From Octopus vulgaris (Eukaryota): a DNA stretch of 64,000 nt. Position numbers and translations under genes: made by a program. The notes below the pieces were generated by a model. The model did not search any database. It was not told the origin of the DNA and worked only from the letters and a program-made list of their open reading frames with translations. The stretch spans positions 24,180,001 to 24,244,000 of the forward strand of contig OX597819.1 in NCBI GenBank assembly GCA_951406725.2, in the 5' to 3' direction. Positions 1 to 64,000 of the stretch are shown here, in pieces. Position 1 is the stretch's first letter, and each line of letters starts with the position of its first letter.

Positions 1-158
1 TAGAAAATACTTTATTTTTTTCATCGCTTCACATTCAAATTTGTATGTATTCATATCGAATCTTTTTACTTGAAGTATTAATGAGTATCTGCAACAAATA
101 AAGAAACAATTATATTTCGCAAAAGTATATATGTATAAAACATCGATTTCTAATTTCT

Positions 159-356
159 GGAACAAGGTCCGCAATTTCGGGGGAAGGGATAAGTCGATTA
201 CACCGACGCCAGTGCTAAACTGGCACTTTTTTCAACGACCCTGAAAGGATGTAAGGCAAAATCGATCTCTGCGGAATTTGAATTCAGAACGTAAAGACGG
301 ACGAAATGGTGTCAATTATTTTCCTCCGGCGTGCTAACGATTCTGCCAGTTCGCCG
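159..356 (-). mobile_element. tRNA-derived SINE, family A (central GCCTTTCATCCTTTCGGGGTCGAT domain, MetaSINE-like), diverged
   Basis: Reverse complement matches the copy at 4123-4357 (GGCGAGCTGGCAGAA...GAGTTCAAATT...GTCGACTTTGCCTTTCATC). Confidence 0.8.
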
Positions 357-379
357 ATCTATATATATATTTCAACATT

Positions 380-571
380 TGGCACAAGGATAGCAAATTC
401 AGAAGGCGAGTAAGTCGATCATGTCGACTCCAGTGTTCAAATGGGGCTTATTTTATTGACCCCGGAAGCATGGAAGGAAAAGTCACCCTCAACGGAATTT
501 GAACGCAGAACATGTGAAAAGGCCGCGAAGCATTTCGCTCAGGGTGGTAACAATCCTGCCAGCTTGCCGTC
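380..571 (-). mobile_element. SINE family A, second diverged copy
   Basis: Same blocks as 159-356 (aagtcgat, ccagtg, gacccc, aaagtc, ggaatttgaac, gccagct). Confidence 0.75.
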
Positions 572-932
572 TTAATTTACAAACGTAAAATGATAGAAAG
601 ATATCGTTATTAAAATTTCTCGTGAAAAAAATTATTTTGTCAAAAAATTAGCGCTCGATTTCAAATGGCATCGACTATACAAAATAAACTATTTCGTTGT
701 TTTAAGTTTCAATATACGTTTACTTTATGGACTTATATATTACGTTTGAAAAATATATATTCAGTATAATAATAAAGTGTTTTTTATAGAGTTTAAAACG
801 TGAATGTTTTAGAATTGAAATGTCAAACATGACCCATGGTATCTGAAACGGTGTAGTTACTTCAAATGTAAAAGTTTAATGATGACGACGTTCCAAATAT
901 ATGCTATACATACAAGCACTCACGCACGCACA

Positions 933-1001
<69 letters not shown>

Positions 1002-1250
1002 CGGAAGGATACACACATGCTTTAAATAGATATCGTTACTTTTCTTGTTTCTTATTATCTTCCTCATTCTATTTTGATAAAGGGTTCATACGAAACGTCA
1101 GGCTACTTCTTTCTCTTTTCCTGTTTTTCGGCGTACTGTACAAAATTTTTATTGTTTTGTTTTTATGAGTTTGTGTTAACATTTTGTCCATCACTTTTCG
1201 AATTTTTGTCCACATTTTCTAAAATCTCATGTTGTCCATCTGTCCATCTC

Positions 1251-1280
1251 TCATCATCATCGTCATCATCATCATCATCG

Positions 1281-1327
<47 letters not shown>

Positions 1328-1379
1328 GTCATCATCATCATCATCATCGTCATCATCATCATCGTCATCATCATCGTCG

Positions 1380-1441
<62 letters not shown>

Positions 1442-1451
1442 GTCGTCGTCG
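1251..1451. repeat. (CAT/CGT)n microsatellite, probably the expanded (GAT)n tail of the adjacent RTE fragment
   Basis: Trinucleotide run directly abutting the RTE 3' end on the minus strand. Confidence 0.9.
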
Positions 1452-2372
1452 TTTAACATCCGTTTTCGAAGCCGGCTTGGGCTGGACGGTTTGACTGAGC
1501 GCTGACCAGCCAGAAAGCTGCACCGGGCTCCAATCCGATCTGGCAAAAATTTCTACAGCTGCATGCCCTTCCTAACGCCAACAACTCCGTGAGTGTAGTG
1601 GTTGCTTTTACTTGCCACCGGCACGAGGGCCAGTAGGCGGTACTGGCAACGATCACGCTCGAATGGTGCTTTTTACGTGTTACCGACACAGGAGCCAGTC
1701 AGGCGGCACTGGCAACGAGCACGCTCGAATGGTGCTTTTTACGTGTTACCGGCACGGGAGCCAGTCAGGCGGCACTGGCAACAACCACGCTCGAATGGTG
1801 CTTTTTACGTGTTACCGGCACGGGACCAGTCAGGCGGTACTGTCATCGGCCACGACGACAACTTCACTTGTTTCAACAGGTCTTCGCAAGTGGATTTTAT
1901 TGCCCAATGTTTGAAGGTTACTCTGAAATGGGCTGGTTATGCTGCACCGGCACAGGCCACGGTTACGGTCTCACTTGGCTTGACGGATCTTCTCAAGCAC
2001 AGCATATCTCCAAAGGTCTCGGTCACTTGTCATCGCCTCGGTGAGGCTCAACGTTCGAAGATCGTGCTTCACCACCTCATCCTAGGTCTTACTGGGTCTG
2101 CCTCTTCCACAGGTTCCTTCTACTGCTAGGGTGTAACACTTTTCCACATAGCTGTCCCCATACGCAACACATGACCATACCAGCGCAGTCGTCTCTTTTG
2201 CACACCACACCTGATGTTTCTTAAGTTCAACTTTTCTCCCAGGACGCTTACAATGTGTCGTGTATGCACACTGACATTACACATCCAGAGGAGCATACTA
2301 GCTTCATTCCTTGCAAGCTTACGCGTGTCCTCAGCAGTCACGGCCCATGTTTCACTGCTATGTAACTTGGTT
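1452..2372 (-). mobile_element. RTE-clade LINE 3' fragment (RT C-terminus plus 3' UTR), 5'-truncated at a (TA)n run
   Basis: ORF 2126-2404 encodes LHSSETWAVT...MLLWMCNVS...RRLRWYGHVLRM, typical of an RTE RT C-terminus. Has a (GAT)n tail. Confidence 0.8.
1612..1850 (+). repeat. ~63-bp minisatellite (about 3.7 copies) in the RTE 3' UTR
   Basis: Repeated ccggcacgggagccagtcaggcggcactggcaac...cacgctcgaatggtgctttttacgtgtta. Confidence 0.85.
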
Positions 2373-2373
2373 G

Positions 2374-2404
<31 letters not shown>

Positions 2405-2466
2405 GCATATATATTTACGTATGTGCGTGAGTATAAATTATGAATCTCACTCTCCCTCTCTCTCTG

Positions 2467-2498
<32 letters not shown>

Positions 2499-2537
2499 AA
2501 GACAGACGGCGAGTGAGATAAATAGATAGATAGACTG

Positions 2538-2598
<61 letters not shown>

Positions 2599-2697
2599 CA
2601 TATATATATATATCCGGCTATTCCACGAGGCTGAGAAGACAGGCTCTGTCGGGGGCCTGCAAAATTTGAAGCAGCATGGAATCCGAATCAAATTATT

Positions 2698-2752
<55 letters not shown>

Positions 2753-2883
2753 AAAATAGTAAAGAGTGAAAAAACGACAGAAGGCTTAAATGTTAAAAAA
2801 TATATATATTTGCGTCAAAATGTCTGGAGAATATTGGAAAATTTTTTTCCCTCCTTAAAATGACATAATTTTATAATTTTTAA

Positions 2884-2920
2884 AGAAATACCGGTTTCGC
2901 AGTTAGCTCTTCAAATTTCT
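2884..2920 (-). ncRNA. degenerate minimal type I hammerhead-like motif
   Basis: Minus strand agaaat-TTGAAGA-GC taact GC-GAA-ACCGGT-A-tttct. Palindromic stem III, weak stems I and II. Confidence 0.4.
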
Positions 2921-3363
2921 TGTGACTTAATGTTTATTTTTAATAACGTAATCCTTGTATTTTTGCTACAGAGAGTTCTAAATAAGGGAAAGTAGTGAGT
3001 GATTTCTTCCGGTGTAAGGGAGATAATCGCTTAAAAAAATTTTTTTCCTTTAGTGTGAATTTCTCTGTATTATTGAGTTCGGATAGTTGAGTCTGGGTTT
3101 GTACTTTTCAATGAAGAATATTGAAATAAAAATATTGTGTACTTTAAAACACATTAAGAGGCTTTCATATAGGAAAGCCCTGTGCTAGAAAGAGCAGTAG
3201 CAAACTCAAACCATTAATTACGGATAAATTCTCGAAAGGAATGAAAATTAAAAACATTTACCATCTAATTTAGTTCCTAGACCATGGTTTCTGACTAATT
3301 TCAATAAAAAATATTTACTGAGACCAGTCTTCATCTTATTTTCCTAATATTATTTATTATGTT

Positions 3364-3433
<70 letters not shown>

Positions 3434-4122
3434 GGTATGTATGTATGTATAAGTGTTTTCATTAGAGTATTTCTCTTACTTAATATTGTGCGTTGTCTAT
3501 TAATTAGTCAACACTATATTTTTCATTTCTCCCTAACGCCACCATCACCACCGCCGCCCTTATATTCGTCGTATTAGTAGCAGCAACTGTAGTAGTAGTT
3601 GTACTTGCTTTTGTAGCTGGAGCAACTTAGCCACAGATCAGACCTGATGGAGAAGGAATATAATCAAAAACATTCCAGCTATCACCATATTGCTTTTTTT
3701 TTTCCTTCTTGTTTTACAGAGATGTAATATCTAAGACTAGGTTGCATAATGTGTTCTTTATTGTTTTTTTTTTAGTAAAGTTTAACTGCTAATTTTAACA
3801 GAATAAGCAACTGTCTAGAAGCTGTCTCATTGGCTCGTTGTGGCACGTGCTGTAGAGATATGCCTTTCGCAAGTTATCGCATATTCAGGATTAGACACCT
3901 GCTTAGGCTCCAAGGCGTCTGTATTTTTCCTGGTTGATGAAACGAGAGATAAAATGGACATTATAACTTTCGTACTATCAGACTTCTGCTAGAGACCTAA
4001 CTTAAAATATTTTAAGTGAGAATAGCGACACTCCGTGGCTTTGTGATGGGGATATTGGATTTCTGATTGTAAGTTTTTCCTACGCTGGTCCTAAACTCAA
4101 GTAAAATATTTTTATGTGGAAA

Positions 4123-4357
4123 GGGCGGCGAGCTGGCAGAAACGTTTGCACGCCGGGCGAAATGCGTAGCCGTATTTCGTCTGCCGTTACGTTCTGAGTT
4201 CAAATTCTGCCGCGGTCGACTTTGCCTTTCATCTTTTCGGGGTCGATTAAATAAGTACCAGTTACGCACTGGAGTCGATGTAATCGACTTAATCCCTTAA
4301 TCTGCTCTTGTTTTGCGACCTCTATGTTTGACCCCCTGTGGGCAATAAAAAATAAAT
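4123..4357 (+). mobile_element. SINE family A, near full length
   Basis: tRNA-like head with A box (GAGCTGGCAGAA) and B box (GAGTTCAAATT), conserved central domain, A-rich tail. Confidence 0.85.
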
Positions 4358-4544
4358 ATCCGTATGTGGGAATAGCGAATTCACATGACCTAGTAGATAA
4401 GATGTTTGGCTCATGATAGTGAGACGGTGGGTTCGATCCTTGGACTGAACGATGCGCTGTTTTCTTTAAGCAAAAACACTTCCTTTCAACGCTAATTTCA
4501 TCTACTCAGCTGTAGATGAAAACCAGTCGCTTGTTTGACGCAGA

Positions 4545-4990
4545 TTCCTCTCTATTTACTCCTCCCTTCTCTCCACCCATTCTTTCTCCCCCTCCCCGTC
4601 TTCCTCCTCTCTCCCTTCCCCTCCTTGCCCTCTCGATCTCCTCTTTCTCCTCCCGATCTCCTCTTTCTCCTCTCGATCCCCTCCTTCCCCTCACAATCTG
4701 CTCCTTTCTCTCTCGATACCATCTCCCCACTCCTTCTGTCCTCTCTCCTCTCCTCCTCTCCCCCGCTCCTCCTCTCTCACGCTGCTACCCTCCCCGCTCC
4801 TACCCTCCTCTCCCCAGCTCCTCCCCTTCTCCTCTCCCACACTCCTTTCCTTCTCTCCCCTCCCCCTCTCTTCTCCCCTTCTTCTCTTTCCTTTCTCCTC
4901 CTCCTCTCCTTCTTTGTTTCTCCATATCTATCTGCACCTCTCTCCTTCCAGCCTCCTCTCTCTATCCCTCACTCTACCTGGATGCCACTA
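4545..4990. repeat. CT-rich low-complexity tract
   Basis: Almost pure polypyrimidine on the + strand. Confidence 0.9.
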
Positions 4991-5214
4991 CCTGGATGCT
5001 ATGCTGAGTCGAGAACGAAAACGCTGATCGGGTGTCTACGTATACCTGTTCGCGACTACATTAGCACCAAAAGCAACAAGTGAAAGCATGGTACATACTA
5101 CCAAGCCATATTCGCTAGTTCCCTCGTTCGCTCGTTCACTCCCGAGTGAGTGACAGCTGGTTGTGCTGTACTAAGTGAGAATGGAAACAATAGAGTCAAT
5201 TAGACTAGACGGGT

Positions 5215-5519
5215 TGTTGTTTGTTCCTTCTCAGGCATGCCTGGCTCATAAGGGCCGGTTTCCCGGTTTCCTTGGAGTATAGATTCCCCACCTGGACGGG
5301 ACGCCGGTCCGTCGCAAGTGAGCTGCAAGATGCAGGAGGAGAGAGTGAAAGAAATTTGTGGCGAAAGAGTCAACAGAAGTTTTGCATTACCTTCTGCCGG
5401 AGCCGCGTGGAGCTTAGGTGTTTCGCTCATAAAAACACACATTGCGCGGTCTTAGATTCGAACCCGCGATCCCTCGACCGCCAGTCCGCTGCTCTAACAA
5501 CTAGGCCATGTTCCTCCAC
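5215..5519 (-). mobile_element. tRNA-derived SINE, family B
   Basis: Minus strand TGGAGGAACATGGCCTAGTTGTTAGAGCAGCGGAC...GGGTTCGAATC...AAACACCTAAGCTCCACG, homologous to 24861-25160. Confidence 0.75.
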
Positions 5520-5979
5520 AGACTGGCCGGCTGCTTAACTTGTGTTCAACAACGTTCTCAATATTGTGGCAGTCTAAATATTTATAGTATGTCTCTTATG
5601 CTGAACGGTTCTGCTTTTAGCTATGTTGCCTTTTTATATCCATGTCTAGCTATGTTCGTTTTTATGTTTTTTCTTTATATTTTGCTGATAAAAGCAGGCC
5701 TTCGTCTGCTTCCTTTTTTGCAATGCAGCATTTACAAAATAAACCCAATTAATTTATGTATGGCATATTTCAGTGCGCCATATATTTCGTATTTTGCTTT
5801 CTTCTAATTCTTTCTAAAGAGAGTAATTGCTTTCATATGTAAATATGTAAATATTTATCTTCTATGTGTGTGCGTCTGCGTATATGCATAGGTACATACA
5901 TACGCATACAACTATACATGCTTACATCCATAAATACATACATATATACATACGTGTATATATACATATACGCACATAA

Positions 5980-6026
<47 letters not shown>

Positions 6027-6098
6027 CATTCATATATATATGTATATATTTACATATATATTTATATAAATATATTTACATATATATTTATGTGATAT

Positions 6099-6129
<31 letters not shown>

Positions 6130-6168
6130 GAATATATGTAAATATATATATATAAATATAAATATATT

Positions 6169-6210
<42 letters not shown>

Positions 6211-6219
6211 CATATATAA

Positions 6220-6251
<32 letters not shown>

Positions 6252-7042
6252 ATATATATATATTTACACATATATATGCACACACACACTCACATATATA
6301 TATATACAGCTATATGTGTTATACATGTACATACAGTTTCATAAACTTACACTTACACACACACACACACGAACGCACACACACACACACACACACGCAC
6401 ACAGAGATTCAGTGTACAGTAACTCTGCGTTATGTGTTGTTTTCTAAATAGAAACGCGACTGGAACAAATGGAACAACCGATAATGTGCGTAATATATAC
6501 ACACTCACGAATGTATATATATATGTATGTATGCATGTATGTATGTATGTATGTATGTATTTATGTATGTATGTACGTATGTACGTATGTATATAATATA
6601 TGATATATATATATGTATAGAAATTAAATATAAAATATAAATTACAAAGTGGGACAAGAACGCAAAAACACACAAAGAGACGACACAAAAAAAACAGACG
6701 GGTCACTCGAAGCCTCTAATCTTCAGTCGGAACCGAATCATCTTAGCAATTTCGGCTAAGAATAAATGTAGATGAATAAACACTTTTAAGTTTTCGACTT
6801 CGTTAAGAAAGAGTCAAATATTAAATTCTATTTGCAATATATACTACACTATATCCGAATGATTTATCGATATTAATGACAGAACACCGCTCGATACCTT
6901 GAGATGGAACTAGGGTCTGTGTTTTGAGTTTAGTACTGTACAGATATTGAAATAAATTTGCCTATCAGTATCTAGGCCTTACAAACACATGATTTAGCTT
7001 GATTACAAATTTCATTAGCTCCCTCTCTCTATGTCTATATAT

Positions 7043-8501
<1,459 letters not shown>

Positions 8502-8509
8502 TATATGTA

Positions 8510-8540
<31 letters not shown>

Positions 8541-8548
8541 ATGTATAA

Positions 8549-9709
8549 GAGCAACAAAAAGAAGGAACACATGAGAAGAACCGAGCAACTTCAACATTAC
8601 AAATAAAGAACCAAGTCCTCCCCCAATGGAGAACACTACAGCGAAACAGAAAATTCGCTTTTTGGAAAATGATACAAAATGAGAATAAAGCAGAGATTTA
8701 CCAAAAATGGCTAGACTCAACACCCCTAGTCATACCCCGTAAATTACAAATCAAACCCATCTCGGAAGAACCAGAAGAACAAAGAAAACTTAGAGAAAAA
8801 ATGTCATTAGAAAAAATGAAGATGGAAATAGAACTACTTAAGCTGAGAGCTAAAACGAATGAAGAAAAAGTAAAAACCATAGACGAGGAAATCAACGAAG
8901 TCATTAAACTAATAGACGACAACAATACTGAAACATTACCAGCACTATGGAATGAAGAATGTGAAAAAGAGGAACTTAAGTCCCTCCAACGATGGGAAAA
9001 GAGCGCCATCTGGTTTCTAGATTATGAAACCAACTTCAAAAATGAACACATATCCAACAACCCCTTCATAAAATTAAGCAAATCAAAACCAAATACCAAC
9101 AGAACGGAACAACCACCAAAAAATCCTACCACACTCTACACCAGAAAAGTACACCTAAAACACACCCCACACTACCTACACCAACCCCAAAACACCTACA
9201 GAGGCCCACCACACCAGTTCGAAAATAGACATACCAACAGAGCAGAACAACCACCAAGAAATCCAAACACACTCTACACCAGAAAAATGCATTTAAAACG
9301 CACCCCACACTACCTACACCAACCCCAAAACACTTATAGGGTCCCACCACACCATTCCACGAACCTAAGAGCCACAACATACAATACTATAAAATACAAC
9401 CCACATAACCAAACCAAAACGCTACTACCAAACATCCACCCCAGGAACCAACCATACAACCATAACAAACAACAAATGCACTACGGAGGAAACAACTACC
9501 AACACAATATACCTGAGGAACTAAGACGGAACACTAGGTTCAACAACAGACTCCAGAACAGAGCACCACAAACTCACTCTGACAATTATAACAACATGAG
9601 ACAGATAAATAATAGCTTTGAACATAACTACACCAACCATTTTTTAGACCCCACACACAGGAACAGGGACACACGATGGCAAAGGACAAACAAAAGAAAC
9701 CTCAGGTAA
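8549..9709 (+). CDS. PLE-associated ORF1 (coiled-coil N-terminal half, low-complexity N/H/Q/P C-terminal half)
   Basis: 346-aa ORF from 8669. The frame stays open back to the microsatellite junction at 8549. Heptad-like stretch EQRKLREKMSLEKMKMEIELLKLRAKTNEEKVKTIDEEINEVI. Confidence 0.7.
   Translation, partial: EQQKEGTHEKNRATSTLQIKNQVLPQWRTLQRNRKFAFWKMIQNENKAEIYQKWLDSTPLVIPRKLQIKPISEEPEEQRKLREKMSLEKMKMEIELLKLRAKTNEEKVKTIDEEINEVIKLIDDNNTETLPALWNEECEKEELKSLQRWEKSAIWFLDYETNFKNEHISNNPFIKLSKSKPNTNRTEQPPKNPTTLYTRKVHLKHTPHYLHQPQNTYRGPPHQFENRHTNRAEQPPRNPNTLYTRKMHLKRTPHYLHQPQNTYRVPPHHSTNLRATTYNTIKYNPHNQTKTLLPNIHPRNQPYNHNKQQMHYGGNNYQHNIPEELRRNTRFNNRLQNRAPQTHSDNYNNMRQINNSFEHNYTNHFLDPTHRNRDTRWQRTNKRNLR
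9640..9646 (+). promoter_or_regulatory. candidate -1 ribosomal frameshift slippery heptamer T TTT TTA
   Basis: In ORF1 frame (caT TTT TTA). A -1 shift reads without a stop into the ATG at 9676. Confidence 0.55.
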
Positions 9710-11971
9710 TTAAGATAATCAATCTCTCAAACAAAGAACTTACACCTAACGAAATAAGCATACTCTCCAAAGGACTTAAATTTACACCAACCCCACAACG
9801 TTCTAATTACTATGAAATGAAAAATGATATTTCGGAATTTTGCAGAAAACTAAGACTCACCGAGGCATTTCAAGACAAACAAATAGACAAACTCAATAGC
9901 TAGAAACAAGAGCAATTACACCCCCACCAAAGGTAGGAATAAAGCCTTAGACCGCTATTGTGACTACATAACTAATTTCCCGTTTCAATTCATCAAGAAA
10001 CAAAAACACAGCCCTAACTTCAACAAAAGAGAATGGAACGACCTCATCAAACTAAGAGAAGACAAAACAATAACAATTAAGGAGGCAGATAAGGGCAACG
10101 CGATAGTAATAATGAATACAAACGATTATAAAAATTTAGTGCTATCCCTATTAAGAGATGAAACGTATTATGAAAGGGCCCAACAGTATAACCAGCAAAA
10201 AATAATGCATAACCTTAGGACATTAATCAACACATACCAAGAAGGACTCACGAACAAGGAGTATGAATACATCACTAACTTCAAATGCAAATCGAGTTTG
10301 TTCTATGGTATACCTAAGGTACACAAAAGCCAAACCATTAGAGAAACGTGCAAAACATCCACCGACACACTCATCAAAATCCCTTCACCAAATGATCTTA
10401 AACTAAGACCGATAATAGCAGGGCCAGCATGTGAAACTCACTGCCTCAGCAATTTCTTAGACACACTTCTTAAACCTTTCCTAAAACACATCAAAAGCTA
10501 CGTAAGAGACGATATAGATATGCTCAACCACCTCCCTAAAACAGTCAATGAGAAAACCCTTCTAGTATCATTCGACGTAGTTAATCTTTATTCTAACATC
10601 CCTCACAACCTAGGAATAGAAGCGATCACCTTCTGGCTGAATAACTACCCCTTTGAACTCCCAACTCGCATAAACAAAGACCTTATAATAGAAGGACTTA
10701 GATTCATTTTAGAGAACAATTATTTTATTTTTGACAATGATTTCTACAGGCAAAGATCGGGAACAGCGATGGGCACGCGTACTGCACCATCTTTTGCCAA
10801 CCTAGTGATGGGATACCTCGAGAAAATACTATACCGGATGACACTCGAGAAATATGGAAACACCTTCGCCACCTATATCCATAACAACTGGAAAAGATAC
10901 CTCGATGACTGTTTCATCATCTGGGACAAAGGTATAGAGAAACTTGAGGAATTTAAAATACTATTAAATGGAATAAATGACAATATACAATTCACGATGG
11001 ACCACAACGAAAAAGAATTACCATTTTTAGACATCCTCATTAAGAAAACCGGCAACAAAATAGAGACAGATATCTACTATAAACCGACAGACTCTAAACA
11101 GTACCTACCCTTTGATTCATGCCACCCACGACACACTAGAATGAATGTCCCTTTTTGTTTAGCTAGAAGGATTTGCACCATAATATCAGACACAAACACC
11201 CGACACACACGTCTCCAGGAACTTAGAACCACACTCACAAATAGAAACTATCCACAGCCCCTAATAGACAGTGCAATCCAACGGGTACTTAAATTAAGTA
11301 TAGAAGACCTGAGACAAACAAAACCAAAAAAGAAAGAACAATTAAAAACCCTTCCCTACATCTCTACACACAACCCACTCAACAATGAGGCCTTCAACAC
11401 CATACTACAAAGCACAGCCCTACTAAAGGGAGACCCAAAGATGAACCGGATCCTCGAAACACACACCATCATTAAAAGTAAACGGCAACCAAAATCCTTG
11501 AAAAGGATTTTAACCCAAGCTACACTGCACTCAACATCAACCACAAAACCAGCAGTTAGAAAATGTGGAAGGCCCAACTGCGGAATCTGTGTCATCTTGA
11601 AAGAAGGATCAGAATTTATACTGGAACAAGGCCACCAGTTCACCATTAGAACAAACTTCACCTGCGCATTAGAAAACTTAATTTACCTCATAACATGCGC
11701 AGGCTGCAATAGGCAGTATATAGGCCATACAAAAAATAGCTTACGTAACAGGATGGCGGTACATAAATCACAAATTAGAAACCCTGATTACCGCAAAATA
11801 CCGGTCAGCGGACACATAGATAGATGTGCTGGAAATGTAAATCCGAAATTTACAACTAACCCGCTCTATAAATTCAGTGACAACGCAACCTTCACACAAC
11901 GCCAAAATAAAGAACTATATTTCATAAAAAAATTTAGACCAAGTTTAAACACCCTGGGCCAGGAATACTAA
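9676..11971 (+). pseudogene. PLE reverse transcriptase plus GIY-YIG endonuclease, single +1 frameshift near 9887-9900
   Basis: IINLS..LT..E..ILSKGLKFTPTP, FYGIPKVHK, LRPII, SFDVVNLYSNI, GTAMG, RYLDD, LPFLD, YYKPT, CGRPNCGIC linker, LIYLITC..CNRQYIG. The second frame is open from 9887 (TNSIARNKSNYTPTKGRN). Confidence 0.95.
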
Positions 11972-12140
11972 AACAAAAGATAAGTCCTCCGAAAAGGAGA
12001 AGCAAAATTCCACCACGGCCGCTACTTCAAACAGACACTCACTCTGACGGAAATATGCCTTAGTAAAAAAGGAAAAAAATTCTTTCGTGCAAATCTGACC
12101 CTGGTACATACGATACAGCTAAGGGTCAGACCCGATTCTG

Positions 12141-12604
12141 ATTGGTCAACAAGTTGATGACGTCTAGCTCTGCTAGAATGGACAGGATACAAACAGGGGA
12201 CAGTCATTAGTCAGAATATTGATGACGTCCTTTTCTGCTTGACTAGTCACCTAACAAGTACAGACAGGGGGCAGATCTAATGTAGCTATAAGTCGTGATT
12301 GGGCAGAATCTGGATGACATCCCGTTCTGCTTGACTAACGAAGCGACTGGTCAAAACAGGAAACAAACAAGAGGCAGTTATAATGCAGCGATTGGTCAAA
12401 ATAATGATGACGTCCCGTTCTACCTGACTAACGAAGCGACTGGTCAAAACAGGAAACAAACAAGAGGCAGTTATAATGCAGCGATTGGTCAAAATAATGA
12501 TGACGTCCCGTTCCACTTGACTAAAGCCACCTAACGAAACGATTGGTCAAAACGTTGATGACGTCACGCTACGCTGGATTGACCACCTAACAGGCATTAT
12601 AAAA
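12141..12604 (+). promoter_or_regulatory. putative PLE pseudo-LTR Pol II promoter: six ATTGG-N12-TGACGTC modules and TATAAAA
   Basis: ATTGG (one ATTAG) at 12141, 12206, 12298, 12391, 12484 and 12542, each 12 nt before a CRE-like TGAC(G/A)TC. TATAAAA at 12598. Confidence 0.65.
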
Positions 12605-12942
12605 CCGAGCACTTCACAAAAACTCACTAGAACCACCCAGCGAACTTCCACCATGGGTCATCACAATTGCTTAAGGTAAAAATGAATTCCTCGCTCTTTC
12701 GGAAACATCAATCTTCTGTATTGACCGCTTTCCACCACTTTGATCTGTTTTTTGTATTGAATACGTATCGCCACCGTGGGCCACTGCATCGAACACTTTG
12801 AACATATACTTCAAACTATATATCAACTATACATGAACTATATATCAACTATACATGAACTCTAAGATGTCTGACTCCGTTGTGTATTATAAATGAATTT
12901 CTTGTGTTTGACGGCATGAGCTGTCTTTTTTTATATATAACT

Positions 12943-12985
12943 TTTTTTGATAAGGTTCATTTCAGGAACTGAAACATGTTATAAT
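12943..12985 (+). ncRNA. type I hammerhead ribozyme, U3-A8 variant, at the PLE 3' end
   Basis: tttt-TTGATAA-GGTTC atttcag GAACT-GAA-ACATGT-T-ataa. Confidence 0.6.
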
Positions 12986-13045
12986 GTATATATAAAAATA
13001 AAAAATTGTATAATACAGCAGCATTTTCGAACTTCATTTTTTACA

Positions 13046-13169
<124 letters not shown>

Positions 13170-13214
13170 TATATGTATATCTATATGTATGTATGTATGT
13201 ATGTATATATATAT

Positions 13215-13247
<33 letters not shown>

Positions 13248-13249
<2 letters not shown>

Positions 13250-13484
13250 GGAGTAAACACATAAATGTGAAACAAGGTGGAAAAAAGAGTACTCAAATAC
13301 CAGTGGTAGAGTAATATGCTTTATTTAAAGCACCAGAAAATTCAACAAAATCTGTTACTCTGAGTTTCTCGTTGCCGTTCATCAGACAGTTTTTGCTAGA
13401 ATGGCTAGCAAAAACTGTCTGATGAACGGCAACGAGAAACTCAGAGTAACAGATTTTGTTGAATTTTCTGCTTCTTTAAATAAA

Positions 13485-13487
<3 letters not shown>
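13248..13487. mobile_element. fold-back (palindromic) HHR-bearing PLE-type fragment in (TA)n
   Basis: Arms of ~80 bp around 13400-13404. Contains aaaactgt-CTGATGA-a CG gcaa CG a-GAA-ACTCaGAGT-A-acag. Sister copy at 58603-58822. Confidence 0.8.
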
Positions 13488-13544
<57 letters not shown>

Positions 13545-13549
<5 letters not shown>

Positions 13550-13750
13550 ATCCAAACATGAACAAAGAAAAAACACAACAACGCAAGAACGTGGAACAAG
13601 TATAGTGCTATTGGACGCGCAAGAAATGAAAGATAGAAAAAGGATGTAACGTTTCGAGCGGAGCCCTTCGTCAGAAACATAGAAAAAGGAAAGATCCAAG
13701 GAAGGGAAAACGGAGAAAGAAAATCGCCAACGATACACACGCAGTCATTT
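13545..13750 (-). mobile_element. ~205-bp HHR mini-element (family M)
   Basis: Reverse complement of the 41381, 43045 and 46276 copies. HHR at 13644-13678. Confidence 0.8.
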
Positions 13751-15031
13751 TAGGTTGTTTCACATGAAATGTCGTATTTGAAAGGTAGCAATAAAATGTT
13801 TCAGGAGTGTTAGAGAACTGATTTATTTAATCAAAATATGATCCATGTCCAATTTTGACATTTCGCTATGTCATATATTCGCTATGTCATATATTCGCTA
13901 TGTCAACATTTCGCTATTTCATATATTCCATCTTTAAAAAAAATTCATCTTTTGCTGTGATAAACTGTCTGAATGCCTTAATTACCTCTTCTATTTTTAA
14001 GAATGTTTTATTCCTTATGAATTGCCCAAAATGCTTAAATAATTGGTGGTCGGTAGGAGAGATATCAGTGGAATTGGGGGAATGTTGCAAAATCTCATAA
14101 TTCAGGCTTTGCAACTTTTGGACCGTAGCTTGAGGAGTGTGAGGACGTGCATTGTTGTGGAGCAAAATTGGGCCATTTCTATTCACTAGTCTGGGTTCAT
14201 TCTTTTTCAAATTCTTATGCATACAATCAATTTGCTGGCAATACCATGTTGCTGTTACTGTTTTTTCCTTGTTGCAAAAATGAATAATGAATAACTCCGT
14301 TTGCAGACCACTATACAGACCGCTAACTTTTTAGGGTGCAATGGAAGGTTCGAGTAGTGTTTTAGTGACTCTCCTACATCTAAATACTATCTTGTTCTCC
14401 TGCTCTTGTCAAAGAATATCTATTTCTCATCACAAATAATGATTTGATGCAAAAATGATCTTTTCCAGTCTAGAAAGCAATAAAGAGCACATTTCGAAGT
14501 GTCTGTTTTCTGAATCTCGTTCAGATGATGTGGAACAAACTTATCCGATTTCATGACTTTTCCAATTTTTTAAAGGTGTCCAAAAACAGTTGTGTGAGAT
14601 GTTTGGAGTTCTGATGAAAGTTTTCGAACCTTCGTTCTCGGATTTTGTTCCACCAAAGTATTTAATCAATCATACCAAATAACTAATTTTGGCCTATCCT
14701 TGGCTTATTTTCAAGGCTATCATCTCCTGAACGAGAGCTTTAGAACCATCTCTGAACAGTTCTGATGTCAACAAAACCATTACCAAAGGCCTGCTTGATA
14801 TTCCGAAGAGCTTCTGCGGCAGAGTGACAGAGTTTGTACTCAGACGAGAAAATCACTCAATATAGTTTGGTTGTTGTCATGTTCATAAGGTCTGTGGGTA
14901 CGAATTTTGTATTCCAATATTGTTGGGAAAGAAAAAGAGTCAAGATTAAATGCAAAGTATACATAATTGAGTTTTTAAATGACTGAAATAACAAGTAATT
15001 AAAAATGCGACATTTCATGTGAAACAACCTA
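13751..15031 (-). mobile_element. mariner DNA transposon, decayed
   Basis: TIRs taggttgtttcacatgaaatgtcg and cgacatttcatgtgaaacaaccta. Residual transposase LLHNNARPH...HSPNSTDISPTDHQLF (ORF 13914-14222). Confidence 0.88.
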
Positions 15032-15035
15032 TTCA

Positions 15036-15430
15036 TTTTATTTGTTTCAGCCATTTGACTGCGGCCAAGCTAGATCACAGCCTTTAGTCGAGCAAATCGA
15101 CCTCAGGACTTATTCTTTGTAAGCCTAATACTTATTCTATCTGTCTCTTTTGATAAACCGCTAACTTACTGGGACGTAAAAACACCGACATCAGTTGTCA
15201 AGCGGTGTTGGGGGTACAAATACAGACACACACACACACATACACACACACACACACATACATATACGACGGGCTTCTTTCAGTTTCTGTCTACCAAATC
15301 TACTCACAAGGTTTTGGTCGGCCCGGGACTATAGTAGAACACACTTGCCCGAGGTGCCACACAGTGGGACTGAACCCGAAACAATGTAGTTGGTAATCAA
15401 GCTACTTATCACGCAGTTACTCCTGCGCCT
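15036..15430 (-). mobile_element. tRNA-derived SINE, family C (internal microsatellite, CR1-like tail)
   Basis: Reverse complement of the 27193-27582 consensus. Confidence 0.88.
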
Positions 15431-15460
15431 ATATATATATAAATGTGTGTGTGTGTACAC

Positions 15461-15544
<84 letters not shown>

Positions 15545-15864
15545 TGTATGTGTAGGTGTGCATATATATGCATATGAAAATAAACACACTCATGTATTTG
15601 TTTTTCATGTATGTATGTTTCTGTATACTTAGAGCACGGAAAAGAGAGAATATTTATTCGTAAATATGAATTACATTTATAAAGAGCAGTTCGTACCCTG
15701 CCGGCAAAATGTGACACCTAATTGGTCAACTGCAGGGAAATATTTGAGTAAAACACGACCCGATATTCATTAGCACGAAGTAATCATGTCTAGTTTATTA
15801 TCAATACAAAAATTTCAAGCAATCATCTCTATCTGTCGCACAAAGGCATTCACGAACACACGTA

Positions 15865-15878
15865 TAGATTAGATAGAC

Positions 15879-15945
<67 letters not shown>

Positions 15946-15952
15946 TAGATAC

Positions 15953-16028
<76 letters not shown>

Positions 16029-16029
16029 G

Positions 16030-16103
<74 letters not shown>

Positions 16104-16120
16104 AATAGACAGACTGACAG
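15865..16120. repeat. (GATA)n/(GACA)n compound microsatellite
   Basis: Direct inspection. Confidence 0.95.
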
Positions 16121-16705
16121 AAACGCAGGCAGACAATCGTGTACATAATGGGTGGTATCAGAAACAGTGGAGCCTCTGCTTAAATATCTAAATCTTTTAA
16201 GGGATTTTGTTTTTTTTATTATATATCTGAATTTCAAATCCCGCCAGGGGTTGAACCTTGTTCTCTCGAAATTGATAAGACATGTGCCATGAATGCACTT
16301 TGGTCTATTCATTCGATTGTAACAATTCCCTACAATTTTGTGGCCTTGTACTAATAATGTATGTACGAAATGATGATTCCAAACTGTATGTATGTCATTA
16401 TTCAGTTGTATTTCAAGAAGAAAGAGCCAGTTTGCTAACCTAGATCCAAGGCTGTGTCATTGGAATTTTAACAACATTAACCGTATTTTTTTATGTATGT
16501 GTGTATATGTGCAGATTTGTATGCTTTGTTTACGTATGTATGTGTGTGTGTGTATATGTATGTATGTTTGTGTGTATGTATATATGCATTATATGTATGT
16601 ATATGTGATATATTTTACGCACCCTAAGTGGCAACATCACATCTTTAGTCTGCTCTACTCCACACATCCACCCCTGCACCTATATATATATATATATGTA
16701 TATAT

Positions 16706-17116
16706 AGGTGCAGGGGTGGATGTGTGGTAGTAGCTTGCTTACCAACCCCATGGTTCCAGGTTGATTCCCACTGCGTAGCACCTTGGGCAAGGGTCTTCTA
16801 CTATAGCCTTGGGCTGACCAAAGCCTTGTGAGTGGATTTGGTAGACGGAAACTCAAAGAAGCCCGTTGTATATATGTATATATATGTATGTGTGTGTATA
16901 TGTTCGTGTGTCTGTGTTTGTCCCCCCCCCCCAACATCGCTTAACAACCGATGGTGGTGTGTTTACCTCCCCGTAACTTAGCGGTTCGGCAAAAGCGACC
17001 GATAGAATAAGTACTGGGCTTCCAAAGAATAAAACCTGGGGTCGATTTGCTCGACTAAAGACGGTGTTCCAGCATGGCCGCACTCAAGGGATTGAAACAA
17101 GTAAAAGAGTAAAAGA
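16706..17116 (+). mobile_element. SINE family C, full length
   Basis: GGTGCAGG..TGTGTGGTA..CTTGCTTACCAACC...GACGGAAACT..AAGAAGCCCG, microsatellite, then ...CCAGCATGGCCGC...GAAACAAGTAAAAGA. Confidence 0.88.
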
Positions 17117-17861
17117 GCATATATATATATATATAGATATGTGTGTGTATAATGTAGTCAGACCTTATGGATTAATTATATTGAATGAAGTCTGTAACGC
17201 CTTAGCCGTAGAAAGTAGGCATATATATATATATATATATATTTTATTGTATTTGTACAAAATAAACGAGATTGCTCTGATAAACTCCGATTCATACCCC
17301 TATACGTCCAGAAGTTTTAAAAATCACTATTTAAATTAAACATAGTCCCAAAAGTAACTTAAGTGGTTATACATTTTAAAAATATTTTCCTTACCTGTGA
17401 TCTTTTGCTATTTCTTTGCATTTTCTTCTTTTTTCGCCTGTTCATCGCTACTCCTACAGTTAAAATTTTTAAATCCTTTTATATTCATCATGAGTCATTT
17501 AAAATTTGTCTTCAGCCCAAAATTGACTGACAACTATTTGGAGCCTGTAAGTTGTTAATGAATTTTGATGTTTATGAACAAACTGATTTTCGTTTTTGTC
17601 GTACATTTTTCTTATGTAGCCAACTAGCTTCTTCTGAGGTTACATGGTGTTGTAAATTTTTCTCGCTTTGGGTGAAATTTGAAAGAATAAAAAGTGAAAC
17701 AACATGTTTAAAAAAAAATACGGTTTCTTAAATTGATTTGGGAAAGATAAGTGGTCTAAGAGCTACTATGTAAATGACATTCCACTTCTACCTGATTTTG
17801 CATCACAGTCAACAGAATAGGTCTGAATAGTACTAGGAATGGCGGTAACAACAACAACAGA

Positions 17862-18030
17862 GGAGGCGTAATGGCCCAGTGGTTAGGGCAGCGGACTCAT
17901 GGTCGTAAGAACGCGGTTTCGAAGCCCAGACCGGGTATTGTGAGTGTTTATTGAGCAAAAACACCTGAGCTCCATGAGGCTCCGGCGGCGGTGGGGGTGT
18001 GAACCCCGCTGTACTCTTTCACCACAACTA
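17862..18030 (+). mobile_element. SINE family B, 5' part
   Basis: GGAGGCGTAATGGCCCAGTGGTTAGGGCAGCGGACTC head. Confidence 0.85.
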
Positions 18031-18653
18031 GACATGTGCAAAAACCCATATTGGACCGTGAACGGCGCTTTTGGGTCGTATTTTCTGTGTTCTTTCGTTT
18101 TGTCAGCTAAGGACACAGAAATACACGCATCTTACATTCAAATAACACTATTTACAGTCCAATATGCACATACACACATGTGTATGACGAGTATTTTATT
18201 CAGGAAGGTCTTTTTACACCCAAATACATTCGAGCTTATTAAGTATGTTTTTAAATGAATATATGTTGTTCAACGTTGCTTCGTGTAGCATTATTCATTT
18301 AACAACCAATATTTGAAATTTGAAAAAAATACAAATCAATTGTTCACTTCTTTTATCAATCATATTTATGTTCTAACACGTTTTTAAAACGCTCAAGATT
18401 CAGTTCACAAGCCTTAGATAATATTTATAAAAATTCGAGGTGTACCGAGATACCCTCTTTGGGTGTACTATTTGAGATCTACTGACCTAAAGTTATTTTA
18501 TTAGTGTAATTCGGGTCTGAAGAAAGTGCATGAGAGATATTACTCAGCTTAATTACCATGAAATAACCCCCACATATACATACGTGCGTGCACACACACA
18601 TACATACATATTATATATATTATATATGTATACATGTATATATATGTATATGT

Positions 18654-18707
<54 letters not shown>

Positions 18708-18986
18708 ACATATATATGTGTATATATATATATGTGTATTTATATATGTATGTACACACACACACACACACACACACATATCATATACTTCTACATATAC
18801 ATAATAGGTTTGTGTATGCATGTTTGCGTGTATATATATATGTATGTGTATGTGTGTGTGTGTGTGTGTGCGCGCGTGTATACGTACATATATTCCCGCT
18901 TCAAATATAAATGTACTTTTAAAGAATTGATATCCCTTTTTTATTTTTTTAATATTTTTAGCGGTCTTGATTTATACATCTCCCTG

Positions 18987-19018
<32 letters not shown>

Positions 19019-19023
19019 AACAC

Positions 19024-19070
<47 letters not shown>

Positions 19071-19261
19071 CACGCACACACATTTCAAACCAATACACCA
19101 CTAATATTTATTTCGGTTCATTACCGGGGCTGAAAGCTTAATAGGTTGATCCCATAAGATTATGAAAAAAATTAAAAGATTAATAAAACAATCCCCGACT
19201 AATGTCTGGAAGAAAAAGGAGCAAAATGTACTGAAACAACTGCGTTATGTTTTAAAGAAGT

Positions 19262-19597
19262 GAAGGCGCATGGCTCAGTGGTTAGAGCGTCGAGCTTACG
19301 ATCGTGAGGTTGTGAGCTCGAATCCCGGACCGGGCTGCGTGTTGTGTTCTTGAGCAAGACACTTTATTTCACGTTGCTCCAGTTCATTCAGCTGTAGAAA
19401 TGAGTTGCAACGTCACTGATGCGAAGCTGTATCGGCCCCTTTGCCTTTCCCTTGGATAACACTGGTGGCGTGGAGAGGGGAGGCCGGTATGCATGGACGA
19501 CTGCTGGTCTTCCATAAACAACCTTGCCCAGACTTGTGACTAGGAGGGTAACTTCCTAGGTGCAATCCCATGGTCAGTGTCGTGACCGAAGGGGGTC
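19262..19597 (+). mobile_element. tRNA-derived SINE, family D
   Basis: GAAGGCGCATGGCTCAGTGGTTAGAGC A box, GAGCTCGAATCCC B box, TTGAGCAAGACACTT central block. Partial relative at ~4375-4520. Confidence 0.8.
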
Positions 19598-19854
19598 CCG
19601 GATCCCAGATGTTTTAAAGAACTATTTTGTTAAGACTATGATCACTGGAATGGCTGTGTGTGAAGTTTGTCGCTTCGTGTCTACGTGACTCGGCCAGTTC
19701 GATTCAACTACGTGATTCTCCAAACGCTATTTCAGGAAGTTTATCGAAATTTAAGTATATTATTCAAATAAATTTAATATTTCTCATATTACGCTAGGTT
19801 TCATTGGCGATCAATTAGATATTTCAACCGGACGTGAAGCCGTTTCCGCTTTAA

Positions 19855-20161
19855 CCCCTTACCCAACAATTATTTTGAAAATAAATGTATTTTTTCAGAC
19901 ATATTTTTTAATTGTTTTTTTTACTATGTTTTGAATGGTGATTTCGAGGTATATTTCAAACCTTATTTATTATGAATTTTAATTCAATAATATTGATTTT
20001 AAATTACCGCTTTGAGCAGAAACGAGTTAACCCGTTTTTAGACGAAGGAACTCGTTTGCTGTCGATTTTGGCGAGTCTATCTTTTGACGAGTTAACTCGC
20101 CAGAGATAGAAAAAAACGATTTCGGTCAAAACGAATATATTCGTTTCAGCCGGGTAAGGGG
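19855..20161. mobile_element. piggyBac-type MITE
   Basis: TTAA|CCCCTTACCC ... GGGTAAGGGG|TTAA: terminal inverted repeats with TTAA target duplications. Confidence 0.75.
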
Positions 20162-20599
20162 TTAAAGCCTTCCCTAACCATTGTTGTAAGAGAATCGACA
20201 TTTGAATTGAAACGGTTAAATTCTTTGTCTAAGCTTATATAATACGACCAAAAGATATCCTCAGTTGTTTCTCAAATTTACAGAAATAATTTTTAAAATA
20301 TTAGCCATTTGAAATCATATTTTCTCCTTACCGACTGTTTTCTGCATTGAATATATTAACACTAAGCTAACTGCTGTCAGATATCGGTTTTATTGTTGAT
20401 TGAAGTATCTTCTCCACAGGGACCGTAATGGCGCTGTCAATGTAGCACAGAACGTACGATTGAAGCCCATTAATTTCGAACGATTAGTAGTTTAGTTGAA
20501 ACAACCGGATTTCCCTCTCTTCTAATACTTTCTGCATATTTCATCACAGAAACAGTCCTGTTTTTACTCCAATCACCCACAGTTATAAATTTGATAGGG

Positions 20600-21870
20600 T
20601 TAGGGAAATATAAAACTGCATATGTAGCAGAGATGACAGGTATGTACAAAAAAATCCAGGTTTTATTTATTGTAGTTGCTCTGCCCTTAGCATTAATCAG
20701 GGATATATATATATATATACATATATATAATATTAAATTAGAGATAAAACCACTATTAGGCAAATCAAACAATGAAAAACATAAGCCAATACATAAAATT
20801 AATTAATTTATATTATTTTAAATATATATCAAAAGTATTAAAAGTTTAATAAAAGATAATGAGTAAAACACTACGATCGTTTCATGGCTGTCCAATTCGT
20901 AATAATTCGAGTTATGGTTACAGTCAATCTTCAGGTAATTGAAATATCTAAAATATAATCAGAAATATTTAAACAATATTTTAAAGATATAAATAATATA
21001 ATAATTTTACTTATAATAAACTCTATTATCAAACTAGAAACATAGAACTTAACAATTATGATTATACCAAAATCGACTATAATGTTAAATATTAATTTTA
21101 ATTTATAAGGTAGGAAACCCACCAATAATCTAATATCGGTATTAGTCTATATCTAATTACATAAGTATTTAAAAATGACTAATATATATAAATTATCAAT
21201 GAAAATATATAAATGTATATAAATATTATAATTAAGATCTAAAATAATCTCTATAAATAAATATATATGCACATATGATAAAAACCTAATAAATTAATTT
21301 TTCATATTTAAAGATGAAATAGCTAATTTCAAAATACAAATAAACAAACTTAAACGAACTTTCAGAAATCTTATGTAAAAAACTTATAGAAATAATCAAT
21401 TCGTAGCAATATAGTATCAAATAAATACTATAAATATAATTATCAATGGGAATAACTAGCGAATATCAATTTAAAGAAATAACTAAGTTATGCTATTAAA
21501 TTAGACATGGCCTGGACCAATCTTTAGTCGCAACATATCTAAGTTTATCAAAGTTTATCTAATTTAATTATAAATGTAAAACTATAATTAATACTATTAA
21601 AACATGTATATACAAAAGCCTAACTTAATACACCTCGTATACTTACTATCAAATAACAAATCTATCGCTAAGTAGTATATTACGAATAAACTTAAATTTA
21701 ATATCTAATAATATAGAAAATTACGATAATTAGATCATTACATAAACAACAATATTTACATAAGGAAAATATTATTACTCCAAAGACTTATACAATATCA
21801 AAATTTACAATTTGAAGATCTTAAATAAATACATACTTATCTTAGCGAGGTTTAACAATGAACTAAAATT
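20600..21870 (+). pseudogene. strongly AT-eroded PLE RT/EN relic
   Basis: Residual motifs CPIR (~20887), RKPT (~21112) and LKIL (~21811) in PLE order. No open frame. Confidence 0.4.
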
Positions 21871-22080
21871 TTGAATCGGAAAACGTCTTTACAGCGTTTA
21901 TAAGAATACTGGTGGAATTACGTTATTAGCAAAAATAAAAAAAGAATAAATTGTTGAAGAATTCATTACGCGTGAGGAACCTACGCTTTATTAATGAGAT
22001 TGTGAATGGGAAAATCATTGGTTTATCATTGTTTATATACATATATATGTGTGTGTGTGCGTGTGTCCGTGTGTGTGTAT

Positions 22081-22117
<37 letters not shown>

Positions 22118-22974
22118 AAGAGTAAGAAGAAAATGGAGAGGATCAACTTTTAGACATTATATTATGCCAATTTATTTATTTACTAAAATGACAATTACAA
22201 GAATATACATACATGTATAACATATGCTTTACATATAAAATATATAAAGATACCAGTAATTATTAAATTATATAACAAACAGGAATAGAAATTGGGAAAA
22301 TATCTTATATATATATATATATATATGATTTAAAGTATTCTAGTCATGACTATTACGACTTGTTTGTAGTATGTAGTGTGCTTTAGATTGCATTATTCAA
22401 CATTTCCTATTATGAAACACTCTGGTGTGGCTTGAAGGAAATTTGACTGCTTGGAGAAAAGTATTAATGTCTTCCGTTGGCTATTAACGAGATGAACGGA
22501 GCTAGTCTATGTTAGCTTAGAAAAAAATCACCAGACGAAAATGTCACATTTCATTTAAATACCATAAATAATAGTTAATGTAATTAAACATCATTAAACG
22601 AATAATATTGTAAATTGACTATTAACTGACAATAACAATAAACGGTTTTTTATACACAATGACACAATCAAGCTGTCACTGGCAAGCAAGTATGACGTAA
22701 TGTGTGCCGAACATCATGAATTTGACAATTGGAGCGAGAGTGGAGTACATCACTACCCATACACGACTGGAACTCCTTTCTGTTAAGTAGACGAGTTACA
22801 TGAAATGCTGGTCCTTGCTCAAAGACATGATGTACCACCCGATCCAAGACACCATAATGTTGTACATAATGGCATTACAAATATGTGAAACAAACGACGT
22901 TTTCTTCAATATCGTAAAAATAAAACGATGAAGCAAGAAATCCTCCACCCCGCCCTTAAAACCGTCATTTATTG

Positions 22975-23875
22975 AAGTTTTTCTGTGACATTTTCCCGTG
23001 ACATCTTTTCACTGAAGTTTTAATTATTCCTTCGCTGATTTTCCTGTGACGTTTTTTCTTTGATTTTTTTTTCGGTGACCTTTACTCTGTGTTTTTCTTT
23101 CTATGATGTTTCTGTGACGTATTTTCCTATGACGTTTTTACCGTGACTTTTTTTCTGTAACTGCGTACCTGTATTATATTATTTCGATGGTTTTACTGAG
23201 ACTTTGTTTGTGACGCTTTTCCTGTGAACGTTTATTATTTGAATTTTTTCTGTGATACTTTTTACGTCGTGGCTTTTACTCTGCGACATTTTTTCTGTGA
23301 CATTTTTACGTCGTGGTTTTTATTCTGCCACATTTTTTCTGTGACATTTTCTGCGATAGTTTGTGCGACGTTTCGTTTGAGGCTTTTTCTGACGTTTCCC
23401 TGTGGTTTTTTCGGGATCTTTCTTGTAACTGAATTTTTACAATGTTTTTTTTTTATTGTGACTTTCTTCAGCTATCTTTCCTAGGATCGTCTATATAATA
23501 CTTTTTACTTGGCTTTTTTTGGTATCGTTTTAGTGGTTTTCTTTGATTATTTTTCTTGTGAATTTTTCTATGACATTTTTCTTGTGAAATTTGTTTTCTT
23601 TGGTTTTGTGACGATATTCCTGTGGATTTTCTGGGGTATTTTCCCTCTTTTTTTCTGTGATATTTTCTCTGTGACCTTTTCCATGACGTTTTAGCTGTAA
23701 CGTTTTGCCTATCGCTATTTTTCAGTGACGTTTTACCTTTGACGTTGTTCTGTGGCGTTACCTACCATTCTGGATATTTTGTGTGGCGCTTTATTTCTGA
23801 TGTTTTCTGGGTGGCTTTTTTCTGTGAGCTTTTAACTGAGACCTTTTTTATGACGTTTTCCTAATTGTTTTCCTA
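22975..23875 (+). repeat. degenerate tandem array of ~12-nt TTTTTCTGTGAC units
   Basis: Dozens of T-run + TGTGAC/TGACG variants. Confidence 0.8.
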
Positions 23876-24384
23876 GATTCAAATCTATCTCTCTAGAAGA
23901 TAGTTCGAATAAAAACTATTTTAGAACATGACTGATGTTAGTTTCATGAAGATTGAAAAGCAAAACCTTCTCTTTTGAGATTTAATGTCGTTATGTAAAG
24001 GAATGTTAATACATACACAGACACTCCCCCACTCAAAAAAAAAAAACACGTCACGCATCCACACACTCATATACACATAAATAAGAATATTTGATGCTAT
24101 AATTTCAAGCATTTGTGTATCCACGTCAGATTAATGTCAACAAATCTTGTTAGACTTTCAGTTTTGCCTTTTCCACCATTTTACCAAAGAATCCAAATGG
24201 AACTTTATATTAGATTGAATTAGCTTTCACTCGCGTCTGTCACAAGGACGCTTGTGTTAATGACTGACCCAGTAATTTATTATATCATTCACAAGTTAAG
24301 GGAGTTGGAAACAAGTAACAGTTATTAAACAATTATGGCAATCAATGGCTGAGAAATTAGAAAAATATTAGTAGATACATATAC

Positions 24385-24517
24385 ATCGTCGCAAGCTACA
24401 TGGTTCCAGGTTCGGTCCTACTGCGCGGTATTTTGGGTGAATCTTCTATTATAGCTTTAGGATGACCATTATCTCCTGATTGAATTTGGTTGACGGAAAC
24501 TGTGTAGAATTCCGTCG

Positions 24518-24520
<3 letters not shown>
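24385..24520 (+). mobile_element. SINE family C, 5' half, diverged
   Basis: catggttccaggttcggtcc...gacggaaactg...ccgtcgta. Confidence 0.7.
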
Positions 24521-24607
<87 letters not shown>

Positions 24608-24860
24608 ATTGTCTGTCTATCTATCTATTGATTTCTCTATTTGTGTATAAATTAAAGATATAATCCTTAATATGATTATACCAGTGGCCAGCGTATAAAA
24701 ACCACCATACCGGTAAGATGAATATTCAAGTTTATAATTATGCTTATGCGCTAGAAGTAGATGTCAATTGTTTACACATTTAGAGTGCTTTGTAGATACT
24801 TCTAGCGTATTGGCTTTGTCTCTCCAACGCCCTTGGTTATGATTATATATATTAAATGCG

Positions 24861-25160
24861 TGGAGGCGCAATGGCCCAGTGGTTAGGGCAGCGGACTCGC
24901 GGTTATAGGATCGCGGTTTCGATTCCCAGACCGGGCGTTGTGAGTGTTTATTGAGCGAAAAACACCTAAAAGCTCCACAAGGCTCCGGCAGGGGGTGGTG
25001 ATCCCTGCTGCACTCTTTCTCCACTCTTTCTCTCTTTCTTCTGTGGGCCTGCTCGCTTAGCTAGCGGGGTGGCGTCATTTGAAGGCTAAAACAGTGCGAA
25101 CGCATTGTGACCAGCGATGTGTAAAACATCTGATGGTCTGGTCGGTCACGTGATCACGTG
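24861..25160 (+). mobile_element. SINE family B, full length
   Basis: tRNA-like head TGGCCCAGTGGTTAGG / GGTTTCGATTCCC. Ends in tcacgtgatcacgtga. Confidence 0.88.
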
Positions 25161-25561
25161 ATATTTAATGCATATCTATCTATCTATCTACTGTAATGTG
25201 TTTTCTTTTTGCATGACAATATTGCCTAAGGTTACCGTGGTCTTTTCCGTAGGCTGTTCTCTCCACGGACAAACCTAATCTGTTCTCCCCTTTTACATTG
25301 ACATTACTGTGATACATGATCCCTATTGATCGGGCCCACTTTCCTTTTCTTTCCCACGATCCCTTTTGATCGGATTTCGCTCTCCCTTTTTTTCTTCTTT
25401 TCACGATCCCTTTTTTATCGAAATTTGCCCCCCCTTTTTTTGTTTTTTACTCCTTCTCTTCTTCCCAAAAAGAGAACCTATACTTTGTATTTTGTCCCTT
25501 CTGTGTTTAGCCCTGCGTGGCCAATAAAGAAATCTAACTAACTATCCATCTGTCTGTCTGC

Positions 25562-25641
<80 letters not shown>

Positions 25642-25809
25642 ATAGATAGACTAGCGGTTGCACGGGCTTGAAAGCTACGTTGTTATCCTCATTCCGTAAA
25701 CGGTGGCTTTTAACGGGTGGAGAGCTGAACCATCCTGGGGCACAGAAGTTTCGCAATCTAGACTAGAGTCCGAAAGTTTTACCACATCACAGTTTTACCA
25801 CAGCACGGG

Positions 25810-26016
25810 TCCTCTGCTTTGTGGCAGAAGTAGGAAGAAAGTGTGAGAGAGAATTGTGGTGAAAGAGTACAGCGGGGTTCACCCCCTCTCCGCCGGAGCC
25901 TCGTGGACCTTAGGTGTTTTTGCTCAATAAACATTCACAATGCCCGGTCTGGGGATTGAACCGCGTTCTTACAACCGCGAGTCCACTGCCCTAACCACTG
26001 GGCCAGTGCGCCTCCA
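25810..26016 (-). mobile_element. SINE family B
   Basis: Reverse complement of the family B head. Confidence 0.85.
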
Positions 26017-26618
26017 TGCTGCTGTTGTAGCCTTAGTTTCTTGTACGTAGATGGTCTAATACCATTGTCACTCGATCAACGAACCCCGCTCCTTTCGTCT
26101 TCCAGGTTAATTCTACTTCATCATCGATTCTTCTCTAACGAAATCTAATCCTTCCTTCTCAGAACATAATCCCTCTGGAGTACTTCCGTGACCGTTTTCA
26201 CTATGTATTTACCGACTTACAGTTGTTAGCGAGGAACTTCAGTCACATCGCTATTATTCTTTTCGAAGATCTGTAAAAGGCCTTAGACATTACCCCTTCT
26301 TCTAAACCGGTCCACTGAAAAAAAAAAAAGCCCCTGCTGTTTTACAAGCGTAAACATTTTTCTTTTAGTTTCAGGCTGGTTTCACAATTTTATTATTTTC
26401 TTAAACTTTACCTTTAAAGTGGAACCGAACCGCTCCAATAATGAGCCTACCTTTTTGACTGTTTCCGACTGATTGTGAAAGGCTTTTAAAAACACATGCT
26501 TAAAAATGTACGCCGTTCTTTGATGAAATTTATACTCGTTACTCGTTTGTGTGAAGTTGGTCAAGTATTTGTCTGTCTCATTTACTCCACCCTACTCATT
26601 TTCTCTATGGGATCTGTT

Positions 26619-26686
<68 letters not shown>

Positions 26687-27086
26687 TATGCACGAATCTC
26701 TGTGTGTATCTGTGCGTCTGCACGTATTTGTTTGTGTGTCTATGTGAAGCTTGCCTACGTTCTTTTTTAACGTGTGAGCATAAACAGGGAAAGAGCATTT
26801 TTCTCACCGATATTTAATTGAAAACACCGACTTTGTTCTGTTATTATTTTACAGTATTCTATTTGCAGTTTCTCATATTTCCTTATTAGTTTCTTCCGTG
26901 TTATTATTAGCTTGTACGTCAGTTCTGCAAGATCATTTTCATGGAAAAACACAGTAAGTAAAAAGGTTTACTCTATACACTTCCTCACGCACACGTACAC
27001 GTTCTACACCTATTATCCTTATAACCTCACACTTTCAGTATGTATGAATATATGTGTATATATGTATATATATGTATATATAGATG

Positions 27087-27170
<84 letters not shown>

Positions 27171-27192
27171 CACATATGTACATATATACACG

Positions 27193-27582
27193 TAGGTGTG
27201 GCTGTGTGGCACGTAGCTTGCTTACCAACCATGTGATTCCGGGTTCAGTACCACTGGGTGGCACCTTGGGCAAGTGTCTTCTACTATAGCCTCGGGCCGA
27301 CCAGAGCCTTGTGACTGGATTTGGTAGACGGAAACTGAAAGAAGCCCGTCGTATATATGTGTATGTATCTATGTGTGTATGTGTTTGTCCCCACCCCCAA
27401 CATCGCTTGACAACCGATGCTAGTGTGTTTACGTCCCCGTAACTTAGCGGTTCGGCAAAAGAGCCCGATAGATTAAGTACTAGGCTTCCAAAGAATAAGT
27501 CCTGGTGTCGATTTTCTCGACTAGAGGCGGTGCTCCAGCATGGCCACAGTCACAAGACTGACACGAGTAAAAGAGTAAAAGA
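27193..27582 (+). mobile_element. SINE family C, full length
   Basis: Head GGTGTGGCTGTGTGG...GGGTTCAGTACC. Tail GGCGGTGCTCCAGCATGGCCACAGTC..GACTGACACGAGTAAAAGA. Confidence 0.9.
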
Positions 27583-27651
27583 GTATATATACATATGTAT
27601 ATATGTATGAATGTGTATGTATATATATATATACACATATGTATATATATA

Positions 27652-27901
27652 TTGGGCTGGTGCATAATTATTGCGGCTTTTTTCAACAAATTTTATTCAA
27701 CATAAACTATAATAAAATGTAACAAAAACATCTTTAAATGATTATTCCGGAGCATATTCACCATCTATTTCAATTACTGCTTCCCAATTGCTTGGCAGAC
27801 GGTCAGACCGTCATTTAAAGATGTTTTTGTTAAATATTGTTATTGTTTTTGTTGAATAATATTTGTTGAAAAAAAGGCGCAATAATTATGCACCAACCCA
27901 A
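27652..27901. mobile_element. mariner-derived MITE with long TIRs
   Basis: TA|TTGGGCTGGTGCATAATTATTGCG ... CGCAATAATTATGCACCAACCCAA|TA. Inverted similarity extends ~90 bp. Confidence 0.88.
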
Positions 27902-28317
27902 TATTTAAACACATATATACATATATATATGTATATATATCCTTTTATCTTTTTATCCGTTTACTTGTTTCCGCTACTGGATTGCGGTGATGCTGAGGCA
28001 CTGCCTTGAAGGATCTTTAATCAAACAAATCGATTCCTGTACTTATTTTTTTCTAAGTACATATTCTCTCGGTCCCTCTTGCTGAACTGCTAGAATATTG
28101 GATGCAAACAAACCAGCGCAGGTTGTCAAATAGTGATAGGGGACAGATACAAACTTAAATGAACACAAGACCATTATATAAGTACATGTGTGCGATCTAT
28201 CTATCTATCTTATCTGTCTATCTATCTATCTATCTATCTAACGATCTAACCATCCATCCATCCATCCATCCATCCATCCATCTCTCTCTCTCTCTCTGTA
28301 GATATATATATGTGTAG

Positions 28318-30400
28318 ATGAGTAGCAAAGATGTATAAGTGTCAATTCATTACGGCCGTTTCGAGCGACTCCTTTAAATGATCAATGAAAGCATTACATC
28401 ATTACAAAGAAAACCGTTCTCATCAGATGACCGCATAGACCTGAAGCATAACGGACGAATTAGATATTTAAACATATTCAAATCATCAATAGGGACCAGA
28501 TATTTACAATGATTCCGCTGCTAAATGTTTTAGCAGAATTAAAAAAGGACTATACAGCGACAGACAAGCCAGAAATGAGCATAGGCTAGATTTGGAATGG
28601 GGTGGTGTGTGGTGAATGAGAGTAGTGACCCCGTTATCTACATATCGAAAACAATAGAATGAATTTAGTCTTCGAAACATCAAAATTAGATCGTTAGGGA
28701 GTTATAAATTAATTAGTATCATGACAGACCGTTCTACTATCTGAGAAAATGGAACTTTAAATGCGACTATATCAGCATCGAAAGGGTAGGTCTGATGGGG
28801 CAGTCGTGATAATATAAAGCAAAGAGGGGATAGGGATGTTTAATAAAGCTTATTTTGGTTAATATCCTATTTTCCCTAACGACTCTCTAATTTTCAAATC
28901 TCCCCTAGTTATACAATATACCTTGTATAATGTTTTACTACCATACCTCAATCCTTATTCTTCGTTATATTTTTAAAATATTCTCTAATAATAATTATTC
29001 TCTAATAATAATTTTAATTCTATTTTATCTCTAGCATAATCCGGTATACTTATACCGTATCAATAATAATTAGTTAATATTCTGATTATAACTGTTTATA
29101 TAACAATTTCGTTATAATATATTCTTTATTTTCATTTTATATTAACTTATTTTAATTTTATATATCTTAATATAGCATCTTTTATTGGCTTAGTTTTATA
29201 AAAATAAAAAAAAACATTTTTAGTATATTTTTTATAATTTTTTAATATAGCTTTTATTATAAATCTTCTCTCAGATATTTTCTTATATTTACTAGCATAT
29301 TTTATAAATTTTATATCTCATATCCTTATATCTTAAGATTTTATATGCTCTGCATATATTTTTCATAATTTATGTATGGTTATTAATACTTTGACAGTTA
29401 AAATATTCTTAATATATCTCACTGTGTACTGTAAACCTAAAATTATATCTTCATGGATTTATGTGTGTGTATATATATATATATATCCTTATAATTTTCT
29501 TATATTGTATTTTATATTTATATTTGGTTATATTTTAATTTCTATTTTTCCATTTCCTTATATTTTTAAAACTTTTATAGCATAAAAATTTTGTGGCTAT
29601 TTATAACTTTTAATTTTTTTCATAAAATTCGTTATATGCTGCAAACTTATATTATCATATATTAAATTATACGTTATCCCCTTACTTAAGTAATATCAAA
29701 AATTCCTTTCTAGCCTTTATATATTTACATTTTACTTTAACGGTATAAGCAAACTAAAGTTAAAACTTTGTCCTTCAATGTATATCTCGCCCATAATCCT
29801 TTAGGTGGTATTCCTTTTAACAGTTCAATTTTTCTTCCCCTTTAAGATGACAATCAAAATAAGCTTTATTAGCCATCCCTATCCCCCCTTTGCTTTCTAT
29901 TATCACGACTGCCCCATCAGACATTCTCGTTTACCACCCCATGACCGACCCTTCTGGGGTTGATATAGCCGCATGTAAAGTTCCATTTTCTCAGATTGTA
30001 GAACGGTCTGCCATGATACGAATTAATTTATAACTCCCTAAAGATTTAATTTTGAGGTTTTGAAAACTACATTCTCCCTATTGTCTTCGATGTGTAGATA
30101 ACGGTATCATTACTCTCATTCATCCTTCTTCCCCTTCTCTAGCCTATACTAATTTCTGGCTTGTACTGTCCTTTTTTAATTCTGCCAAAACATTTAGCAG
30201 CGGAATCATTGTAAATATTTGCTCCCTATTGATGATATGAATATGTTTAAATATCTAACTTGTCCGTTATGCTTGAGGTCTATACGGTCATTCGATGAGA
30301 ACGGTTCTTTTCTGAAATGATATAATGCTTTCATTGATCCTTTAAAGGAGTCACACGAAACGGCGTAAGGAATTGATACTTACACATCTTAGTTACTCAT
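28318..30400. mobile_element. PLE relic with ~540-bp inverted pseudo-LTRs around an AT-eroded interior
   Basis: 28318-28857 is the imperfect reverse complement of 29856-30400. The minus-strand interior retains DLKIRESL (~28880-28905), a PLE C-terminal motif. Confidence 0.75.
28347..28430 (-). ncRNA. type I hammerhead ribozyme, canonical core
   Basis: tcat-CTGATGA-GAACGG...TCGCTC-GAA-ACGGCCGT-A-atga. The mirror copy at ~30288-30372 has a mutated core (TCGATGA). Confidence 0.7.
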
Positions 30401-31310
30401 TTATGTTTTCCTCATCTACCCAGGAATCTGCACTTCGGAAGTATTTGGAAAGTATCTTTATATAAAGTACATATCTGAACAAACAAGAGCGGATTTATTC
30501 ACTAAGATGGATCGTGCCATCTACTGCACGAATATCGGGTGGAAACAAAATTCTACATAGAGTTTGATACTCACCTACTGTTATTTGAGTGTGCAAATAA
30601 GTTCGCCCTAACAAGGTGCCTCAATTTAAGGACCTACTTCAACTGAATCTATATATATCGAAAAGGCGAAGAGAAAGAACTCAAAGTGAATAGTATCACG
30701 TATTTGGAGAACAACGACAAACAAGGCTATATCAAATGCCATAGATGATTAATCTTTGTTTATCGAAATTATCTGCCTCTCCAGAGAAAATAAAATAGAT
30801 TGGTAGCTAATGAGACTAGCTCTAAATGAGATGGGGAGATAATATCAAGAATCAAGAGATCTCCAAACTTGGAAAGCCTTTAAGAAGAATACAGCTTGAT
30901 AGACTGGAGACACGAGAACAATTGATTTCACGCGTTCCTGCTTTAATAGGTATCATAAGCCCAGCAGTCACCCTACCTTTTGTCCAGGAGAACAAGAAAA
31001 TGGTTTCATGCAAATAAAATTCGCAGTCATTCTATCTTTGAATAATACTGACAGTTTAGCTATTTTTGTTAGGCTGAGTGAAAACGAAGTATTATTAATC
31101 GAGATTTTGTATGGTAACAGAAGGCACAACAAACAAAAAAAAAAACGTTAAGTGGGTAGGGTAAAAAGGAAACAATCATCGGTTTTGTGTTGTATGCTTT
31201 GCTAACTGGTGACATGTTGACGAAATTAATGTTTTATATCTATATAGTTATATATTTACGTTTATATATACAATAATAATAGAGTAATTGTTTTCAAGTA
31301 TACGTATATA

Positions 31311-31536
31311 TTTCTTTATTGCCCACAAGGGGCTAAACATAGAGGGGACAAACAAGGACAGAAAAAGGGGTTAAGTAGATTACATCGACCCCAGTGCGTA
31401 ACTGATACTTTATTTATCGACCCCGAAAGGATGAAAGGCAAAGTCGACCTCGGCGGAATTTGAACTCAGAACGTAGCGAGAGACGAAATACTGCTAAGCA
31501 TTTCGCCCGGCGTGCTAACGTTTCTGCCAGCTCGCC
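31311..31536 (-). mobile_element. SINE family A, near full length
   Basis: Reverse complement of 4123-4357. Confidence 0.88.
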
Positions 31537-31952
31537 AGTATACGTATAGAGCTGGAGCAACACTACGTAGATCAAAATAATGGAATTAAGCGTATTGTAA
31601 ACGCGAATTGCATGATAGAAATATTATGTGTGTGAAATGGGTGTGTACAGGCGAATATTAGTTTTGATAAGGACGTCCTGTCCCCACGAGTGATCCTTGG
31701 TGACAAGACGCCCTTATGAAAGTCTTGCAGTTTGGAGAGAGAATGAAGATTCTCTATATATAAATATGCATGTATTATATACTAAATATTATGTATGCAC
31801 ATATGTGCCTGCGCATACAAATATAAGTACATTTTGCTGTTTACTTTTTATCTCATGGTATCGGCCTTACCCAAGGAGTCTCTTCAATGTGTGTGTGTGT
31901 GTGTGTACGCGCGCGCGTATGTATGTGTGAATATGTGTGCATTAGTATGTAT

Positions 31953-32300
31953 GTCGTGGCTCTCCGTCGGTTACGACGATGAAGGTTCCAGTTGATCCAA
32001 TCAACGGAAAAGCCTGCTTGTGAAATTAACGTGCTGAGCACTCCAGAGACACGTGTACCCTTAACGTAGTTCTGAGGGAGATTTAACTCTTTGAAATACA
32101 AGTGCAACAGAAATAGGAAGAAAGAGTGAACATTGTGGTGAAAGAGTACAGCAGGGTTCGCCACCACCCCCTCCCGGAGCCTCATGAAGCTTTAGGTGTT
32201 TTTACTTAATAAACACTCACAACGCCCGGTCTGGGAATCGAATCTACGATCCTACGATCGACGGGACCGCTGCCCTAACCACTGGGCCAGTGCGTCTCCA
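31953..32300 (-). mobile_element. SINE family B
   Basis: Reverse complement of the family B head at 32140-32300 plus body. Confidence 0.8.
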
Positions 32301-32334
32301 CAGTATGTATGTATGTATATCTATCTATCGATCG

Positions 32335-32472
<138 letters not shown>

Positions 32473-32686
32473 CAATAATAATTCTCTAAACGAGGTATAT
32501 ACAGTAACTGCTCCATAACATAAGGGACGTTAGCCATCCGAGTATGGCTAGGGACAGGGCAGGGCGGTGGGGGTGTTACTGATGCATTTAGCCCCAGGCG
32601 ATCATCAACGTCACCAGGAGGGCTGACGCCACCACGGCGTCCTCTAGCCTGCAAAGGGAGATCATTCCCCGAAGAAGCGGATGCCA

Positions 32687-32731
32687 CATACGGACCCAGG
32701 TTTCAAGGTGTTTGCCTCTCGTCAACGTATG
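32687..32731 (-). ncRNA. type I hammerhead ribozyme (unit 1)
   Basis: CATACG-TTGACGA-GAGG caaaca CCTT-GAA-ACC tg GGT-C-CGTATG. 6-bp stem I, GUC cleavage triplet. Confidence 0.8.
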
Positions 32732-33046
32732 GTAGGCACCGCCCCTCGACGAACGACTCTCTGTGCAGGCTATCTATATAAAGATTTTCGCAGTAAATAC
32801 ATTTACTGATGTAGAAAATCTGTTCGACAGCAATAATAATTTTCTCTAAACGAGGTATATACAGTAACTGCTCCATAACATAAGGGACGTTAGCCATCCG
32901 AGTATGGCTAGGGACAGGGCAGGGCGGTGGGGGTGTTACTGATGCATTTAGCCCCAGGCGATCATCAACGTCACCAGGAGGGCTGACGCCATCACGGCGT
33001 CCTCTAGCCTGCAAAGGGAGATCATTCCCCGAAGAAGCGGATGCCA

Positions 33047-33091
33047 CATACGGACCCAGGTTTCAAGGTGTTTGCCTCTCGTCAACGTATG
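33047..33091 (-). ncRNA. type I hammerhead ribozyme (unit 2)
   Basis: Identical to 32687-32731, exactly 360 nt away. Confidence 0.8.
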
Positions 33092-33221
33092 GTAGGCACC
33101 GCCCCTCGACGAACGACTCTCTGTGCAGGCTATCTATATAAAGATTTTCACAGTAAATACATTTACTGATGTAGAAAATCTGTTCGACAGCAATAATAAT
33201 TCTCTAAACGAGGTATATACA

Positions 33222-33297
<76 letters not shown>

Positions 33298-34179
33298 TTA
33301 TAAACATATATTATATGTCGGTATAAACAGAAATACTACCTGAAATATAAATTGTCTATTTATGTATTTCATATATATTTCAGCTTTGATAGTTTACTTC
33401 AACCACGAACAAACTGATGTTGCTGACGCCAGTCAATGTCGAATACTAATGACGTTGGTGAATATATTATGACGTTCAAACATCCTGTAAATATACATAA
33501 ACCTTTTTATACGTTACGAGTGCCAGAAAGCGTTAAAAGGTGTTATTCAATCACATCACAGATTACTTCTCATGACATTATAGTATTATGTATAAGCGCG
33601 AGTGTGTAATTGTGTGCGTGTCTTATCCCTCTTGTATAAAATATGGGTATGATTTTAATATCTCTTTAAGAAAATAACTTACACATTTCATTTTACTTGC
33701 TGTAATCATTGGATCGAGTTCATGATGGAACACCACTTTTAAGAGTTTTAATCAATCATAATTAATTTTGAGTGTAGTCATTATTTTATCCATAACTGCA
33801 TTGCTGATTTTGTCATAAAGGGCCGAGACTAGTTTCAACCAATAAACAGACACACATATATGAGAATATATATATATATATATATATAATAGAGTAAGAA
33901 ATAGAAACTACTACAGTATTATATACTATATATTATATATAAGTATGTGTGTATGTGTATTTCTGTGTGTATTTCTCCGCCACACTATCGCTTGACGAAC
34001 GGTGTTAGTGTGTTTACATTCCTGTAACTGATAATTTTTCCACTTAATAATTAGATGTTAATAATTGTTAAAGTGGAAAAATGATCAGAAAAGTTATTTC
34101 TATTCATTTTTCATATATGCATGTATGTATATATAATAATAATATAAGTAATATATATATATATATCTTTCTCTCTCTT

Positions 34180-34395
34180 TCTCTTTTACTTGTTTCAGTC
34201 ATTTGACTGCGGCCATGCTGGAGCAACGCCTTTAGTCGAGCAAATCGACCCCGGGACTTATTCTTTGTAAGCTCAGTACTTATTCTATCGGTCTCTTTTG
34301 CCGAACCGCTAAGTGACGGGGACGTAAACACACCAGCATCGGTTGTCATGCAACGCTAGGGGGAGAAACACAGACACACAAACACATACACACAA

Positions 34396-34454
<59 letters not shown>

Positions 34455-34626
34455 CATATATACGACAGGCTTCTTTCAGTTTCCGTCTACCAAATCCACT
34501 CACAAGGCATTGGTCGGTCCGGGGCTATAGCAGAAGACACTTGCCCAAGATGCCACGCAGTGGGACTGAACCCGGAACCATGTGGTTGGTAAGCAAGCTA
34601 CTTACCACACAGCCACTCCTGCGCCT
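34180..34626 (-). mobile_element. SINE family C, full length
   Basis: Reverse complement of the family consensus, with an internal (CA)n(TA)n. Confidence 0.9.
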
Positions 34627-34700
34627 ATATATGTATACGTATATATGTATATATATATTTTATATGTACATATGTATATAAATATATATGTATATATATA

Positions 34701-34900
34701 CAGGTTGATTCAAATGTCGCCATACATAGGAACAATTTATTATTTTTATAAGAACAATTTTTTTATTCAACAGGGTCTATATGGTTACCATTGTTCTGAA
34801 TGCACATTGCAATCCGTTTATCCCACTCATTGTGAACTCATAATAGCACATATGGTGATACCTGTTGTTGTTGATATATGGAGACATTTGAATCATGCTG
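34701..34900. mobile_element. Tc1/mariner-type MITE (200 bp)
   Basis: TA|CAGGTTGATTCAAATGTCGCCATA ... TATGGAGACATTTGAATCATGCTG. Confidence 0.7.
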
Positions 34901-34908
34901 AATATATG

Positions 34909-34964
<56 letters not shown>

Positions 34965-35176
34965 GGGAGAGAGAGAGAGTTTGAAAACAGAGATCTCATG
35001 GATACAAATTTATTTATTTATTAATTAGCGTAGTCACCTGGAATTGTTTCATATATCAGACAAAATTCAAACTACCAAACATATAATATGAATGTAATAA
35101 TTTTGCACTTTAAACTAGCTTGGATCGAAAATCATCAGAGTTCACAAAGGACAATACAAGAATTACGTTATATATG

Positions 35177-37121
35177 TATATCTCCAACACCTCTGTCTCC
35201 TTCCTCGACATTTCGGTTAGCATTCTTCACTCCACTCTTACCACCTCCATTCACTACAAACACACAGACTCACACTCATACCTCAACTTCTCTTCCTCCC
35301 ACCCAGAACACACCAAGCTTTCCATCCCCTATTCCCAATTCCTCCGTCTACGTAGGCTCTGTAGTGACGACCATGACTTTGAGACTCAGTCTCAACGTAT
35401 GGCTCACCACTTCACCCTACGTGGATACCCCCTCACCACTATCCACACCGCCCTTGCCAGAGCACGGTCCGTGGACCGTGTATCTGCTCTCTCTCCCCGA
35501 ACCCGCCCTGTAGTCTCCCGCCTCCCTTTTCCCCTCACTTACCACCCCACGACCCTACGTCTCCAACGCACCATTCTTCGAGCTTTCCGTCATCTCCAGT
35601 CCGACCCGTCCACTTCACACCTCTTCCCTAACCGACCCCTCCCCTCTTTCAAACGAGCCCACAACCTTCGGGACCTTTTGGTCCATAGCTCCTTCCCTGA
35701 CCCTACCTCCCAACCCGGCTCGTTCCCCTGCTCCCGCCCACGTTGCCGCACTTGCCCTTACATCTCCAACACCACCCGCCTCACTAGCACCCACCATCGA
35801 CCCTATCCCATCATCCACTCCTTCACCTGGACCTCCAGCAATATTATCTATTGCATCTCTTGCTCTCTCTGCAATTCCTTGTACATCGGACAAACGGGAC
35901 GCCGCTTGGCTGACCGGTTCGCGGAACACCTTCGTGACATCCACCTTGCGAACGACACACCGGTCTCACGCCATTTCCGCTCAACCGGTCACTCCTTGCA
36001 ACACCTATCTGTGTTCGGTTTGTCCTTACACAGAGGCCATCCGGATTCCCGTTTGCGCCGTGAACAGCAATTAATCTTCTCTCTTCGCTCTTATACGCCA
36101 TTTGGTCTCAACTCTCCCCCCTCCTCATCTAACCTCACCCCCTCCTCACCTATCCTTTCTCCCCCCGACCCCTACTTCTTCAGTCCTTCATCCTTTCACC
36201 CCTACTCCCCTTCCCTTCTTCCCTCTTTCTCCCTCCCTCTTCCCCTTCCCTCTGCTCCCTCACTCCCTCTCTCCCCTTCTCTCTCCCCCTCTCCCTCTTT
36301 CCTCCTTCATCCCCCTCATCCCCTTCCTTCTCCCCCATCCTCTCCTCTCCCCCTTCTCCTCCCCCTCTTCTTCCCCTCCCCTTCTCTCCCCTCTTCTCTC
36401 CCTCCCCCTCTTCTCCCCCTCCCCCTCTTCTCCTCACTACACCACATGACTTTACACATCACATCACATATGATGTGCCATACTAATACACACACCAACT
36501 AATACCTACTAATACGTACTAATACATACTAGTACATACTAATACTTACACCAACCCTATACATACACACGTCCAGACCCCGCATACGCACTTATACTCT
36601 CTCACACACACACACACACACCTATACATACCAATACGTACTAATACATACTAATACATACAAATACATACACCAACCCCATACATACGCACGTCCAGAC
36701 CAATCTTACGCACTAATACTCTCTCATACACACACACACACACACACACACCCTTATACATACTAATACATACACCAACCCCATACATACACACATCCAG
36801 ACCCCTCCCACGCACTTTTAGCTGGTCCCTCAACCCTTTTATCAACCCTATTATCTCCCCTTATTTCGCTCTCGCGTCTCATGTTTGATCTTTGACCTCT
36901 GGCCGAAATCAGATCGCCATGTTGATTCGTTAGCTACTGCACGCATTTTTTTCTCTCCTTCTTTCTGTGTTTTTCTCTCTCTGTGTATCTTTCTGTTGAA
37001 GAGCGTAGGCTCGAAACGTTAAAGACTTGTTTTATTTATATTTCCTGAGCGCCATACTAATACAATTGTTCGTTTGTTTTCCACCTGCCTTCGTCTTTTG
37101 TTTATTTTCATAAAGCTTCCC

Positions 37122-37122
<1 letters not shown>
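35177..37122 (+). mobile_element. second Penelope-like element, 5'-truncated (RT thumb + GIY-YIG + 3' UTR with degenerate HHR), ending in (TA)n
   Basis: SFLDI, HYKHTDSHSYLNFSSSHP, SIPYSQFLRLRRLCS, CSRPRCRTC, NIIYCISCSLCNSLYIGQTGRRLADRFAEH, PFGLN. HHR-like motif at 36988-37025 (tcttt-CTGTTGA-a-GAGC gtag GCTC-GAA-ACGT-T-aaaga). Confidence 0.92.
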
Positions 37123-37179
<57 letters not shown>

Positions 37180-37230
37180 TATATATATACATACACACAC
37201 ATTAATTGATATACACATATAGATGCATAT

Positions 37231-37393
37231 AGGCGCAGGCGTGGCTGTGTGGTAAGAAGCTTGCTGCCAAACCACATGGCTTTGGGTTCAGTCTCACTGC
37301 GTGGCACCTTCGGAAAGTGTTTTCTTCTATAGCCTCAGACCGACCAAAGCCTTGTGAGTGTACTTGATAGACGGAAACTGAAAGAAGACCGTC

Positions 37394-37395
<2 letters not shown>
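37231..37395 (+). mobile_element. SINE family C, 5' half
   Basis: GGCGCAGGCGTGGCTGTGTGGTAAGAAGCTTGC...GACGGAAACTGAAAGAAG. Confidence 0.85.
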
Positions 37396-37485
<90 letters not shown>

Positions 37486-37543
37486 GTGTGTGTTTGTATG
37501 TATATATATTTATGTGTGTATATGGGTGCAAGAAGTCACCGAC

Positions 37544-37900
37544 TGTGTAAACAACATGAATACGTGTACAAACGAGTTAAATACGTAAACAGCATGAGAA
37601 AAAAATGGAAAACAGTGGAGACGTACAAGGAAACCGTCGGTTTCTTTATATGTCACCATTGTCCTGGTTTTGTTTCCAAATGTGACCCTCCATAAGTCGT
37701 AAATTTTATTTCAAAATTTATGGGAGCCACTGTCTTGGAAGACTCATATTGTCATTGAATGCTTGAAATGAGTAGTAGATAGACAGCTGGCAACTGATGA
37801 AGGGTCGTTTCTATGTGTTTACTTGTCCTGGTTTCCATCTTATTCACACGCAGTTTACGTATTTAACTCGTTTGTCTACGTATTTCATGTTGTTTACACA
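37544..37900. repeat. inverted repeat pair (~50-bp core arms)
   Basis: tgtgtaaacaacatgaatacg..acaaacgagttaaatacgtaaac versus gtttacgtatttaactcgtttgt..cgtatttcatgttgtttacaca. Confidence 0.8.
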
Positions 37901-38402
37901 GATGGTAATGTCCTCTACCCATATATGTATATATATATTATTTATTATTATTTAATTGAATGCCACACATCCATTTCCAAGTAAGTTGATATATATATAC
38001 ACACACACACAACTATATTTTACTCTTAGGCGCTGGTCAGTTTGTGAATATTTGAACAATGGAGGACATATGCTTGTGTTGAGAACTTTTTTAAAGACAT
38101 GAAAATATAATAATCATATTAGTATATAACATCCTAAAATTATATAAACTTTACGATATTTATTTTATAGACTTGCATACTCATATAGAATTCTTTTTAA
38201 AATATAGATAAATAAAATAATTATATCTGAATATTTTTCTGAACATTCTGAAGATTTTTCAGACAATGATAAATATTCACTTCTAAAATGTACTGCATGA
38301 TTTGAACGTTAATGTGCTAATCGCTACTGTATTTAACATTCGGAGAACAATTTTTCCCGTCAGATCATGCTTGTTGACAACACGATTCTGTGACTTATAC
38401 GG

Positions 38403-38452
38403 ACTCTGACACTTCGGTGTTTCCACCTAATTTGTGTCTCTTCAGTCAAAGT
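38403..38452 (-). ncRNA. degenerate hammerhead-like motif
   Basis: CTGAAGA-gacacaaattaggtg-GAA-ACAC cgaa GTGT-C. Stems I and II are imperfect. Confidence 0.4.
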
Positions 38453-38917
38453 TACTCCTGGATTTTTAATCTAAAGAACGATTGCTTGCAGAATTTATCA
38501 AGCAAAGTATTTGCTGATGCGTGCTGATACCTTTTGTCGATATTGAATCGTTATAAACAATGTAAAACAACTGCAGGTTTTAAAGCTTAAAGAAGAATTT
38601 CTGCATTTGTAGCCCGAGATTGTAAAAATTATGTTTTATGCTTTAATTTTGTTGGTTTTTACTTTGGCATTGCAAAAGGGGTGGATGATTGAATCATTAG
38701 ATCAACAGATAAGATTTCTTTTGTAATTTACATTATGAGTTCAAATCCTGCCATGGTTAACTTTACCATTCATCCTTCAATTATTGATAAAATAATGAAG
38801 CAGCCAAGAACTGGGGTCAAGTTAATCGTCTAACCCCCTCCCGAAATTTTTTGACGTCGTTTGAGTGAAAGACATCTTTGATCTACCCTGACTGAACGAC
38901 GATTAAAATTGCTAGTA

Positions 38918-39483
38918 TTGGGTTGTCCGGAAAGTTCTTGCCGATTTATAGCAGCTAACCTTTCGACTTATTTTAGAACATGGTTGAGTCCATAAAATGG
39001 GATTTGACTACATCTCCATTTAGAGCACAGTTTAAGCGATCGTTTCGTGGAAGAAGGTTTATGTTCCTATAATCAGTTTTAATTCTGTAACCCTTTAAAA
39101 TGGAAGATAAGAAAGTTCATTTTCGGCACTTTATGCTTTGGGAACCAGACAAAAATTGCTGCAGCTAGACTGGGATGTGTTACCCCACCCTCCATATTCA
39201 CCAGATATTGCTCCTTCGGATATCCACTCATGTCGGTCTCTGCCGAATAGTCTTAATCGTAAAAATTTCAATTCCTTGGATGACGTAAAAAGATACCTTG
39301 ATGAATTCTTTGCCATGAAACCACCTCAATTCTGGGAAGAAGGTATTTTCAAGTTAAAGAAAAGATGGAGACGCATTGTGCAACAAAATGGTTCACATTT
39401 GGTTGATTAAAAATGTAATGGCAAGTATTTATTGAACTTTTTCTTTCCTTTACAAATCGGCGTGAACTTACCGGACAACCCAA
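38918..39483 (+). mobile_element. internally deleted mariner
   Basis: TA|TTGGGTTGTCCGG...CCGGACAACCCAA|TA. N-terminus MEDKKVHFRHFMLW is joined to C-terminal WDVLPHPPYSPDIAPSD. Confidence 0.9.
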
Positions 39484-39794
39484 TACAATGAACAAAAAGG
39501 TCTGCTGTGTTTAGTTACTTCTTTTTGCGTTCTAAGCTCAAATCTTGTCATTCCTCAAATCTTGTCATTCCTCAAATCTTGTCATTCCTCAAAATCTGTG
39601 CATTATTCTCATCTTTAAAATTGTGCATATGATATGGTAATGATTTTTTATTCTTATTCTAATTTATTCTTAAAATTATGCACATGATATGGTAATGCCT
39701 CTTCGAAATTCGTAAAGAGAACAATATGTTTACGTCGACAACTTTTTCAATAACGTGGAAATAAAATAATTATATACACTTTATGACGCTTATT

Positions 39795-40531
<737 letters not shown>

Positions 40532-40907
40532 CACACACACATATATATGCAAACTCACTCACTCACTCGCTCACACACACACAGATTTCATATATATGGA
40601 CGTATATATTTATACAAGCTACGTGTGCATGTGAGTAGGTGCACGTGTGCATATATTCTTGTGAGTAGTTTGAGTCACTCATCTGAAACCGAATCAGCTG
40701 AAGATTAATTTTTCATAAATACTGCATCACTCGTTTTGTCAGGCGGACATTTCAAGATGCTTGGCTAAGAAAGTAGACATAGAAGCGTTTGGGGAACCCC
40801 CTAGTTGCACCCAACTTGATTTCAGCTGACCTAATTAAATGTTCACACCTTAGTCATACTCTATCATTAGCATGGAGTATTTTTTTGCACACACATGCAC
40901 ACACACA

Positions 40908-40968
<61 letters not shown>

Positions 40969-41380
40969 ACGCGCGCGTCACGCACTCTCAAACTTATACA
41001 TGTGTAAATAAAAATAGTTGCTGTTATAACTTGAAGCATTTGTGATCCATGACAGATTAATAGTATTTTTGTTATTTCTTCAAAACAAAATGTACTATCT
41101 CAAATAACGAATGCATACATACATACATATATCTATACAAACATACATAAATACATACCTACATACACACATACATACATACATACATACATACATACAT
41201 ACATACATACATACATACATACATACATACATACATACATACATGTATAGACACACAAACACTCACACACACATATGTATACATACATATATATATACGA
41301 ATACGTACAAATACATCTATCTATCTTTATCTATTAACATACATTCGTATAACTCTTTGAATATATATATTCCATTCAAA

Positions 41381-41688
<308 letters not shown>

Positions 41689-41878
41689 TTCTGTCTTTCT
41701 ATGCGTCTATGCGTGTGCGCGTGTATGTATGTGAGTATCTGCGCGCATGCGTGTGCGTCTATGTGTGTCTGCAAGTATATGTAAACAACAAATCCTGGTG
41801 CTTGCACGCTTTTCTAATTGTATGTACATGTGTATGTGTGCGTGTGTACCTATATATGTGTATAACTATATATGCATG

Positions 41879-41965
<87 letters not shown>

Positions 41966-42484
41966 TACTGTATTAGTGATCGTGCGTGAGTGTTATTTCT
42001 ATGATTGCGATGTTGATTCGCCCATCTGTTTTAAGAATTATTCACACTTATTTTACTGACCTTTCTCCCATCACACTTATTTCTCTCACTGTTAATCTGG
42101 ACATTTTTATAGCCCACCTCTCCCGTTTCATGACTGCTCCCAACCCAAACCCTTTCCATACGCCAAACCCTTTCCATACGCAGATCCGTCTGCCCTGCGT
42201 CCTCACCACACATTTTGATTCACTGAATTAGATCAGCTGTGATAACTGAAGCGGGCTGGTAAATAAGGCGAGCAAGAATAACGTGTGTGAGCAAAAGGAG
42301 AAGAAGCAGAAAGAATGAAGGAAAAGACAGAAAGATGAGAAACCAAGAAAGATAGAGTGAAAGTGAGATAGGGAGAAAGAACTGAGAGAAGAGCAACAAA
42401 AAGAGATACAGTAATTATTAAGAACCACACATTTTCACTAGTTTAGTGACCTCATTATTTCTTATGATTTCGACCGAATTCTGG

Positions 42485-42581
<97 letters not shown>

Positions 42582-42710
42582 TTGTTGTTGTTCTTGTTAT
42601 TATTATTATTATCATTATTATTTTTTATTATTATCATTATTATTATTATTGTTATTATTATTTTTATTATTATTGTTGTTGTTGTTGTTATTGTTGTTGT
42701 CGTTGTTATT
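42485..42710. repeat. (ATT)n/(GTT)n microsatellite
   Basis: Direct inspection. Confidence 0.95.
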
Positions 42711-43002
42711 ATATGTACATATTTTTATTTTGCTCTTCAAGTTACTTTTTCCTCCTTTTTGTTTTGTTTTTCTATATCTTCCTTTTTTTTTCGTTTTCTT
42801 TCTATGTATGTATATGTGTACATTATTTATTTAGATATATTTCAATTCAAGACAATTGTAATTAAATGTGTGTAGAGGGCGGTACTTCAGAAAGGAGTTG
42901 GCCTTGATTGCTAAAAAAAAATATTAACTAAAGAGCTAAAAAACAAGGGCAATATATGTGTATATACGCGCACTTGTATTTCTTCCTGAATGTGTGTGTA
43001 TG

Positions 43003-43044
<42 letters not shown>

Positions 43045-43249
43045 ATGTGAACGCGTGTGTACCGTTGGTGATTTTTTTTCCTCTGTCTTCCCTTCCCTGG
43101 ATCTTTCCTTCTCCTATGTTTCCGACGAAGAGCTCCGCTCGAAACGTTAAACCCTCCTTCTTCCCTTCTTTCCTGAGCGTCCAATAATACTATATTTGTT
43201 CCACGTTCTCGCGTTGTGTTTTTTTTGTGCTTTCTTGTTTGGATTAACT
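43045..43249 (+). mobile_element. ~205-bp HHR mini-element (family M)
   Basis: Same ends as the other copies, HHR at 43118-43152, (TA)n on both sides. Confidence 0.82.
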
Positions 43250-43263
43250 ATATATATATATAT

Positions 43264-43464
43264 AGTTCTTGGCTTTGGGTAAAAGAAAATACAGGAGGAT
43301 CAGTTAATTATGATTTTATTCAACATATATCCCCTCTCAGATTCGCACACTTACTGTAGCGGTCCTTCAGACTTACTAAGCCCTATAAAAGAACATGGAA
43401 GGTTGGGCCTCCAGCCAGGTTTTCCCGATACTCTTAAGGCTAAGAACTTTTCATCACTCCCCGT
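43264..43464. mobile_element. mariner-type MITE remnant
   Basis: Right TIR aagaacttttcatcactccccgTA. Left TIR is partial (agttcttggctt). Confidence 0.5.
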
Positions 43465-43473
43465 ATATGAATA

Positions 43474-43537
<64 letters not shown>

Positions 43538-43599
43538 GAGAGAGAGAGAGAGAGTGTGTGTGTGTGTGTGTGTGTGTGTTTTAGAAATACAGTTATAAT

Positions 43600-44212
43600 A
43601 TTTGGAGAGAAGATTTATTCTCAGAGAGTTAAGATTGAGAAAAGAACCTTTTTAGAAAGTCGAAAGACACTAATCTTTGGGATGAGGTTTTCCCAAAATG
43701 AGTTTAGGCTTTACTTTTTATAGATGTGTAAGCGATTTCAGTTCTTAACGTTTTCAAGCACGTGTTTTTTTTATACCTAGTGGAAGTTGTTTTCAGTAAA
43801 ATTGTTGTTGATTATTTCCAGTGTAGTTTCGGGCTCAGGAATCTTATGAAATATTCTTCCTTTGCCTTCCGGAGAAGGTCGTTCTCCTAATTTATTTTAC
43901 GATTTTCCCTCTTCATAACGTAAATGAAGAGAACGACCTTCTCCGGAAGGCTAAAGAAGAATATTTCATAAGATTCCTGAGTCCGAAACTAAACCGGAAT
44001 ATTGTCAACAACAATTTTACTGAAAACAACTTCCACTATATATATATAATAAGACGTGCTTGAAAAGGTTAAGAACTGAAAGTGCTTGGACATCTATAAA
44101 AGCAAATAGGACATACATTTTGTGAAATCTCTTCACAAAGGTTAGTGTCTTTCGACTTTCTAAAGAGTTTCTTTTCTCAATCTTAAACCTCCGAGAAAAA
44201 ATCTCCTCTCCA
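43600..44212. repeat. ~290-bp imperfect palindrome with a ~35-bp spacer
   Basis: ccttccggagaaggtcgttctc / gagaacgaccttctccggaagg at the centre. Similarity continues to tggagag / ctctcca at the ends. Confidence 0.88.
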
Positions 44213-44229
44213 TATATAACCATATATAC

Positions 44230-44313
<84 letters not shown>

Positions 44314-44581
44314 ACACAAGAGTTACGGAATGGAGTAATTAAGATCCGGGCTACAAGTGTCTTATAGCGGGCGGAGTCTCAGAAGTTGTAAAAATTCAAG
44401 CGAGGTGTGTGTATACCGCCGTTACTCTTGAGTTCAAAGTTATCTTGATTGAATCAAAGGCTACATTGTCGCTAGGATATACATTTTGACGCATGGAAGA
44501 TTAAATCAAAAAGTTTTTTTTTTTAATATTTGCTACGGATTGCGTGAAGCTAACGTTTTTTCCTACACCTCGATCCCTGGA

Positions 44582-44665
<84 letters not shown>

Positions 44666-44667
<2 letters not shown>

Positions 44668-45397
44668 AATGTAGGATAAAAATTTTTTTCGAAAAAAGAA
44701 AATTTATCAATGGCCAGCATATTAAAAAAATCCTTTAAAGGTTAAATTTATATATTTCATAAATAAAGGCAAACGAAAAAATTTTTAAAGCCAAATATGC
44801 CGAAAAATTGGACATATTGTCCATAAACCATATAACTTTTTCACAATATGCACGCTACTCGAAAAAAGGCCGACAGAAATTTCTAAAAAATTCCATTATT
44901 ACCATATCGGACCGATTTCAGGGTTAGATCATAAGAGCCCTCCCTTCGTCAGTGATAAATGTGGCAAAAGAAATAAATGAAATACTTACTCATACCCATG
45001 GAAGAAGCAAACACTAAGTCATGAGCACAATTAAGTACCCCAAATACATCCAAAATAGAAATATTCCAGCCCATTCAAGACACGTGCGATTTGAACTGAG
45101 GCCCTCACAAAGTGAGAGAATCCGGAAGTGAACGCTTAAATTTATATCTAATGTAGGATAAAATTTTTTTCGAAAAAAAAAACTTTTATCAATGGTCAGC
45201 ATATTAAAAAATTCCTTGAAAGGTTAAATTTATATAATTCATAAATAAGGGCAAACGAAAAAATTTCTAATGCCAAATATGCCGAAAAATTGGACATATT
45301 GTCCATTAACCATATAATTTTTTCACAATATGCACGCTACTCGAAAAAAGGCCGACAGAAATTTCTAAAAAATTCCATTATTACCATATCGGACCGA
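44666..45397 (-). mobile_element. partial tandem (about 1.5 copies) of a 482-nt HHR-bearing unit
   Basis: 44666-44915 is repeated at 45148-45397. (TA)n on the left. Confidence 0.82.
44899..44958 (-). ncRNA. type I hammerhead ribozyme, canonical core
   Basis: TTATCA-CTGACGA-AGGG...CCCT-GAA-ATCGG t CCGAT-A-TGGTAA. Confidence 0.8.
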
Positions 45398-45484
45398 GGT
45401 GGAAATAGCACAGAAGTAAGTTTAAGACATTTTAATTTTAGAAAGAGTTTAATAAAAATGATTTTAAAAATTAAATAAAGAAAA

Positions 45485-45523
45485 TATTACCGGTTTCGAT
45501 GATGAATCTCATCTTATCAAATA
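45485..45523 (-). ncRNA. type I hammerhead, U3-A8 variant
   Basis: tat-TTGATAA-GATGA gattca TCATC-GAA-ACCGGT-A-ata. Confidence 0.6.
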
Positions 45524-45829
45524 GTAAAATTTTATAAAAATTTGAAGTAAAAACAGTTTAAATGTTTAAATGTACACTAATTTTTATATGGATATTATGT
45601 CTGTTGACTTCGTATACATACTAGGTCACTGGTAGAAAAATTTCTATAATTTTTCCTACTCTATATTAATTTTCAGAAATGATTTTAGCAATTTCTGAAG
45701 TTTAATCGGAACTTTTACTCTGCCAGCGATTGAATCTGCGCTTGCGCGGGGAATTTGAAAAATTATAATATATAACAATGAGACACGTGTTATTTGGACT
45801 CTAATTTATAAGTTAATGGTTTGGCGTAT

Positions 45830-45891
45830 CCGCTGATGAGAACTTGCATATTATTTTATTTGCTAATTAAAGTTCGAAACTTGAGGTCTGG
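45830..45891 (+). ncRNA. type I hammerhead ribozyme, canonical core
   Basis: ccg-CTGATGA-GAACTT...AAGTTC-GAA-ACTT g AGGT-C-tgg. Confidence 0.7.
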
Positions 45892-46065
45892 CTGTAAAAC
45901 ATGGTAAATGTTTTTATTCTTCATTCCCTTCAAAATTGCTCTTTACTGTGGTTTAGACTTTTTGACTGTTCTTTCTAGTATGTTAGGCAACCTGTTAAGA
46001 CTCGCCTCTTTGTGTTTAAATGTACACTAAATTACATATATATATATATATATATTAAAAAAATT

Positions 46066-46214
46066 GGGGTGGTAAGTAGCTTGCTTACCAACCACATGGT
46101 TCCAGGTTCGTCCCACTGCGTGGCACCTTGGATAAGTGTCTCCTGCTATAGCCTCGGGTCGACCAAACCCTTGTGAGTAGATTTGGTAGACGGAAACTGA
46201 AAGAAGCCTGTCGT
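46066..46214 (+). mobile_element. SINE family C, 5' half
   Basis: gtggtaagtagcttgcttaccaaccacatggttcc...gacggaaactgaaagaagcc. Confidence 0.85.
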
Positions 46215-46215
46215 A

Positions 46216-46275
<60 letters not shown>

Positions 46276-46277
<2 letters not shown>

Positions 46278-46480
46278 GTGACCGCGTGGGTATCGTTGGC
46301 GATTTTTTCTTCCGTCTTCCCTTCCTTGGATCTTTCCTTTTCCTATGTTTCTGACGAAGAGATCCGCTCGAAACGTTAGATCCTCCTTCTTTCTTTCCTT
46401 TCTTGAGCGTCCCCTAACACACTATACTTGTTCCACGTCCACGTGTTGTTGTGTTTTCTCATTGTGTTTTCATGTTTGGA

Positions 46481-46486
<6 letters not shown>
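46276..46486 (+). mobile_element. ~205-bp HHR mini-element (family M), within the SINE-derived (TA)n
   Basis: Same ends as the other copies. HHR at 46347-46381 with a CTGACGA core. Confidence 0.82.
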
Positions 46487-46543
<57 letters not shown>

Positions 46544-46622
46544 TATGTGTATGTACATATCTCTCTGTTTCGCTCTCTCTCTATATATACATATATACAT
46601 ACATATATATCTATACATACAT

Positions 46623-46668
<46 letters not shown>

Positions 46669-47249
46669 TATGTATATACATATTCATATATATATGCATG
46701 CTTTTATTAGGTTTGTACGTGTGGGCGTACATATTGAATGATAAACTATAAACTTTTATTCATACATACCATATTTACATTTGTATACAAATACGTTTTG
46801 CATGCAGGTGGTTATCAATTCAGTGATTTTCGCTCTTCGATCTAGGGAAGTTGACGAATCCTATAACGGAAAGGAAGAAAAAATCCTTTTTGTTCATTTG
46901 TCGTGTGGGTGGTCCCTTGTGTGAAAGTCAATTCAGCGTTCAATCCCATGCTCGATGCTTCTATTCCCTTGTCTTTGTCTCCCTCTCACCACCAGTCTAC
47001 GTTGTACGTCTGTTCGTACTACTAAATCTTCTATGTATGTATAATTAATTTGAAACACACACACACACACACAACCACAAAAGAAACGTCGCATACATAC
47101 TAAATAGAAACCGGGTTATTAACAGTCTGCCATAGTATTCATTGAAGAGTGCTAATTAAGAAACCGTTCTTTCTTAATGATAAAACGTCATTTTCTGAAA
47201 CATGTTTGACGTCACATTGTGTCACATGATAACGGAGTGGCCTGGATCC

Positions 47250-47947
47250 GAAGAGATGAACTCAATATCACGTGTGACCACTGTTAGCGTTGATTACCGC
47301 CAGACATCTTCTACACATTGAATGCATTAAGCGATTGATGGAGTCCATGAGGATAGTAACCCACACTCTCAAAATTTGCAGTGAGTTGTACCTCAGTTGT
47401 CGGTCTAGGACAGATGTCATTTAGACTTCTTTGGATTTCGTCCCACGGGTGCTCTGTGGGGTTCAGGTCCGGACTTGGGGCAGGCCATAACAGTGTCTGG
47501 ATTTTGTGCTGTTGGAGGAAGTCTGTTATCAGCCTAACAGTATGGTCACGGGCGTTGTCATGTTGGAAGACGTGATTCCAATGATGAGCAAAGAATGACA
47601 CAGTGTGAGGCCTTAACACTTGGCTGATGTATCGAGCAGCGGTTACTCCATTGCAACAGAAACTGGTGCAACTGAAGGAGAACATCAATTGAGAAATTAG
47701 AGGTCCGAAATCCTTGAGGGTGTTATGGTGCAAGTTTTGGAAAAAGCACGGGCGTGCGAAGCCGAAAATGGCTATCATTTAAGCGATGTCCTATTTCATA
47801 TGTGATGTAGTGGCATTGCAAAATTTGAATTCTGCATATTAATCTCCATTATGTCCTTTATAGTGTGTCAAAATTTCATGCATTTATTTATAAAATTAAG
47901 GTAGTTATTAAAACTTGAATCCAGTCAATGACTTTTGGGACACCCTG
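47250..47947 (-). mobile_element. Tc1-family (DD34E) transposon remnant
   Basis: VFQHDNARDHT and WPAPSPDLNPTEHPW in ORF 47311-47778. TIR-like CAGGGTGTCCCAAAAGT on the minus strand at 47947. Confidence 0.82.
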
Positions 47948-47960
47948 TGTGTGTGTGTGC

Positions 47961-48009
<49 letters not shown>

Positions 48010-48081
48010 CCTTAAATCCTTAAAAATGTTTTAGCCCGAAGGCCGCGGCCATGCTGGGGCACCACCGCTGAATGAGCTACA

Positions 48082-51000
48082 CTAGTTTGTGAATCCACCT
48101 CTGATACGTGGCACTTGATCAACAAGGGAGTTCGATGCTGCTGCCCGCATCCGTGTCTCCTGTCGTGAGGTAGGTTCATCTGGGACTCCCAACAAGAAGA
48201 GATCCAGTTTAGTTTTAAAGAAACCCACATCCACACCATGTAAGTCTCTCAGGCATTTAGGGAGGATGTTAAAGAGCTGTGGTCCTCTGAAACCCAAGCT
48301 GTTGCAGTATCTGGACCTGTATTTTGATGGTGATGTTGGAATCCTTGGCACCACGCAGCGGCGCCCCGTTCTGCGGTTGGAGTAACTTTGAATGCCAAAG
48401 TTTGGGACAAGACCCTCCAGGATCTTCCAGATGTATATCACTGCATATCTCTCCCGCCTCCGCTCCAGGGAGAAGAGGTTTAATACCTTCAGTCTTTCCC
48501 AGTAGCTGACATTTTGCATTGAGACGATTTTCTTTGTGTAGCTTCTCTGAGTTGCTTCGAGTTCTGCTGTTTGTTTTATATTGTGTGGTGACCAAAGTTG
48601 GGAGCAGTAGTCCAAGCGGCTGAGGACAAATGTTTTCCATAGGACCATCAGTGTCTCCTTCTCTCTTGTTCTGAAAGTTCGGAGAATCCATCCAGCTAGC
48701 CGTCTGCATTTTATCACCAGATTAGCAATATGCATTTGGAAAGATGCATCATTGCTCATGTCAATGCCCAGGTCACGCACTGATTTTGACTCAGGGATTG
48801 CAATTCTTCCTGGGCCAGTGTATCCAGTCTTCACGTCATTTACCTTTGTGTGCCAGTAGCGCAGGGCCTGGAACTTACCTGCATTAAACTGCATGTTGTT
48901 GTCCTCAGCCCACCTGTATATTGTGTCCAGCTCATGTTGCAGATGCGCAATATTTTCAGGGTTTTGTATTGCGTGGGAGACTTTTGTGTCATCTGCATAG
49001 CTAGCAAGGGTAGTCATCGTAGCAACTGAAGGCATGTCTGAAAGGGCCACTATGAACATCAGTGGCCCCAAGACAGTGCCCTGTGGGACACCGCTTGTTA
49101 TTTGCGTTTCCCTGGAGGTGGCTCCATTGCTCACAACTGCCTGTTTTCTGTCTTTTAGGAAGTTGTGCAGCCACTCTCCAAGTTTCCCGCCTATGCCGAG
49201 ACCACGCAGTTTGTGACAGATCATACCATGGTCGACTTTATCAAAGGCTTTTGCAAAGTCAAGATATATTACATCCACATTTGAGCCATTTAGTAGCTGT
49301 TTCAACACCCAGTCATAGTGTTGCAGGAGCTGTGTTAGGCAGCCTCTACCTGGTCGAAATCCATGCTGGGTGTCAGACAGTAAGTCATTTTCTTCAAGGA
49401 ACATGATTAGTTTCTTACGGACTATTCGTTCCATGACTTTGCTGATGTGTGAGGTCAGAGAGATAGGCCTATAATTTTTAGCATCTGCTCTGTTACCTCC
49501 CTTATGGATAGGGCATATTACCCCCTCTTTCAGTTTGACTGGGAGCTTACCACTTGCAAGAAAGCTCTGAAAAAGAAGCTGTAGCGGTTTTGCAAGGGCT
49601 CGTTTGCACGATTTGAGAAGGATCGCTGGGAATCCATCAGGTCCAGCAGCTGAGTTTGTGTCAATCTCATCAATGGCTAGTGTGATATCATCATCTTCGA
49701 TGTTGATGTACTCAATTTTTGTCTCTTTGGCCGCTGGTAAAGTGGCAAAGAATTATTCTGGGTTGTTTACTTGCCTGTGTCCTAGAGGTGTAGTGAACAC
49801 ACTTTGGAACTGTTCGTTCAGTATTTCACTTATCCTCGTGGGATTTCCTGTGAGAGAGCCATCTTTTTGGAAGAGAGGTCCTATTCTCTGGTGCACTGTG
49901 GCTGTCTCTTTGGCAAACTTAAAGAAAGCTTTAGGGTTTGATTTTATATTTTCTATTACCCAAGCTTCTTTATCTGCTCTCTCCTTTTCATGGGACTGAT
50001 GTAGACTTTTCTCAGTTTCCATTAGCATTCTTTCGAGCCGAGACTTCTCACCACTTTTGGTGTGCTTGCTCAGGCGGTTTGCAATCCTTGTCCGTCGTCT
50101 CATAAGAATCCTCCTTTCTCTAGGGATCCTGTTTTTGTTCTTGTGTGTGCTGGCTCTGCACATTGGGACATATTTGTCACATATGGCTTGTATTATGGAC
50201 ATGAAGTGTTTGTGTTTCATGTTTATGTCCGGTGTGGAGAGACATTCAGGCCAATCCTGTTTGAGGATCTCTTTCTCAATCGACTTCCAGTTGGCTTTAT
50301 GAAAGTTTAAGTTGGAGAGATGGTGGGTGCTTCGTATAGGCTGTGTGTCTGCGGGGGCTTTTGTTCCATACATAGACAGCTCTATTATGTTGTGATCCGA
50401 GATCATTGTCGGCATCACATTAACATTATGGATAATATCCATATTGTTTGTGAAGCAGAGATCCAGTATATTATCTGCCCTTGTTGGTTGCAGAACTATT
50501 TGCTCCATGAAAGAGGCATTTGTGAGATGGAGCAGGGACTCCACCTGTGCCTGCTGATGGTGTGTCATCCCTGGGAGCATCTGCCCCCCAGGCCATTCCA
50601 CATTGGGGAGGTTAAAGTCACCCATGAAGAATACACTGTTGTGCTGTTCAAGGTTGGTGAGGACTTCTCCTATTTTTGTTAGGCAGTCTTCAAACATGCC
50701 TGAGTGTTTTGGGGCATCTGGTGGGCGATATGTAGTGCATATGACGATATTCAGTTGTCTTATGTGTACAATTTGAGTTTCACATACTGAGTTTGAATAT
50801 GACAGCAGGACCTGGGGCGTGAGGTCATCTCGGATGTACATTGCAACTCCACCATGGCTCCTCCCTTTTCTATCTGTGCGTATGACTGCATATTGCGGCA
50901 TGTGTATTTCTGCATCACCTATATCGGGTTCAAGATGCGTTTCTGTGAGTGCCATGCATATAGCTTGATTGCATGTCACAAGGTCTCTCAGGAATGAAAT

Positions 51001-51180
51001 TTTCTTTTTACAGTTTCCGCGCAGCAGCCCTCCTACATTCAGTAGAAATATTTTTGTGGTGTTGGTGTTGGTGTCTGTGGTGGCCATCCTGCATCTGTTG
51101 GAGGTGGCCTTATGTGGTGGTAGTTCCAGCTTTGTGCTTGTAGCCAGGTCAGTTGCTGAACAATTTTTTGTGCCATGCAC
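48082..51180 (-). pseudogene. LINE ORF2 (AP endonuclease + reverse transcriptase), one in-frame stop at 49753-49755
   Basis: LTETHL, GGVAMY, YRPP, MGDFNLP, ILDL, SDHN, then NYRPISLTS, DFAKAFDKVDH, GVPQGTVLGP, YADDTK, LDYCSQLWSP, SLERRR. Both ORF pieces share a frame and the segment between them is open. Confidence 0.93.
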
Positions 51181-51934
51181 AAAAAGACTGCTGTTCAGCT
51201 GCCGCCCTTCTCACATCTGGGTGAAGCTGGCCACCTGTTGGGTTTCCGCGCACCACATCTGCATACCGTCTTTCAGTAGTGGTCAGTGCGCTTTTTTCCC
51301 TTCTTTTAACTTTTTGTTTTTGTTTTTGTTCTCCCTGAGGGAGGGACCTCTGTCTCGCGTCCGTGCGGTTTTGGTAGGGCCTCCGATGTGCAAAGCGACA
51401 GTTTGCACCTTCAACGCCGTACCAGCAGTCCCCCCTCAGGTAGAATTTGCAGGTGTTTCTTTCCCTGCCCTTACAGTTTTTGCTGGGGTCCCTCTGCTTT
51501 CTCTGGACAGGGCTTCCTTTAGCCTTGATTCTGTCACCCTTTACCTCCTGCTTCCCATCAATTCCAGGGTGCCTTTCCTTTCTTGCGGCCATCGCACCTC
51601 TTTGGTCTTCAGTTGTGGTGTTGGAAGCTGGACATGTGTCATCGTTTCCCTGTGTTCCAGGCTTCTCCATTTGGCTCTGGATGCTTTCCTCATCCTTTTG
51701 GCCCTCCCTGCTGCCGTCACCTCCCAGGATGATGTCCAGGGTGTCCACATGTTGCCTGATTAGAGCGTACGAACGGATAACTTCTCTCTTCTTTCGCTCT
51801 ATCTGGGCGGTGGTTCTCGAAAAATTGTTGCTTTTCAGCGCCGCAGCAATAATGTCGTTCGGCGAGTCGTCCTCAGCGATCCTCCAAGCGCGGACGAACA
51901 ATTGCACCTCTCTCGCAGACCAGTTTCTTGCCAT
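51149..51934 (-). CDS. LINE ORF1: N-terminal Myb/SANT-like helix domain and CCCH zinc finger
   Basis: MARNWSAREVQLFVRAW...IAAAL...RTTAQIERK and CKFYLRGDCWYGVEGANCRFAH. Confidence 0.7.
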   Translation of the reverse strand: MARNWSAREVQLFVRAWRIAEDDSPNDIIAAALKSNNFSRTTAQIERKKREVIRSYALIRQHVDTLDIILGGDGSREGQKDEESIQSQMEKPGTQGNDDTCPASNTTTEDQRGAMAARKERHPGIDGKQEVKGDRIKAKGSPVQRKQRDPSKNCKGRERNTCKFYLRGDCWYGVEGANCRFAHRRPYQNRTDARQRSLPQGEQKQKQKVKRREKSALTTTERRYADVVRGNPTGGQLHPDVRRAAAEQQSFCAWHKKLFSN

Positions 51935-52768
51935 TTTCTTCTAGTGAAATATAGGAACAGAGAGAGAGATAGAGAAGGAGAGATATGGAGAGGGAGAAGA
52001 GAAAGGAGAAAAGGAGAAAAGCCAGGGGGGGGATAGAGAGAGACGAGGGGATTGTCCTGAGAGAAGAGAGAAAGAGAGAAAATAAGAGGGAAAAAGAGAA
52101 AGGTGAAAGAATGGCAGGTCAGCAGGGGGAGAGTGAGCGGGATAGAGGTGTAGTAGAAAGGGACAGGGTGGAAAAGTGAGACAAGAGGGTGGACCCTAGG
52201 GGGAGCAGGGAGAAGAAAGGCGGAGAGATAAAATGGAGAGGAAGAGAGAGATAAAATGGAGAGGGAGAGGGCAGGATAGAGGTACCAGGGAGTGAAGTAA
52301 AGGGACAGAGAGGGTGGTGTGGAGGAAGGAGACAGAGAGAGGAAAAAAGAGACAGGGGGTGGTGAGCCTTAGAGGGAACAGGGAGAGGAAAGGTAGGAAG
52401 AAAAAAGGGGGAAGAGGAAGAGAGGGGGCGCAACAGAGTGTAGTAAAGGGACAGGGAGGGTGGTGTAGAGAAAGAAATAAGGGGACAGAAGGGGAAGAGG
52501 AAAAGGGGTTTGACCTGTGAAGGAGCGGAGAGGAAAGAGGCAGAGAGAGGGAGGGGGAGTAACAGAGAGAGAGAGAGAAAGAGGGCGGTATATAGATACA
52601 AGAGAGAATGAGTGAAGTTGAGGAACTGAGAGAGGGGTGAGGTGAGAGAAAGTTGATCTGAGAGAGATGCAGAAAGAGAAACGATTGCAGAGGGAGAGAG
52701 AGGGAGGAGGGGAGAGTGAGAGCGGAAATAGAGGGTCTGGTGGATGGGGAGACAGATAAGGTATAAAC

Positions 52769-53085
52769 TGTATGAGAGAGATAGAAATAGAAATGTAAGA
52801 AAGAGAGGGAGAGATTATAAAGATAGAATAGCGCGTATTTTTATATCTTTTTAATTATTATTTTCTGTTTGAAAGAACACTAATGATAACAAATAATAAA
52901 AATGTATGAGAGAGATAGAAATAGAAATGTAAGAAAGAGAAAGAGAGAGTGCGTGGCAGGCACGGAGGACGAAATTATAAAGATTATAAAGATAGAATAC
53001 CGCGTATTTTTATATTTTTATATCTTTTTTTTTTTTTTTTTAATTATTTTCTGTTTGAAAGAACACTAATGATAACAAAATAAAT
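52769..53085. repeat. direct duplication (~135-180 bp) upstream of LINE ORF1
   Basis: tgtatgagagagatagaaatagaaatgtaagaaagag...gaaagaacactaatgataac occurs at 52769 and 52903. Confidence 0.85.
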
Positions 53086-53597
53086 AATATCTTACCTTAC
53101 CGGCTGAGAGAGTACTTACGTGATTCCTTTTTATAAGAAAGGAAGATAGATAGACAAGATAGACCTTTTATATTCCCCAAGCGCACTTTGTAAACAAAAG
53201 GGATTTGAGTTTCGATTTAGCACATGCAACAGTTTGACGATACTTTCTGTATTTTCCTAAGCGATTTGGTATTAAGCAGCAAATTTTTCAGAGGCTTTTT
53301 TCAGAACACGCAGATATACATCAAAAACGAAAATATCCTTCTCAAAAATACTGTGTCTTGTTGATTCACAGACGAAGAATAAAATTCACTTCGATTTCGG
53401 GAAGTAACACACGTGCGTTTTAACACGTGTATTCGCGAGTATGTTCTAGTTGCAAATACTATATCAAAAGCGAAAATATTCTTCTCAAATACAGTGACTT
53501 GTTGTACTATCACTTATATTCGCTTTGCAAACAATTTCGCTTCTGATAACATCGATCTCTGGAAGGACTTCTTTAATATATATATATATATATACAT

Positions 53598-53760
53598 ATG
53601 ACAGTCTTCACTCAGTTTCCATCTACCAAATCCGCTCTCAAAGCTTTGGCATCCTGCGTCTATAGTAGAAATCACTTGCTCAGAGTGCCGCTTAGTGAGA
53701 CTGAACCCGGAATCATGTGGTTAGGAAGCAAACATCTTACCACATAGCCACACCTGAGCC
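53598..53760 (-). mobile_element. SINE family C, 5' half, diverged
   Basis: Reverse complement of the family head. Confidence 0.78.
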
Positions 53761-53959
53761 ATTATAGATCTATATGTGCATATACATATATACGTATGTG
53801 CGTGTATGTATGCATATATATGTGTATGTATGTATACGTAAATGACGAACGACGAAAATGAGTGCTGAACACAACATTGGTGGATATATATTAAGGCACC
53901 AGGATATTTTCTTACACTTTTCCCCAATACCGTGTTGAGCACTTATATATATATATATA

Positions 53960-54022
<63 letters not shown>

Positions 54023-54039
54023 CATATATATATATAACA

Positions 54040-54079
<40 letters not shown>

Positions 54080-54112
54080 CATACATAAATATATATATAC
54101 ATATATACATAC

Positions 54113-54165
<53 letters not shown>

Positions 54166-54737
54166 TATATATACTCATTGCTCCACACGGTTTTCTTTTT
54201 ATCGTCAGCTATTTTTTTCTCTTTATTTTTTTCTCTCTAAAGCGACTCCCATTTTTTCTCTTTCATTCTGTTTATGAATGAAACACGAGAATAATAAGCA
54301 AGCTTAATATACGGATGGATACGCCTTATTGTAATTGAAATAGCTTCGTTCAGGGTCAGCGAGAGCTAAAGGGCAAGTGAGACCTTTTGTTTTAAATAAA
54401 ATTATTTTGCATCTGAGTTATAACGTTGCTTTAATCTGACCTGCTAAACTCCTTATTTTCATATCTGTCATATGTCTACCTAATTTTTTTTTATATTTCC
54501 ACTTTTTTTGTTCGCTTCGTTTTGTTTTATATTCTTTTTTTCTGTACTTGTGTTTCTTATTGAAGAGTTCTCTCATGATATACAATATCGTTTATTTAAT
54601 TTTTTCTTTTCTTTGCAATAATATTAGGAGAGTCTAGTGATGCTTATTAAAATTTATAAGTACGAGACAGTTATATTTCTATCTATCTATATGTAATTAT
54701 ATAAATGTAAATGCATATAGACTTATATACCAATTCA

Positions 54738-54796
<59 letters not shown>

Positions 54797-54797
<1 letters not shown>

Positions 54798-55180
54798 CGA
54801 GCAAATCGCCCTCCCCCCCACGTCCAATGGACGGTGCTGAGTTGTCAAACATTTAAACCAAATGTTTTCAAAACATCTTGTCCGACTGTCCCATAGGCAT
54901 CCCCTTTGAGAAACACTGATTTAATCTAAATTTGAGACACCAGAAAAAGAAGAAATAAGGATAGACTTTTTCCCTATTCCAACGAAAAACGATTTCCCAC
55001 GGCTTTATCCATCGCATTCTCACCTGCAATCGACTTTTGTAATTTTTTCAAGACTTATACATGCCCTGATACCGTCGGTGTCTACATATCAAATTTGAGC
55101 GCAATCGGATAGAAGATGCCCGAGATCCTAGAAGCCACACACACTCAGACAGACAGACAGAACAGATTTTATATAAGAGA
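54797..55180 (-). mobile_element. possible non-autonomous Helitron-like element
   Basis: aaatttgagcgcaatcgg...(acag)n...ttttatataagaga end resembles the end of the 61034-61915 element. Confidence 0.4.
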
Positions 55181-55183
55181 TAT

Positions 55184-55369
55184 AATTGAAAAAATAAAGT
55201 CAACAAGAAGAAGAAGGGTTGGACATTTATTTTTTAATCACTACATTTGTTTCCACGCAACATAGTTCTCCAATGGTGCAGGAGAACTACGTTGCGTGGA
55301 AATAATTTTACTGATTAAAAAATAAATGTTCAACCTTACCCCTTCTTGTTGAGTCCAATTTTTTCAACT
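55184..55369. repeat. ~85-bp imperfect palindrome
   Basis: ttccacgcaacatagttctcc / ggagaactacgttgcgtggaa at the centre. Confidence 0.85.
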
Positions 55370-55711
55370 ATTTATTCACACACGACAGATGCTCAAACGC
55401 AAACCTGGAAGTACATATAATACTACTACTGGATAGCATAGGATATATCTGAAGGTAGACGAGCTTTATACTGTACTTTACTATGTTCTTAACAGAATAT
55501 ACCATAGCTATATATATATATATATATGTATATACACACACATAGACAGAGAACAGTAACTTTGCTATAGATCTCCGTCTGCAGCTGAAGCAAAATTTAT
55601 GTTTGACATTTCAGTTAGACTACAGCTAGAAAAGAACTGATAAGATATAGTCTTGAGACTCAGTATGTCTTGAAGATGATTTAGAAGTCTGGTAAGAAGT
55701 TGAATCTTTGT

Positions 55712-55783
<72 letters not shown>

Positions 55784-56209
55784 CTTTGAAGTATAAATGC
55801 TGTCTTTGAAATGCAAAATCATTTCTGACAAATAATCTAGTTGAAATGATGATTGATAGCTTTCATAAGCACGGATGTAGGCTGAATGCAAAAATACAGT
55901 CCTTTCATTCACATCAGACAATTTTCATAGAAAACTGTGTTACGCAGAACGAAGGTTAAGATGTACATTTTCACAAAGATATTTTGTGAATAGAATAAAA
56001 ATATCAAGGCCAGTGGAGCATTTGTATGAGGATCTGTTATTTATGGTGGTTATACCCAGATAAGTTGCATTGCTAAAGCATGCAGGGCAATCAAAAGACA
56101 TTTGTACATACACACACACACACACACACACTCACACACACATATACATAAATATATATATATGTGTGTATATATGGATATATATATATATGTATATTTT
56201 CTTTGTTTA

Positions 56210-56410
56210 TTCTTTTACTTATTTCAGTCATTTGACTGTGGTCATACTAGAGCATCGCCTTTAGTCGAGCAAATCGACCCCAGAGCTTATTTTTGTAAGC
56301 CTAGTACTTATTCTGTCAGTGTCTTTTACCGAACCGTTAAGTTATAGGGACATAAACACACCAGCATCGTTTATCAAGCGATGTTGGGGAGACAAACACA
56401 GACACACAAA
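56210..56410 (-). mobile_element. SINE family C, 3' half
   Basis: tttcagtcatttgactgtgg...gtcgagcaaatcgacccc...aagcgatgttggg. Confidence 0.82.
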
Positions 56411-56433
56411 CATACACACATACATATATATAC

Positions 56434-56480
<47 letters not shown>

Positions 56481-56488
56481 CATGTATA

Positions 56489-56561
<73 letters not shown>

Positions 56562-56566
<5 letters not shown>

Positions 56567-56700
56567 TGTAAAAAAGAAGTTTGAAAACGCCACTATATTA
56601 GATAAATTTTAATTTTCTTATGAATTTTACATGTTTCGGTTCTTGAAAAAACGAACCTTATCAAAAATATTATAAAAAGTGCAATAGAAAAGTTCATAGT
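56562..56700 (-). mobile_element. PLE 3'-end fragment related to 12940-13050, with a U3-A8 hammerhead (56624-56668)
   Basis: attt-TTGATAA-GGTTC...GAACC-GAA-ACATGT-A-aaat. Ends aacttcttttttacaaaaa(TA)n, like the PLE at 13030-13050. Confidence 0.72.
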
Positions 56701-56914
56701 TGTTTCTTACTGATCTCAATAGAATCCATGTGGTGGTGTTTTGTCGGTAGTTGGTATAATCGCTATATTATAGTTGCGTGTAGTAAAGAAGTTCATTATT
56801 CTTTCTTGCTGGTATCAAAATGGTATCAAATGTGTTCCAATGGAATGGTGGCAGCAGTAGTGATTGTTGGTCGTAGTAGTTGTAACCATGGTGGTGGTTG
56901 GGGTTGCAGCAGCT

Positions 56915-57224
56915 TATTTTATCAATGGCCAGCATATCAAAAAATACCTTTAAAGGTCAAATTTACAAATAATTTAGAAGATAAGGGCAAAAGAAAAATT
57001 CTATTGCCAAATATGTCGAAAAAAAAGACAAAATTGTCAATAAACGTTATAATTTATGCATCTCGAAACAAACCGATAGAAATTGGGACCAATACGGTAA
57101 TAACGGATTTTTTAGAAATTTCTATAGGTTTGTTTCGAGATGCATAAATTATAATGGTTATTGACAAATTTGTCTTTTTTTCGGCATATTTGGCAATAGA
57201 ATTTTTCTCTTGCCCTTATTTTGT

Positions 57225-57229
<5 letters not shown>
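56915..57229. repeat. fold-back copy of a relative of the 482-nt HHR family
   Basis: Arms 56970-57083 and 57116-57229. The loop carries the 3' half of the HHR (GAA-ATTGG ga CCAAT-A-cggtaa). Confidence 0.78.
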
Positions 57230-57273
<44 letters not shown>

Positions 57274-57644
57274 AATAAAGTGATTGTTTCTTATCAGGAA
57301 CAAAATGTTTAATGGGACTGCTATAGAAGTGCTCAATTAAATGAGACAAATATATTAAACTATGGTTGCAGAACAAACAAACATAAGGTCATCCACGTAA
57401 CATTTCATATCTCGAACACTTAATCACATAATGCTTTTTCTTTCACATCGAATATACATGCATAAAATCACGGAAGATGAAACACAGCTCATCAAGACAA
57501 GCATATAAGAAAAATATAAGAAAAATGTGTGAATACAGTCCATCGCGGTTAAAATTTAATGATTAAAATAAGAAACCATACAATATTGCATTAGGTTTGG
57601 TTAAGAAGGTCTCGCCCTGGTATGTGATGTGTGTTTCTTTATTT

Positions 57645-57726
57645 TTCCCCTGATGAAGGAGTAATTATCGTGATGCACCTTCGTGCATTAAATACGATGT
57701 TGAACCCCTGAAATGGCCATAGGGAA
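57645..57726 (+). ncRNA. type I hammerhead ribozyme, canonical core, long stem II
   Basis: TTCCC-CTGATGA-AGG...CCT-GAA-ATGGCCAT-A-GGGAA. Confidence 0.8.
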
Positions 57727-57864
57727 TGTAAATATGGTTTCTTCTTTTTTTTTTTTTGCTTGGACACTGGCTTTTAACAATAGGTTTTCCCTTATCTTGA
57801 AAAGTAATTTTTAATCGAAAAAATTTCTAAACGATGAACTTTTATCTTACCTTATATATTATTT

Positions 57865-58205
57865 ATTTTATGTAAGGGGGATCAGCCATCTGAATGTGGC
57901 TAGGGACAGGGCGGGGTGGTGTGGGTGTTACTGATGCTTTTAGCCCCAGGCGATCATCAACGTCACCAGAAGGACTGACACTATATAAGTGTCCTTGTTT
58001 GCCTGTAAAGGGAGGTCATCCTCCCTCGAAGATACGGATACTACATACGGACCGGTTTCGAGGTCATTGCCTCTTATCAACGTATGGTAAGTACCGCTCT
58101 TCGATGAAGGATTCCCTCTACAAGCAACATATATAAGGTTTTTCACAGTAACTACTGTCACTGATGTAGAAAAACTGTCTGAAAACAATAATAAATCTCT
58201 GAACG
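57865..58205 (-). mobile_element. diverged monomer of the 360-nt retrozyme-like unit, HHR at 58044-58086
   Basis: Colinear with 32520-32850. CATACG-TTGATAA-GAGG caatga CCTC-GAA-ACCGGT-C-CGTATG. Confidence 0.82.
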
Positions 58206-58546
58206 TTTCCTATATATATGTATTTTTATATATTTTTATATATTCATATATTTCTTTATATTTTTATATATTTATTATTCTAGATGTTATAATGTTAATA
58301 TATATATATATATATATATATTAGGCGATAAAGTATTAATCATTAACTTTTAACCGCGATGGACTCTATTCACACATTTTTCTTATATTTTTCTTATATA
58401 CTTGTATTGATGAGTTGTGTTTCATCTTCCGTGATTTTATGCATGTATATTCTATGTGAAAGAAAAAGCATTATGTGATTAAATGTTCGAGATATGAAAT
58501 GTTACGCGGATGACCTTATATTTGATTGTTTTGCAACCAACCATAG

Positions 58547-58602
<56 letters not shown>

Positions 58603-58606
<4 letters not shown>

Positions 58607-58819
58607 GAGTAAACACATAAATGTGAAACAAGGTGGGAAAAAGAGTACTCAAATACCAGTGGTAGAGTAATATGCTTTATTTAAAGCAGCAGAAAATTCA
58701 ACAAAACCTGTTACTCTGAGTTTCCCGTTGCCGTTCATCGGACAGTTTTTGCTAGCAAAAACGGCAACGGGAAACTCAGAGTAACAGGTTTTGTTGAATT
58801 TTCTGCTGCTTTAAATAAA

Positions 58820-58822
<3 letters not shown>
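58603..58822. mobile_element. fold-back HHR element, sister of 13248-13487, in (TA)n
   Basis: Near-identical sequence. Folds at tttttgctagcaaaaa. Confidence 0.82.
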
Positions 58823-58856
<34 letters not shown>

Positions 58857-59355
58857 CACACACATCATATGTATATCAATGAGTGTGTGTAAATGTGTGA
58901 GCATTTGAGTGTATGTGTTTTATCTCTCGTATTGGTTTGTTTACGTCTGCTCAAAATTTGCGTCTCGGCAAAAACCTGAACCGAAAGAATAAGTAACAGG
59001 CTTACTAACAAATTCAAGAAGTCAATTCGATCAACTAAAGGTGACCCTGAAGGCGATGCTGCAGTATCGCCATAGTCCGTCCAGTGCCATAAAAGATTAA
59101 AAGCATAAAAATAGAATTGTAACTGAACTCCACAAGGCAACTTGTGCGACGCACTAACGGTTCTGCCAATCTATCAACGATAGGTAATTGAATCGATTTG
59201 ATGGCAGTAGAGTAGGAACACTTAACTGATATAATTGAAGTGACCTGTTGAGGTTGACCTGGAGCCTTAGACTTTTTCTCAGTGGTTGCCTGTCATATTT
59301 CAGCTAATGAACTCTGACACTAAGTATGTGTGTACGCATGCGTGCGTATATGTAT

Positions 59356-59386
<31 letters not shown>

Positions 59387-59820
59387 AACGAGAGAGATAA
59401 ATTGATAGAGAGAAAGAAAGAGAAAGTGTATATGTGTGTGTGTGTGTGTATTTAGTGAGGATATATTTAAGGAGCCGTGATATATCTATCTGGCGGGTCT
59501 TTTCAAGGGGAATTTGTCAGGAGTCAAAGACTGAAACGGAGGTGTCAACTCCAAAAGATCTCCCTTATAGCAATGTAGAGTTGAATTTGGAAATGGTAGT
59601 GGTGATGGTGGTGATGGTGGTGGTAGAATGTTTAGAAAAGAAACGAACGAGAGGGCAAAATGGCAGAGACAGACGACGGAAGGAAAAGAGTAGAGACAGG
59701 GTGCAATAAAGTCAAGTAATAAATAACTATAAATGTAATAATTGAGATTAGGGAAGTATTAGTTGTGGGTGGTCATTGGGTTATATATACTCCAACCTAC
59801 ACCTAAACTGTCATACATAA

Positions 59821-59884
<64 letters not shown>

Positions 59885-60358
59885 ATGTGTGTGTGTGTAT
59901 AAATGTCTATATATATATGTGTGTAAGTATGAGTGTATATATATATATTATAAATACACATGCATACACATATATATGAACATTTATACACACACATATA
60001 ATATATGTATTTATATATACATAGATAAATACATGTACGCACACACATATATATATATGTTACTCTTGTATGGTAATTGACAAATCTAATTGTGCCTCCT
60101 CTGACAAACACAATGTGTGAGCGCAGGCAAATGGTCTCTTACTCTAATTGAAAACATCGTTTTGCAAATTAAGCGATTCTGCACAGTTTTGCCCACTCTG
60201 CCGTACATTGTGTCAGTGTTTTCGTCCATAGTTTCGGTTTGACCAATGGCTTATGCGTGCAATAATTTTACAAACAGAAAATGTGATGAAGCTCTTCATA
60301 AATATATATATATATATATATAATGATGTAAATAAAACTGCTTGGGTTAGATTTACAA

Positions 60359-60416
<58 letters not shown>

Positions 60417-60418
<2 letters not shown>

Positions 60419-60582
60419 TACAGGCGATGCTGTGTAGGAAGTATCTTGCTTACCAACCACATAGTTCCGGGTTCAGTCCTACTGCATGGGAACTTGGGCA
60501 AATGTCTTCTAGTATAGCCTCGGGCCGCCCAAATCCTTGTCAGTGATAGATTTGGATTCGGAACCTGAAAGAAGCCCGTCGT
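60417..60582 (+). mobile_element. SINE family C, 5' half
   Basis: cttgcttaccaaccacatagttccgggttcagtcc...gaaagaagcccgtcg. Confidence 0.82.
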
Positions 60583-60662
60583 ATATGTATATATATATAT
60601 ATATATATATTGTTGTATTTAGGAATGGTCATTTTGCCAGTTTAGCCAATAAAATCTTGCAA

Positions 60663-61010
<348 letters not shown>

Positions 61011-61033
61011 ATATATATATATATATATATATA

Positions 61034-61915
61034 CTAGCTTAAGGTGACCCGCTCTACGCGCGGGTGAGGTTGTGGTTGTTACTTTCTGTTGCTTCCTTTC
61101 TGTTTCTTATCGCCACATTCTCCCTCTTTGTTTCTCTCTCCTTTCCCTCTCACTTTTCCACTCTCTTACTCTTCCTTTCTCTCGGACTTTCCCTCGCTTT
61201 CTCTTACTCTCTATCTTTCTCTATCTATCTCTCTCCCATTTATAAACAACAAAATACCTTGAGTAAGTTGAGAAAGAAAATATTTTTACGCTTTTTAAAC
61301 CCTTCGTCGTTATTCTCATTCACTCATTATTACTTTCCCCCTTCCTTTCACTTTCTCTCTATAACGTCGTTCGCTAGCGTCTACTATCTTTCCTCCGCCG
61401 CATTCGCCAGCGCTGTCACTCTCTCGCTCTCTCTACGTCTGTCTGCATTCATTGAGAGAATTATCCTCGCCACCACCACCACCACCATCAATCATGAGAA
61501 TCTTTCTCTCTATATATAGATAGAGAGAGAGAGAGGGGGAGAGAGAAAGTAATAATGAGTGAATGACAATAACGACGAAGGGTTTAAAAAGCGTAAAAAT
61601 ATTGAAGGCACGGAGGAAAGATAGTAGACGCTATCAAACGACGTTATAGGGAGAAATTGAAAGGAAGGGAGGAAAGAGAGGGAGATAGAGGAAGACAGGA
61701 AGATAAAAGAATGAGAGTAGACTTGTCAAAGTGTGCGTTTTTTGCCCTAGTAACCACACCTTTTAAGATAGGGATTCTAACCTAGCCCACTCTCATCCTC
61801 ATCTCATTTTACATGTCCCTGTAAATTTTGGAGTCAATCCGACGGGATCTAGTGGCCTTTAACCCGTTCCAATGTCAAAACCAGACAAACTTTTCGCATT
61901 TCAGAATTATATATA
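61034..61915 (-). mobile_element. non-autonomous Helitron-like element
   Basis: Minus-strand 3' end: hairpin ACCCGC gcgtaga GCGGGT, 9 nt, then CTAG|T. The other end lies in (TA)n. Confidence 0.6.
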
Positions 61916-61929
61916 TATATATATATATG

Positions 61930-61969
<40 letters not shown>

Positions 61970-62080
61970 AATAAGGATAAGATCGTTAATTTAAGCATTG
62001 ATCTTTTCAAGTGGCCAAATACACATATATATACATATAACAAATTCGTATTGGGTGTATTTATGTTACTATCTGTGTAT

Positions 62081-62138
62081 ATTCCACTGATGAGGCAAAG
62101 CATCTCTTATGCAGAGCCAGAAATCCGGGAGCTGGAAT
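62081..62138 (+). ncRNA. type I hammerhead-like motif with a mutated cleavage triplet
   Basis: ATTCCA-CTGATGA-GGC...GCC-a-GAA-ATCCGGGA-GC-TGGAAT. 6-bp stem I, but no NUH triplet. Confidence 0.55.
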
Positions 62139-62304
62139 TATCCAGTAAGTTTTTGCTAGTTTATTTTGTCCTTTTGTCTTCTCTCCTGGTACAGTATGAA
62201 CATTTAATGTGGTTTTAGAGTCAAGTTTTGGCTGCTACTTCCAGCGTGGTGGTATCTGTTAGATACTCCAAATTATAATATATGTACACAAACACACACA
62301 CACG

Positions 62305-62391
<87 letters not shown>

Positions 62392-62800
62392 ACACATATA
62401 AATAGTGGGAAAGTAAAAAATTAAACACTGAAAATTTTCCGACGATGAATATTCAGATATTTATATATTAACAGACCACAGTTGTACAGAGTACAAAGAC
62501 ATAGAGAAATAAAAGGGAGAAGGTATGGTGTTACCAGTCTGACAGCTGTTTCTGGGGGCTCGGTGTTACTTCCTTAATGTTGACATGTATACTCCACCAG
62601 TATATGCAACCAGTAATGGGAGAAAATAAATATATGATAGATTCGGCATCCATCTTCAAGGTGGAGAGATAAAAATTTCTTTACCCCGCAGATTTGATCT
62701 TCGTAAATGTTCCTGAGTGTCACTTCAAATCATTTGAGCGCTAGTAAATGCTTTCTATATTGAGAATCTCTGGATCATATCTGTAGACTCTGAGTCTCTC

Positions 62801-62895
<95 letters not shown>

Positions 62896-63528
62896 ATTTC
62901 CCTTGTTTTTGCCAAATAAACACACACGCACTATATGTTTTTTCTTTGCTCGCTTATTACTGTACTTATTTTATTATTATCTGTGACCTCTTCAGCGACA
63001 CTTTTCGTTTTCGCGTGTGCTCTTGCTCCACTTATTCCATTCTTTTCTTCTAAGAAGTGTATCCTTATGTGCGCATGCGTTTTCGTCCTTATGTGTTTGT
63101 GTCTGTGTATCTGTGTGTACGTGTGTCTGTCTTCGTTGTGTGTATGCTTGTGTGTGTGTGTGTGTATGTGTATCATAATGTGTGTCATATATAATCCCTA
63201 CCCATTACCAAAAGTTGAAAAGTTATCTCCCTTACCCACAACAATAACAATAATAACGACAACCAATCACCTCCCTTTATTTATCTACTTGTGAAGTCAT
63301 TCACGCGTGAATGTCATCACGCACAACATGGACCAATTTTCTTCTTAAGAAAAATATATATCCAAATAAGTAAAACATAATATCATGAATAGCGATAGCG
63401 AAACCGGTCGATATATCAAAAATTATATTAAAACTTTGTAAGTGTGCGTATTTTCCCTTTTTTAATTTCTTATATACATTATAACTCACCACGTGAGGAT
63501 AATCGAAATTCCTCTTTTCTGTTACTAC

Positions 63529-63581
<53 letters not shown>

Positions 63582-64000
63582 TGTGTGTATGTAGATATAT
63601 GCATATATGTGTATATAGGTATACCCACACACGCGTGCTCGCACATACAAACAGATATATATGTACATATGCAACCAGACTTGGAAAATAAGTACTGGAA
63701 TAAGACTGTTTGAAAAAATAGCTGTAGTTATGGTCGCAGTGTTGTGACTGAAACAGTTATAAGATAAAAGATTTCTATAGGCGAGGAGCAGACACTTGAG
63801 ACAGAAGAAGAGAAAAACAAATCAGATAATTTCAAAAAAAGATACACACACGCAAATACATACACACGCACATATACACACACGTGCACTAACATGCACT
63901 TATATACCCATCCTGTTTCTTTGCTGATGCATTTGTATCAGGAGAGCAGGGTTGCCTCCAGAAAATAATTCTAGGCGATTCCAGAGGTGACGTTGTACAC

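Follow-up and report, generated by a model that had tools for sequence, protein, structure and literature searches.

Copy C, a retrozyme-like unit in the 64-kb window (the whole stretch of DNA that was analysed), is best read as a solo insertion of less than unit length, derived from one of the subfamilies of an animal non-LTR retrozyme family whose source RNAs were selected for their fold. We put the probability of this reading, which is built on sequence comparison, at about three in four. The unit is non-coding, carries a hammerhead motif on its minus strand, occurs in both tandem and solo states, belongs to a multi-copy family and has a fold whose several helices bear compensatory changes. 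Judged from the aligned copies, the RNA fold is kept mainly in the long helices around the ribozyme and not in the ribozyme alone.

Microsatellites abound in the window, whose DNA looks animal-like and contains retrotransposon ORFs; copy C is embedded in AT-rich flanks (9–20% GC). By BLAST it matches two stretches of a sister dimer (32521-32852 and 32881-33210) at 79–80% with E values of about 1e-75, and in its alignment to copy B of that dimer 266 of 328 columns (81%) are identical and 62 differ, with 11 gaps. The first-pass annotation had described a diverged, colinear monomer some 25 kb away at 57865-58205; this is borne out, with homology over 57873-58205 and a distance of 24.6 kb to the dimer. 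Loose ends of public contigs at 57873 and 58205 (run X13) and at 58202 (run X14) mark the copy C borders. The unit is non-coding in that the single 80-codon ORF of copy C has no counterpart in the dimer; its GC content is below 50% (45.6% in copy C and 49.7%), and no internal region lies between the dimer repeats. No tRNA gene was found in the 64-kb window, and hence there is no sign of a tRNA-SINE head.

At 333 of about 361 nt, copy C falls roughly 28 nt short of a unit of about 360 nt, and the missing 28-nt linker can be inferred from the loose contig ends. It has no terminal tail, and its 60-nt flanks share no word longer than nine low-complexity bases, which gives no clear target duplication. 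Because 28 nt are missing and there is only a single cut site, we regard copy C as a probable dead insertion. The single site, a stem III of only one pair and the lack of a neighbouring partner also make it probably inert, a record of selection on its source.

Table 1. Positions of the retrozyme-like units and their RNA elements in the window (double: pair changed on both sides with pairing kept).
Feature	Position	Strand	Basis or remark
Copy C, solo retrozyme-like unit	57873..58205	-	333 nt, 46% GC; BLAST homology to dimer
Most conserved block of the unit	57921..57967	-	2 of 47 sites differ from copy B
Six-pair (downstream) hairpin	57977..57993	-	doubles 57990/57980, 57988/57982
Extended stem I, long interrupted helix closing the hammerhead	58000..58126	-	compensatory changes relative to copy B
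Type I hammerhead motif of copy C	58044..58086	-	motif scan and consensus
Copy C hammerhead stem I	58086-58081/58049-58044	-	CAUACG/CGUAUG
Copy C hammerhead core U3..A9	58080-58074	-	U3-A8
Copy C hammerhead stem II	58073-58070/58063-58060	-	loop 2 is a hexaloop
Copy C hammerhead G12-A14	58059-58057	-	
Copy C palindromic stem III; C17	58056-58051; 58050	-	
Copy C predicted cut	between 58050 and 58049	-	standard hammerhead consensus
Upstream two-part hairpin	58138..58175	-	doubles 58174/58139, 58157/58152
Sister dimer, two head-to-tail units and a 36-nt extension	32471..33224	-	between TA repeats
Unit A hammerhead, identical to that of unit B	32687..32731	-	predicted cut between 32693 and 32692
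Unit B hammerhead, U3·G8 core	33047..33091	-	predicted cut between 33053 and 33052

The two dimer units, of 358 and 360 nt, differ by 2 substitutions and one 2-nt indel, and the predicted cuts would release 360 nt. The locus is set between TA repeats and ends in an exact 36-nt terminal extension which, since it belongs to the unit, is not a target duplication. Partial tandems, a tail of 30–40 nt and a (TA)n target are the insertion marks described for Penelope-like elements (PLEs); tail and TA target occur together at one of the two loci, the dimer, copy C having no tail. From these marks the dimer looks Penelope-mobilised; the close identity between its units, together with the intact tail, points to a recent insertion, although a recent look does not prove that the U3·G8 core cleaves.

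Within the window, an ORF with reverse transcriptase (RT) and GIY-YIG domains lies at 9887-11971, and a similar RT/GIY-YIG fragment, for which Pfam gave no match, at 35114. Both carry a CxxxxCxxC linker like that reported from Neptune and Nematis elements, and the unit has no homology to the surroundings of either ORF. The first belongs to a Neptune-like PLE at 8549-12800 (+), in which a frame of 386 codons precedes the RT plus GIY-YIG frame of 694 codons and the 3' region contains 93-bp repeats; the hammerhead scan was negative there. Judging by eye from translations, we take 35114-36100 (+) to be a second PLE-like fragment, 47311-51940 (-), which has frames for an endonuclease and an RT, to be LINE-like, and 7276-8180 (-) to be mariner-like transposase remnants.

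The minus-strand motif agrees with the cleavage-site and stem I/II consensus of a type I hammerhead, with all strict core positions present in the three copies and U at position 3 in each. Scanning the window for the motif returned 6 hits, 4 of them at score 12, as against 4 hits in total, 1 at score 12 or more, in 10 shuffles. Because Rfam at its gathering thresholds gave no match in the 64-kb window, the hammerhead call rests on the consensus motif; in E-value mode Rfam had no hit on the dimer, and near copy C offered 5.8S rRNA (E = 0.35) and Xist (E = 1.4), both rejected as chance.

The stem and core differences listed by the first-pass annotation are all present: relative to the dimer, copy C keeps stem I unchanged (CAUACG/CGUAUG, 6/6 pairs), turns a G·U of stem II into G-C (GAGG/CCUU to GAGG/CCUC), has ACCGGU in place of ACCUGGGU in stem III, and has UUGAUAA in place of UUGACGA in the core (N7 C>U, G8>A). 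Positions 3 and 8 can thereby pair as U-A in copy C, and in the dimer only as a U·G wobble. Where the annotation erred was in presenting the palindromic stem III as new to copy C, since that of the dimer is likewise self-complementary through tandem G·U pairs; both forms therefore suit a dimeric hammerhead, with predicted self-duplex energies of -11.2 kcal/mol (dimer) and -9.7 kcal/mol (copy C). In the monomer, the active hammerhead fold lies 5–6 kcal/mol above the predicted minimum.

Taken alone, the hammerhead does not stand out significantly from the rest of the unit. Between copies C and B, 5 of 43 hammerhead sites differ against a unit average of 19% (P = 0.15), none of the 10 strict core sites does (P = 0.12), and no pair inside the hammerhead is altered on both sides; its changes amount to one wobble-to-Watson-Crick exchange, one 2-nt indel and one core change. 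By itself it is thus no more conserved than chance and gives no evidence of selection. The earlier inference that the ribozyme fold was selected in the sources of at least two subfamilies survives as selection on an RNA fold in the source elements and as the existence of more than one subfamily; the hammerhead changes cited for it are insufficient.

The signal sits in the flanks. Pairs with a probability above 0.5 were predicted from one copy alone and scored on the other, the null being 20,000 permutations of the substitutions among same-base sites; the test is one comparison of two independent sequence types, with sites treated as independent. When the 90 pairs predicted from copy B were scored on copy C, 66 were unchanged, 8 were kept by a one-sided change, 8 were kept by a double change, 5 were broken and 3 were gapped. 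Double changes thus numbered 8 against 1.84 expected, a value reached in 1 of 20,000 permutations, and broken pairs 5 against 20.0, a value that no permutation fell to. The reciprocal test on 93 pairs from copy C gave 8 doubles against 1.6 and 8 broken pairs against 17.7. A count of 70/70 pairs kept with 8 doubles in hand-picked helices is circular, as these helices were chosen from the consensus fold, and was not counted as evidence.

All eight double pairs lie outside the core, four in extended stem I, two in the upstream hairpin and two in the downstream hairpin, so that the first-pass statement that the flanks drift is wrong. Those of extended stem I (58126/58000, 58120/58006, 58092/58040 and 58090/58042) are accompanied by several G·U exchanges, and this helix has a folding z of -7.4 against mononucleotide shuffles. 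Two of the eight are weaker, 58126/58000 standing beside indels and 58157/58152 closing a loop, and the six stronger ones still lie about three standard deviations above the null mean.

The most conserved part of the unit, more so than the hammerhead, is the 47-nt block listed in Table 1 (best-window permutation P = 0.017), a candidate promoter or RT-recognition module. The block draws far higher contig depth, which may only reflect the likeness cut, and exact-pattern scans for it found no loci in metagenome contigs and none in viral contigs. It contains a TGACGT word and adjoins a GGGCGG word (57921-57967, 58130-58137), and a TATATAA word is kept in copy C, the dimer and one loose-end variant; these may be CRE, GC and TATA boxes, the last fitting the plus strand better. 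A 10-nt motif present twice per unit showed no window-wide enrichment (10 found, 8.1 expected), and a bacterial promoter scan was set aside as irrelevant for an animal repeat.

Sampled words of copy C were found in 20 of 24 listed sequencing runs, from 5 organisms. Four runs, from organisms A, B, D and A, were aligned to copy C at 80% likeness, with 873, 795, 269 and 93 contigs matched, respectively; all four consist of contigs, and X13 is an RNA run by guess only. The family is therewith diverse and multi-copy in three organisms (A, B and D). Variants were taken as the best 40 of 57 rows, at 36 sites, with unphased shares by depth, and a depth share is not a copy number. As dimer-like copies sit at the 80% cut, the contig sample is biased to the copy C type.

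Within the hammerhead, the variant sites so listed comprise positions N3, N7 and N8, loop 2, and a single A-U/G·U exchange in stem I. Depth shares in the four runs are 0.06, 0.15, 0.23 and 0.24 for G8 in place of A8 and 0.06, 0.07, 0.15 and 0.22 for C3 in place of U3, and N7 varies freely (0.24–0.69). Among the listed rows the stem I pair goes from A-U to G·U at a share of 0.38–0.91, barring an unlisted change of its partner, and stem I therefore varies within the family. Strict-core, stem II and stem III positions, 22 in all, are absent from the variant sites of the best 40 of 57 rows (P = 0.013 within 58001-58128, a range picked afterwards, and P = 0.076 over the whole unit).

Copies like copy C mostly have the U3-A8 core, with C3 and G8 in the minority. 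The first-pass annotation had implied a change from U3-G8 to U3-A8; A8 being the majority among contigs, in a sample biased to the copy C type, means that this direction is not established and makes the U3·G8 dimer the unusual form. Record 6 of X13 probably carries both C3 and G8. Three of the contig inferences rest on depth arithmetic with unphased shares. At pair 58097/58034, G·U in copy C and G-C in copy B, the variant shares also fit A-U and C-G forms.

Copy C represents a real lineage, given two contig records: record 14 (organism D) agrees with it in 87 of 88 letters spanning the core, and record 28, a contig of organism B with depth 523, agrees in 88 of 90 letters downstream of the core. 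Record 28 also has, by depth arithmetic, G·U at pair 57982/57988, which is G-C in copy B and A-U in copy C. Loose ends at both copy C borders read into one 28-nt linker that resembles the dimer's, so that C-type units must be joined head to tail somewhere, in DNA arrays or in circles. The contigs that run on into unlike sequence make up only 0–7% of those aligned.

On the analogy of published retrozymes, from which the steps of transcription, cleavage, circle formation and copying are inferred, tandem source copies would be transcribed, and their hammerheads, with a stem III too short to be stable alone, would pair as dimers through this self-complementary stem. The dimeric hammerheads would cut after C17 and release a 360-nt monomer, which a host ligase would circularise. 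A Penelope-like, probably Neptune-type, RT/GIY-YIG protein would then copy the circle into TA-rich DNA, starting in the AT-rich linker. More than two rounds of copying would yield a dimer with a 36-nt tail, and less than one round, or later loss, would yield copy C. Selection would have acted on the transposing source RNAs and on their whole fold.

A different view of the same loci, which we think improbable, takes the unit for a pseudo-LTR that became detached from an autonomous Penelope-like element, and both loci for 5'-truncated insertions of that element instead of an independent retrozyme. Partial tandems, tails of 30–40 nt and TA targets are, after all, features of such elements, retrozymes and pseudo-LTRs are reported to be homologous in Xenopus (bioRxiv 10.64898/2026.07.22.740005), and the earliest mention of eukaryotic U3-A8 cores in the literature consulted concerns Schistosoma PLE hammerheads, with about 1,300 hits (PMC4209133). 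The minimal PLE hammerheads of Cervera and de la Pena (2014, PMC4209133) share with this family the type I topology, a palindromic stem III, a proposed dimeric action, the U3-A8 variant and families rich in compensatory changes. As characterised there, however, the minimal type has a long stem II of 7–8 bp, a short stem I of 4–5 bp and an extra base between positions 9 and 10.1, whereas the helices here are of canonical size, with 6 bp in stem I and 4 bp in stem II, and A9 is followed by no extra base. Units are joined directly to one another in the dimer and in the loose contig ends, the small fraction of contigs that continue into unlike sequence also counts against a pseudo-LTR, and the RT plus GIY-YIG ORF that flanks PLE pseudo-LTRs was not found linked to the unit in the 64-kb window.

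We hold it to be highly improbable that the paired changes arose at the DNA level, through repair or template switching in which one arm of an inverted repeat corrected the other, and not through selection on RNA, with the hammerhead left as an inherited relic. Such a process would be strand-symmetric for Watson-Crick doubles, and the plus strand does score (6 doubles against 2.1, P = 0.011; reciprocally 6 against 1.1, P = 0.0004), as it must where pairs are Watson-Crick; the unremarkable conservation of the hammerhead region by itself and the deviation of both cores from C3-G8 would suit it as well. Yet eight one-sided changes pair through G·U on the minus strand and leave A·C mismatches on the plus strand, pairs scored from copy B are broken in 5 of 90 cases on the minus strand versus 12 of 101 on the plus strand, and the folding z is -5.5 versus -2.7. 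One pair, moreover, is in its G·U state in a high-depth contig, and bulges, which arm repair would be expected to erase, are kept. Scarcely credible, finally, is that copy C is an old decayed copy of the dimer's subfamily whose differences arose after insertion, a rival that the contig and pair-test data largely refute: 28 of the 62 copy B to copy C substitutions are G>A or C>T, and at 3 of the 36 listed sites (57922, 57987 and 58092) the copy C letter is rare, 95–100% of the depth in all four runs differing from it and agreeing with copy B, but neutral decay would have broken about 20 pairs rather than 5, contigs match copy C almost letter for letter in organisms D and B, and A8 is the majority state.

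Returning to a retrozyme family selected for its RNA fold, we grouped it with the metazoan non-LTR retrozymes on features of its sequence, which point to the same kind of element. Like those of Cervera and de la Pena (2020, PMC7229834), it has a non-coding tandem unit within 150–450 bp (350–390 bp in mussels), a GC content just under 50%, a single type I hammerhead in each unit and a predicted self-paired circle. One hammerhead per short head-to-tail unit is what the dimer and the C-like loose-end junction have, copy C being solo. Of the two axolotl types of stem III in that account, 1 bp with a palindromic tetraloop resembles copy C and 2 bp with a tetraloop resembles the dimer, and both were far better as dimers. 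The likeness concerns these features, and the core is U3-A8 or U3·G8 here but C3-G8 in the retrozymes as described there.

Monomers, dimers and multimers coexist in the retrozymes of Li, Clavereau and Pollet (2026, bioRxiv 10.64898/2026.07.22.740005), as they do here, and solo monomers are regarded there as offspring unable to transpose. Those retrozymes, too, co-occur with Neptune/Poseidon PLEs. That work deals mainly with vertebrates and argues from co-occurrence and pseudo-LTR homology, whereas the link to PLEs here is an insertion signature (a 36-nt tail and a TA target) at one locus. With the satellite hammerhead of Dolichopoda pDo500 (Martinsen et al. 2010, PMC2837043) the family shares a conserved core, a variable N7, compensation in stems and an extended stem I, and the case for selection made there is the one that the first-pass annotation made here. 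According to the reported analysis of 198 pDo500 sequences, in contrast, conservation in the hammerhead exceeds that of the remaining repeat and C3/G8 are nearly fixed, whereas in the present family the signal is strongest outside the core, and both position 3 and position 8 vary.

Published activity data for the core variants point both ways. When a type III hammerhead was scanned pairwise, all single and double variants around the 3:8 pair were weak except the G:C swap; equivalents of U3·G8 and U3-A8 were weakly active in that scan, whose scaffold differs from that of this family. Perreault et al. describe natural U3-A8 covariation and cite earlier activity in vitro. In Xenopus, 1 of 9 predicted retrozyme dimers cleaved in vitro and 8 did not (bioRxiv 10.64898/2026.07.22.740005). 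A speculative reading, which we consider unlikely, is that the core of the family moves between C3-G8 and U3-A8 by way of a transposition-competent U3·G8 wobble, with the circle of about 360 nt and the 47-nt block constrained above the core. Its basis is the wobble core in a young-looking dimer with a Penelope-type tail, together with the segregation of all these states in contigs. If it were true, weak or dimer-gated cleavage would suffice, the circle shape and the 57921-57967 block would be selected by the partner RT or the transcription machinery, and the family would be a ready test system for PLE-driven mobilisation of retrozymes in an invertebrate.

Natural U3-A8 cores, selection on satellite hammerheads with compensation, a PLE origin of retrozymes and animal non-LTR retrozymes are already published. 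With the element kind, the U3-A8 core and the selection argument in print, this is a new family and not a new concept. The literature searched yielded neither a cephalopod retrozyme nor activity of a U3·G8 core in type I motifs of animals, nor a description of this family of about 360 nt, although the supplement of PMC7229834 may list such elements. Compensatory changes across the unit indicate that the overall fold of a retrozyme RNA is selected, beyond its ribozyme; since U-A, U·G and C-G cores occur naturally in a single scaffold, the level of cleavage that a retrozyme requires can be tested directly; and a 36-nt tail within TA repeats lends small support to the unproven mobilisation of animal retrozymes by PLEs.

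Several other hammerhead-like motifs lie in the window. A second, unrelated type I motif at 57645-57726 (+), about 150 nt to the left of copy C and convergent with it, has a C3-G8 core, a long structured stem II and an 8-nt palindromic stem III; in Schistosoma, pairs of hammerheads on opposite strands 100–700 bp apart have been described (PMC4209133). Both this motif and the copy C hammerhead are surrounded by an inverted repeat (57350-57566/58336-58556; 221 columns, 93% identity) that ends at TA-rich sequence; copy C may have inserted into a MITE or into a PLE present as an inverted insertion. A two-copy repeat family at 56664 (-) and 12947 (+) contains a hammerhead-like motif with a U3-A8 core, a 5-bp stem II, a palindromic stem III and a weak AT-rich stem I, and U3-A8 cores may be common in the source genome. 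Finally, a degenerate motif at 44952 (-) has C3-G8 and a long stem II, and a 262-bp direct repeat (44655-44915/45137-45397) that starts approximately at its stem III/cleavage site is, by analogy, a putative PLE-like partial tandem.
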